Below are positions 1-64,000 of a stretch of 64,000 nt of DNA, one piece after another (positions within the stretch are counted from its first letter, which is position 1; every line of letters begins with the position of its first letter). The position numbers and the translations under genes were made by a program. Under the pieces are notes generated by a model that had not been told where the DNA came from, made no database searches, and was given only the letters and a program-made list of their open reading frames with translations. This stretch comes from Heterodontus francisci (taxonomy: Eukaryota): positions 60,622,592 through 60,686,591 of the forward strand of contig NC_090387.1 in the NCBI RefSeq assembly GCF_036365525.1, written 5' to 3'.

Positions 1-334
1 TATTGTTTGCTGAGAGTGGGGATAGTTTTGAATGTAAGGATAAGAGTGCAGGGTTTACTGAAATGTGTGTTTGACTAGGCAGTGAGATAGTGGGTCTGGC
101 ACATATAACAATACATTGTCAGCCTACAATAATATTTAGCATTCAGCCCCTCTAACTCGCACAACACAGATGCCTTTATTTGTTTTATAGCTGTTGTCAC
201 TGACTTTATGGTTAGGGTAAAGGGAAGCCAGGAGAAGGAATATGCTGTTCAGTCCTTCATTGGAGGGAAATGTGGGGGAGGTATGGCCACTGATGGTTCT
301 GTGGAATGGGGGCTGTAACTGGAATATTATCCAT

Positions 335-755
335 GGCTTGGTGCTAGTAGGCTCTCCTCTGAGCCAGATAGTTCATGGATTGAAATCCCACTCCAGAGAT
401 TTGAGCCCACAATCTAGACCAACACTCCAGTACATTACTGAGAGAGTGTTACACTGTCGAAGATGCCATCTTTCATGTGAGATGTTAAATTGAAGTCCCA
501 TCTGCCCACTCAGGTGGATGCAAAAGATCCATGTCACTATTTTGAAGAAAAGCAATTGAGTTTTCCTTGGTGGCCTGGCCAATAATTATCCCTTAACCAA
601 CATCACTAAAATAGTCCTTATCACATTGCTTTTAGTGGGAAAATTGGTTGTCACGTTTTCTACAACAGTGACTACACTTCCAAAGTATTTCATTGGCTGT
701 AAAGTACTTTGGGCCATCCTGTGGTTGAAAAGAGCTGATATAAAGGCAAGTTTCT
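335..755 (+). mobile_element. Deu-domain tRNA-derived SINE (SacSINE1/AmnSINE1-like), diverged
   Basis: Degenerate tRNA-like head, core 'caggtggatgcaaaagatccatgtcactattttgaaga' and L2-type tail '...tataaaggcaag'; same family as copies at 6646, 7090 and 35786. Confidence 0.7.
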
Positions 756-1084
756 CCTTTCTTTCTGAAAGATTATTGCTTTCAGATCACGATTCAAAAC
801 TTCTAAATTTTAGATTTAAATTGTGAAATACTGATCAATGCAAAAAATTAAAATGACCTTATTTGCAAATTTAACAGAGTTGTTAGAGTGAAGAATGTTA
901 ATTGCAATATTTTCCCTATACAAAGTCAATTATATAAATGCATTGTTGTACAGAGCATACTTAGGTGATACAAATGAAATGATTCAAGTTTAGTGATCAT
1001 GGCCCGAGAAAATAATAATTTTTTAACTATACAATTTCTATAAACATATAAATAGTATACTGTTTTATAGAAACATAAATAGTA

Positions 1085-1657
1085 AAATGGTTGTCAAAGG
1101 AAGGGCAGGGTCAATTGGGGGCCAAAAAGGAAATCTTCTTGTGGAGGCACAGGGCACGGCTGAGGTATCAAATGAATACTTTGCACCTGTCTTCACTATA
1201 GAAGTGGATGCTGCCATATGTCACAGTAAAGTACAGAAATTGGATAGGATAATAATAGGTAAGAAGGAAGTACTTAAAACATTGGCAGCATTCAAAGTCG
1301 AAAAGTCAATTGAGCTGATGGGATGCATTCTGTGTTTCTGAGAGAAGTAAGGATGAAAATTGCAGAGGTTCTGTCCACAGTCTGCCAATCCTCCTTGGAA
1401 CGGGGACTGGTGCCAGAGGATAGGAGAATTGTAAATGTTACACTCCTGTTCAAAAAAGTGGAGAGGGATAAACCCAGCAGGCAAGTGAACCTAACATCAG
1501 AAGCCTTTAGAGACAATAATCCAGGACAAAAATGAATTGGTATTTGGAAAATACAGGTTAATAAATGAAAGCCAGCACGGATTTGTTAGAAGTGAAGAGT
1601 AAGGATGGTAGTAGCAGACTTCAGGAAGACATATTCAGACATGAAATTTAACACTGA
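1085..1657 (+). mobile_element. CR1 LINE ORF2 fragment (continues at 4128 after a Harbinger insertion)
   Basis: Decayed peptides NEYFAPVFT and SSLERGLVPEDRRIVNVTLLFKK typical of CR1 ORF2; '...aaatttaacactga' joins 'gaattgtgaagtgattcatttt' at 4131. Confidence 0.8.
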
Positions 1658-4127
1658 GGGCCTGAACTTTGTGCGGCCAGCAGGAGCTGGAGTGGAGGCA
1701 TGGCAGGCTGAAAAATCGGGATGGGCGCGTTTGCCTGGAAACCCTACATTGTGACATTGTTTCTGGATTTTGTCAGCGGCAGGATAGGTTGGAGGCGGAG
1801 TTGTCGCCCTGATGTGGCAGGATTGCCATTTAAATTGCTGAACAGCTTGTTTGCATCGAAGTGATTGCGATTTGATGGGGGGTTTTAAATTTTGTCAACT
1901 GCTGTCAAGAATGAGGCACATTAATTTTGAACATTGATTTTAAACTGTAACTGGCGGAGTAACTGTTTGGCAGAGAGTTTCATTTGTTGTGACTTTTTTA
2001 AATTAAAATAAAACCACCCAGTTTGTATTACTGGAGTGAAGAAAGGATTTGTTAAACAGATCAGCCGTATTTGGAAAAGGTATTTGCATATTAACAGACA
2101 GTGTTTGGAAGGGCAAAGCAGCCATTCCCTGACACATTCAACCCACAATGAACTTTTGATCACCAGATGTTGAAGGTGGGGGAGCTCGCATTCCAGGTTA
2201 ACTGCTAAGATGGCCGAATACACATACAGACATGGTCAAACCAGCTAGTCACATGACTAACCTGCTAGGCAACCTGAAGTTTTTGAATTTGTACAGACAG
2301 TTTGGGAAGAGCAGAATGCTCCCTGACTGAGAAGATCTCCCCTGGCTGGCTTGCCACAGCCTCTCCTGTCCGCCTGCTCCCATCTCTTTCTCACAAGCTC
2401 CTAAATCCACTGAAGACACATGAACCCCAAGAGAGAAAAGTCGCCTACAGCGTACAAGGTTTAAGAAGAATACTGGGCCCCAACGAAAAGCAAGATCTAC
2501 CAACAATCAAGGACTCTACAGTGAGCTCAAAGAACTGTAACAATAACTCTTCAGATATTGCCTCAAACCTTTCCACTTTATTTTTCTTCTGCTCTTTTCT
2601 GTCTCTATTTGCATGTGTGTATCGCATATGCATGATAGCGTGGGCGTGTCGTGTATCTGTAGGCCTTAACCAAATTAGAGTTTAAGATTAAATTAAATAA
2701 ATTTCAACTTTTCTTCTTTAAACCTGAGAAAGCCTGTTTGTGTTGGTTTCTTTGTCTTATAATTGGAAAGCGGTAAACAAGGATTCACCAAGGGGGAGCT
2801 AAAAACACGGTGTGTTTAAAATCTGTTACAGTAAGATCAGTTGAAAGGCTGAGAGGGACCCCTAGACACTTTTCTCACTTGATCGTAACAACAGCGCACA
2901 GGGATCACGCACCTTCTGATCCCCGTTCATTTAAAGGTGGCAGCACCAAGGTGAGGCCTCAGTGACATCGCGGGAAGGCAGCCATGGGGAGCATTGGATA
3001 AAGGAGGTGGGTGGGGTGGAGGCCATTGTTGCCCTGTGGTATTTGTCTCTCTGCCCTTTTTGGCTATACCTTGGGTGCAATGGTCCGGCGGGCCACATCT
3101 CGGATGCTGGGCTATCTACAACTGTGAGCACTGAGGGGCTTTAGCACGTATCCCGAGGAGACTGGCAAAGTCAAAGATGCCAAGGCAACTTCGTCTCTGC
3201 AAGGACAGTGCTCTGGAGGGCTACTGATCAGCTGGCATAGGTCTCGTACACCCTATCTTTGTGGACTCCATTGCCATGCAGCAGCGACTCAGAGGGATGG
3301 AGGGCCAGGATGTATCTGCACGCGCCATGAAGCACCAGTAGAAGAGTGGCAGCAGCCAGCCACGCCAAGAAGGGCCTTCCCACGCCAGAGTGTGGATCGT
3401 ACTCGACAGCTACTTCCAAATGTCTGAGCGGCAGTGTTAGTGAAGACTAAGGCTCTCCAGGGAGACCGTCACCAACTTCTACAGAATGAGCTGCGACCCA
3501 TGGGCTTCGTTGGACACCTAATGCCTGTGACCCTGAAGATCACCTCACAAAGCGGGCTCAATAAAGACTCTCTTCACTATATTCTGCCTGTCACCTCCTT
3601 CAATCTCGATTCCGTGCTTAGCCCCCGGCTTCACCACGTGCTCCGGCACATCTGAGACACTTAACAAATGTGGCCTGCGCCTACACTGGCAGCCCAATGA
3701 GGGAGCAAGGGTGATTGCAGCATCTCCCAATTCAGGCATAAAAAAATGAGCATTTTACAACAATAAAAGTAGTCCCAGGAAACAGCAATGACAGTGGTGT
3801 TGCAGGGGGGTCCAGCAGTTCAAACTACCATCAAAGGGGTCCAGCAGCACTCCAGTTTCACTGCCTTACAGAAAGGCAGCAATACAAGCAGGACAGGCAG
3901 CACTTTAAAAATGGTGCCAGCACCTGCATTGGAGTCCATCTGATGCCATAATCAGCACCTCGGAGCCCACCCTCGTCATGCAATTGAATGGGCTCCGCGA
4001 CTCCTTTATGTTTAGTGGCTGGCCACCGTGTGATCGCGGTCAGCCAGCTGCACACATCAAATGTGGCGATGGCACCCACTTCTGGGTCTGCCACCGGGAG
4101 CCGCGACAGGCTCACAAAATTCAGCCC
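1658..4127 (+). mobile_element. Decayed PIF/Harbinger DNA transposon with HARBI1-like transposase remnants
   Basis: TIR-like ends gggcctgaacttt / aaaattcagccc, 3-bp flanks TGA/AGA splitting a CR1; remnant peptide ELRPMGFVGHLMPVTLKIT (about 3490-3545) resembles the HARBI1-family N-terminal region. Confidence 0.6.
2168..2890 (+). mobile_element. Solo LTR (Gypsy-like) nested in the Harbinger element
   Basis: TG...gatcgtaaCA ends; 3' portion (aaacctgagaaagcctgtttg...ggtttc, ctcact..tcgtaaca) shared with the LTRs at 42728 and 48898; TSD not clean. Confidence 0.6.
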
Positions 4128-4810
4128 AGAGAATTGTGAAGTGATTCATTTTGATAGAAAGAATGTTGAGAGGCAATATTATCTAAATGCCACAATTGTA
4201 AAGGTGGTGCAGGAACAGAGAGATGTGTGGATGCATGTATACAAATCCTTGAAGGTGACAGGACAAGTTGAGAAGACTGTTACACAGATATATGGGATCC
4301 TTGGCTTTATATATAGAGGCATAGAGAAGTGAAGCAAGGAAGTTATGCTAAACTTTTGTAAAACACTGGTTAGACCCCAGCTGGAGTATTGTGGTCAAAC
4401 TGGGCACTACACTTTAGGAAGGAAGTCAAGGCCTAAGAGAAGGTGCAGAGGAAGTTTACTATAATGGTACCCTGGATGAAAGACTTCAGTTACATAGAGA
4501 GACGAAATAAACTGGGGTTACTTTCCTTAGAGCAGAGAAGGTTAAGGGGAGATTTGATAGAGGTGTACAAAATCATGAAAGTTTTTCATAGAAAAAGTAG
4601 GGAGAAACTGTTTCTAGTAGCATAAAACTCAGTAACTAGAGGATACAGGTTTAAGATAATTGGTAAAAGAACCAGAGGCAACTTGAAGAATTCTTTTTTA
4701 ATAGTTGTATGACCTAGAATGCATTACCTGAAAGGGTGATTAAAAACAGATTAAATAATAACTTTCAAAAGGGAATTGGGGGAAAATTTGCAGGGCAATG
4801 GGGAAAGAGC
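4128..4810 (+). mobile_element. CR1 LINE 3' ORF2 fragment
   Basis: CEVIHF..., YGILGFI..GIE, LGLLSLEQRRLRGDLIEVYKIM are CR1 C-terminal motifs; broken by stops and frameshifts. Confidence 0.85.
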
Positions 4811-5814
4811 TAGAAATTCTATAATTCTACCCAATCAAGATAGCCCTGCAAAAAAAAAACTACCTAATGACAGTACATTGCATACAGTCTGCAGCGCAAA
4901 CCTTCCCAGTGGAATATTGTATCACTGAAACCATGTTTTGAAAATAGGTTGTTCTAGGTACTGAACCTGAAAGGGTGATTATATCTCTTTAAACTCAGTC
5001 TGAATTGCAACTTTGTTGGTATGATACTAACTGGAGTGATTAATCTCAGCATAAATTTCTTGTAGCACAAGTTTTTTTTTGTGTGTCTACAAATTTAGGA
5101 TTCAGGAAGTTCTTCACTCCTAACTCTTGATTTTTCCAATGAATACTGCCTAATATTCTGCTGTGGTTTCTGGCAGAAAGTGCCCACCTTAACATGGGCA
5201 GGCATACAGAAATAAGGGATAATGACTTGGTGATGTCATGCATGCCATTTGCCATCATTACTGTTTCATTTACACTAATCACTAACCTTGCCAGAATAAA
5301 ACAGGTGTTGGGTATTGCAAAGTGCTATAGAAAAGGCAGAAGTGGATTTAAAGAGTGCAATAGTTTTTTTTAAATAATCCACTTCCCTTGTTTTTTTACT
5401 GCTGACAACTGCTTTACCATTTACCTTTGTGCCTTCTCGTGCCAACAATCAGGGTTCCACAGAAGCAGGTAGTGGACTGCTAATTAGTAACTATCATCAG
5501 AGACCATTCATCATAACTGCACAAACACTTGCTGCTCTGAAAGCACACTTTTAATAGCAGGGCCTGTGAGATTATGTTTAATTGAACCTAAACCAAATAT
5601 ACAACTGTGGTACCCAGTGCTTAATTCCCATAACAGAAACTGCAATGAGGACAGATCTGATAACACGAGATTCCAGCCACTGGAGGTTTGTATTCCTTAA
5701 AATGCCCCTTCCCATTCTAATTCTTAATCATTGAACTAACCAGCTGAAACAGGAGAATCTTTACCAATGAGTACTGAATAAAATATACTGTAATCACTCT
5801 AACACCAGTACAGT

Positions 5815-6285
5815 ACAGAAGCTTGACACTATCCAGGACAAAGCAGCCTGCTTGATTGGCACCCCATCCACCACCTTCAACATTCACTCACTCCACCATC
5901 AATGCACAGTGGCAGCAGTGTGTACCATATACAAGAGGCACTGCAGAAACTCATCAAGGTTCCTTCGACAGCACCTTCCAAACCCGCGACCTTTACCTCC
6001 TAGAAGGACAAGAGCAGCAGATGTATGGGAACACCACCACCTGCAAGTTCCCCTCCAAGCCACACACCATCCTGTCTTGGAACTATATCGTCGTTTCTTC
6101 ACTCGCTGGGTCAAAATCCAGGAACTCCCTTCCTAACAGCACTGTGGGTGTACCTACCCCACATGGACTGCAGCAGTTCAAGAAGGCAGCTCACCACCAC
6201 CTTCTCAAGGGCAATTAGGGATGGGCAATAAACGCTTGCCTAGACAGTGATGCCCACATCCCATGAACAGATAAATTTTTAAAAA
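5815..6285 (+). mobile_element. CR1-group LINE (second family) 3' end
   Basis: LDTIQDKAACLIG...HSLHHQCTVAAVCTIYK...FKKAAHHHLLKGN; tail 'gggcaataaacgcttgcctagacagtgatgcccacatccc'; same family at 14790, 44540 and 54890. Confidence 0.75.
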
Positions 6286-6645
6286 GTACAAGTTGCCATA
6301 CACATAAATTACAAAATGCTCTGTTCATTCCACATATTAGTGCTCAAAAATAACTTCTGGGGATTGGACACAGCACATTAGAACCATGATAAGATGAATT
6401 GTTGTGCTGAAGTAGCTAACGACCGGCATAGATATAGTTTCTAGGGCATGAAAATTGGATTGTGCCCAAATTGGGTGGAATCCACAGGCGTAATGAGGCT
6501 GGCGGCAGGACCATGGCAAATTGGTCTGCTGGCCTGATTAAGATATTACAGGTGAGCGACGGACAATAGTCATGGCCTCAGGGGTAGCTCACCAGTTGGG
6601 GGTGGTAAGGGTAGGGGCAGCAAGATTGGTCACCTGGGGACTTAA

Positions 6646-7085
6646 AGAATGATTTGTATTTATATAGTGCCTTTCACAACCACCAGACATCCTAAAGCAT
6701 TTACAGCCGATGAAGAACTTTTGAAGTGTTGTCACTGTTGTATTGTAGGAAACGTGGCAGCCAATTTGTGCATCGCAAGCTCCCACAAACAGCAATGAGA
6801 TAATGAGCAGATAATCTGTTTTTGTGATGTTGATTGAGGGATAAATATTGGCCAGGATGCTGGGGAAACTCCTTTGCTCGTCTTCGAAATAGTGACATGG
6901 GATCTTTTGTGTCCACCTGGAGAGCAGACTGGGCCTTGGTTTAACGTCTCAGCCAAAAGAAAGCACCCCTGACAATGCAGCACTCCCTCAATATTGCACT
7001 GGAGTGTCAGCCTAGACTGGAACTTGTACCCCCAATGCTCTGATTCAGAGGCAAGAGCACTACCAACTGAACCACAGCTGACACA
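6646..7085 (-). mobile_element. Deu-domain SINE (SacSINE1-like), near full length
   Basis: On the minus strand: tRNA-like head (gtcagctgtggttcagttggtagtgc...), Deu core and L2-derived tail. Confidence 0.8.
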
Positions 7086-7089
7086 CAAA

Positions 7090-7470
7090 GAAAAATTTGC
7101 CTTTATATAACGCTGTTCATGATCTCAGAACATACCAAAACCACTTTACAGCCAATGAAATACTTTTGAAGTGTAGTCACTTCTGCAATATAGGAAACAC
7201 AGCAGCCAATTTGTGCACAGTAAGCTCCCACAAACAGTAATGTGATAAGGATGAACTAATCTGTTATCATGATGTTGGTACAGGGGTAAAGATTGTACAG
7301 GATACCAGGGATAACTCCCCTTCTCTTCAAAATAGTGCCATGGGATCTTTTACATTAACCTGAGAGAGCAGACTGGGCCTCAGTTTAACATTCCATCCAA
7401 AAGACAGCACCACCAACACTGCAGCCCTTCCTCTGTACTGCACTTGTGTGTCAGCCTTGATTTATGTGCT
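7090..7470 (-). mobile_element. Deu-domain SINE (SacSINE1-like), second tandem copy lacking the head
   Basis: Direct similarity to 6646-7085 along its length. Confidence 0.75.
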
Positions 7471-7479
7471 CAGGAAGGA

Positions 7480-8235
7480 GTTTTTTTTATTTATTTCCAA
7501 AATATACTTTATTCATAAAAATCTGTAAAAATTACATTGCCAAACAGTTTCCAAACAGCCCCAAAAAATACAAACATTGCAAGGGAGATCAGTTTCCTTC
7601 AATACTGTCATGAGTTTCTTCCTAACCCTTCTGTTTCACAATTGTCATGTCAATTCCAGTTTTACATTTACAGCAATTGAGAATATTAACGATACAGTTC
7701 GAGGGTTTCCCATGGATCCAGTCCCTCAGTCCAGCTTGGTGGGGGAACCTTACACTGTGGTCTTTCCCCACTGAGCCTTTGCTGCGGCTGCCCCAAGCTT
7801 TAGTGCGTCCCTCAGCACGTAGTCCTGGACCTTGGAATGTGCCAGTCTGCAACATTCGGTGGTGGACAACTCTTTGCGCTGGAAGACCAGCAAGTTTCGG
7901 GCAGACCAAAGGGCGTCTTTCACCGAATTGATAGTCCTCCAGCAGCAGTTGATGTTTGTCTCGGTGTGCGTCCCTGGGAACAGCCCATAAAGCACAGACT
8001 CCAGTGTTACAGAGCTGCTTGGGATGAACCTTGACAAAAACCACTGCATCTCTTTCCACACCTGCTTTGCAAAGGCACATTCCAGGAGGAGGTGGGCGAC
8101 CGTCTCTTCCCCACCACAGCCAACGCGGGGGCACTGTGCGGTGGGGGCGAGACTTCGGGTGTGCATGAAGGATCTGACGGGGAGGGCCCTTCTCACCACC
8201 AGCCAAGCTACGTCTTGGTGCTTGTTTGAAAGTTC
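7480..8235 (-). mobile_element. L1/Tx1-clade LINE, 5'-truncated 3' end with zf-RVT zinc finger
   Basis: Open frame ...HQDVAWLVVRRALPVRSFM...CPRVGCGGEETVAHLLLEC...KDALWSARN; AATAAA and poly(A) tail on the minus strand (T-run at about 7480). Confidence 0.85.
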
Positions 8236-8396
8236 TGGTAGGAAGGAGTGTGACAATTGGGAGGTGTGGAGTGGGGGTTGGGGGGGGTGGAAAATTAGTG
8301 GTGTTCGGCAGTGCCCTGCTCCTCCCAGCTCCACATTGAGGTTAGTTTTCCTTAAGCACTTACCTCTTTGCTGACAGCCTAAAGGGAACACTAGTT

Positions 8397-8739
8397 ACTT
8401 TAGTTTAGAGATACAGCACTGAAACAGGCCCTTCGGCCCACCGTGTCTGTGCCGACCATCAACCACCCAGATATACTAATCCTACACTTTTCCCATATTC
8501 CCACCACATCCCCACCTGTCTCTATATTTCCCTACCACCTATCTATATTAGGGGCAATTTATAATGGCCAATTTACCTACCAACCTGCAAGTCTTTTGGC
8601 TTGTGGGAGGAAACTGGAGCACCCGGAGAAAACCCACGCAGACACAGGCAGAACTTGCAAACTTCACACAGGCAGTACCCAGAATTGAACCCGGGTCGCT
8701 GGAGCTGTGAGGCTGCGGTGCTAACCACTGCGCCGCCCA
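8397..8739 (-). mobile_element. HE1-type V-SINE, full length
   Basis: tRNA A/B boxes (ggcgcagtggttagcac, ggttcaattc), V-domain ctccgggtgctccagtttcctcccac and CR1-derived tail. Confidence 0.9.
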
Positions 8740-9423
8740 TGTAGACCTGGTAATCCTGATTGCAGCAGACCTGACATTTGTTGCATTCAGGAAAACAAAT
8801 TTCCAATTTGGGGCCTAAAACAGCCATTAAACCCTGTTATTAACATATGTTATAATGCCTGTTTAGGTGGCAGCCAGGGATGCCTCTACATCACCTAAAC
8901 CCTATGATGTCAGGTGTGTTTCCCAGGCTGTTCAGGCACAGGAGGTTGACCCCCTAATTTGGATCTCTTTTCTCCCATTTCCTGTCTGGAAAGTGGAATC
9001 CCGAAGGATTCAATAAATTGCTAGTACAGAGGCTGAGGCTGGATCTATGTAACCCACTTTGGGGAGTTAGGGAAGTAATGAGTAAACATGGAGAAATGTT
9101 GTAAATAAGGTGTTCTTGTGTCTGAATTGCAGTCTGATTTCTTCACTCCAACAATATCAAGAATTATAGATGTAAAACAAGCAGCAAGTTAAGATACCTG
9201 TCTATTGTTTGCTCTGGAGATACACAATGAATAAATCTTCTCGGTGATCTAATGGCACATAGTGATGTTACAGGTTACAGGCTGTCACGAATAACTCTTG
9301 CACACCTTCCTAGCTCAATCAGACCATTGTGCCGAAAGGTCTAGGATAAAGTGTAGGCACCTCCCCACAGAAAAAAAAATCAAACGCCAGATCCCACAAG
9401 CAATTATGGACTTCCTGTAATTA

Positions 9424-10322
9424 TAAAAGCAAAATACTGTGGATTCTGGAAAATTGGAACAAAAACAAAATGCTGGGAATACTCAGCAGGTCAGGCAGCA
9501 TCGATCTGAAACCTTGGGCACAATTTTCAGGCCCCGCCGATGTCGGAACGGAGGCAGAGACAGCCCAAAAATACCGATGCTGGCTGGCGTGGTGGTTTCC
9601 CGACCCCATTCCCGGCACTGGCAATTTCTGCCAAGGCTGGTTCGGGCCCAGCATGTCTACCCGCCCGCACAAGATAAGTGGCTAATTAGGTTCATTAAGA
9701 GCTTTGTTACAGGGTACTAAAAGGAGGGCAAATGGGATTTTCCAGTCAGCCTTCAGTTTCCTGATGCTGGGGGACAGTTTAACTGCTTGGAGGCAGGCAC
9801 TCAGTGGTAGGCTGGGGGGGGGTGGGGGGGGGTACCAGCACTGCAGGTAGGCCTACAGGCTCTCAATGCCTGCCTGGGTGTGGGTGCTGCCAAATGGCTG
9901 CACTGTAGAGGGATTCCCCCTCACCTACTCAACCCCCACCCTACCATCCACACTGGTGGCCTGGATGCTGAATCTGTTTTTTTACTTTTTTATTTACATT
10001 TTTAAAAAGATTGGAGAGATGGCACCTATGTGTTGAATTGCCCTCTCAGTTGCTTACCCTTTACTGCAGCCTGCTGTTGCTCTCAAGCTGGACAACCTCT
10101 GGTTGGCCCTCCAGCTTTGAGACCCCACCTGCCACCCTTAATTGGACAGGGAACCTGTCTTCATGCAAATTAGGGGGCCGCCTTAGAGGTGGGATCAGGA
10201 CCCAGAAGCAGTCCCAACTCATGTTTCCCGGCCCCAATGTGAAAATTCAGTCTATTAACTCTGTTCCTCTTTCCACAGATGCTGCCTGACCTGCTGAGCA
10301 TTTCCAGCATTTTCTGTTTTTA
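9424..10322. mobile_element. Fold-back Penelope-terminus insertion carrying a nested Harbinger-like MITE (9516-10253)
   Basis: Inverted arms aaaagcaaaatactg...ctcagcaggtcaggcagcatc / gatgctgcctgacctgctgag...; 12-bp TSD ttcctgtaatta at 9412 and 10323. Confidence 0.75.
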
Positions 10323-10394
10323 TTCCTGTAATTAGATACCATTTTGAGTATCAGCCTTTAGTGGCGTTCCCTTAAGACTCAATGTTTCAATTCA

Positions 10395-11205
10395 CAGAAT
10401 TACAGAATCACAGAATTGTTACAGCACAGGAGGAGGTCATTTTGCCCATCGTGTCTGCAACGGCTCTCCAAATGAGCAATTCACTTAGTGCCACTCCCCC
10501 GCCTTCTCCCCATAACCCTGCGCATTCTTCCTTTTCATATAACTGTCTAATTACCTTTCAAAGGCTTCAATTGAACCTGCCTCCACCACACTCCCAGGCA
10601 GCCCATTCCAGTCTTTAACCACTCAGTACATGAAAACGTTTTTCATAGTGTCGCTTTTGCTTCTTCTACCAATTACTTTAAATCTGTGCCCTCTTGTTCT
10701 CGATCCTTTCATGAGTGGGAACAGTTTCTCCCTATCTACTATGTCCAGACCCCTCACGATTTTGAATACCTCTATCAAATCTCCTCAGCCTTCTTTTTTC
10801 CAAGGACAACAGTCCCACCTTCTCCAATCTATCTTCATAAATGTAGTTCCTCATCCCTGGAACCATTCTAGTGAATCTTTTCTGCACTCTCTCCAATGCC
10901 CTCACATGTTTCATGAAGTGTAGTGCCCAAACCTGGATGCAATACTCCATGTGAGGCCGAACTAGTGTCTTATACAAGTTCAACATAACCTCCTTGCTCT
11001 TGTACTCTATGCCGCTATTAATAAAGCCCAGGATACCGTATGCTTTATTAACTGCTCTCTCAACCTGTCCTGTTACCTTCAATGACTTATGCACATATAC
11101 ATCCAGGTCCCTCTGCTCCTGCACCCCCTTTAGAATTGTACTCTTTATTTTACATTGTCTCTCCATGTTCTTCCTGCCAAAATGAATCACTTCACATTTC
11201 TCAGT
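10395..11205 (-). mobile_element. CR1 LINE 3' end
   Basis: 152-aa ORF IHFGRKN...LYKTLVRPHMEYCIQVW...LERVQKRFTRMVPG; microsatellite-like tail (acagaatc)n. Confidence 0.9.
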
Positions 11206-12119
11206 TAAGTGACTGGTTAGATCCAGAAGTCAGACGATAGGTCAGAGTTTGTGAGCTGGCAGTGAGCTATTTGATGCTGCTGAATGTAATTGTTTTCAAC
11301 CAGAATAAAGGAATGTTATTCCTGTATTATTCAGTTCCGCATCATTAGCTGGTGCCGCTCGTCTCCTCAGTTGGTCAACAATGCATGGTGTTAAGGGATG
11401 GACTCCGAAAAGAAAATAATTTAAGAAAAGGATAATTGTAGATAAGTTTTGATGGTCTAAAACTGGTGTGGACATAGTCACAAGCTTAGTAAATGATGTA
11501 CCTGTGAATGTTGCATTCTCTGATCTGAAAGAGCCCACTGTGAGAGAGTGGATGTGAGACTGAACAGACGTGCTATATTGAAATCTGAGGTCAGGCACAC
11601 GCAGGCTTTTATAGCTATCATTTCAGTAATATCATCGGAGGTCTATGTAAAAGTTGGGACATTATTCATCCCAAAGAATTTAGTATAAATATTTATTAAT
11701 TCCAAAGTCTTTTTATTGAGGTTTATCAGTCAATGGAACCTTCTTTTCATTTTATGTATATATATAAAACCTGGTAGTATCCCTGTCATGAATGCCTTTC
11801 CTCCACTCTACAGCTAAGTAAACAGCTTGATTTTGTTTCATTTAAGAAGTGGGTATGATATTACCCATTTTCCCAAGACAGCAAACAAGATACTTTCAGG
11901 CAATTTAACATCTCACAGTGCATGTTCAACATGGCTAATTTGTCCTGACATCTTTGGAAGGATTTCTATTCAAATTCTAGCCGTGCCGCACAATCAATCA
12001 GAGCATATTTTACCCTGTTTACACTTTCCCTTTGACACCAGCATACATGCCAACATGGAACACTTATCCAATGAAAAGTGAAAACTAATATTAACAAAAA
12101 AAAAGGCAGATCCTTTTCA

Positions 12120-12312
12120 GATCTGAAACCAAAACAGAAAATGCTGAAACTGCTCAGCAGATCGCTCAGCATCTGTGGAGAGAACAGACATGACACTGTT
12201 TCTCGTGTGGATCTGAAAGATGTGGTTGTGATGGTGGAAACGTTAACTCTGTATCTTTCTCCACAGATGCCTGCCCTGCTGATTGGTTTCAGCATTTTCT
12301 GTCTTTGATTCA
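12120..12312. mobile_element. Old fold-back Penelope-terminus element
   Basis: Inverted arms cagaaaatgctgaaac...agcatctgtggagaga / tctccacagatg...cagcattttctg. Confidence 0.6.
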
Positions 12313-13509
12313 AGTTGTAATGCAGGTGTTGTAACATAAACTGTAGATTTGCTCATCGTTGCTTCACATGAACTTAGAAATGCAAAAAGAACAGCAGGAA
12401 GGGGAGATGGGCAGTGTGTTTCCAAGGTGGTTTGGGGACATTCTGTCCCAGAAAATGTTGAACTTTGACATTAAAAATGATTGATTCTGATTAATATGAA
12501 GTACTTTTGCAGTTTAAATTATTAGAAGGTTAATCTTAACAAAAAGGAAAACAAACTGACATATAGATTTTCAACAGACCAGCCAGATCATCATTTTCAC
12601 AAAAGTTACCCCAATTATCACTCTGCCACATCCAACTTCCACCCCTTTCAGATGTCCTCTTAAACTATTCCCCCAGACCAGTTTATGGAGATGCTGTAAC
12701 TCAGTCATCCACCCAGTCTTTCATAATGACTCTCTCCAATCTCCAATCCTCCCAGTAGCACTGTTTTACCCTTCTCCCCTCATTTCAACAGGCACTCTTC
12801 CCCCTCCCCACGTTGCCATCCGATCCACATCAAGCTAATATTCTTCTTCACCTTCCCTCCCAGTTAATGCTGGCACTCTTCTCCCCAACCCAAAGTGCCA
12901 CGTTTCTGCCCACATCCCTCTCCTAAACATGGCCATCCTTCCATTTTCTCCCCCACTGTTTTCTCTCCCCGAAACCCCCTCCATGCTGATTCCTGTTGCT
13001 AACTTGGTCTGTCTATTAATAGTCCAAGCACACAACCTTGCTTACATTAATAGCAGTTGTTACAGCTGTATGCTGTGCAAATGACCAGAATTCATGGTGT
13101 CAGTCTTAGGAACAGCAAAGATGGGAGAGAGTCCTCGGCTGTGACTAGGCTAGGATGAGGACTAAGGGGAAATGGACCTAGTCTGTGCCAATTTTGGTCA
13201 TCAAATGTTAGCACGCTAACTGTAACAATCAAACACTGACAGTTAACATGATTATTCCAGCACCTTGGTTTAAACAGCAAAAATAAATGTCCCTGAGGAT
13301 ACTCATACATTTGGAACAACTATCTGAGCACAGTTAGAACTGTGGAAGTACACTATTAGCCATGTCTGATTTCAAAGTAATTAAGGAAAATCCACTGATC
13401 CCACTTGCAATGAAGAGTCGTGCCCAAAGAGAGCATGGAGGGGAGACAGGGCCTCAATGGGGCCATGGAACAGTCAAATTACCCCATTACTTCAGTCCCA
13501 GCATCTAAA

Positions 13510-14190
13510 GCAACAACAACTTGTATTTATGTTGCCCTTTTAATATAATAAGACATCCCAAGGCACTTCATAGGAGTGTTATAAAGCAAAATTTGACACC
13601 AAGCCACATAAGGCGATACTAGGGCAGATGACCAAAAGCTTGTTGAAAGAGGTAAGTTTTAAGGAGATTTTTAAAGGCGGAAAGAGAGGTAGAAAGTAAG
13701 AGAGGTTTAGAGAGGGAATTCCAGAGCTTGGGGCCATGGCAGCTGAAGGCCAGAATTAGATGAGCGCAGATATCTCAGAGGGTTGTAGGGCTACAGGAGG
13801 TTACAGAGATAGGGAGAGATGAAGCTATGGAGGGATTTGAAAACAAGGATTAGAATTTGACCAGGAGCCAATGTAGGTCAGCAATCACAGGGGTGATGGG
13901 TAAATGAGACTTTGAGTAAGGACACAGGCAGCCAAGTTTTGGACAATCTCAAGTTTACGGAGGGTAGAATGTGGCAGGCTGACCAGGAATGCATTGGAAT
14001 AGTCAGTTCAAGAGGTAACAAAGGCATGGATGAGGGTTTCAGCAGTGGATAAGTTGAGGCAGGTGGGGGAAGTCAGGCGATATTACAGAGTTGGAAATAG
14101 GTGGCCTTAGTGATGGCGCAGATATGTGGTCGGAAGCTCATCTCAGAGTCAAATATGACACCAAGTTTGCAAACAGTCTGGTTCAGCCTC
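13510..14190 (-). mobile_element. L2-clade LINE 3' end
   Basis: (aac)n tail and typical L2 3' sequence; homologous to 46395 and 47870. Confidence 0.7.
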
Positions 14191-15651
14191 TGTTGATTCT
14201 ACCACTCTTGATTTTAACCAAGGACCAAGCCTCCTATGAGACAGTTCATTGAAACACTAGGAGGTCAGCAAGGAACAAATGCTGCTATTTTAATGACCAA
14301 TTTGGCCTTATTACTGTATTCCATGACATATATTAATTCTGTTCCTCAAAGCCGATGCATAAAATCCTGTTAACCAACCTTTACATTTTTAGCCTTTCAA
14401 AAACTTATGACACTGAACAAACTAATCAGAACCAGTTAGATTTTATAATCATAATGAAGGTAAAGTAGGTGTATTTAAAATGTCATTTGTAATACAGAAA
14501 TTGAGAATTATATAAAAAAAGAAAGTATTGAAAGAGTAAACCACTATGCCAGGAAGGATAGGGACATGGGCTGCTTTACCTATTCCACTGAATATCCTGT
14601 TTCAACTGTGCTGCTGCAGGGTGACGGAATTGAAGGCCAGTCGGAAAAAGATTCATCCTCCAACTCCAAACTGTTCAGAGGCATTGACAGAGTCTTGAGA
14701 GCAAATCACCTGCCTATCCTCTCGAGGGGTGGCATTTACCTTGAACGGTTCCCGTGCAAAGCCTCAATTTGGGGCACCTACATTTTTAGAAAATTCATTC
14801 TTAAGACGTGGGCATCACTGGCAAGGCCAGCATTTATTACTCATCCTTAACTGTCCTTGAGAAGGCGATGACAAGCCACCTTCTTGAACCACTGCAGTCT
14901 TTGTGGTAAAGATACTCCCACAATGCTGTTTGGTAGGATTTTGACCGAACAACAATAAGGGTTTTATATTTCCAAGGTAGGATAGTGTGTGATTTGGAGG
15001 GGAGCTTGCAGGTGGTGGTGTTCCCATGCAGTTCCTGCCCTTGTCCTAGTTGGATGAGGTCACAGGTTTGGGAGGTGCTGTTGAAGAAGCCTTGGCATCC
15101 TAGGGATAGTCCACACTGCAGTTATGGTGGTGGAGAGAGTGAAGATTTAGGTGGTGAATGGGCTGCTAATTGGGCAGGTTGCTTTGTATTGGATAGTGCT
15201 GAGCTTCTTGAATATTATTGGAGCTGTACTCATCTAGGCAAGTGCAGAGCAATGTTCCCTCTAAGATGCGCACTTGTGCAGCTTCCTGGAAGTTCACTCA
15301 CAGGCTGCGCACCAGTCGGCCCTTTTAAGTTAACACAACTGCCTGGTGGCAAAAAAAATTTTAAAGGACCCATATACTTAAACAAATCACCTGCGCACAG
15401 CAAAAGAAAATGAAAGTCTGTGTGGGTAGACAGCATTCCATCACACTCCTAATTTGTGTCTTGCGGGTGGTGGAGAGGCTTTGGGGTGTCAGGAGGCGAG
15501 CCACTTGCCACAGAATAACCAGGCTCTGATCTACTCTAGTAGCCACGGCACTTATCTGGTTAGTCCAGTTGAGTTTCTGGTCAATGCCAACCCATGGGAT
15601 GTTGAAGATGGAGATGTGGCAATGGTAGTACCATTAAATGTCAAGTAGAAC

Positions 15652-16162
15652 AAGGGTTCAAATCCCACTCTGGGAACAAGGGTTCGAATCCCGCCATGGC
15701 AGATGGTGAAATTTGAATTCAATTAATAAAAAAAAAATCTGGAATTAAAAGCTAGTCTAATGGTGACCATGAAACCATTGTTTTGAAGAAGGGTCACTGA
15801 CCCAAAACGTCAACTCTGCTTCTCTTTTCACAGATGCTGCCAGACCTGCTGAGTGGTTCCAGCATTTCTTGTTTTTATTTCATATTTCCAGCATCCGCAG
15901 TATTTTGCTTTTATATTATTATGAAACCATTGTCGATTGTTGTAAAAACCCATCTGGTTCACTAATGTCCTTTAGGAAAGGAAATCTACCATCCTTATCT
16001 GGTCTGGCCTACATGTGACTCCAGACCCACAGCAATGTGGTTGACTCTTAACTGCCCTCTGAAATGGCCTAGCAAGCCAGTCAGTTCAAGGGCAATTATG
16101 GATGGGTAATAAATGCTTGCCTAGCCAGCGACACCCACATCCCATGAACGAATAAAAAAAAA
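15652..16162 (+). mobile_element. tRNA-derived SINE, probably Meta-domain type, with a tail shared with the second CR1 family
   Basis: B-box ggttcgaatccc; core ctggttcactaatgtcctttagg...ctggcctacatgtgactccagacccacagcaatgtggttgactctt; tail gggcaattatggatgggtaataaatgc...cacatcccatgaacgaataaaa. Confidence 0.65.
15782..15920 (+). mobile_element. Short Penelope-terminus insertion with hammerhead-like motif
   Basis: Exact 13-bp TSD atgaaaccattgt at 15769 and 15921; sequence matches the 3' end of the Penelope elements at 20560 and 38940. Confidence 0.85.
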
Positions 16163-19100
16163 GGTGATTAGACACTCTCTTGTTGGAGATAGTCATTGCC
16201 TGGCAGTTATGCAGTGCAAATGTTACTTGCCACTTAACAGCCATGCCTGGATGTTGTCCAGATCTTGTTCCCTATGGGCATGGCCTGCATCATTATATGA
16301 GGAACTGTGAATGAACTAGACAATGATCCTAGATACCTATCACTCATTCCAGATCTGGCTCAGGACCCTGTGCAATTGCTCGGGTTGCACGATCCTACTG
16401 TATCCCTGGTTGTCTCAGCTACAGAATCCTTATAGCCCTATAAAAGAAAAGATCAGAAAATTTGGGCTGGGTACTGTTAAAAAGTATATGAACTGAGTCA
16501 AATGATACTTGACAGCAACACGAAAATAACTGATCTTAGAAATCCTTTCATCACGTCTCCCTGCTTCAAAGCGGACCCTCATGTTACATTAGTTTTGTCA
16601 ATGTAACATTTGCTACACATGCTGTGTACAGTGAATCTCAAATTATCATGAATAATGCCCATGTGCGTTAAAAAGTGAAGCAAAAGAGAGCGATAGAGGT
16701 TGTCTGCTGAGAGTGCACAGTGCTGAATGCAGAGTTCTGAGCTGTGCCACAGTCAGCATAAATGAGGCATAAGTATGGATGCTGACAATGATGTTATCAG
16801 CCCTGTTGGCCATGACTGTTGGGAGCTCCCTACTGTGGAATTGTACAGTGATGTATTACTGTACTTACACCCTACATCTCCTCATCACAAAAAGAAACCT
16901 AATTTCTGATGCTTTTTAATTTACTTTTTGAGTAGTGAAACCTTTTCTCCATGTTTGTACCATGCAGCTCTTTTCTTTCATTCAATACCTGCAAAAATAA
17001 GAATTCATTACTAAATAAAATCAGATTCCACCTTTTTCTATATTCCCAATTTACATCTACAGGAGTGTTACCACTGCCTGCGGAAAATCTTACCAAGATG
17101 CACTCTAATCTATACGATACCACACAATATATGGAAGGCCCTATGTATGCAAAAGCCACCAGATCTGTTGCTACACATTAAACTCTTTTATCACATGTTT
17201 ATGTCACAGTTTATATCAGTTTTTCTGCCTTCCTTCCTGCTTCTCTCCTAAAGGCAGGCTGGAGTATTCTCACCGATGCTGATAGTTAACCTGTTCCTAA
17301 GGTACTCCTTTAGCAAACACTACTTTATACACATGCATTATGAAGTGGCCCTATAGCACATTCCTAGCATTGTCCTCAGCTGTACCTCAACTATCATGGA
17401 AGCCCAACCTTGGATTTGCTGTCATCTTATTCTGCACTGGCAGATAGAATCTCTCAGAACAAAGGTAAAATAAAGCACAATCATTTATTTTCCTGAAAGA
17501 AACCAGTGAATGTTTATTATGACTTTTTTACCCCAGGGTTTTCCCTTAGTGACAGTATATGGGATACATCTTCTGGAACTTATCCTTGTGCTCTTTACAG
17601 CTGCTTCACCAGTTGATGGTGTCTCTGGGAGCCACTTGAGATTGAGATGACTCTGTACCTCCTCATATTGGATCATGTGATAGCCCCAGAATGGATTCCA
17701 TGTTTGGTGCTGTGCTGACTGACTGGTTTCCTGTGCCCACTTTCTGGCACACCTTCTGCCATTTCAGACAAAATGTGATGAACCAGATGTAGCAATGCCT
17801 TTGAGAGGCAAAGCCTGATACATGCCCACTTTGGCCTTGTCCTGCTGTTGAGCACTATCTCAGCATATCCAATGTTCTATGTGAGAATAGATCTCTGATT
17901 GACAATGAGGAGAGTGAAGCCCTACATCATGGCTCTATCCATCTACCATTTAGAAAGCTAGTGAAATTTGAAAGCCAAGAGACAGCCCCAATCTACTTAG
18001 TATTTCTGGCACTTAAGGCTCAACTGCTGATGCCTACAGAGTTGTCACATGCCTCTCTGTGGACTGCATTGTTCTCTATCTACATGACTGTATAGATGGA
18101 TAGCCCCAAATTACTCCACACAATGATCATGCTTAAATAGGAACTTTCTTTTATATGCAAGCCCTGTGCTTTGCAACTAAGGAAGGACACATGCGTGGGT
18201 GCACTCTAAATTTTTTTGCATGGTCGCGTGCCTGCAATAACTTAAGGGGGCCAACTTGTGCATGGATCATTGGACACAAGCCCATCTTGGTGTCAACTCC
18301 TCCTCCTCCACTACCACAAGCTCCTCCTCACTTGTACTCAGTGCTTCCTCCTCAAATTCACGACGGAAATACCTGGACTGGTACTTGCAACGGGTGGTGT
18401 AGGTGATAGAGCACATTGTCAGGTGCTTGCATCTTTGACAGCACTAGGAGCTCTAGCTAACGTTTGGAAATGAAAGTTCTTTTTGGCTAATTGGTGTGAA
18501 GTGATTTAAGAAATTGTACAGAATGTGCAGAGAACTAATTCGATTTTTAAATTAGGAGGCAAGAGAACTTCTATAGGAAGTAATGTTTGCATGGAAACAG
18601 ATTAAAAGGCTGCACTTCAATTACAATTTTGAAATGTCATATTAGTGTATTGTTAAAGTATAATTTATAGCTAAAAATAAATATCTAATTATATTCTGCA
18701 ACATTTTGACTGTAGACAGTAGAATTTATTTGAAAGTCTCATCATTGTACCCACCAGCTGGTGGTTATCATAGAATCATGGAATCATAGAATGTCTACAC
18801 CACTGAAGGAGGCCATTTGGCCTGTTTTGTCCCTGCTGGCTCACTGCAAGAGCAACTCACATATTCCCACTCCCCAGCCTTTTCCCCATAGCTCTGCAAA
18901 TTTTTTCTCTTCAGATAATTGTCCAAGTCTCTTTTGAAAGTCTTGATTGAATTTGCCTCCATGACACTTTCAGGCAGAGCATTCCAGATCCTAGCCACTC
19001 ACTGCATGAAAAAGCTTTTCCTCATGTCGTTTATGGTTCTTTTGCCAATCACCTTAAATCAGTGTCCTCTGGTTCTGGATCCTTTGGCCAATGGGAACAG

Positions 19101-19974
19101 TTTCTGCCTGTCCACTCTGTCCACACCCCTCATGATTTTGAGCAGCTTTATCAAATCTCCTGATAATCTTCTCTTCTCCACAAAGAGAACAGGCCCAGCT
19201 TCTCCAACTTATCCACATAACTGAAGTTTCTCATCCCTGGAAAGATTCTTCTGAATCTTTTTTGCACCCTCTCTAACGCCTTAATATATTTCCTAAAATG
19301 TGCTGCCAGAACTGGACACAATACCCCAGCTGAAGCTGAACCAGGGTTTTATACAAGTTTATCATAACTTCCTTTTTCTTGTACTCTATGCCCCTATTTA
19401 TAAATCCCAGTATCACGCATGCTTTATTCACCACTTTCTCAACCTGCCCGACAACCTTCAATGATTTTTGCACACATACCCTCAGATCCGCCATGATCTT
19501 ACCTGCCCATTTACCTCCTCTCTCCTCACTACCCCAGGCCCCAAACACTCCTTTCAGGTGAAGCAGCGATTTACTTGTACTTCTTTCAATGTAGTATACT
19601 GTATTCGCTGCTCACAATGTGGTCTCGTCTACATTGGGGAGACCAAGCGCAGACTGGGTGACCACTTTGCGGAACACCTCCGCTCAGTCCGCAAGCAGGA
19701 CCCTGAGCTTCCGGTTGCTTGCCATTTCAACACTCCCCCCTGCTCTCATGCTCACATCTCTGTCCTGGGATTGCTGCAGTGTTCCAGTGAACATCAACGC
19801 AAGCTCGAGGAACAGCATCTCATCTACCGATTAGGCACACTACAGCCTGCCGGACTGAACATTGAGTTCAATAATTTCAGAGCATGACAGCACCCCATTT
19901 TACTTTCATTTTTAGTTATTTTTTCTTTTTTACAATCTTTTTTTTTTGCATTTATTTCATTTCATCTTAGTTTG

Positions 19975-20312
19975 TTTTTTATTTATTTATTTAGAGATAC
20001 AGCACTGAAACAGGCCCTTCAGCCCACCGAGTCTGTGCCGACCATCAACCACCCATTTATACTAATCCTACATTCCTACCACATCCCCACCTGTCCCTAT
20101 ATTCTCCTACCACCTACCTATACTAGGGGCAATTTATAATGGCCAATTTACCTATCAACCTGCAAGTCTTTTGGTGGTGGGAGCAAACCGGAGTACCTGG
20201 CGAAAACCCACGCAGACACAGGGAGAACTTGCAAACTCCACACAGGCAGTACCCAGAATTGAACCCAGGTCGCTGGAGCTGTGAGGCTGCGGTGCTAAGC
20301 ACTGCGCCACTG
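19975..20312 (-). mobile_element. HE1-type V-SINE inserted in the Penelope 3' region
   Basis: Full head, V-domain and tail; the empty site is visible in the second Penelope copy. Confidence 0.9.
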
Positions 20313-20558
20313 TGCCAGTTTGCTTACCCACTGGTTTTTTTCAGGTTTGCACTTGCTGCTGTTCAATATTCAGTCTGTTAACACCTAATCTGTACTAATG
20401 CTTTGTCTTTCAACACACCATTAACATATTGTTTGCCTTTGCTCCATGACCTTTTGGTCAGCTATGTGGCCTTGTCCAATCTACACCTTCTCCTTTGTTA
20501 TCTCTTGCCCCACCCCCAACACACTTGCTTATAACCTGTGACTTTTCTAATATTTGTC

Positions 20559-20595
20559 AGTTCTGAAGAAGGGTCACTGACCCGAAACATTAACT
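20559..20595 (+). ncRNA. Minimal hammerhead ribozyme motif in the Penelope pseudo-LTR
   Basis: agtt-CTGAAGA-a-GGGTC act GACCC-GAAAC-att-aact; stem I agtt/aact, stem II 5 bp; the G before the cleavage-site U is mutated to A in this copy. Confidence 0.6.
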
Positions 20596-20894
20596 CTGCT
20601 TCTCTTTTCACAGATGCTGCCAGACCTGCTGAGTGGTTCCAGCATTTCTTGTTTTTATTTCTTATCTGGTGGAGCAGACTCGAAGGGCTGAATGGCCTAC
20701 TCCTGGTCCTAAGTCGTATGTTCCTATGACCCTCTGCTCCTGCACCCCCTTTAGAACTGTACCCTTTAACTTTAATTGCCTCTCCTTGTTTTTTATTATC
20801 AAAATGAATCACTTCACATTTTTCTGCATTAAATTTCATCTGCCACTTGTCCACCCATTCCATCAGTCTATGCCCCTTTGAACTTTATCGCTAT

Positions 20895-21885
20895 TGTTAT
20901 GGAAGTGATTCCGTTTTTGTTAAAAAATTTTTAAAAAGGAATTTATAGTTAAGCTAAATCAATGTTGGACCAGTTTTTTAAAAAAAAGAGAGCCATCAAG
21001 AGGACACTGAGGGAGCCGGATTGGCAACAATGTTGCTGGTTGTTGCATGGCTCGGGTTAGGCTTGAAACAGAAACCCTGGTAACGGGGCAGAGAAGTGAC
21101 AAGCATTCCTTTGATCAGACAAGCCCAGTAACAGCAGAACACCTGGAAGGGCAGAAAGCTGACAAGCCTTTTGGTTGCTATTCAGTGTGTGTGTGTTTTA
21201 CCTTCTGGAAGGAGATAAAGTCAAGTCTGCTGAAGTGTCTGGGAAGGAGAAAAGACTACAACCCATCTCACTTTCCAGCAGTTCTATAAAAGACCCTGTG
21301 AAGTCCACCGTGTCGATTCATCTCATCTCCTGTCTCTGAGGAGCGCCTGCTGTAGTTGCTTCTCGGCGCCGCCAAAGAGCACTGTTCTAGGGGGATCTCG
21401 GTGGCCTGTCTGTATGTGCTCGGAGGTTGGACTGTGTGCCGGTTTTCATGCAGCATGTCTCATCTGCTGTTTTCTTCAGGGGTGGGCAAGTGATCTGCCC
21501 AGTTGATTTTTGGTCTGTAACAGAGTTCTGATCCAAAAATCCCTTTGTATTTTTCCGGGTCACTGGTATACAGATATGTGTGTGTGTGTGTGTGTGTGTG
21601 AGTGTGAGTGTGAGATGCTAAGGTAAAAAAGGGGACTTTAAAATTTAATGTTGGGACTTTAAAAATTTTAATCTATGTGTTTATGTTTTACTTCATTACT
21701 AGTTAAGACTTGTTTTATAACGAAATGATAATTTTGTTGCTCGGTAAAGAAACCTGGTTAGTGTGTTCTATTCTGGGAAAAATAGTATATAATTGCCTGT
21801 GTTAGTAAGTGGGAAAATTTTTAATAATATGTTGTGACCTGTGAAGAAGTGGGACTGAATTAACAGTGCACTCTTCCTGCCTCCT
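20895..21885 (+). mobile_element. Solo LTR-like element containing (TG)n at about 21577-21613
   Basis: Starts tgttatgg; 3' part homologous to the reverse complement of 41429-41650. Confidence 0.55.
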
Positions 21886-24312
21886 CTAGGTCTGCTGACA
21901 AGCCTGTTATATGGCACTTTATCAAATGCCTTTTGAAACTGCATGTACACCACTTCAACAGCATTACCCTCATCAACACTCTGTTATCTCACCAAAAAAA
22001 CTCAAGCAAGTTAGTTAAACATGATTTGCACTTAACAAATCCATGCTGACTGTCCTTAATTAATCCACATTTGTCCAAATGACTGTTAATTTTGTCCCGA
22101 ATTATCGTTACTAAAAGCTAAACTGATTGGCTGTAGCTGCTGGGCTTTTCTTTACATCTTTTTGAACAAAAGTGTAACATTTGCATTTCTCCAGTCCATT
22201 GGCACCACCTCTTTATCTAAGGGGGTTTGGAAGATTATGGCCAGCGCCTCTGCAATTTCCACCCTTGCTTCTCTCAGTTTTCTTGATGCATCTCATCCGG
22301 TCCTGGTGACTTATCAACTTTATGTACAGCCAGCCTCTCTAATACCTCCTCTTTATCAATCTTTAGCCCATCAAGTGTCTCAACTAACTCCTGTTTCACC
22401 ACGACTTGGGCAGCATCTTTTTCCTTAGTAAATACAGATATAAAGTACTCATTTAGTATGTCAGTCATGTCCCCTGACTCCATGCATAAATCCCTTTTTA
22501 GTTTCCTAATCGGCCCCACTCCTCCTTTTACCACCCTTTTGCTATTTATGTAGTTATGAACAATGGACTTTGTAGTATGATAATGTTATAAAAACTGTGA
22601 CCATTAATGTAGTGTGAAACGGATTTGGAGGAGACATGAGACCTCACACCAAGTCTGCCCAGATATGAGCCAGGGGTCTTGGTTACCATGAGAACCAGGA
22701 ATCCAGATCAAAGACACTTTTGAAAGGTTGTAACACCTAAAGGACAATAGGTTTCAATAGATTGTAAACTGGGAGCCAGAGCCTCTAAAATGCAAATTCG
22801 AGTTGCAATTGTTAACACCTGGAAACAAAGGAAGGCCCAGGTGGTTTTGTTGTGGTCAGACTTATGGACTCTGAGAATTATAAAAGGCAAAACAACTATT
22901 GACTTTTCATCTGAATAAATACAGCAGGCTTTCCTAGGTGAGACAGGCTGTGAGGAAAAATGGAAGACCAGCAAGCAGCCAGCGGCAGCCTAAAGAGAGA
23001 GAGAGAGAGAGAAACAGCTGCTCTCAGATCACTGATACAACAAAAGGCTGCTAAGACTTGGGTCGGGATTTTACCCTTGGCGCACGGCAGCTGTCCACCG
23101 ACTTTTCAGTCGGTGGCGAACCCACTTCCACCTGGCCTGGGCATCCGACCCGTATTTTGCAGGTCCCTGGCCTTTAATTGTTCTGAGGCATGACTTTCAC
23201 TCGCTTGAGGCGGGAAGACCCGCCTAATAGAACTGCTGGCCAATCAGCGGGCCGGCAGCTCTTAGTCCCAGCAGTGCCACTGGGATCGGTGGCCACTGCT
23301 GGGACTGCAACCAGCCTACCAAGGTAAGTTTTTGTTGCCTCGTCGGTTCCCAACCGATCACCCCTGGCAAGGCAAGGGTGGTTGATCAGGGGAACGGGGG
23401 GCGTGTTGAGTGTTGGGATGGTTGGCACAGGCACAGGGTATCAGGCACAGGGTACCCGATCATGAGGGCCGCACCCCACCACCCCCCCCCCCCCCGACCC
23501 AGGTCCGACCTTGGACCTGATTCAAAAGTTGAGGTTTGCAGAGGAAAAAAGACCAATGGGGTCACCAGAGAGTGCCTTATCAACAGAAGACCAGTCGAAT
23601 GTGCTAATGAAAAGTGAGCATAGAGGAGATTGCTTTTGAGAAGGACACTGGGAGATCCAACCAATTGCAGCTGGAAGGAGTTTGGGATTTTTAACTGCAA
23701 AGATACCGATTTGATGAGAACATTGTGTAAACCATAAATCTGGTGTGGGATTTTCAAGTGTGTTAACTTAATGGAAAATACCTTTCTCTATAATTTAGTT
23801 TATAAGCTACATACTAAGTACTTTTCAGTTAATGTTGATTTTTAGTTTAGTTATTATTGTAAAAGTCTTAAAATGTGATATCTTGTGTGATTCTTTAATT
23901 GGTCAGGGGAGCTCATAGCTGTTGTTTTAAATTTAACAGTCTCTATGGAGGTCGTAACAATATGCCTATAGAAGACTTTTAGGTTCCCTTTTATGTTACT
24001 CAGCTCATACTGTCTCTTCGCTTCTCTCATTTGCTTTTTCACTTCCCCTCTGAGCCTTCTATATTCAGCCTGGTTCTCAATTGCATTAACCACCTGACAT
24101 CTGTCATATGCAACCTTTATCTGCTTCATCTTACTGTCTATTTCTTAGTCATCCAGGGAGCTCTGAATCTGTTTGCCCGACCTTTCCCCCTCATGAGACC
24201 ATACCTTGACTGTACTTGAAGTATCGCCTCTTTAAAGGCAGCCCATTGTTCAGTTACAGTTTTGCCAACCAATCTTTCATTCCAATTTATTTGGGTGAGA
24301 TCCATTCTAATA
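21886..24312 (-). mobile_element. CR1 LINE ORF2 fragments split by an LTR at about 22552-23959
   Basis: FQKAFDKVP, ILNEYFISVFT, VDKSPGPDEMH, APWMT; sequence '...ctatttat' resumes as 'atgcctatagaagac' at about 23961. Confidence 0.8.
22552..23959 (+). mobile_element. Solo LTR with nested GC-rich MITE-like insert (about 23060-23510)
   Basis: Ends gaggtcgtaaCA like the other LTRs in the window; interrupts a contiguous CR1. Confidence 0.55.
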
Positions 24313-25767
24313 ATTCTCTCTAATTGCTGGGACAATAAAAATATGACACCGTCATGTGTGAAATCTTTGGGAAAAGATTTTGAGGTTTCCTGCTCGGAAG
24401 GTAGTAGTGCATTGAAGATCACAGAGAGCAACTTACCACTCCATTCCAGCCATCACCATTTTGCCAGTGTTCTCGGAATGGGTGGCTGCCTAAAGAGGTG
24501 CACAGCTAATTTAGCTATTTAAATTGGAGTCTTATGATGTCAATAGGACCCCAATGCCATTTTAGAACTCAACTGGGGGAGAATTTCAGGCCCCCTGCCA
24601 GCATAAACTGCCTGAGGATAACTTTAATCTACGTTTAGGTTTGCATTTACTCCTAAAGATAGCACACAATGTATTACAAAAACATTGAGGGATTTTATGT
24701 TAACATTGCCAATGAGAATTTCTACCCTTCTGGTTAGCAGAAAAAGCACAGGTGTCAAAGCTGTTGGCATTAGACATCACAGGTTTCAAATTTTATTCAG
24801 ATTTTATGTTTTATTCGGGTTAGTCTCTGACATGTACCATGCTTTTGGATGGTGGGACAGTTATGACTGCCTTTGTTAACTTGGAAGGAGTCTTGATTGA
24901 ACAGATCAGGGTCAGAATCTTCCAACAATCAAACCAGCCAAGACCTGTCTGGAAATAACTCTCTCAAACTCGGTTTTTCAGCTTGTTGAGAGTCCAGTGT
25001 TCGGTTTTGCAGCGAATGGATTCATCCATTTTGTTTTAGATATTTAATTGTATGACCATTAATATCCTGCTGGAGCCATTAAAAGTAGTTTGGTCATACA
25101 TCTTTAAGAATCAAGATGGTAAAAACACTTATTAGACACTGTCAAAACTTACTTTTCAATTTTTAAGTTGCCTTGGTACCTTGGTGAGCTAGTTACATAG
25201 CACTGACTCCGCAGGGCTGATGCTGTGCTCACAGGAAGCATGGTTTGGAGAATCAGGACTACAACTCATACTTCCTTCAAGTGCAGCTTACCTGGTGGTA
25301 GCACGGGATTGCAGAGTCACACCCCAGATCACCAGAAAATCTCTAACTGGACACATGAATTTGAGCACTTTATGAGAGACTGGGAGCTACAGAGAGTTAG
25401 CACGCTGGTCTTTTTCTTCTGAAATGTAGGTTCAGCTCCTTCCTGAAAAGATGGCTGTAAGGATTCTCTGTGAGATACGTTTGGGCTGTCTCAACCCAAT
25501 GAGAATGTGGCTAAATTTCCCCTAATAAGGTTTTCTACACTGTACTCATAAAGGCTATGAGATTGTTCTTCTAAAGTTGGAGAAGATGCATATTTGTTAC
25601 ACTGAGTAAGGAGTTTTATTCTTAACTGCTGTACTTGACCCGGGAGTGCTTGTTGCTGATAGTAGGTGATTAAAATGGCAAAAATATTTAATACCCTCCA
25701 TTAACAATATCATTTTGATGAGCATATAAGGTTTAAAGCATTTTGTTGTCTACAGTGAAAACACTTA

Positions 25768-26104
25768 GGGTGGCGCAGTGGCTAGTACTGCAGCCTCACA
25801 GCTCCAGCGACCCAGGTTCGATTCTGGGTACTACCTGTGTGGAGTTTGCAAGTTCTCCCTGTGACCACGTGGGTTTCCACCAAATGCTCCAGTTTCCTCC
25901 CACAGCCAAAGACTTGCAGGTTGATAGGTAAATTGGCCATTGTAAATTGCCGCTAGTATAGGTAGGTGGTAGGAGAATTGAGGGAAGGTGGGGATGTGGT
26001 AGGGAATATGGGATTAATGTAGGATTAGTATAAATGGGTGGTTGATGGTCAGCACAGACTCGGTGGGCCGAAGAGCCTGTTTCAGTGCTGTATCTCTATG
26101 ACTT
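25768..26104 (+). mobile_element. HE1-type V-SINE, full length, about 230 bp upstream of the GALR1-like last exon
   Basis: ggtggcgcagtggctagtac head, ggttcgattc B-box, V-domain, tail ctgtttcagtgctgtatctctatgact. Confidence 0.9.
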
Positions 26105-26332
26105 TGAGAAAGTCAAAACTTTTCGTAAAAGCTTTTAGAAATGGGGTCCAAGTAAATCTCAGTTGTCCAAATATATTGTGCACAATTCAAACAATTGAGG
26201 TTATCTACATGGAAATGAGATAAAGCCTTATGCATAAGTGCAATCGAATAATGTAATAGTGATTTCCGTATTTGTACTTCATTGATGGTAATTATGAATA
26301 TAAATTATTTTCCCCCTTTACTCTCTCCACAG

Positions 26333-26650
26333 ACTGCCCAGACTATCATGCTGGTTGTTGCTGTGTTTCTTCTGTCCTGGTTGCCCCACCATGTCATAAC
26401 CATGTGGGTTGAATTTGGAAATTTTCCCCTAACCGATGCATCATTTGCATTCAGAATCATCTCTCACTGTATGGCATATGGGAACTCTTGCATCAATCCC
26501 ATAATATATGCATTCCTGTCGGAAAATTTTCGGAAAGCCTGCCGTCAAGTCTTCGCATACAAATTCCTTTTCCCACGTCCCATTGAGGAGAAGGTGGTAA
26601 GGATTCACATGGAGAACTTTTCTTCAACCCATTCAACGACAAACGCTTGA
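26333..26650 (+). CDS. GALR1: Galanin receptor type 1-like (GALR1b/GALR1L), terminal coding exon (TM6, TM7, C-tail)
   Basis: Polypyrimidine tract and AG at 26331-26332, then TAQTIMLVVAVFLLSWLPHHVITMWVEFGNFPLTDASFAFRIISHCMAYGNSCINPIIYAFLSENFRKA; matches GALR1 exon 3 (TAQT...SWLPHH...NPIIYAFLSENFRKA) including the phase-0 boundary; AATAAA at 26829. The paralog assignment is an inference. Confidence 0.88.
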   Translation, partial: TAQTIMLVVAVFLLSWLPHHVITMWVEFGNFPLTDASFAFRIISHCMAYGNSCINPIIYAFLSENFRKACRQVFAYKFLFPRPIEEKVVRIHMENFSSTHSTTNA

Positions 26651-27719
26651 AAGCATTGCCTTTTGATCCAAGCATTGTGACCCAGCACACAGGCTGTGTA
26701 TATATGCATGTCTGAAATTGCACATCCAATGAGGGTGAACAGTCATTTTAGCTGAATCTAGAATTCAGACATTCAAAAGGATTGATGATGGTAACATAGA
26801 AGGTTGAAGTCCTCAGCCAGCTTCATGAAATAAAAGTTAAATACTGGCATCAATTTTAAACCATCTGATGTGGAAGCCTAAGGTTAAAATGATTCAAGCA
26901 GCATCTGAAAATCCATTGGAAACTAGGAAATTGTTAGTAAGAGTATTGACTTGTGTGCTGCTGTACTTTTACATATTGAGTGGATATGAACTGTTCCAGA
27001 CATCCAGCTTGTGGTAAAGGAGATGTGTGGTGAGATGAAGCAAATGTTACTAAAGGAAATTCTAAACAGATGCAGAACTTGATCTTTTAGGAATAGTTGT
27101 GTATTGACACCAACAATGAATTTAGACTTAATACAATCATTTTTTATGACAATTATAGTGTTTTATTATATTAACATGAAAGGTTTCGGTTGTTTGTAGA
27201 TGTATAATCGGTAAGAACTCTGCATCACAATTCAATCCAACTGACTTAATTTGAATCTATTTAGAATTCCAAACTGGTTTCTGAATTTGGTTTTATTTGA
27301 ATTTAGATAAGAGATATGGTTGACTTGGTTTAATTTCAGCCTCAAGTCAAACTTTAAAATTGGTAGAGGAAGCTTGAAATTCTGATAAATGAATCAGAAT
27401 TCCATTAAGCAAGGCAATGTCCCCAACATGCTGTAAATTCAACAAATAATTATGATGCTGATGGTTAAAATGTTCGTAAAAGAAAAACACTGGACCAAAA
27501 GCTCTAATGTAGGCCATTGGACTGTAGCTGTGACAAAGGTTTTTCATTAGGAATAACTTATGAATCCAGTGATTTTGTCCAATTCATAACAACTGAGGTA
27601 TCAGTCACCACTTTGCCTTTTCCAAATTAGAGCATTTATAAGTATTGTAGAAGATAGCACTTGCAGCAGTCGATAAAACTGATTCCAACTTTGTAGAAGG
27701 ATGATGCATATGATGATTT

Positions 27720-27955
27720 TGCATCCCTTTCTCTGGGTTTGAATCCAATCCACGCCTTTGGGACTACAGCCTCTCGCTTAGCTGTGAAGGTCCTTAATAA
27801 ATAGATTTGTGCCATCTCAATTCAGTTTTAAGTGGACATCAATTTGCTAATAATTTGGCACTAATTGGCAGCTCCTCTCAAGATCCAGAGGTGACTGGTG
27901 TGAGGAATGGTTTAATCCCAGTGCAGTAGTGATGCTCTTCCGAGGTTGAGGAAGA
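27720..27955 (+). mobile_element. LF-SINE-like ancient SINE remnant
   Basis: ggtttgaatcca B-box, tctcaattcagttttaagtggaca, exact ttggcactaattggca and gaggttgagg, collinear with the LF-SINE consensus as recalled. Confidence 0.55.
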
Positions 27956-29181
27956 GCGTTTATAATCCCTATTGTTCTTGCATGGGAATTTATGATGATC
28001 TCAACTGATTTGTTCACCAACACTGGCATCCAATACAAAAAGAAACATCACCCCAAATCTGATCGAAGAGGATCTAAATTCCAGGTTTAGCGATGTAACT
28101 TCATTGTTCTTAATCTGCACTCTTTCCAATGTGCTCATTTCTCTGCATACTCCAGTGACTGAAAAAGCTTACCAAAGAATAGGATACAGGCATTAAATGA
28201 CAACCAAATACCAGACGTCAAGACACATCGTCCTTGTATTAAGAGTAGTGTATTTATTACCGGCAATACTGGTGGAAATTTCACCAAAAGTTCATAGTTT
28301 CTCTTCATGAAATGTAATATTGAGATTGTGTGCAGAGCATTGTGGTGTGCAATGGGCAAATCAGTTATCTCAGTGCACCATGTAATTAATGTCGCTGAAT
28401 AGCAAAGCCTATAATCCTGGGTCCCACACACACAGACACTCAGGCTGGAGGGATAGGCACAGCTGCCAGAGGTCTATTTTATGATCTTTACTTCTAAATG
28501 CAACCAGCAGAGATGTATTAAGAGTACCACTGCATTGTAAAAGTAAGGAAAATAGTAACAGGTTGCTTTAAAGAAGCAATTTGCATTTGTACACAATTAA
28601 TAGTATGGAGAACAATGTGGCAGTAGGTCTGTTTAAAAAAAAAATCCCATTTATTTACGATTAACCATGTGGATTTTCCTGACAAAAGACTTTAGTGTTG
28701 ATTTTCCAACATTTTTGGAAAAGCATGAATGGGCTAAGAAATTTTGATGAGTAGGCCCCTACCTTTACACCTGTTCTAGTTGCACTGCACTGCCTGCTAG
28801 ACGGAGCCTCGTTGCATCCCCAAATTCTATTCAAATGAGGGGAATTATCAGCAGGGCACCATTTTCCAACACTTTTGTGAGAAATCTTGCCCTCAAGGAA
28901 CTTTAGCACTAGGAGGGGTTTTGGGGGATCTATCAGAGGCAGATCTGCTTGCATCCGTGGCCATCTGCTCCCACCCACCCTAACCCAAATAACAGTGCTT
29001 GTAGACCCAGGCAGAGCCAATTGGGCATGTCAGAGTCCTCAATAACTAACTTTCACCTGGGACAGCATGGATTTTAATGAGCTGGTTCAGGGTATTTTAA
29101 AGTTGGATTCTGACTTTGACAAAGTGGAGCTGTCACCAGGAAAGCTGAGCTGATTTGTCAGTGAATTATTTATTCTTAACT

Positions 29182-29350
29182 AAAATAAAAGCAAAATACT
29201 ACAGATGCTGGAAGTCTGAAATAAAAATCAAGTGCTGGAAATAATCAGCAGGTCAGGTAGCATCTCTGGACAGAAGCATAGTTAACGTTTCAGGCTTCTC
29301 TCCATACATCTGCCTGACCTGCTGAGTATTTCCGCACTTTGTTTTTATAT
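29182..29350. mobile_element. Fold-back Penelope-terminus element
   Basis: aaaagcaaaatactacagatgctgg...cagcaggtcagg / cctgacctgctgagtatttcc...gtttttat; turn near gttaacgtttc. Confidence 0.7.
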
Positions 29351-30490
29351 TAATTATTAACTCCTGACCTCATTTGTTCTTGCCACCAGAACCTCCTCAA
29401 ATGGAGGGCTTTCAAGATCTCATGACTTAAATTTAAAGGAATGCAGCCACTTACCAGTAAATGATTGCAAATGGGGGCAAAAGATTTCACACGGTTGGCT
29501 GCCTTTGCACAAGAAGGAAGGGAAAGAAATGCTGGGCAAAAATAAAGTGAAGCTGAATCAAGTGTGGAACACAAAATGGGATCTGTGGGCAGGTGATGGG
29601 AGTAGGAATATGCCTCACCCCTGTTTAATGACTGGCTCAAATGTTGCCGTTGAGGTCGATGTGGAGAGTTTATGCTGAGCAATGACAGGCAGAATTTTTG
29701 TCATTGAGCTGTTTAGCAGAAATACTGTGCATTCCATAGCTAGGTTAATTACCTTTTCAATATTTATACCAGGTAAGTGGCTCATTAGCTAATTGAGAAG
29801 TATTGAGATTATTGTTAAAGTCGTTTCGTGATTGGCTGCTTTTCACATTCATGTTATCAAATTGAACACAGGAAGAGCATGATTCAAACAGCATTCCCAC
29901 AGTATTGTTCATAAATTAGTGTTAAACATGTTTCTTCCCTTTTCTCTAAATAGGGGAAAATAATGCTCTTTAAATCTAAATTAAATTGAAATCTTTAAAA
30001 GCACAGTCTATTGGCTTCTAAATCTCCAGCCATAGCTTACATTACTTCTTAGCGACTCAACTCAGTTTAACTGTTAATATTTTGTAATTTACATATGGAG
30101 TTGTAGTTCACAACAACCTTTGTCATTAAAGTACCGTATATTACTGATCTATTTAGGAACCTGTATTTAAGAGATTGAGTCACAACCCACATATTTTGTC
30201 CTCAGTTCTATTTAACTTTGGTTTGCTAATCATGGAACTAGACTCTGGTGTTGGAGTTTGGATTGGTTGTGTTTGAAAATGAAATGCATGAGTCTCCTTC
30301 CTTGGAAACTTAAAACAGCTCTGAAACGGATCACTTTTCAAATATGAATTTCAATAAGATTTTAATAATTAACTAACACTATAAGTCTGTTAATTCAGCA
30401 CTGCAGCCTTATATTATTGAGTCTAATACGAATCATTGTGTTTTTTATGTCTGTTGCTAAAATTAGTATCTTTACAATACCAAAAAGAAA

Positions 30491-30790
30491 AGTGGTGCAG
30501 TGGTTAGCACTGCAGCCTCACAGCTCCAGGGACCCGGGTTCAATTCTGGGTACTGCCTGTGCGGAGTTTGCAAGTTCTCCCTATGTCTGCGTGGGTTTTC
30601 TCCGGGTGCTCCGGTTTCCTCCCACATCCAAAGACTTGCAGTTGATAGGTAAATTGGCTGTTATAAATTGCCCCTAGTGTAGGTAGGTGATAGGGAATAT
30701 GGGATTACTGTAGGGTTAGTATAAATGGGTGGTTGTTGGTCAGCACAGACTTGGTGGGCCGAAGGGCCTGTTTCAGTGCTGTATCTATAA
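30491..30790 (+). mobile_element. HE1-type V-SINE
   Basis: Head, V-domain and tail present. Confidence 0.9.
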
Positions 30791-32778
30791 ATTAAAAAAA
30801 TAAAAAAAGAAACTGTACCTTGTAAGAAAGCAGTTCTTGTAAAAACAGTTTGCACATTCTACATTGATACAGGTTGAAGTTGGATTTGATACTGTACTTT
30901 GTAAATTTGCCCTCTTAAGTTTTTTTCAGTGGTTTGACATGCATGATTGCCCACTGACTTCAACCTGACATCAATGTACTTGTATTATTGACACTGTGAG
31001 GCCAGGCACTTTATAGTAATGAAATTTCAAGTTCAGATCTGAAATCTTGGTTTGAAGGTCTAACAGCTCTGTTCACAAAAACTGAACTGCATGAGCCTTA
31101 TGAGATTCTCAGAACTTGCAAGCTTTATGTCTGAATGTGATTATTTAACAGATGTTTGCATAGTGCTAGGGCAATCATGTAGGAAAATTGAGGAGGCATC
31201 TTGAACTCGTGTTAAGAAAAAGACAGAGAGAGAAATCTGCAGACTAGGAATGAAAAGGTAAATGGATAAACAAGTCTTTCAACACAGGAGTAATATCTTT
31301 TCTGGTTTTCAAATACAGTGCATTATAATAGCTTCATGATGTATTTTTGTAAATGCAGTAGGATTAACAGAAAACAAGTTCAGACAGAATCTACTACTGC
31401 TACCATTTTTCTCATATATGAAATTAATGTGAATAAGATAGTTTTCGTATCTCATGTCAACAGCCCATTTGTCCAGATACTGAAAATGAAAAAGAGATAC
31501 ATTTATGGACACTGCAATTGTAAATAACAATTAACTGTGAACAGGGATGAGATAAAATTTAAAATAGTACTAATAGTACCATTTAAATGTATATTTTCAA
31601 ACTTTCTGGAATAATCTCAGTGAAGTATTTAATATTGTCTATTTTTGATTTCTGTAAAGAAATGCAGCCTCGAAAGCTTGGAAATGTAAAATCAAGGATC
31701 ATTATTAAGCATCTACCAGTATTTGTTTAAAAAAACCCTGCAAGTCATATTACTTTGTGAATTACAGTCATACATGTAGAGTGAAGTTACATTTTACTGT
31801 TTGAATGAAGGAGTGAAAAAGTTCCCTTAAAAAGCCTTTTGGGAATGCATACTCAATACAAACTTGCAGTGTTTAATGTTTAAGCTTTCATGTGACAGCT
31901 GATTGTATGGTTCTCTGGATTAACTATTCCATGATGCTACATGATTCTGTCTTTCAATTATGTTGTTCAAGTACACGATGTCAGATTTGTGAAATGTTAA
32001 TATTAAGCTGTTTATGGTTGACATCATTAAACTGTTACTGGTACACCCAATCTAGACCCAATACTGAAAAATGTATCTTACAGTTCGTTATGGAAATGTT
32101 ACAAAATAAAGTATCTGGAGTACAGCAGAATCTCCAAATGGATGAAATAAAGTTCTCCCACAGTCTGAAGACAATTTGCTGACAGTGGTCAGCGAGTTTT
32201 TGTCCCACGTGTGCTTATCACTCAGATTCATTTTCCTCCGATGGACCACTAATGTTAGCTTGTGCAGTGAGTTCCCAGTTATAGTCAGGAGGTGCCAAGT
32301 GGACATGTGGTGTTTCCCCCCCCCCGCCCATCCCGGGAAAGAGAGAAACATTAGAGATGAATGAATACTGACACTCTAGGGTTCCTCCCAAATGGTCACA
32401 AAACAGCATTGGTTGAGACTTGATAGAAGGTTGGCAGCTTGTTATTCAAAGAATGAGAAAGATTTAAAGGGAGAAAATAGATAATCCTAAATGGATTTTG
32501 TTATAGCATTTTCATATATTTAAACCATTAGTTATTTCAAGCAAATGCCCACAATTATTATAGTGAAATCTCCCTTTCTTGAAATTCAGAATCATGTTCA
32601 CAACTTTGTTCGCATTTTCCTATCCCACTCCCTCAAATTTCTTAATGAGCCATTAAATATTTCTACCAAACCTAAATATTTCCTTCCAGAATTAAAGAAT
32701 TGCATTTATGTCCTACTTTAATTATCCACCAGCCTCTCTGATTGTTTTTTGTCTTGTTTCTATGATTAAGAGTCAAGT

Positions 32779-32981
32779 GAAAGACTTGCAGGTTGATAGG
32801 TAAATTGGCCATTATAAATTGCCCCTAGTGTAGGTAGGTGGTAGGAGAATTGAGGGAAGGTGGGGATGTGGTAGAGAATATGGGATTAAATGTAGGATTA
32901 GTATAAATGGGTGGTTGTTGGTCAGCACAGACTTGGTGGGCCGAAGGGCCTGTTTCAGTGCTGTATCTCTCTATGACTCTA
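32779..32981 (+). mobile_element. HE1-type V-SINE, 5'-truncated
   Basis: 3' half nearly identical to other copies. Confidence 0.85.
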
Positions 32982-33434
32982 AGAGTGGTTCTGCATTCTT
33001 ATTTGTGAAGGTAAGTTCTCAAACATTATCAGCTTTCTCATTTGATTTGCCCCAAATCAATCCAGGGGTACAGAACAGAGTATTGAAAGTCATTTCAAAT
33101 TGATTGCTAAATTTTGATGACCAAAATAGAATTAGGTAAACATTTATAATAATTTTTGGAATGAAAAAAAGTTTTTGTGTTTATATGTTGGCTTTTGGTG
33201 CAGAAACAGAGTTCTCAGAGCGTTAAGAATCGACTAGGATAATGCAATACGGCCTGGAGCTTATTGCCTGAAAGGGCGGTAGAGCCATTTCATTACTTTG
33301 GCAGGGTTGAGAACCTGATTGGAGGAATTAGAACATGGAATTGTTGGAAAGATGGACACAAGCCTATACTCCTAACTTGTTGGCTATTGAAGATTAGCAA
33401 GAAGTCGGTAAGGAGGAAAGAATTGGAGATAAAA

Positions 33435-33757
33435 CCACAGCTCCAGCGACCCGGGTTCAATTCTGGGTACTGCCTGTGTGGAGTTTGCAAGTTCTCCCTG
33501 TGTCTGCGTGGGTTTTCTCCGGGTGCTCCGGTTTCCTCCCACAAGCCAAAAGACTTGCAGGTTGATAGGTAAATTGGCCATTATAAATTGTCACTAGTAT
33601 AGGTAGGTGGTAGGGAAATATAGGGACAGGTGGGGATGTTTGGTAGGAATATGGGATTAGTGTAGGATTAGTATAAATGGGTGGTTGATGTTCGGCACAG
33701 ACTCGGTGGGCCGAAGGGCCTGTTTCAGTGCTGTATCTCTAATCTAAAATCTAATCA
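33435..33757 (+). mobile_element. HE1-type V-SINE lacking the A-box
   Basis: B-box, V-domain, tail with (ctaat)n. Confidence 0.9.
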
Positions 33758-33914
33758 TTCGCTACAGTTGAAGCTAGAGAGGCAGAATGATGTACTGATT
33801 CAGTTAGAATTGTGACATTTTGTTCAAGTTTAGAGACTTGAAAAAATTACCAACTTAGACAATTATAACTAGATCGTGTCCATTTATGAAATGTGATAGA
33901 TCAATATGCCAGTG

Positions 33915-34262
33915 AACAAAGAACAAAGAACAGTACAGCACAGGAACAGGCCCTTTGGCCCCTCCAAGCCTGCGCCGATCTTGATGCCTGCCTAAACTAA
34001 CACCTTCTGCACTTCCGGGGCCCATATCCCTCTATTCCCTTCCTATTCATGTATTTGTCAAGATGTCTCTTAAACGTCGCTATCGTATCTGCTTCCACCA
34101 CCTCCCCTGGCAGCAAGTTCCAGGCACTCACCACCCTCTGTGTAAAAAACTTGCCTCGCACATCCCCTCTAAACTTTGCCCCTCGCACCTTAAACCTATG
34201 TCCCCTAGTAACTGACTCTTCCACCCTGGAAAAAAGCTTCTGACTATCCACTCTGTCCATGC
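33915..34262 (-). mobile_element. CR1 (HER1-like) LINE 3' end
   Basis: TRGHRFKV...FFTQRVVSAWNLLPGEVVEADTIATFKRHLDKYM; tail similar to the HE1 SINE tail. Confidence 0.85.
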
Positions 34263-34551
34263 TATGTTTGAAGCCAATTGCCATCAAAAGGGCCCTTTCT
34301 CAACTTTCCAGTGGCAGTTTTCTCCTCCAAACAGGGAAGCAAAACTGAATCAAAATACTGTCTTCTATTCAAACTTACATTGGTGTGGTACTTATCACAT
34401 GGGAATCCAGTTCATGGGCTCTTGAACGTATAGTACCATCAGTCTGCTTAAAGACTTATTTTTGCAGTGGTATCATGCCAGATTTGTACAAGTAAATTCT
34501 GAATTTTAATGTGTTACCCAATTAAACAAGTAAAGAGTCAATATAGATGCT

Positions 34552-34884
34552 AAAATAAAAGCAAAAAACTGCAGATTCTGGAGATTGAAATAAAATTAAA
34601 TTGCTGGAAATACTCAGCAGGTAAGGCAGCATCTGTGGAGAGAGAAAGAGTTAATGTTTCTGGTATGGGCTTTGAGCAAGTGTCATTTAATCTCTCCTGT
34701 CCCCTGTCCTATCACACCTTCCCTTTAGTTCTTCTTCCCCCTCCCTTTCACTTACTCAAAACCCATTACATTTCTAACCTTTGCCAGTTCTGATGAAAGA
34801 TCACAGATCTGAAAAATTAACTCCGTTTCTCTCTCCACAGATGCTGCCAGACCTGCTGAGTATTTCCAGCACTTTGTTTTTATT
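34552..34884. mobile_element. Fold-back Penelope-terminus element with hammerhead motif (34786-34823)
   Basis: Inverted arms of about 100 bp; exact 14-bp TSD tcaatatagatgct at 34538 and 34885; CTGATGA-a-AGATC aca GATCT-GAAA. Confidence 0.8.
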
Positions 34885-35785
34885 TCAATATAGATGCTGT
34901 TTGGTTTGGTGTTTAGATCCTTGAATTCAGCTCCACTAACTCAAGCCCTCATGTATTTTTTTTAAAATGGCAAATCTGGGGTTTTGGTCATCAGTATATT
35001 AGACAGGCAGCTGACAATGCCTAAAATAGTACCATAAAAATATATCTATTAGGCACAAAGTTGCTGTTTAAAGCAATATAATTGTATTGATTTAAAAAAG
35101 GATGAAAATAACTGAGTTGCAAATTGTTACGTAATACCAAAGGACTATTAGAATTCGTGGAATTTTAAAAGCTAGTGCATTTCATATGGATATAAAACAG
35201 ATGGCAATTTTTGTTTTGTTTCATCAAAAGCTAATGTACCCATTAAAAAGTCTTTGATGATGCAGGGTCAGTTACAGGTCAGAGACACCAACATAGCAGA
35301 GGGCATATGGAAGTTCCACGCACAAGGGGAGACACTGCAGAAGGGATCAAATGACTGCAGGTCTGGCGATGCGGTCAGGATGTAAGGGCAGCTGAATCCT
35401 AACAATAAAAATACAATTTAAAATGTTACTAAAGTAACTACTTAAAACAAAGGGTGTTTTTTTTTTTACAATCAGAACTGAGGCAGAACAGCACTTGAAT
35501 GCCAATGCTGCCACCTTCCCACTTGGGCAGAATGGTGAAAACAAAAAAAAAGAGGAAAAAAGGACAGTGAAAGGAAAAAGTAAGCAGTGCTGAGATGTCA
35601 ACAGACAAATGGAGAGAAGGAAAGATGGCACAAAAGTGAAGGATGGAGAAACGGGGTACTCTAAGAAACACAAACTCTGTTGGGAGCTGGCTGTTGTATT
35701 TTAATTGATTCTACCAGATTTACCCTCCTCTCCCGCCCCCAACTAGTTGCAACACACTGACCCGACCGACTAATCGAAGCACAGA

Positions 35786-36160
35786 ATAAGACTTGCATTT
35801 GGATAGTACCTTTCACAACTTTAGGATGTTCCAAAACACTTTACAACCAATTTGTGCACAGCAAGCTCCCCCAAACAGCAATGTGATAACTACAAGGCAA
35901 TGTGTTTGAGTGAAATTGACCGAGGAACACCAAGGAGAATTCCCCTGGTGGTCTTTGAAATTGAGCCATGGGACATTTTATGTCCACCTGAGGGGACAGT
36001 TGGGGCTTTGGTTTAACATTTCAAATGAAAGACTGTGCAGCACTCCCTCAGCACTGCAGTGCCAGCCTAGATTTTGTACTCAAATCTATGGAGTCATTCT
36101 TGAACTTAACAGCCTTCTGACTCAGAGGTGTCAGTGCTACCACTGAACCTCAACTGATAC
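35786..36160 (-). mobile_element. Deu-domain SINE (SacSINE1-like) just downstream of DDX28
   Basis: Homologous to 6646-7085 with internal deletions. Confidence 0.75.
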
Positions 36161-36307
36161 AATAGGACGCACCGTTATAATGCATAGTACTATTTTGTCT
36201 TCTCTGTGTTTTCTAAAAATCATAATATTCAGCAGCAATTTCAATATTTTACTTCAATTATTTATATTGGCACAGCCGTTATTCCAATACAAGTTTCTCT
36301 AGAGCGT

Positions 36308-38005
36308 TCAGTTCTGGTCTTTTGATAATTCTGGTATGCTTTTCTTCACAGGTTGCTTGATTTCAGATTCCAGGCCAGGGAGTATCACTTTTTGCCGGGC
36401 TGCGGTCTCAATTTTCTGTACTAGTTCAACATCCCAGGGGTGTGTCACAAAACTAACTACGGACCCCAAAATCTTGCTCCCAACACGCCCCACCCGCCCA
36501 GCGCGGTGGATATAATCGCACAGCGTTGGGGGAAAGTCATAATTAATTACAACTTCCACCCTCTGAGTATCCAACCCACGAGATGCAATGTCTGTGCAGA
36601 GAAGTATGTCTACCAAACCCTGCTGGAAAGTGCAAAATATCCCACTTCGCTTTTCAGCTTGCATATTCCCCTGCAGCCGGCAGTGTTTGATGCGATGGTC
36701 ATCCAGGACATAGCCAAGCCAATTAACTGTTGCTGCACTGTTGCAAAACACAAGGACTCCAGCACCAGCGTTCTCTGCAGTTAGCTCCTTTAACGTTTGC
36801 AACAAGTCACTAGCTTTGTCTTGCCGCTTGACTTTCATGAACTTCTGCCTCACATGTGGCATGAGGTAATGAAGTCCCTTGCTCTTTATGGTGATGATAC
36901 TGCCCAAATCGGTGACTTTGCTGAGAAGTTCTCCCACTCCACCAGGGAAGGTGGCGCCTATCACCACCAGCTGGGCTTTCCTTTCCACCCCGCGGGTTTC
37001 AGAGGGGTGTGCAGCGATTTGGGTGTGGAGGAGAATGTCCTCCAGCAACTCCACAAAGCTTTCATCAAACAGGGTGTCCGCCTCGTCCAACACCAGATGG
37101 GTCAGGTTGCGGAGGGAGATGAAGTCTCTTCTCAGCGCCTTCCACAGGACTCCGGGCGTTGCTATCAACAGGTCGATTGCTCCTCGGGACAAGGTCAGCT
37201 TCACGTTGCCCATCCCCCGGCCTCCCCCGACCGTCCGCACATTCACCTTCAAGTCGGCAGTCAGCGATTGGGCCACTTCCAGGAGCTGGTCGGCCAGTTC
37301 CCGGGAGGGGACCAGCACCAGACTGCGCGGCCCGTCACAGTCGGCGTCCCCCACCTCAGCGCTCTCCGATGTCAAGGTGTGCAGTACAGGCAGCAGGTAG
37401 CTTAGTGTCTTCCCGCTGCCGGTCTCGGCCGCGCACAACACGTTCTTCCCTCTCAACAGAGCAGCGATCGTCTGCGCCTGGACTCGGCTGGGGTGGGAAA
37501 TGCCCATCCTGTCCAGTGCATCCCGCAGCTCGCTGCACAGCCCCAGCGAGCTGAAGCTTCGCACCTTTTCTCTGAGCTTCTCCTCCTCTTCTGGTAAAAC
37601 GGGCGGCTGGTTGCGGGTGTTGTTAATGACAAAATAATCCCCAGCGGCTTTCCTGTGCTTCCAGCCCTTGGAGACCAGGGGTACCTGGTCAAACTTGCCG
37701 AAAGTGTAGCCGGCGTGCAGGTTCAGCTGAGGCCGCTTCCCCATGATGAGCAGCCGACCAGGCCTGGCCAGCCTCAGCGCCGGCGCTTTGCCCCCTGCCA
37801 CGCGTTTCAGCCTCTCCTCCGCTCGGAGCCGCGTCTTCTGAGGGATGCGAATGACGGGCAGCTCGCCGCTGTGGGCCGACACCCGGGGCCCTCCACTGGC
37901 GGAAAAGCCCAACCCCAATCTCTCTCTCAACAGTGTCCCGAGTCGGGTTGCCAGAGATTCGGGGCCCCACGGCTGACGATGGAACCCCAAGCCGAATGCC
38001 AACAT
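36308..38005 (-). CDS. DDX28: Probable ATP-dependent RNA helicase DDX28 (mitochondrial DEAD-box), intronless, 565 aa
   Basis: ATG at 38005; motifs AETGSGKT, PSRELA, TPG, DEAD, GAT, TDIASRGLD, HRAGRVGR; DDX28-specific LPVIRIP, PLVSKGWK, VNWLGYVLDDH, FVTHPWDV; head-to-head with DUS2 as in human. Confidence 0.97.
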   Translation of the reverse strand: MLAFGLGFHRQPWGPESLATRLGTLLRERLGLGFSASGGPRVSAHSGELPVIRIPQKTRLRAEERLKRVAGGKAPALRLARPGRLLIMGKRPQLNLHAGYTFGKFDQVPLVSKGWKHRKAAGDYFVINNTRNQPPVLPEEEEKLREKVRSFSSLGLCSELRDALDRMGISHPSRVQAQTIAALLRGKNVLCAAETGSGKTLSYLLPVLHTLTSESAEVGDADCDGPRSLVLVPSRELADQLLEVAQSLTADLKVNVRTVGGGRGMGNVKLTLSRGAIDLLIATPGVLWKALRRDFISLRNLTHLVLDEADTLFDESFVELLEDILLHTQIAAHPSETRGVERKAQLVVIGATFPGGVGELLSKVTDLGSIITIKSKGLHYLMPHVRQKFMKVKRQDKASDLLQTLKELTAENAGAGVLVFCNSAATVNWLGYVLDDHRIKHCRLQGNMQAEKRSGIFCTFQQGLVDILLCTDIASRGLDTQRVEVVINYDFPPTLCDYIHRAGRVGRVGSKILGSVVSFVTHPWDVELVQKIETAARQKVILPGLESEIKQPVKKSIPELSKDQN

Positions 38006-38018
38006 GCTGTTGAGTTGG

Positions 38019-38342
38019 GAACGGGGAACCCCCTCCCCACGCGCCAGCCCTGGAACACTCAGCTCCTCAGGATTCGATCATAGAACAGGGAACCCCCTCC
38101 CCACGCGCCAGCCCTGGAACACTCAGCTCCTCAGGATTCGATCATAGAACGGGGAACCCCCTCCCCACGCGCCAGCCCTGGAACACTCAGCTCCTCAGGA
38201 TTCGATCATAGAACGGGGAACCCCCTCCCCACGCGCCAGCCCTGGAACACTCAGCTCCTCAGGATTCGATAATAGAACGGGGAACCCCCTCCCCACGCGC
38301 CAGCCCTGGAACACTCAGCTCCTCAGGATTCGGTCATGGAAC
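38019..38342. repeat. Minisatellite, 5 near-perfect copies of a 64-bp unit
   Basis: Unit gaacggggaaccccctccccacgcgccagccctggaacactcagctcctcaggattcgatcata starts at 38019, 38083, 38147, 38211 and 38275. Confidence 0.97.
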
Positions 38343-38344
38343 AA

Positions 38345-38400
38345 CACGGCGCATAGAAATGACGTAACCATTAGTCGGAAGTGATCTCTGGCATTCTACA
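38345..38400. promoter_or_regulatory. Candidate bidirectional DDX28/DUS2 core promoter
   Basis: CRE/ATF-like ATGACGTAA (38359-38367) and ETS/GABP CGGAAGTG (38376-38383) between divergent genes, at the edge of a CpG-rich region. Confidence 0.7.
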
Positions 38401-38472
38401 TGTGTTTCTGGTGTGCGGCAGCTGCACTCTGTGCTGGGTCGCAGTTTGGTGTTTGCGTTCATTGTTATCCAG
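38390..38472 (+). other. DUS2: Probable non-coding first exon of DUS2
   Basis: Follows the ETS motif and ends at a strong donor CAG|GTGAGG (38472/38473); the start is inferred. Confidence 0.55.
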
Positions 38473-38939
38473 GTGAGGGCTACGTTTTTATATTTTTAAA
38501 TACTCCGCCTCATCGCTTTGTGCGTCAATGTTTTGTGCCACAATGGTACAGTGCGTTAATCTACACAGTAGGTCCTGCGCTTAATAACGATGTGATCCTA
38601 GTCTTGAGTAAACTGGGACCTGTGAATGGGATACGTTGAAGTTTGTGGAAATTTCCTATCTTTAAATCAACAAGTCTTTGTATTCTATGAAGCTAGCAGA
38701 ATTGATTTGTATGTAGAATTCTCTTTTTAACCAGTACTTGAAACTGACAGCAGTCTATCTTGAGCTGTCATCATTGAATGCATTTTAGAAGGGTTTTTTG
38801 TTCAGTGATGATAGCCAAACATAAAACGTTGCTGCCATTATTTAGGACAGCAGGTGCTGGTAATGGGTCTGCTGTTTGCATCTACACCCCTTCTAGACCC
38901 ATCTTTTGTTTCTTTACTTGGCCCATTACCCTGCTGATA

Positions 38940-39970
38940 TAATAAAAGCAAAATACTGTGGATGCTGGAAATCTGAAACAAAAACAAGAAATGCTGGATT
39001 CACTCAGCAGGTCTGGCAGCATCTGTGGAAAGAGAAGCAGAATTAACGTTTCGGGTCAGTGACCCTTCTTCGGAACTGACAAATATTAGAAAAGTCACAG
39101 ATTATAAACAAGTGAGGTGGGGGTTGGGCAAGAGATAACAAAGGGGAAGGTGCAGATTGGACCAGGCCACATAGCTGACCAAAAGGTCACGGAGCAAAGG
39201 CAAACAATATGTTAATGGTGTGTTGAAAGACAAAGCATTAGTACAGATTAGGTGTGAATATACTGAATATTGAACATCAGCAAGTGCAAACCTGAAAAAA
39301 ACAGTGGGTAAGCAAACTGAACAAACTAAGATGAAATGAAATAAATGCAAAAAAAGATTGTAAAAAATGTAAAAAGGAATGCAAAAAAAAAAGGAAGAAA
39401 AAATAACTAAAAATGAAAGTAAAGTGGGGGGCTGTCATGCTCTGAAATTATTGAACTCAATGTTCAGTCTGGCAGGCTGTAGTGTGCCTAATCGGTAGAT
39501 GAGATGCTGTTCCTCGAGCTTGCGTTGATGTTCACTGGAACACTGCAGCAATCCCAGGACAGAGATGTGAGCATGAGAGCAGGGGGGAGTGTTGAAATGG
39601 CAAGCAACCGGAAGCTCAGGGTCCTGCTTGCGGACTGAGCGGAGATGTTCCGCAAAGCGGTCACCCAGTCTGCGCTTGGTCTCCCCAATGTAGAGGAGAC
39701 CACACTGTGAGCAGCGAATACAGTATACTACATTGAAAGAAGTACAAGTAAATCGCTGCTTCACCTGAAAGGAGTGTTTGGGGCCTGGGATAGTGAGGAG
39801 AGAGGAGGTAAATGGGCAGGTATTACACCTCCTGCGATTGCAAGGGAAGGTGCCCTGGGACAGGGACGAGGTGGTGGGGGTAATGGAGGAGTGGACCAGG
39901 ATGTCGCGGAGGGAACGATCCCTTCGGAATGCTGACAGGGGAAGGGAGGGGAAGATGCGACTGGTAGTGG
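38940..39970 (-). mobile_element. Penelope-like retroelement, 5'-truncated, GIY-YIG domain plus pseudo-LTR with hammerhead motif (39041-39077)
   Basis: Open frame LPLSAFRRDRSLRDILVHS...CNRRRCNTC...VVYCIRCSQCGLLYIGETKR; inserted into an older Penelope-like remnant (ctgct repeated at 38931 and 39971). Confidence 0.9.
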
Positions 39971-41428
39971 CTGCTTCTTTGCCTTGTACCATCCTGCCTT
40001 TTGTCGTTTAATTATTCTGATCCTCCACCCTTCGTTCAATATCGTTCTTCAGTTCAACATGCACTCATGCAGGCTTTGTTCATCTATGTTGTTCTGCTTA
40101 TCACTGCCCAATTATGTTTGGCATGATCAAATCAACACTATATTCTAAATCATTGGTTGACACGTTCAAACTTAGGGACAAGTTTTCCTTTAAAAGCAAA
40201 ATACTGCAAATGCTGGAAATCTGAAGTAAAAACAGAAAATATTGGAAACACTGGAGTAGTAGCTACAAAGTGAGAAAAGCATTGTTAACAATTCAGGTCC
40301 ATTGGCTTTCCTTTTGCATCATAAATTGCTTAAAACTGGCAGTACCTCTTGGTTTTTGCAGAATAAATGTAACTTGTAGGTCTGTAGAGAGACAGTGTGT
40401 AAGGCAGAGTGTAATCCAACAGTTAACTTTTAGTTTAGGATGTCAGTAACTTGGATCACAACATCTGGTAATGTTAGTTGTCTGCGTCCACAGTTAATCA
40501 AAAGTTATCAAGTTATACATTAAGTTATTCCAAAGACTTGGGTACATTCTGATCCAAGAATAGGCAAATATTGTTTCAATCTGATTTAACATATTGTGGG
40601 TCACTATCTCTCCAGTATCAGTGGTTAGACTGTTAGTGAAGTTAACCAATGTTGTATTGGAATTGCAACAACCGTTTCTACAGTATATAACTCGTGAATG
40701 TCTATTCATAGTGGTGACTAACCTTTTCCATTGCTTTGATTCGTGTGTCATTGTTTTATTTATATCAATATTTTATTTTGTAATTTTCATTTTGTTTGCT
40801 GATTACACAGTTGCCCCCATTTTGTTCGTTAAATAACTGTTGACATAAATAATTGGTGATGTAACTATACAACGATATCCAGATTTTCAATTCAGAGATT
40901 AGATATTTTGTGTTTTATAGAAGAAGCTTGTTGCTAGCAGCACTCCTGTTGTGCAGCTTAGTAGTATTGTTTTGGGAAAATTAGGTTTCTCCAGTAAACA
41001 ACTCTAGAGCTACATTAAGCTGTTTGATATCAGTAAGCTCAAAGTCATGAATGTAAGTCAGAATGAGTCAATAAAATCGTTTAACTTGGGAGATCATTAT
41101 TTCTTACAGATGTATGCGGTTATATCTGATTCAGACCCCTTAATATTGCAAATACAACATTTCTTTAAGAAATAATAGTCGTGTGCAGCCTGCCTCTGTT
41201 TATATTAGCAGCTCCATCAGCTGCAATGTGCACATTGAAGCAACCTTTAATGTTTGTGGTATCTATATTGACTATTTCAGTTGGCAGACTTGGTGGGTTT
41301 GTTGCTTTCCCTGTTCAAAATAGTGTAGTTGGGGAAGGAGAAGATTGCACTTCACTATATATCACACTGGTGAAACACTAAACTCTGGTACTGGATGTTC
41401 AGTATGAAGCGACTGGGGATGTAGTGAG

Positions 41429-42401
41429 TGTTATGACCGAGGCATGAGCAATGCATTGTCAATTCAGTACCATCGCTCCACAGGTCGCAGTATATTATTA
41501 AAGTTTTCCCACCCAACCAGAAAACATCCAAATTAAACACTTTATTAACCCCCAGAATAAAAAAATACATCAAACCAGATATCTTTAGACAACAACAAAT
41601 TAACTATTTATTAATAAACGAAATCTTAATATTAAGATAAATTTATGTCCAAAGACCTTATAACTTATTTAACCTTAACCCCATGCTCACACACATGCAT
41701 TCAATAACTAATGGTTAACTGTTTTTTAAAAATAATGTTTTAAGAATTAGCTGTTCCTTAAGAATAAATAAATAACTGGGTTGTAAGTCTTTGTGGTTTA
41801 CCTTCCTGATGGGTGACGTTTCCTAGTGTAAAAAATAATCAGATGCCACTCGAAGTCTCCAGGCGGATTTGATAAACAGTCTTTATTTGATAGGTATTCG
41901 AAGCACTTCGGTTGCAGCAGGCATCACACAGTTCTTTAAACAAGGAGTATATTAATGGGTTCACTCTGATTTTAAACCCGGCAGTCTCTCAGTAGAAACT
42001 TCAATAACGCAAATGATCTTTTTCCAGGGTTTTTCTCTCTACTTAGGCAAACATGTAACTCAATGTAGTTTTTTGCTAAGAGGAATAGACGACAACTTCC
42101 TTCAGTATGCTTTGCTGGACTCACAACTGGTTATAGCTGGTTTTTATACACAGTTAAAAGTTACAGTACACAATGTGACTTCCCCACTCTCCTGCTGTTG
42201 CCTAGGTAACAGCTGCATCTACTGCACACACTGTTTTCACTGTGTCTTAAAGGTACACTGTTTTAAACAGAGGAGAAAATAAATAGTTATGTGACATGAG
42301 GAATCGGGAACAGTCCACAGATGGGTCTTAGAGGTTATAAATAATACAAATTCTTTCATCCATGGTAATTTTATAATAATGAAATCCTTTCACTTCTGAC
42401 A
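41429..42401 (-). mobile_element. Solo LTR-like element
   Basis: tgttatgaccgagg terminus (reverse complement of cctcggtcataaca); homology to 21650-21885; distal end uncertain. Confidence 0.5.
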
Positions 42402-42727
42402 TCTAGATTCATATCTAAGCTGGGCCAGATTTATTTATCCAGATGAAATATTGAGGTTGGAAATGACAGTCCATATGCTTTAACAATTTGTCAATCTTAT
42501 TTAATGTATGTGATTATGTAAGGTATGATGTAGCAGTTTAAAAATAAGTAATTGATTGGATACAGGTAGCCCCTTCTGAATATTGTTGTGTTTAGCGAGT
42601 AGAAGAGGTTCAAGATTCGGTATTTGTTGACTATTGCTTTGGCTCATGGTATGGTGCTCCGTTCCATTCTGCCTGCCGGCCTGGCCTAAGAAAACTGCTC
42701 AGTGCACAAAGGAAAAAATTACAAAAT

Positions 42728-43738
42728 TGTTAGGACCAGGTGAGGAAGGTGTGAGGATTTTTGCCCCTTCTCTGGTTTGACCACAACAGGGTTTATTCTT
42801 TTAACACAGTGATTTAACTTGCCACCTCTTGGTGCTCCTGTTCCTCTAATATATACTTGAAAATGAACCAATCAGACAGGTTTTCTTGAGTTTAAACAAG
42901 AAAGATGTAAGTTTATTAACCTTATCACTCTAAACTGGTTAAAATTATTAAAATACGTGACGCATCCACGCTCACATTCATATGAGAGGCACGCACGCGA
43001 ATAGATACAGAGGGGAAAAATAGAGTTGGGAGGTTGAAGGAAAGTCCGTAATAAATGGAATTTAAATAGAGTTTCAGTGTCCTTAGTTGAAGTTTAAGTC
43101 TTGAAATCCTCGCTGGGCCACGTGCACAATTCGGGCTTGCGTCTCTGATTCTGGAAGGCCGAAGAGAGGCTTTATTCGTCCTCTTGGTTGTTGCCTTTGA
43201 GGGCCTGTAGATTTGGTTTAGTTGCAGCCAAGGTTCGCCTGGGGCTTTGCTGGAGAGGGAGACAGGAGAGAGAGATGTTCTATCCATGGTGTTCAGTTAC
43301 TGTCTTCCTCCTTTCTGACGCACAATTCACAAACTCAGAGTTACACAGGCAGGTATGTCATGTGGCAACTTCTTTGTTTGAAAACAAGTTTCTGGAAGGT
43401 TTTTTTTTGAAATTCAAAGTTTTTCTCTCAAGCTGTGCCAACATACTTGGTAGGTGGGGTTTGGCTTTTCAAAATCAATGGGTGTCGAGGTTTTTGACGA
43501 CCATTATTGACAAAACCTATTCTAGGTCATTAAATCGGAGCGCACCTCTATTCTACCTAGACTGGGTAATTACCTCTGTCTCCATTCGGCCTTTGGCTTC
43601 TCATGCAAATTTGTGCATGACCATGTTCTGTTCTGCTTTTTAAAAGTTATTTTTAATGATGTGCAGTAAAAAGTCTCTGGCAATGTTCCATACGACAAAA
43701 TTAATATTTTCCATTTGGCATGTGGGATTTCCATCACA
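42728..43738 (-). mobile_element. Solo Gypsy-type LTR with 4-bp TSD
   Basis: TGTTA...TCACA ends, AAAT on both sides; homologous along its length to 48898-49893. Confidence 0.8.
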
Positions 43739-44539
43739 AAATTATTAAACAAAACAGTAAATACTATGTGAATAACAACTGCAGCCCAGTTAATTATTGG
43801 AATAATGTTTATATAAATTTTTTATATATATATATATATATATGGCACTTTCAATTATCTTAAACTAATGTGTCAGAAAAACGTAACCTGCCAAACATGC
43901 TGTTCAATGAGATATTACATTGTGAGCATCATCTAACATTTGCCTGCTGTGTCTTTCAGGTAGAGCCAGATTTTTTTGGGGGGTGGGGTGTGGGGATGGT
44001 GGTTAATTGAAATGCCTGAATATTTTTGAGGACTTTAAACAAAATCAGTCTTGAGGATTTTTCTATGTTCTGAGTGCAGGATAAGATTGCTGCTTTGAAA
44101 TTGCTCCCTGTGCTTGGTATTTGAGAGAAAAAATTCAAACTGGAATCTTCCATTTAATGCACAAGCATTAATGTTTTGCTCTTGCAGAGCTGCTTCTGTA
44201 CATTTTGAGAATTGACCATGTATGTGGAGTAAGTCTTAATACCTGTAATATTGGTTAGCAGTTAAAATTATCCTTGGGGCAAAGTCATGAGATTGCAGTG
44301 CTGTTTGCTTTCAGCCAAGCCATCAATAATTCCTTATTTGAGGGGTGAGTTGGACTTTTTCTCAAATTGGGCTTTAAAGCATTGTGATATGTGTCCTACA
44401 GCTGCCCTTAGGGGTCAAAATTTTCATGGACCAAGTTTTACAATTCTCCAAACCAGCAAAAAATATATACAATGACTGTCTGATGCTCAATGAGTTTATC
44501 TATTGAGCAGGCCAGAAAGGTGTCAGATTTGATTTTTTT

Positions 44540-45365
44540 ATATTCAGTTATGGGATGTGGGCATTGCTGGCAGGGCTAGCATTTATTGCTCATCCCTAAT
44601 TGCCCTTGAGAAGGTGGTGGTGAGCTGCCCTCTTAAACCGCTGCAGTCCATGTGGTGTAGGTACTCCCACAGTGCTCTTGGGTAGTGAGTTCCAGGATTT
44701 TGACCCAGCAACTTCTGACCTTACGATGGAGGGAAGGTCATTGAACCAGCTGAAAACGATTGAGCCATGGACACTGCCCTGAAGAACTCTTGCAGTGATT
44801 TTCTGGGACTGAGATGATTGACCTCCAACAACCACAACCATCTTCCTCTGTTCTAGGTATGACTCCAGCCAATGGAGAGTTTTTCCCCTGATTCCCATTG
44901 ACTCCAGTTTTGCTAGGGCTCCTTGATGCCACACTCGGTCAAATGCTGCCTTGATGTCAAGGGCAGTCACTCTTGCCTCCCCTCTTGAGTTCAGCTTTTT
45001 TGTCCATGTTTGGACCAAGGCTGTAATGAGGTCAGGAGTTGAGTGGCCCTGGCGGAACCCAAACTAAGCATCGGTGAGAACGTTATTGTGGAGTAAGTTG
45101 ATAACACATTCCATCACTTTGCTGATGATCGGGAATACTGACAGGGCGGTAATTAGCCAGATTGGATTTGTTCTGCATTTTGTGGAGAGGACATATCTGG
45201 ATAATTTTCCACTTTGTCGGGTAAATGCCAGTGTTATTGCTGTACTGGAACAGCTTGGCTAGAGGCGCAGCTAGTTCTGGAGCACGTCTTCAGCACTACA
45301 ACCAGGATATTATCAGGGCCCATAATCTTTGTGGTATCCAGCGCACTCGGCCATTTCTTGATATT
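44540..45365 (-). mobile_element. CR1-group LINE (second family), internally deleted RT fragment plus tail
   Basis: ALDIKAAFDRVWHQGALAKL...VLQGSV joined directly to SKSWNSLP...FKRAAHHHLLKGN. Confidence 0.8.
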
Positions 45366-46394
45366 CCACTGATCCAGTTGATCTCAGCAAGGGTAGGAGT
45401 ATGGATGTCGCAATTTGCCTCACCGCCTGTGGATTAGGGAAAGCGATATCACCCTGGGTTCTTGCTCATCACCTTTATCCAAGGACGCTTGCTGTAGGGG
45501 TGGGAAGATGTATATCGGCTAAGGACAAGATTGAGCCCATAGTTAAATAGCATGCTAACATGCACTGTGTTGGCTCATACCTCAATAATGGGACTTGGCC
45601 GAGGAATCTAAAGCTTAGCAATGCTGTGGACCCTCCCCCAGCAGCTCTGGCGATGGGAGGAAAACATTGAGAAAGAAAGTACACCATACGAGCCTGATGA
45701 ATCAGTGGCTGGGCATCAAAGATTCAAGTGGGGGAAACTGCACTGATCTTTGAAAGATGTTTTGATTTCATAACCATGATTTTCATTAATAATTTAGATA
45801 AGGCCATCAATGGAGCTGTTCTTAAATTTGATATGAAAATCTGCATAGGATTAGACCAGATCAATAGGCTGCAGGCTGATTTCAGTAGGACTGGGGGCTG
45901 AACTTGTCATTCCATATGGACCAGTGTCATGGATTCAGGGTTGAGAAACTCCAGGCATGTTTATATCTTACAGGGTTATCTGTTAAAGTAACAGAATGTC
46001 ACAACTTTTAGGGTGGTCTTAGATATTCTGTGAGTACAGTGGTTTTGATCTCTACCATAAGCAGTTTGAGCACCTTACATTCAGGGACTGCGCAATATCT
46101 AATAATATGATAGTGTAACCCAGGCATGTAATAATAGGGAGCCTGTTGTAATCCAAACTAGATATTGGCATTCTCACTGCTACAGACTTTCTGAAGGCAG
46201 ACTGGAAACCCAGTCATGAGATATAGCCAGAAACAAATCATTAAGCTGCTTTATTTGCAGACAGCTTATCCAAAGCTCTGCTTCCTGCTCGCTCCTCACC
46301 CCTGTCAGAGATATGGAAAGGCAGGTTGTGACATCCCGGGTGCTTAGTCTATATTCGAACAGAAAAACCCAAAGTTCTTTTAACTTGTCTTTTC

Positions 46395-47069
<675 letters not shown>

Positions 47070-47678
47070 TAGTTTATAGGGGTAACATTTAGCATTGCCT
47101 ACAGTAGAGATTTGCAACAAGTACCTGTCATGTTTTCGACATTAGAAGCCCATGATTGTTGTTCTAGTTGTGAATTACAACCTTTGATGAGCATTTAAGA
47201 TTCAGACCAACTGTTTCCATGTCATTATGTCAAATGATAAACTAATAAACTGAAGTGGATGAGAATGTTTTCCATGTCGAGGATCTAATACAGAAAGTGC
47301 TAGAAACACAAGGCAGGTTCGTCAGCATTTGTAAAGAGTAAAGACAGGTTGTGACATTCAGGCGTTTAGTCGATAACAAAACAGAAGCTTGTCTTCTGTC
47401 TACAGATGCTGCCTGGCCTGCTGTACATTTCTGCTACTTTCTGTTTGCAGATTGCTGGCATTTTCTTTATTTTTCCTTGTCAATTGTGAAAGTGTTGGTT
47501 CGATGGTTTCTATCAAAGTAGGTTATAATCTAAGCCTGAAAATTGGGATCAGTGAGCTGGTTTAGTTGAACAGGTTACGTTTTGGATACGTGATGATTCT
47601 GAAAGGACACTTATCTAAGGAGAACAAAATCCAGATATAAATGCTGCATTGAGCCTAGGGGAACTGGTTTATATGAAG

Positions 47679-47839
47679 GAAATACTGAGCACGTCACCAG
47701 GCATCTGATGAAAGGTCACAGACCAGAAACGTAAACTCTGATTCTCTCTCCACAGATGCTGCAAGACCTGCTGAGTATTTCCAGCACTTTGTTTTTATTT
47801 CAGATTTCCAGCATCTGCAGTATTTTACTTTTATTTTGA
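47679..47839. mobile_element. Penelope-terminus insertion with short inverted arm and hammerhead motif
   Basis: CTGATGA-aa-GGTC aca GACC-a-GAAAC-GTA-aact; TSD tttatatgaag / tttctatgaag (1 mismatch). Confidence 0.7.
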
Positions 47840-47869
47840 TTTCTATGAAGTGTTGGTTGGAGAGATTTC

Positions 47870-48750
47870 AACAACAGTTTATATTTATATCGTGTTTTTA
47901 ACATCATAAAATGCTCCAAGGCACTTTACAGGAGCATTATAAACAGAATCTGACACTGAGCCACAAAAGGAGTTATTGGGTCAGATGACCAAAAGCTTGG
48001 TCAAAGGGGCAGGTTTTAAGGAGCGTCTTAAAGGGAGAAAGCGCGGTAGAGAAGGGGAGAGGTATAGGGAAGGTATTCCAGAGCTTGGGGCCGAGGCAAC
48101 TGAAGGAGCAACCATCAGTGGTGGAGGGATTAATATCAGGGCTGCATAAGAGGCCAGAATTAGAGGAGCGCATATTTTTTTTTAGTTTTAGTTTTTAATT
48201 TTAGAGATACAGCACTGAAACAGGCCCTTCGGCCCACCGAGTCTGTGCCGACCATCAACCACCCATTTATACTAATCCTACACTAATTCCATATTCCTAC
48301 CACATCCCCACCTGTCCCTATATATCCCTACCACCTACCTATACTAGGGGCAATTTATAATGGCCAATTTACCTATCAACCTGCAAGTCTTTGGCATGTG
48401 GGAGGAAACTGGAGCACCCGGAGGAAACCCACGCAGACACAGGGAGAACTTGCAAACTCCACACAGGCAGTACCCAGAATTGAACCCGGGTCGCTGGAAC
48501 TGTGAGGCTGCGGTGTTAACCACTGCGCCACTGTGTGCATATATCTTGGAGGGTTGTGGGGCTGGAGGAATTAGAGATAGGGAAGGGCAAGTCCATGGAG
48601 GGATTTGAAAACCAGAATGAGAATTTTAAAATCAAGCAATTACTTGACTGGGAATGTCAATGTGGGTCAGCAAACACAGGGGTGATAGGGGAACAGGACT
48701 TAGTGTGAGTTAAGACAGCAGAGTTTTGGATGACTTCAAGTTTATGGACA
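47870..48750 (-). mobile_element. L2-clade LINE 3' end interrupted by an HE1 SINE (48176-48536)
   Basis: FSCLGPKLWNTFP...FKTLLKT..FDQAF; full SINE flanked by gcatat. Confidence 0.8.
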
Positions 48751-48897
48751 CAAAGTTTTCATAGACAAGGACATTTATCCTATCCTAGCCTCAAATGTAA
48801 AAGGTTTTACACTTGACAAGAAGTAGTGGACTTCCCAGATGCTATAATGATGTCTTGACAGTTGTATTTATGTGTGCACATTTTGATTCTAAAATAA

Positions 48898-51800
48898 TGT
48901 TATGACTGGGTGAGGAAGGAGTCTCAGGCTCCCCTCTTGCCCCTTTCCTGGTTTTGCTGTAACAGGGTTTGTCTTTTAAAAAGATTTTAGCTGACCATCT
49001 CAGTGAGCCTTTGCTCACTGCTCTCCGATTGTAACTGCAAATGAACAAATCAGACAGGTTTTCTTAGGTTTAAGCAAGAAAGATGTAAGTTTATTGGCCT
49101 TATTACTCTAATCCGGTTAAAATTATTAAAATACGCAATAGAACCACGCTAGCATGCATATGAGAGAAACACACACACAAATAGATACAGAGGGGATGAA
49201 AGAATTGTGGGGGAGGGGGTTGAAGTAGAGTTTGTAATAATTGGAATTCAGCTACTGGGTGGTAATGTCCTCGATACAATGTCCTCAATTGAGAGTTAAG
49301 GTCTTGGAGTCCTCACTGGGCTTCAGTGCACAATTTCAAGCTTGCTTCTCTGGTACCAGAAGGTTGAAGAGAGGCTTTGTGTGTAGTCTTGAAGCGTAGA
49401 AGCTGCCACCGTGGTATTCCTGGGACTTAGCTAGAGAGAGAGAGAGACCTTCCTTCTCCTTGGTTTTCAAATTGCAGTCTGATTCCTTTCTGTGAGGCAT
49501 AATTCAAAAAGCCCTGGTCTGGCCAGCAGGCAGGTCATGTGACCCTCTCTGTTCGAAACAGCAGCTTCTGGGAGGATTGTTAATTTCAAAGTTTTCCAGA
49601 CACACTCGGTGGGGGGTGGTGTTTTGGCTCTTACACAGACAAAGGATGTTGATCATTACTATTGCCCAGACCAATCTCGCTAACTGAATCAGTGAGCACT
49701 CCCATTGTCTGTCTGTTCAACTGTCTCGCAGCTAGTCCTCGTCTTCTCAGAATATAAATGTGCAGCCATGTTTTCAGCTGGTCAGTTCTGTTTTTTAAAC
49801 AAGTTCTTTGCAACGTCCAGCAAAAAGTTTCAAGTCGTGTCCCATATGATGAAATTAATATGTTTCCATTTAGCAGGTGTGATTTCTGTCACACCGCCAC
49901 CCCTCGCCGAATGAAAGGTGATTTGAGGAGCATTTCATTACAAGTTGGAAGGAAGAGAAAATACAGGAAACCACACACGCATTTCTACCATACATTCTCA
50001 TTCAGTCAGAAATCTTAAAATTGTTTCAGCCTGTCTTTCCATTGTAGCAGTGCTGCTTTAAATTGTCCCTTTTTCCCTGAGGTGGATCTGCGATAGTTAT
50101 GTGTTCCCCAAGGGAATGGGCATCCCAATAAACATGTGATTTTTGGGGAGGTTTGATGTTTGCATTTTTCCATAATTGTCTAGGTTGCCTTTTTCCCTTT
50201 TGTGGTCTGCGGGAAGATTGTTAGGTTGCATTGGCTCTGAGTTTGAGCTCTGATCATGGGAGTCTGCAGTGGGTGGATGCACTCTGACCTCACTTTCAGT
50301 GCTCTGGTGAGTCATCCAAGTGCTGCTTACTTCAGGGTATTATGGGTTCCCTTTTCTCCTGTCTGTGGGGGAGGATTCTTTGCTAATCTTCCCTTTATCC
50401 TCTGGGACATTCCTGCTATAGGCATTTGTCTAGATTCCACTGCACTCCCCTGCAGCACTTTGACTAGGTGAGGCATCACCCTCACTGTTTCTCTGCCCTC
50501 TTGACTTTCTTTGTCCCTGCAGGTCTCTGCAAATGCCGTTAGCAGCCCTAGTAGTGTGCTTCTGTTGTCTGTATTTACAAAGGAAGATGTGTGGGGTCTA
50601 ATTCTTCCAACATTTCCGGGTTAGCTAACCGAGCATTAGGGCTTTTCATTTAGAATCCACCCGGACCTCTTTTAACCTGTCCTTTTTGTCCCCCTCCTCT
50701 CTAACTCTCACCCAGACCTTTGCCTGTCTGTCCCCTTTTGTTCTCGGCAGGGGTCCCTTACAGTTCAGCAGCCCTCTGCTGGAGGGTCCTCCAAACGTTA
50801 GTGCAGGACTTAGGGGTACAGATTTCACTGCAGGTTGGGGTTTCCCCTCAACCTGGCACATCTTTGTGGAGTTTTGGCTAGTCATACTGCTGTCTTATGC
50901 GGGCTTTGGCTTTTCGTATACCGACATGTAGACCCACTAGCCGTCCATGTCTTCACTTTAAAGACGTCTGCAAACGCGACATGAAGTCCTGTGACATTGA
51001 TCACAAGTCGTGGGAGTCAGTTGCCTGTGATTGCCAGAGCTGGCGGACAGCCCTAAAGGCGGGGCTAAAGAGTGGCGAGTCGAAGAGACTTAGCAGTTGG
51101 CAGGAAAAAAGACAAGCGCAAGGGGAGAGCCAACTGTGTAACAGGCCCGACAACCAATTTTTTCTGCAGCGCCTGTGGAAGAGTCTGTCACTCTAGAATT
51201 GGCCTTTATAGCCACTCCAGGCGCTGCTTCACAAACCACTGACCACCCCCAGGCGCTTATCCATTGTGTTCTGGAGACAAGGAGGCCAAGGAAGAAGAAG
51301 AAGATACCGACATGTACAGCCATTGTAATCTAATGGGCCATTTTTAATATTTCTCTCCAGTACCTCTGTGGCACCACGAACTGGTGAACCACTGTCCACT
51401 CTTAAGGTCTGTGAGGAGAATTCCATTTCCTCATCAGTACCTCGTTCTTTAAATAGTAGCAATCAGGGACTCCCTGTGCTTCAATTTCAGTTTGGGCAGC
51501 CTGTGCTAACTCTCTCAATACTGGGTCCGCTCACTGAGCCTCAACTAAGGAAGGTTCATTTAATCCATTCCCTGGGTCCTCTAACTTTCCAAAGAAAGTT
51601 TCAGATAGACCGACAGCATGGTCATCTGTCTGCAGGGCTAATTCTGGGGGAGCTGGTTTGGCCATGGCCTGATTCACCACACATTCAGGGGAACTTCAGA
51701 GGACCATCTCCTGCCGCTGCCCTGTCTCCTTGACCTTCTTTGGTCTCTCTCTCACTGCTGGGGAAGCTATCACCTTCGTCCCCGCCAGATCATTACCTAG

Positions 51801-51930
51801 GAGCAGGTCAACCCCGTCCACAGGCAAACTAGGGACGATCCCGTGATCACCGGTCCCGAAACTAGGTCGCACCCAATGTGAACGTACGGGCGTACACTGC
51901 CCTCCAATACCATTCACCACCATTCTGGTA
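48898..51930 (-). mobile_element. Decayed Gypsy (Gmr1-like) LTR retrotransposon: 3' LTR 48898-49893 plus deleted internal region
   Basis: LTR preceded on the minus strand by a purine-rich tract (gagggtggcgg); protease-like NGIGG...LPVDGVDLLLGNDLAG followed by integrase zinc-finger remnant ILKMAH..MAVHVGIRK...CQVEGKPQPAVKSVPL. Confidence 0.7.
50931..51303 (+). mobile_element. RTE-clade LINE 3' end inserted in the Gypsy integrase
   Basis: Exact 13-bp TSD ataccgacatgta (50918, 51304); FKDVCKRDMK..IDHKSWE and a C2H2 finger CSACGRVCHSRIGLYSH; (gaa)n tail. Confidence 0.88.
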
Positions 51931-53060
51931 AGATACTGTGTTCTGACTGGAAATGGAATGTTTCTATAAAGCTTTGAGATACCATTTGTGTTTGGCCATC
52001 GGAGAAAATAAGCCTTCGTGAATTTTGTTTGCAGCAATAATGTGGTTATTTGTTCTAGGAAAGAGTTACTTCTATTAAGGCCATGTGTGATTTAGAGGAC
52101 ACACCAACCATTTCGTAATGCAAAATACTCACATGGTATAATTCATTCTGGAAAAAAGATTTTGAATCTATAATTCTGTGATTTTATAAGATTTGATTTA
52201 AAGCTAAGACCTCTTAAAATGTTAAATGAAAAGAGGAAAACAGTTTTTATTTATTTCAGATTTCCAGCATATGTGGTATTTTGCATTTATTCTTGAAGTG
52301 TTCCTTTCCCATTCCATCCAAGAAAAAGGAGATTTTTAAAAACAAAGTAAGGATCAGTGAAGCTTCAGCTTCTGTGTCCTGCTGTTTTCACTTTTAAACA
52401 CAGTTGGAAGTTGCACATGCTTCTGCAAAGTCCATTAAAGGCTACATTCTGCAGTAAACCATTTTATTGGCTTTCAACCAATGTATTCCTCGCTGTGGAG
52501 AAAGATTTCCTTTGGACACATTCAGGGCACATTCTGATGTCACGTTCCCAGTGGGGAGTCTCCCTGCCAGCAATGCAAATTGGAAATATGGACAGGCACT
52601 GTGCCTGATATTGCGATGATGTTCGTTGGAAACCCTTGCACCCTGTGCCCCTGATTATATTTCCAGCCATTGAGGTCTCCCTACTCCCAGCATCCAAAAT
52701 GATCAATAGGTTTCTAATTTTGAGATGGATAATTCACAGGGAAGATCAGCACACGAGTAGGGAATTCTAACAACTTGCAAAAATAGTGGGTAAGGGGGAG
52801 AGGGCACCTTGTTTCCCCAGCATGGTGATCCATGTAAAAAGCAAGAATCCTTTTACTTTTTCTGCATGGAAGCTTAGACCTGTGTCAATGCTGCTGTACA
52901 ACCAGCCACTGTGAACTTTTTTGAGACTGTCTCGGAGTGAGCTGCCCTCTGTTCTGGTTTAGCAGAGTTTACCATGACTCTGCTGCCCTCCACTAATCAT
53001 TCATGCAAACATCAGGCATCAATCAAAACAGAATTTTGGGCAGGGTATTCTTGCAGCTTA

Positions 53061-53575
53061 TAGAGTCATAGAGTCAAAGAGAGATACAGCACTGAAACAG
53101 TTACACTCCTGTTCAAAAAAAGGGGAGAGGGCAAAACCTGGCAACAACAGGCAAGTGAGTTTAATGTCAGTGGTGAGAAACTTTTAGAAACAATAATTTG
53201 GGACAGAATTAATTGGTGCTGGCAAAAATATGGGTTAATAAATGAAAACTGGCATGGATTTGTTAAAGGCAAATTGTGTTTGACTAACTTAGAGTCATAG
53301 AGAGATACAGCACTGAAACAGGCCCTTCGGCCCACCGAGTCTGTGCCGACCATCAACCACCCATTTATACTAATCCTACATTAATCCCATATTCCCTACC
53401 ACATCCCCACCTTCCCTCAATTCTCCTACCACCTACCTATACTAGGGGCAATTTGCAATGGCCAATTTACCTATCAACCTGCAAGTCTTTGGCTGTGGGA
53501 GGAAACCGGAGCACCCAGCAGAAACCCACGCAGTCACAGGGAGAACTTGCAAACTCCGCACAGGCAGTACCCAGT
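53061..53575 (-). mobile_element. HE1 V-SINE (53291-53575) with a duplicated tail (53061-53100) bracketing a plus-strand CR1 fragment
   Basis: agagtca.agagagatacagcactgaaacag occurs twice; the intervening sequence is CR1 (VTLLFKKG...HGFVKGK.CLTNL). Confidence 0.75.
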
Positions 53576-54171
53576 GTTGCATTTTGCAACATTACAACAG
53601 TGATTATACTTCAAAATCCATCATTGACTCTGAAGTGCTTTGGGATGTCCTGAGGTCATGATAAGTGCTAGGTAAATGCAAGTTCATTCTTCCTGCTCTC
53701 TAGGTTAATTACCAGTCAGTGTATGGAATAAAGCCTTTTCTCAAAAGTGATTAATGTTTGGAACAATCTTCCAGACAAAACTCAAGGGTTGTAAAAAAAA
53801 AATACAGTTTGACACTAATGTGGCAGAGATGGAATCCTGGAGAGCTTCACAAGCAATGGGTCAAAATGATATTTTATATTAGTTGTAGAGTTATCGAGAG
53901 ATACAGCACTGAAACAGGCCCTTCGGCCCACCGAGTCTGTGCCGACCATCAACCACCCATTTATACTAATCCTAGTTTAATCCCATATTCCTTGACTTCA
54001 TATTTTTTAATATTGTTTAAGATAAATTGGGTTAAGTGTTTCCCAACAACTTGATCTAAAGCAGTGCCCTTGACATTCTGTGATGTTATTGTCATGGTGG
54101 ACCAATCATTTTGTTAATGGAGTAATTTTGCAGTCAGCCTGTGAACTTCATTTTTTCCCCACTTTAAATAG

Positions 54172-54217
54172 GAATTGATTGACTTGAAAATGATACAGTG
54201 CAAGAGAGTTGTGAATG
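54172..54217 (+). CDS. DUS2: DUS2 coding exon 2 (46 bp)
   Basis: tag|GAA...ELIDLKMIQCKRVVN+G|gtgagt; missed by the ORF track; phase matches neighbours. Confidence 0.95.
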
Positions 54218-54889
54218 GTGAGTTGACAATTTTTTCTTTTATATGGCTTTCTTTTCCCCTCTTCTCTTTTAGGAATGAATATTTAAGCAGTTTTCACACA
54301 TTTAGCAAAAGAAGTTGACTGAATTAAACTCAGTATTATAATATCAACATGTAACAGCGTTCCAAGCAGAATGTAAATACAGTGCAGGAATTGGGAATGT
54401 GACTACAGTTGCATTGCACAAAGTGGGTAAAGTTTCTGCTTTGGGTGCAATTGGGAAATTGTGCCCATAATACACTTGAAATTGCCCTGGTTAGGTAGCA
54501 CTTCAAGGTTCAGTAATTTCTGTTTATTTGCATAATCATAAACATAAAATCTTTCACGAACCAGCGTGATCAGGCAGCGTAGTAGAACATAACTCTTGCT
54601 TCTTAATCATTCCAGTAACAAGTATTCCTTGATATATCTAAGAGTGGTAACCTGGTAAATTTTAATAATGCAGCTGAAAATGTGTTTATCAGCAATAACC
54701 ATTTTTAATTAGATTACCCAGTCTTGGTAAGTAACCTGATTTTAACATTACTGATAATTACTTTTTTTAAAAAAAGCTATACTAAACCATTTAATAGTTT
54801 CATTGGTGTACACTAGTCAGTTCCTTAGTAAATTAAATATTTCGGATATGAAAAAGCTTTGAACATGCGCTTCCTAGTTCTTGTGTAAG

Positions 54890-57195
54890 AGCTAAGTGAT
54901 CCCACAACCAATCGATCAAATCAAAGCTCTGCAGTCCTGCCACATTCAGTCGTGAATATTGGCGGACAATTAGAAAACTAACCAGAGGAGGAGGCTTGAC
55001 AAATATCCCCATCCTCAATGATGGGGGGCCCCAGCACATCAGTGCAAAAGACAAGACTGAAGCATTTGCAACCATTTTCAGCCAGGAGTGTTGAGCGGCT
55101 GATTCTTCTTGGCCTCCTGTTGAGCTCCCCAGGATCACAGATGTCAGTCTTCAGCCAGTTCGATTGACTCCATGTAATATCAGGAACCAGTTGAAGGCAC
55201 TGGATCCTGAAAAGGCTCTGGGCCCCTCACAACATCCGGGCAATAGTACTGAAGACATGCTTCAGAACTAGTTGCATCCCTAGCCAAGCTGTTCCATTAC
55301 AGCTGCAACACTGACATCTACCCAGCAATGTGGAAAATTGTCCAAGTAAGTCCTATCCACAAAAAGCAGAACAAATCCAATCCAGGCAATTACCACTCCA
55401 TCAGCCTCTTTTCGATCATCAACGAAGTGATGGAAGGTGTCGTCGACTGTGATACTAAGCGGCACTTACACAGCAATAACCTGGGTTGTGCCAGGGCCAC
55501 TCGGCTCTTGACCTCATTACCGCCTTGGTTCAAATATGGACAAAAGAGCTGAACTCCAGAGGTGATGTGAGTGTGACTGCCCTTGACATCAAGGCAGAGC
55601 ATTTGACTGAGTGTGGCATCAAGGAGCCCTGGCAGAATTGAAGTCAATAGGAATCAGGGGTGGTGGGGGGGGGTGGGGGGGGGGGGGGTGGTGGGGAAGC
55701 TCTCCACTAGTTGGAGTCATACCTAGCACAAAGGAAGATGGTTGTGGTTGTTGGAGGCCATCTCAGACCCATTCTGATGAAAGGTCACAGACCTGAAATG
55801 TTAATTCTGCTTCTCTCTCCACAGATGCTGTCTGACTTGCTGAGTATTTCTAGCACTTTCTGTTTTCATCTTAGTCCCAGGACAGTTTTTATTTATTTAT
55901 TTAGAGATACAGCACGGAAACAGGCCCTTCGGCCCACCAAGTCTGTGCCGACCAAGAACCACCCATTTATACTAACCCTACAGTAATCCCATATTCCCTA
56001 CCACCTACCTACACTAGGGGCAATTTACAATGGCCAATTTACCTATCACCTGCAAGTCTTTGGCGGTGGGAGGAAACCGGAGCACCTGGCGAAAACCCAC
56101 GCGGTCACCGGGAGAACTTGCAAACTCCACACAGGCAATACCCAGAATTGAACCCGGGTCCCTGAAGCTGTGAGGCTGCGGTGCTAACCACTGCGCCACT
56201 GTGCTGCCCCTGCAGGACATCCTCAGGGTAGTGTCCTAGGCCGAGTCATTTTCAGCTGATTCATCAATGACCTTCCCTTCTTCATAAGGTCAGAAGTGGG
56301 AATGTTCACTGATGATTGCACGATGTTCAGTACCATTTACAACTTCTCAGGTACTGAAGCAGGCCGTGTCCATATGCAGAGAGACCTGGACAACATTCAG
56401 ACTTGGGCTGATAAGTGGCAAGTAACATTTGTGCCACACAAGTGCCAGGCAATGACCTTCTCCAACAAGAGGGAATCTAACCATCTCTCCTGACATTCAA
56501 TGACATTACCATCGCTCAAGCCCCCACTATCAATATCCTGGGGGGGTGGTTACCATTGACCATAAACTGAACTGGACCAGCCTAAAGATACTGTGGCTGC
56601 AAGAGCAGGTTAGAGACTGGGAATTCTGCAGCGAGTAACTCACCTCCTGATTCCCCAATGCCTGTCCACCATCTACAAGGCACAAGTGAGGAGTGTGATG
56701 GAATACTCTCCATTTGCCTGGATGCAGCTCCAGTAACACTCCAGAAGCTCGACACCATCCAGGACAAAGCAGTCCGCTTGATTGGCACTCCATTCACCAA
56801 CTTAAACATTCACTCCCTCCGCCACCGGCACACAGCACCAGTAGTGTGTACTATCTACAAGATGCACTGCAGCAACTCGCCATGGCTCCTTTGACGGCAC
56901 CTTCCAAACCCGTGACCTCTACCACCTAGAAGGACAAGCAACACCACCACCTGCAAGTTCCTCGCCAAGCCACACACCATTCTGATTTGGAACTATATTG
57001 TCGTTCCTTCACTGTCGCTGGATCAGAATCCTGGAGCTCTCCTCCGCACAGCACTGTGGGAGCACATTTACCTGAAGGATTGCAGCAGTTCAAGAAGGCG
57101 GCTCACCACAACCTTCTCAAGTGCAATTGGGGATGGGCAATAAATGCTGGCCTTGCCAACTACGCTCACATTCTGAGAAAGAATTTGAAAAAATA
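54890..57195 (+). mobile_element. CR1-group LINE (second family), about 2.3 kb, with nested Penelope terminus (about 55770-55868) and HE1 SINE (55885-56212)
   Basis: WKIVQVSPIHKKQNKSNPGNYHSISL, WHQGAL, MFTDDCT, WADKWQVTF; SINE flanked by caggaca TSD. Confidence 0.85.
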
Positions 57196-57462
57196 GAAAA
57201 TGAGTGCAACTTGAGCCTTCCCTAATCGGCAGAATCTCTCAATTTTAACCTGGGAGCTTGGCCAGTTGTGCGTGCAGGGCCCGATTCAGATGAGTTGAAT
57301 CTTGAACCAATGTAAAAAAGATGGCATTAAAAACGAGTGTCAGTGTTTTGGGCGTAACTCACATATGTTTTAAATTCCCTTGTTTTTTTGCACTAGTTTG
57401 GCCACTTCTGCCCAGATTGCATAACTAGAGAAAACGGGACTCTGGTATTTTTTATCCCATAG

Positions 57463-57822
<360 letters not shown>

Positions 57823-59261
57823 TAGTCATTTTGGATGGCTGTAAAAGCTTGAGCTGAATTAGCCCTGGATTAGTTGCACAGCTCTGTATTTTGTGCATTT
57901 TCTGGGTTAGAAACTTTCGGATTTGCCTAATGCCAAATTTAGGAGGAAGGGGAATGTGAAGATGTACAAAGTTCCTTGCAGCACTGATTTCAGGATGTTG
58001 AAAATTCATATATACCGCCTGCATGTTGGGCTATTGAAATGGAATTTTAAATGGGTTTGTCAGTGTGTGAAAAGATACAGGTGTCATTTTATATGTAAAA
58101 CAGCAGAATATTACAGTTAAGACTGATGAAATCAGTTTCAGTGAAGAGGTGTTGTCCACACTTTGTAACACAAGATAGTGACAAGTGTACATCGCTACCA
58201 ACAAACCCATTGGCCTAGACTGTGCTGCACCACAAAATGTGCTGTTAATGGCCTGCAAGATGGCGGGCAGGAAGTGCTTGCTCATTGCAAGCTGGAAATG
58301 TGTTTCCCACCTGCCAAGTTGGTAAAGGTCAAAAAATTGGCGCAGCATCTACACCTGTATTTAAAATATGCTCTCAGTTCTTGCAGAGGAACTCCTGATA
58401 ACAGAGTTCCAGAAGGAATGCTGGCAGCAAAAGCAAAGGCTGCCCTCTCTTGTGGAGTCCACTATCTTTTTAGCCAGCCTGAGATTTCCCCAATTTTATG
58501 TCTGTTTCCCTTGCATGTTTTGAAACTCTTAGCATAGCTTCTCTTGGTTATCATCATCTGTCACGGATCTGCTTTGCAATCCTCTGTTTTTAAATTTCAA
58601 CCCAATTAGATCTAAATGTCTTCCCTTCATCTTTGCCACCGATTTGATCAGTCATTCCTGTCAAAGTCTCTTTATAGCTGACATCTCCTGAATGTAGTTG
58701 GAAGCTGGTTTCCTAATGCTTTAGCAACAACCCTAAGTGGGTGGGGGGGGGTGATGGTGGGTGGTCGGTGTGGGTAGGGGGAGAAATATCTCCGGCATGA
58801 TTTTCCTGTTAGTGCCAATCCCACCTTAATGAACTGGGTTTACTTTGCCAGTATTGTACTATGTGGATTGGACAACTCTGGATTGGCTCCTGGACTAACT
58901 TAAGGGTGTGGGCCATGTTTGAAATGAAGGCAGACATATTGAAATACAGTTGGATCCTTCTCTATGACCTCACTGGGTCAGCCCACAGGGCTAAGGAGTT
59001 CTTAAATGTCTTCTCTCCATTGAGGGGGATAATATAGCAACTTTTTTAAAATCTGAAGAGATATTTTGGCTGCTTGTGTTTGAAATAGGATAGAATAGGT
59101 CAGAAGGGAGGTGGTGTAGGCTTCTAAGTCAAAGATAACCAGGACAAGATACGAGCAGTCGAGCACATCAGCAGCTGAATCCATTTATTTGGATTCATTT
59201 CATTCAGTGATACCATGTTTTAACATATACAGTGTAGAGTGTTTTAAAAGAGAAAAAAAGA

Positions 59262-59495
59262 GACTTGCATTTATGTAGCATCTTTCATGACCTCAAAATG
59301 CCCAAAGGCAGTTCGCACCCAGTGAAGTACTTTTTTTTTTCCAAGTGTAGCCACTGTTGTAATGTAGGAAACACGACAGTCAATCTGTGCACAGCAAGTT
59401 CCCATAATCAGCAACGTGATAATAACCTGTTTTTTAGGTTTTGGTTGAGAGATAGATATTGGCCATCTTTAAAATAGTGTCATGGGATCTTTTAG
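59262..59495 (-). mobile_element. Deu-domain SINE 3' fragment
   Basis: Homologous to 6646-6910. Confidence 0.7.
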
Positions 59496-59529
59496 ATTAA
59501 GCAAATAATACATCCTAGAATTTACTGCT

Positions 59530-61492
59530 ACTTCAAAAAGGGAGGGAGAGAGAAAGCAGGAAACTACAGACCAGTTAGCTTAACATCTGTCATAGGGAAA
59601 ATGTTCGAAGCTATTAAAGACGTTATAGTAGGGCACTTGGAAAAATTCAAAGTAATCAGGCAGAGTCAACATGGTTTTGTGAAAGCGAAATCATGTCTAA
59701 CCAATTTATTGGAGTTCTTTGAAGAAGTAACATGTGCTGTGGATAAAGGGCAACCAGTGGATGTACTGTACTTAGATTTCCAGAAGGCTTTTGATAAAGG
59801 GCCACAGCAAAGGTTATTCCAGAAAATAAAAGCTCCTGGTGTCGGGGGTAACATAATGGCATAGATAGGAAATTGGCTAGCTAACAGGAAACAGAGACTA
59901 GGCATAAATGGGTCATTTTCTGGTTGGCAAGATGTAATGGTTCAATGGCGGCACATTGGCGCAGTGGTTAGCACCGCAGCTTCTCAGCTCCAGCGACCCG
60001 GGTTCGATTCTGGGTACTGCCTGTGCGGAGTTTGCAAGTTCTCCCTGTGACCGCGTGGGTTTCCGCCGGGTGCTCCGGCTTCCTCCCACAGCCAAAGATT
60101 TGCAGGTGATAGGTAAATTGCCCATTGTAAATTGCCCCTAGTGTAGGTTGGTGGTAGGGGAATTGAGGGGATGTGGTAGGAATCTGGGATTAATGTAGGA
60201 TTAGTATTCTTCCTGTGACCGCATGGGTTTCTGCCGGGTGCTCCGGTTTCCTCCCACAGCCAAAGCCTTCAGGTTGATAGGTAAATTGGCCATTGTAAAT
60301 TGCCCCTAGAAGAGGTAGGTGGTGTTAGGAGAATTGAGAGAAGGTGGGGATGTGGTAGGGATTATGGGATTAATGTAGGATTAGTATAAATGGGTAGTTG
60401 ATGGTCAGCACAGACTCGGTGGGCCGAATGGCCTGTTTCAGTGCTGTATCTTTCTAAGTTCTAAGAATGGTGTGCCATTGGGATCAGTGCTGGGGCCTCA
60501 GCTTTTTACAATTTAAATAAATGACTTGGATGAAGGGACTGACGGTATGGTTGCTAAATTTGCTGATGACAAAAAGATAGGTCGGGAAATAAGTTGTGAA
60601 GAGGACATAAGGGGGCTACAAAGGGATATAGATAGGTTAAGTGAGTGGGCAAAGATCTGCCAAATGGAGTATAATGTGGTTAAAAATTGAAATTGTCCAT
60701 TTTGGAGGGAACAATAACAAAGATGCATATTATCTAAATGGTGAGAGATTGCAGAGCTCTGAGATGCAGAGGGATCTGGGTGTCCTAGTGCATGAATCAC
60801 AAAAGGTTAGTATGCAGGTTCAGCAAGTAATTAGGAAAGCTAATAGAATGTTATTGTTTATTGCGAGGGGAATTGAATACAAAAGTAGGGATGTTTGCAT
60901 CAGTTATACAGGGCATTGGTGAGACCACATCTGGGGTACTGTGTACAGTACTGGTCTCCTTATTTAAGGAAGGATGTAAATGCGTTGGAAGCAGTTGGGA
61001 GAAGGTTTACTAGACTAATACCTGGGATGGGTGGATTGTCTTATGAGGAAAGATTGGACAGGCTAGGCTTGTATCCGCTGGAATTTAGAAGAGTAAGAGG
61101 TGACTTGATTGAAACATATAGGATCCTGAGGGGTCTTGACAGGGTGGATGTGGAAAGGATGTTTCCCCTTGTGGGAGAATCTCGAACTAGGGGTGACTGT
61201 TTAAAAATAAGGGGTCACCCATTTAAGACGGAGATGAGGAGAAATTTTTTCTCTGAGGGTCATGAGTCTTTGGAATTCTCTTCCTCAAAAGATGGTGGAA
61301 GCAGAGCTTTTGAATATTTTTAAGGCCGAGGCAGATAGATTGTTGATCAGCAGGTGGGTGAAAGGTTATCGGGGGTAAGTGGGAATGTGAAGTTGAGGTT
61401 ACAATCATATCAGCCAAGATCTTATTGAATGGCGGAGCAGGCTTGACGGGCTGAGTGGCCTACTCCTGCTCCTAATTCATATGTTCATATGA
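59530..61492 (+). mobile_element. CR1 LINE 3' half including RT, interrupted by an HE1 SINE
   Basis: QHGFVKAKSCLTNLLEFF...YLDFQKAFDK, GSVLGP, KFADD, LVRPHLGYCVQYWSP; tail ggcctactcctgctcct...atatgttc. Confidence 0.92.
59948..60466 (+). mobile_element. HE1 V-SINE with internal tandem duplication
   Basis: Segment ttctccctgtgacc...ggattagtat occurs twice (about 60039 and 60208). Confidence 0.85.
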
Positions 61493-61747
61493 TACTAAAT
61501 CAGTTTTAAGTGTTTAAATAGAATGTGGCTCAGTGACATGAAGTTTACTACTATTTCACAGTTCAGAAATAGTGCTGCTAAGAATCTGAAAACATTATGC
61601 CAATTAGCCATGTCACTTTTGGATTTCATGATGTGCTGCTGTCATTTTATTGTAATGTACTTTCTCAGCCCTTCAAAAGCTTTTCGTATATTGTCAGCAC
61701 TCGTCTGGAAGTTAATCGTTTTTTTTTCTATTTCCATTACGTTGCAG

Positions 61748-61791
61748 GGCACAGCTGATGCTCAGAGAGCTCTAACTGTCGCACAGCTTGT
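61748..61791 (+). CDS. DUS2: DUS2 coding exon 4 (44 bp)
   Basis: ttgcag|GGC...GTADAQRALTVAQL+GT|gtaagt. Confidence 0.95.
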
Positions 61792-63375
61792 GTAAGTCTT
61801 TAAAAGGCCAGTCACAGTAAATGCCTAAAATGAACTTGCTGTAAAGTGCCCTCAAAGAACAGTTACACGATAAGTGAATGTAGGGGCATTAAACTATGAG
61901 GAAAAGAAAGTCCAATGTAATAAAGTCTTGCATGACTTATCATTTTTGAAGAGATTGGAGCTGTAATTGTTTATTACAAACAGTCCTGTTTCCTCAGGAA
62001 CACATTGATGAAAGAAGATTGGAAATCCTGGGAACTCTTAATTTTGAATTTTTTGCTGCTAAATTAGACGGAGGCTAAGTTGCAGAAGGTGGGGGGGGTG
62101 GGGGAGGGGGTGGTGGTGGTGGTGGTGGGGGCACGGCGAAGGAACCCTCCTAACTATCAAGGTGTGAAAGTGACTATTGCGCTTTGCTGTAAGCAAGTCT
62201 CTCCTGAAATATGGAGGGGAAAACATTTTTGCAAAGAGCTCATGAATATTCTTTTTCTCCTTGGAAAAATTGGGGCTAAAATATAGAGTCATAGAGAGAT
62301 ACAGCACCAAAACAGATAATTTTAAAACTTCCACTAAAGGGTCTTTATCAGCGCAACCCACTGACTCTGTGAGTTTATTCAGTGAGTGGTTTCACCACCC
62401 ACACCAGATCTCCAATCTATGAAGAGTTTATTGGTTTCAGCTAGCACCACAGCTGATCTGCTGCAATTGGCCTCAGTGCACCTGGGTTGAGGGAGAAATC
62501 AATCCTGACCTTCCTGCTGATCATTATCTAATGGCAGCTGTTAGAAAGTGTATTTCTGTGGATTCCAGGTGAGGACAGCATGAGGCTTTGCTGTAATGCA
62601 CCCCCCATGGTTAAATAGCCCATCACAAATCAGTCTAGACTTGCACATAAATTGGTCCCTTGGGCAAAGTGCTGGAGGGTAGCCTAGTGGCTTTATCCCA
62701 GAACTGTACCTCAGGAAGGTATCAATGAATTGAAGAGGGGAGAGGCGAAAGCTGATGGAAGGAAAAAGGAACAATATCCTCCTCAACAGGTTATGTTTAC
62801 TGATTAATTGACTGTAATTTTTATTTGGGGAAAAAAGGATGGCTAAAGATGAGAAAAATCAATCCATATTCTAGCTCCCATTCGCTGTCGAGTGACTCCT
62901 GATGGAAAGTGTCCATGTGTGGATTGCAGGAGAGAATAAAGTTGGATGCAGTAACACTAGGTTTCCATAACACTCTCCCTGTCATACATAAGTTTGTTGA
63001 TACACACTTTGTTGATAACTACTCCATTGTTATAAAACAGTGCATCCTCCAAATCACCTGACCAATCCACACTTCCAAAATAAAGTTTTAAATAAAATAA
63101 AAACATCAAAAAATTACATATTTCTCAATGCGATGGTGTACCCTATGTGGCACCAACAGTCTTATTGTAAAACAGCATATTCTAACAGCATGGTGAACAA
63201 CGCGATGGTGAACCTGCTGTTCATACAGTAAGAGGCTTTTGTTTAGAGCACACTTAAAAGTTTCACTTACTCTGGTCACACTTTAGTTATTGCACTTTGC
63301 ACATCAGTGTGTGCAGCATTGCAGACGATCAGCTAGTATACAAAAAAGTAACTCTTACGAATGTAAGGATTATGA

Positions 63376-63516
<141 letters not shown>

Positions 63517-63789
63517 TAACACTTTGCTTTCACCCATTGCAATGGATTTTTCCTACATTAAAGAATTACACTTATGCAGTTTGTGATTTACAAAAGTAGT
63601 GTTTGCATCCATAGTGCTGAATCAAATTTTTATTACCAATTGAACAAGTATTGCTCCTCGCTTATGTGAGTGCTTTGCTGTAGTAACCATGGTAGGGGTA
63701 GGGGTGGTTGCAAACAGCACATCTTGCGGGGCACGTACCCCAATAAATGTCGGCTGAATTTTTTATTTGGCAACCCATTTTCCTATATT

Positions 63790-63950
63790 GAATCACAAAC
63801 CTGACCGCATTCTCCCCAGCATGAAGGAGAAAGGAATAGAAGGATATGCTGATAGCATTTGAGTGGGAGGAGGCTTGTGTGGAGTATAAATGCTGGCATA
63901 GACCAGTTGGGCCAAATGAACTGTTTCCTTGTTATTAATTCTATGATACT
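63790..63950 (+). mobile_element. CR1-type 3' tail fragment
   Basis: gaaaggaatagaaggatatg...gtggagtataaatgctggcatagaccagttgggccaaatg. Confidence 0.55.
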
Positions 63951-64000
63951 GAGAGATTCTGATGGTTGTACTGGTCCGGGAAGACTCTTCAAATTGTGCT

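What the first reader, a model, noticed from the sequence alone, without database searches (positions are those of the whole stretch)
38019..38342. 64-bp minisatellite in the probable DDX28 5' UTR multiplies a 4-codon upstream ORF
Seen in sequence: five near-identical 64-bp units fill the space from 13 nt upstream of the DDX28 ATG to the CRE/ETS promoter motifs. On the DDX28 (minus) strand, units 1-3 each read ATG ATC GAA TCC TGA (MIES*; A of ATG at 38081, 38145, 38209), unit 5 reads ATG ACC GAA TCC TGA (38337), and unit 4 has lost its ATG (ATT). Because 64 is not a multiple of 3, successive uORFs rotate through frames. Each unit also carries G-runs on the mRNA strand (GGG..GGGG.GGGGG). Inference: if transcription starts near 38345, repeat copy number would set the number of uORFs and possible G-quadruplexes, acting as a translational tuning knob for a mitoribosome assembly helicase without altering DUS2.
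Basis: partly seen in the sequence, partly recalled or inferred. Interest (0 to 1): 0.7.

Follow-up and report, generated by a model that had tools for sequence, protein, structure and literature searches.

The report
Repeated leader in shark DDX28 mRNA
In this shark, a 64-base piece just in front of the mitochondrial helicase gene DDX28 is repeated five times and carries a four-codon mini-gene in four of the copies; it likely lies inside the messenger RNA and is predicted to lower protein output only modestly, more likely as a tolerated by-product of DNA slippage than as an evolved dial.

Summary
In detail: five 64-bp units (97% alike) lie between the DDX28 start codon and the promoter shared with DUS2, with four-codon uORFs at 38081, 38145, 38209 and 38337. 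DNA contigs of the same sample support about five copies. RNA contigs indicate that most DDX28 transcripts carry at least three to four units, so three uATGs are likely in the mRNA. A related species also has the tandem array, with a different unit mix. A sevengill-shark protein record shows that 57 nt of the unit are an old DDX28 leader segment, likely amplified later from a 5-bp microhomology. The 'tuning knob' is not shown. All uATGs have weak context, one is lost, and 26% of shuffled units hold such a uORF. Frame rotation has no effect because each uORF stops inside its unit. No canonical G-quadruplex motif is present, and copy-number variation within the species was not tested. Each unit also repeats promoter-like motifs, so 'without altering DUS2' is unsupported. 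Verdict: a real 5'-leader minisatellite of the TYMS/PDYN kind, with a likely modest effect.

The parts
38019..38342 (.). Minisatellite, 5 x 64 bp plus 4 bp; likely DDX28 5' leader
   Evidence: RNA and DNA contigs
38067..38081 (-). uORF of unit 1 (MIES*), weak context, stop ends 61 nt before the main ATG
38131..38145 (-). uORF of unit 2 (MIES*), weak context
38195..38209 (-). uORF of unit 3 (MIES*), in frame with the CDS but closed by its own stop
38259..38273 (-). Unit 4 counterpart with ATG changed to ATT (no uORF)
38323..38337 (-). uORF of unit 5 (MTES*); this unit type also occurs in organism B; may lie at or beyond the main transcription start
38017..38073 (-). 57-nt segment homologous to the annotated N-terminal extension of Heptranchias DDX28 (13 of 19 codons identical, at least 7 nt changes)
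38018..38022 (+). Left copy of the 5-bp boundary microhomology GGAAC
38338..38342 (+). Right copy of the 5-bp boundary microhomology GGAAC
38023..38038 (.). kappaB-like and Sp/KLF-like motifs, repeated in all five units (consensus patterns recalled, binding untested)
36308..38005 (-). DDX28 coding sequence, one uninterrupted ORF, 565 aa
38360..38382 (+). CRE-like (38360) and ETS-like (38376) motifs of the shared promoter
   Evidence: labels recalled
38347..38472 (+). DUS2 non-coding exon 1 (5' end not mapped; contigs begin at 38347, 38408, 38444 in 3 of 4 runs), spliced to exon 2
46860..47003 (+). DUS2 exon 2 with the start codon at 46875

Best explanation
This is a five-copy tandem array of a 64-bp segment in front of DDX28 that likely arose by slippage or unequal exchange from an old single-copy leader, likely lies in the mRNA, and is predicted to damp DDX28 translation only modestly as a tolerated by-product. 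Shown: the array, its uORFs and their contexts, the boundary microhomology, a tandem state in a second species, and homology of 57 nt to the sevengill-shark leader. Inferred origin: the ancestral segment was flanked by two GGAAC pentamers, which seeded the first duplication; later amplification and turnover gave different unit mixes in the two species. Inferred mechanism: scanning ribosomes mostly pass the weak-context uATGs; those that start make four residues, stop, and can re-initiate; each unit adds about 30 kcal/mol of predicted structure. More units would lower output somewhat, but nothing shows that selection set the number.
For: GGAAC occurs at both array ends. The unit matched only this locus in the 6.0-Gb genome (5 matches; that search gives lower bounds). 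The leader translation matches P0003 with score 62; the next best of 426 comparisons scores 30, and 0 of 5000 shuffles reach it. Organism B (13 differences in 494 nt of CDS) shows tandem joints in 4 of 4 laid runs (64-base go-back in X9, X11, X13; 57-bp unit in X13 and X14, one sample). RNA depth ratios to the CDS contig: X5 core 2.65, junction 1.17; X7 full cycle 2.06. The model gives core 0.10-0.16 for a start at 38082 and 2.5-2.8 for a start at 38310. In 3 of 4 runs a gap separates array contigs from DUS2 contigs, so the array RNA is not DUS2 mRNA. Weak uATG contexts, one ATG lost; 79% of shuffled units have an ATG and 26% an ATG with a stop within 10 codons. Leader folding is no better than shuffles (z -1.09). 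Vertebrate uORFs repress by 21-40% on average as their number rises (PMC4890304 passages).
Against: The consensus unit of organism B, including the uATG, has 0 differences from this species while the CDS differs at 2.6%. About 1.7 differences were expected, so this is not significant, but it points towards constraint. The array persists in two species directly before an important gene, and the unit-1 uORF stops 61 nt from the CDS, inside the ~100-nt zone from which uORFs are normally depleted, so the effect could be more than modest. Contig depths are a poor measure and show neither strand nor 5' ends (tool caveat). The sevengill homology comes from one protein record, so a single copy in that species is inferred, not seen.
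Confidence: 0.6

Rival explanations
1. [quoted passage not shown]
For: The array is likely in the mRNA. uATGs are kept in all unit types seen in organism B contigs. uORF number correlates with lower CDS translation in vertebrates. The human TYMS VNTR, also 13 bp before its ATG, is reported to affect translation.
Against: Weak contexts, one lost ATG, 26% chance level, no effect of frame; no canonical G4; no within-species copy-number data; no sign of selection tested.
Confidence: 0.2
2. Transcriptional effect: the unit is a downstream promoter element, and its kappaB-like and Sp/KLF-like sites, multiplied five times inside the CpG-island promoter, change transcription of DDX28 and possibly DUS2, as reported for the PDYN 68-bp and TYMS 28-bp repeats.
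For: Both motifs occur in 5 of 5 units. CpG observed/expected is 0.67-0.82 across the region. The stretch kept in Heptranchias includes these motifs as judged from the peptide. PDYN precedent: one copy in other primates, several in humans, raised inducibility. USF sites in TYMS repeats.
Against: Consensus matches in GC-rich DNA are weak evidence and the patterns are recalled. The 57-bp unit of organism B deletes 7 bp of the C-run that forms these motifs. No binding or expression data.
Confidence: 0.15
3. Artefact or non-transcribed DNA: the array is an assembly error, or transcription starts downstream of it.
For: No raw long reads or cap data were available; no contig spans the whole array.
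Against: DNA depth ratios match five copies; tandem joints occur in a second species from two studies; spliced-RNA runs cover the unit at 2-3 times CDS depth.
Confidence: 0.05

Closest known systems
Human TYMS 5'UTR 28-bp VNTR (TSER 2R/3R; PMC3320636 and PMC6620013, passages read)
   Same: GC-rich tandem repeat in the 5' leader of a housekeeping gene, ending 13 bp before the start codon, with single-base variants between units and proposed effects on both transcription and translation.
   Different: The unit here is 64 bp and holds a complete 4-codon uORF; the passages read on TYMS name USF E-boxes and no uORF. TYMS copy number is known to be polymorphic; here that is untested.
Human PDYN 68-bp promoter repeat (PMC1283535, abstract and section 6 read)
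   Same: Similar unit size and low copy number; amplified in one lineage from an element that is single-copy in relatives.
   Different: PDYN's repeat acts on transcription and shows evidence of positive selection; this one likely lies in the mRNA, is shared by two related species, and shows no tested sign of selection.
Ordinary vertebrate uORFs (PMC4890304 and PMC6547434, passages read)
   Same: Short AUG-stop ORFs in weak context upstream of the CDS, expected to be modestly repressive.
   Different: Here they are near-identical copies made by tandem amplification, so their number can change in single mutational steps.

Membership tests
Minisatellite / 5'UTR VNTR (TYMS, PDYN kind) | Head-to-tail array of 10-100-bp units with high identity | tested here: met
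   5.1 x 64 bp, 97%
Minisatellite / 5'UTR VNTR (TYMS, PDYN kind) | Lies in the transcribed leader or promoter of a gene | tested here: met
   RNA contigs cover unit core and junction at 1.2-3.3 times CDS depth; model places the main start at about 38275-38345; strand and 5' end are inferred
Minisatellite / 5'UTR VNTR (TYMS, PDYN kind) | Copy number varies among individuals of the species | not testable with these tools
   All organism A holders are one sample; contigs collapse the array. Differences between species were seen (57-bp unit)
Minisatellite / 5'UTR VNTR (TYMS, PDYN kind) | Copy number changes expression | not testable with these tools
   needs reporters or allele-specific data
Regulatory uORF | AUG-stop ORF upstream of the CDS in the mRNA | tested here: met
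   4 uORFs in DNA; the ATG-bearing consensus junction is present in RNA contigs of X5, X7, X13 and others
Regulatory uORF | Start context strong enough to capture scanning ribosomes | tested here: not met
   4 of 4 uATGs have U at -3 and A at +4; the main ATG has A at -3 (Kozak rule recalled)
Regulatory uORF | uATG conserved beyond neutral expectation | tested here: inconclusive
   kept in organism B units, lost in unit 4 here; not visible in the Heptranchias protein record
Regulatory uORF | Translated and repressive in vivo | not testable with these tools
   no ribosome profiling data
5'UTR RNA G-quadruplex | Four tracts of 3 or more G with short loops, not out-competed by C-runs | tested here: not met
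   0 canonical motifs at loops of 1-7 or 1-12 nt; ViennaRNA with G4 enabled picks none in 5 of 5 leader lengths. G4Hunter peaks at 1.92 and five two-tier patterns exist, so a weak form is not excluded
Transposon- or structured-RNA-derived repeat | Unit found at other loci or matching an RNA family | tested here: not met
   5 matches, all at this locus (lower bound); 0 Rfam matches at E up to 5

The most novel reading that the evidence does not exclude
A vertebrate minisatellite whose unit is a complete uORF-plus-structure module works as a digital translational dial: each gain or loss of a unit adds or removes one uORF in the DDX28 mRNA, segregates among sharks, and sets mitoribosome assembly capacity.
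Probability: 0.15. Interest if true: 0.65.

Novelty: new member of a known kind. Interest (0 to 1): 0.3.

Why it matters
If copy number really set the uORF count and protein output, this would be a clean natural series (1 to 5 near-identical uORF modules) linking tandem-repeat mutation to translational control of a mitoribosome assembly factor. Four full-text searches listed no paper whose title or abstract start describes that for a cellular vertebrate gene; only listings were seen and subscription papers are not covered. On present evidence it is a lineage-restricted leader minisatellite like TYMS or PDYN, useful as a ready-made reporter series and as a marker, but with no shown function.

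Tried and rejected
Rfam scan of 37900-38600: 0 matches; a tRNA B-box-like look of the unit was dropped. Metagenome scan for shark DNA with a 19-nt unit pattern: 87 loci, none aligning over more than 48 nt, so none is a DDX28 leader. The dispersed DDX28 copies in the genome were examined as fossils of the old leader, but the 10 of 11 places that also hold the DUS2 piece lack about 38001-38384, so they cannot date the array. A cryptic intron around the array was considered; the junction in those copies removes the main ATG and does not use the AG before it, and no laid run showed a skip over the leader. No in-frame upstream ATG extends DDX28 here: a stop lies 24 codons upstream. N-terminal extensions matching the unit were found in 1 of 142 proteins held. 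No run was on record as RNA ('no RNA holder listed'); RNA status was inferred from splicing for X5, X7, X9, X14 only. Pfam missed the 43-aa DUS2 exon; PDB identified it. The Marek's disease virus 132-bp repeat was read as a possible analogue; the passages say nothing on uORFs. Two primary TYMS translation papers were not held; only their titles were seen in a reference list. No earlier scan findings cover this locus.

Full report
OBSERVATION. The array is as described. TRF gives 38019-38342, period 64, 5.1 copies, 97% matches; its score of 620 is far above the other 7 rows in the window. Four substitutions separate the units. On the minus strand the ATGs at 38081, 38145 and 38209 read MIES*, 38337 reads MTES*, and unit 4 has ATT. 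The array stops 13 nt before a 565-aa ORF with DEAD and Helicase_C domains whose best named relatives are shark DDX28 at 83-84% identity; the start methionine aligns with most of them. DDX28 is called a mitoribosome assembly factor in PMC6414753 (passages). The divergent gene is DUS2: its exon 1 splices at 38472 to an exon whose peptide matches human DUS2 at E 2.4e-17.

IS IT REAL? Twenty runs were listed and seven were laid, all as assembled contigs. In DNA run X1 (same sample as the other organism A holders, possibly the assembly source) the unit core and unit junction have 4.54 and 2.27 times the depth of the unique flank; the assembly predicts 4.82 and 2.42. This supports about five copies. 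It also gives one calibration for using within-run depth ratios, which the tool warns are a poor measure.

IS IT IN THE mRNA? X5, X7, X9 and X14 are RNA: all four show the DUS2 splice and no cover of the intron. In organism A the core has 2.65 times and the ATG-bearing junction 1.17 times CDS depth in X5, and the full unit cycle 2.06 times in X7. A simple fragment model predicts core ratios of 0.10-0.16 for a start at 38082, 1.1-1.4 at 38210, 2.5-2.8 at 38310 and 3.1-3.4 at 38345. The best fit is about 38275-38345; a 3' bias would move it further upstream. In X7, X9 and X14 the DUS2 contigs begin at 38444, 38408 and 38347 and do not join the array, so array RNA is unlikely to be DUS2 mRNA; in X5 one contig does cross the gap. 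Contigs show neither strand nor ends, so this is an inference: three uATGs are likely in most transcripts, and the fourth (38337) is uncertain.

ORIGIN. The unit matched nowhere else in the genome (lower bound) and no Rfam family. Both array ends carry GGAAC, the usual footprint of a slippage-type duplication (general knowledge). Organism B, 13 differences in 494 nt of CDS away, also has tandem units: 64-base go-back joints in X9, X11 and X13, and in one sample (X13, X14) a 57-bp unit with a 7-bp deletion that follows a unit-5-type end. So the array predates the split or expanded in both species, and unit make-up has changed since. The Heptranchias DDX28 record begins with an extension that matches the translated unit at 13 of 19 residues (at least 7 changes in 57 nt). 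Its score of 62 compares with 30 for the next best of 426 comparisons, and 0 of 5000 shuffles reach it. The unit is therefore an old piece of the DDX28 leader. Whether it is single-copy in other sharks could not be seen, and sharks evolve slowly (recalled), so this similarity does not prove constraint.

HOW IT LIKELY WORKS. All four uATGs have U at -3 and A at +4, while the main ATG has A at -3, which favours leaky scanning (Kozak rule, recalled). Each uORF ends after four codons inside its own unit, so frame rotation has no effect and no uORF overlaps the CDS. The last stop lies 61 nt before the main ATG. PMC4890304 (passages) reports average reductions of 21-40% with rising uORF number, and depletion of uORFs within about 100 nt of the CDS; PMC6547434 (passages) links reinitiation to uORF number and distance. 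An ATG occurs in 79% of 3000 dinucleotide shuffles of the unit and an ATG with a stop within 10 codons in 26%, so the uORF needs no special explanation; one of four substitutions has removed an ATG. Predicted structure grows by about 30 kcal/mol per unit but is no more stable than shuffles (z -1.09). There is no canonical G-quadruplex motif and ViennaRNA selects none, although G4Hunter peaks at 1.92; a C-run next to the G-runs would compete. The best reading is modest damping of translation as a by-product (0.6). Against it: uATGs are kept in all organism B unit types seen, and the consensus unit is unchanged between the species, though this is not significant.

RIVALS. A selected translational dial remains possible (0.2) but lacks polymorphism data, strong contexts or any sign of selection. 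A transcriptional effect (0.15) is possible because every unit repeats a kappaB-like and an Sp/KLF-like motif within a CpG island shared by both genes (patterns recalled); this also undercuts the claim that DUS2 is unaffected. Artefact or non-transcription is unlikely (0.05).

COMPARISON. It works like the TYMS 28-bp 5'UTR VNTR, which also ends 13 bp before its ATG (PMC3320636 passages) and has reported effects on transcription and translation (PMC6620013 passages). In origin it resembles the PDYN 68-bp repeat, single-copy in other primates (PMC1283535 abstract and section 6). Variable copy number within the species, the defining feature of a VNTR, is untested. A review of VNTRs (PMC12776774, passages) names transcription-factor density, methylation and chromatin as mechanisms, and the term 'upstream open reading frame' occurs only in its reference list. 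Searches for a repeat unit holding a whole uORF listed no clear case; only titles and abstract starts were seen, and no supplements were read. A search for DDX28 with DUS2 gave 23 papers, 20 listed, none on this promoter by title.

VERDICT. A real, likely transcribed, lineage-restricted leader minisatellite; new member of a known kind; interest 0.3. The uORF-dial reading has probability about 0.15 and would merit about 0.65. A side result, a multicopy transposon-like family carrying the fused 5' ends of DDX28 and DUS2, may deserve its own follow-up.

Noticed in passing
L007-L016 (G000 C24, C1, C2, C18, C20 twice, C4, C37, C33, C5); source window 37293-38000 and about 38385-38552: A dispersed family of elements (1.1-1.3 kb where both ends were found) carries the 5' part of the DDX28 CDS fused to DUS2 exon 1 and the start of its intron, with the leader and promoter deleted (10 of 11 places; 67-84% identity to the source). 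Ends are inverted repeats; 8-bp target duplications match 8/8, 7/8 and 6/8 in three copies, 2/8 in two, and both ends were not found in five. It looks like a multicopy gene-capturing hAT element (label recalled). PMC8277862 passages report only four multicopy cases in reference genomes; earlier scan notes report similar elements in other sharks.
   Followed up: partly
L012 (G000:C4:54591180-54594545): The junction sequence of this captured copy matches a 2243-nt contig in RNA run X5, so one copy may be transcribed; presence only.
   Followed up: partly
window 37994-38001 and 38389-38396: An 8-bp inverted repeat brackets the segment that is deleted in the captured copies; it may have guided the deletion or be chance.
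   Followed up: no
P0003 (Heptranchias DDX28) residues 1-25: The annotated 25-residue N-terminal extension is the translated leader: an ATC of the unit corresponds to an in-frame ATG there. It is either a real extension or a start-site mis-annotation.
   Followed up: partly
window 38354 and 38371, minus strand: Two further upstream ATGs (6 and 18 codons) in the promoter gap would enter the leader if some transcripts start beyond 38355; one contig of X5 crosses this gap.
   Followed up: no
window 39435-39992 (-) and 33997-34284 (-): ORFs that resemble, from memory, a GIY-YIG endonuclease end of a Penelope-like element in DUS2 intron 1 and a CR1/L2 LINE C-terminal fragment.
   Followed up: no
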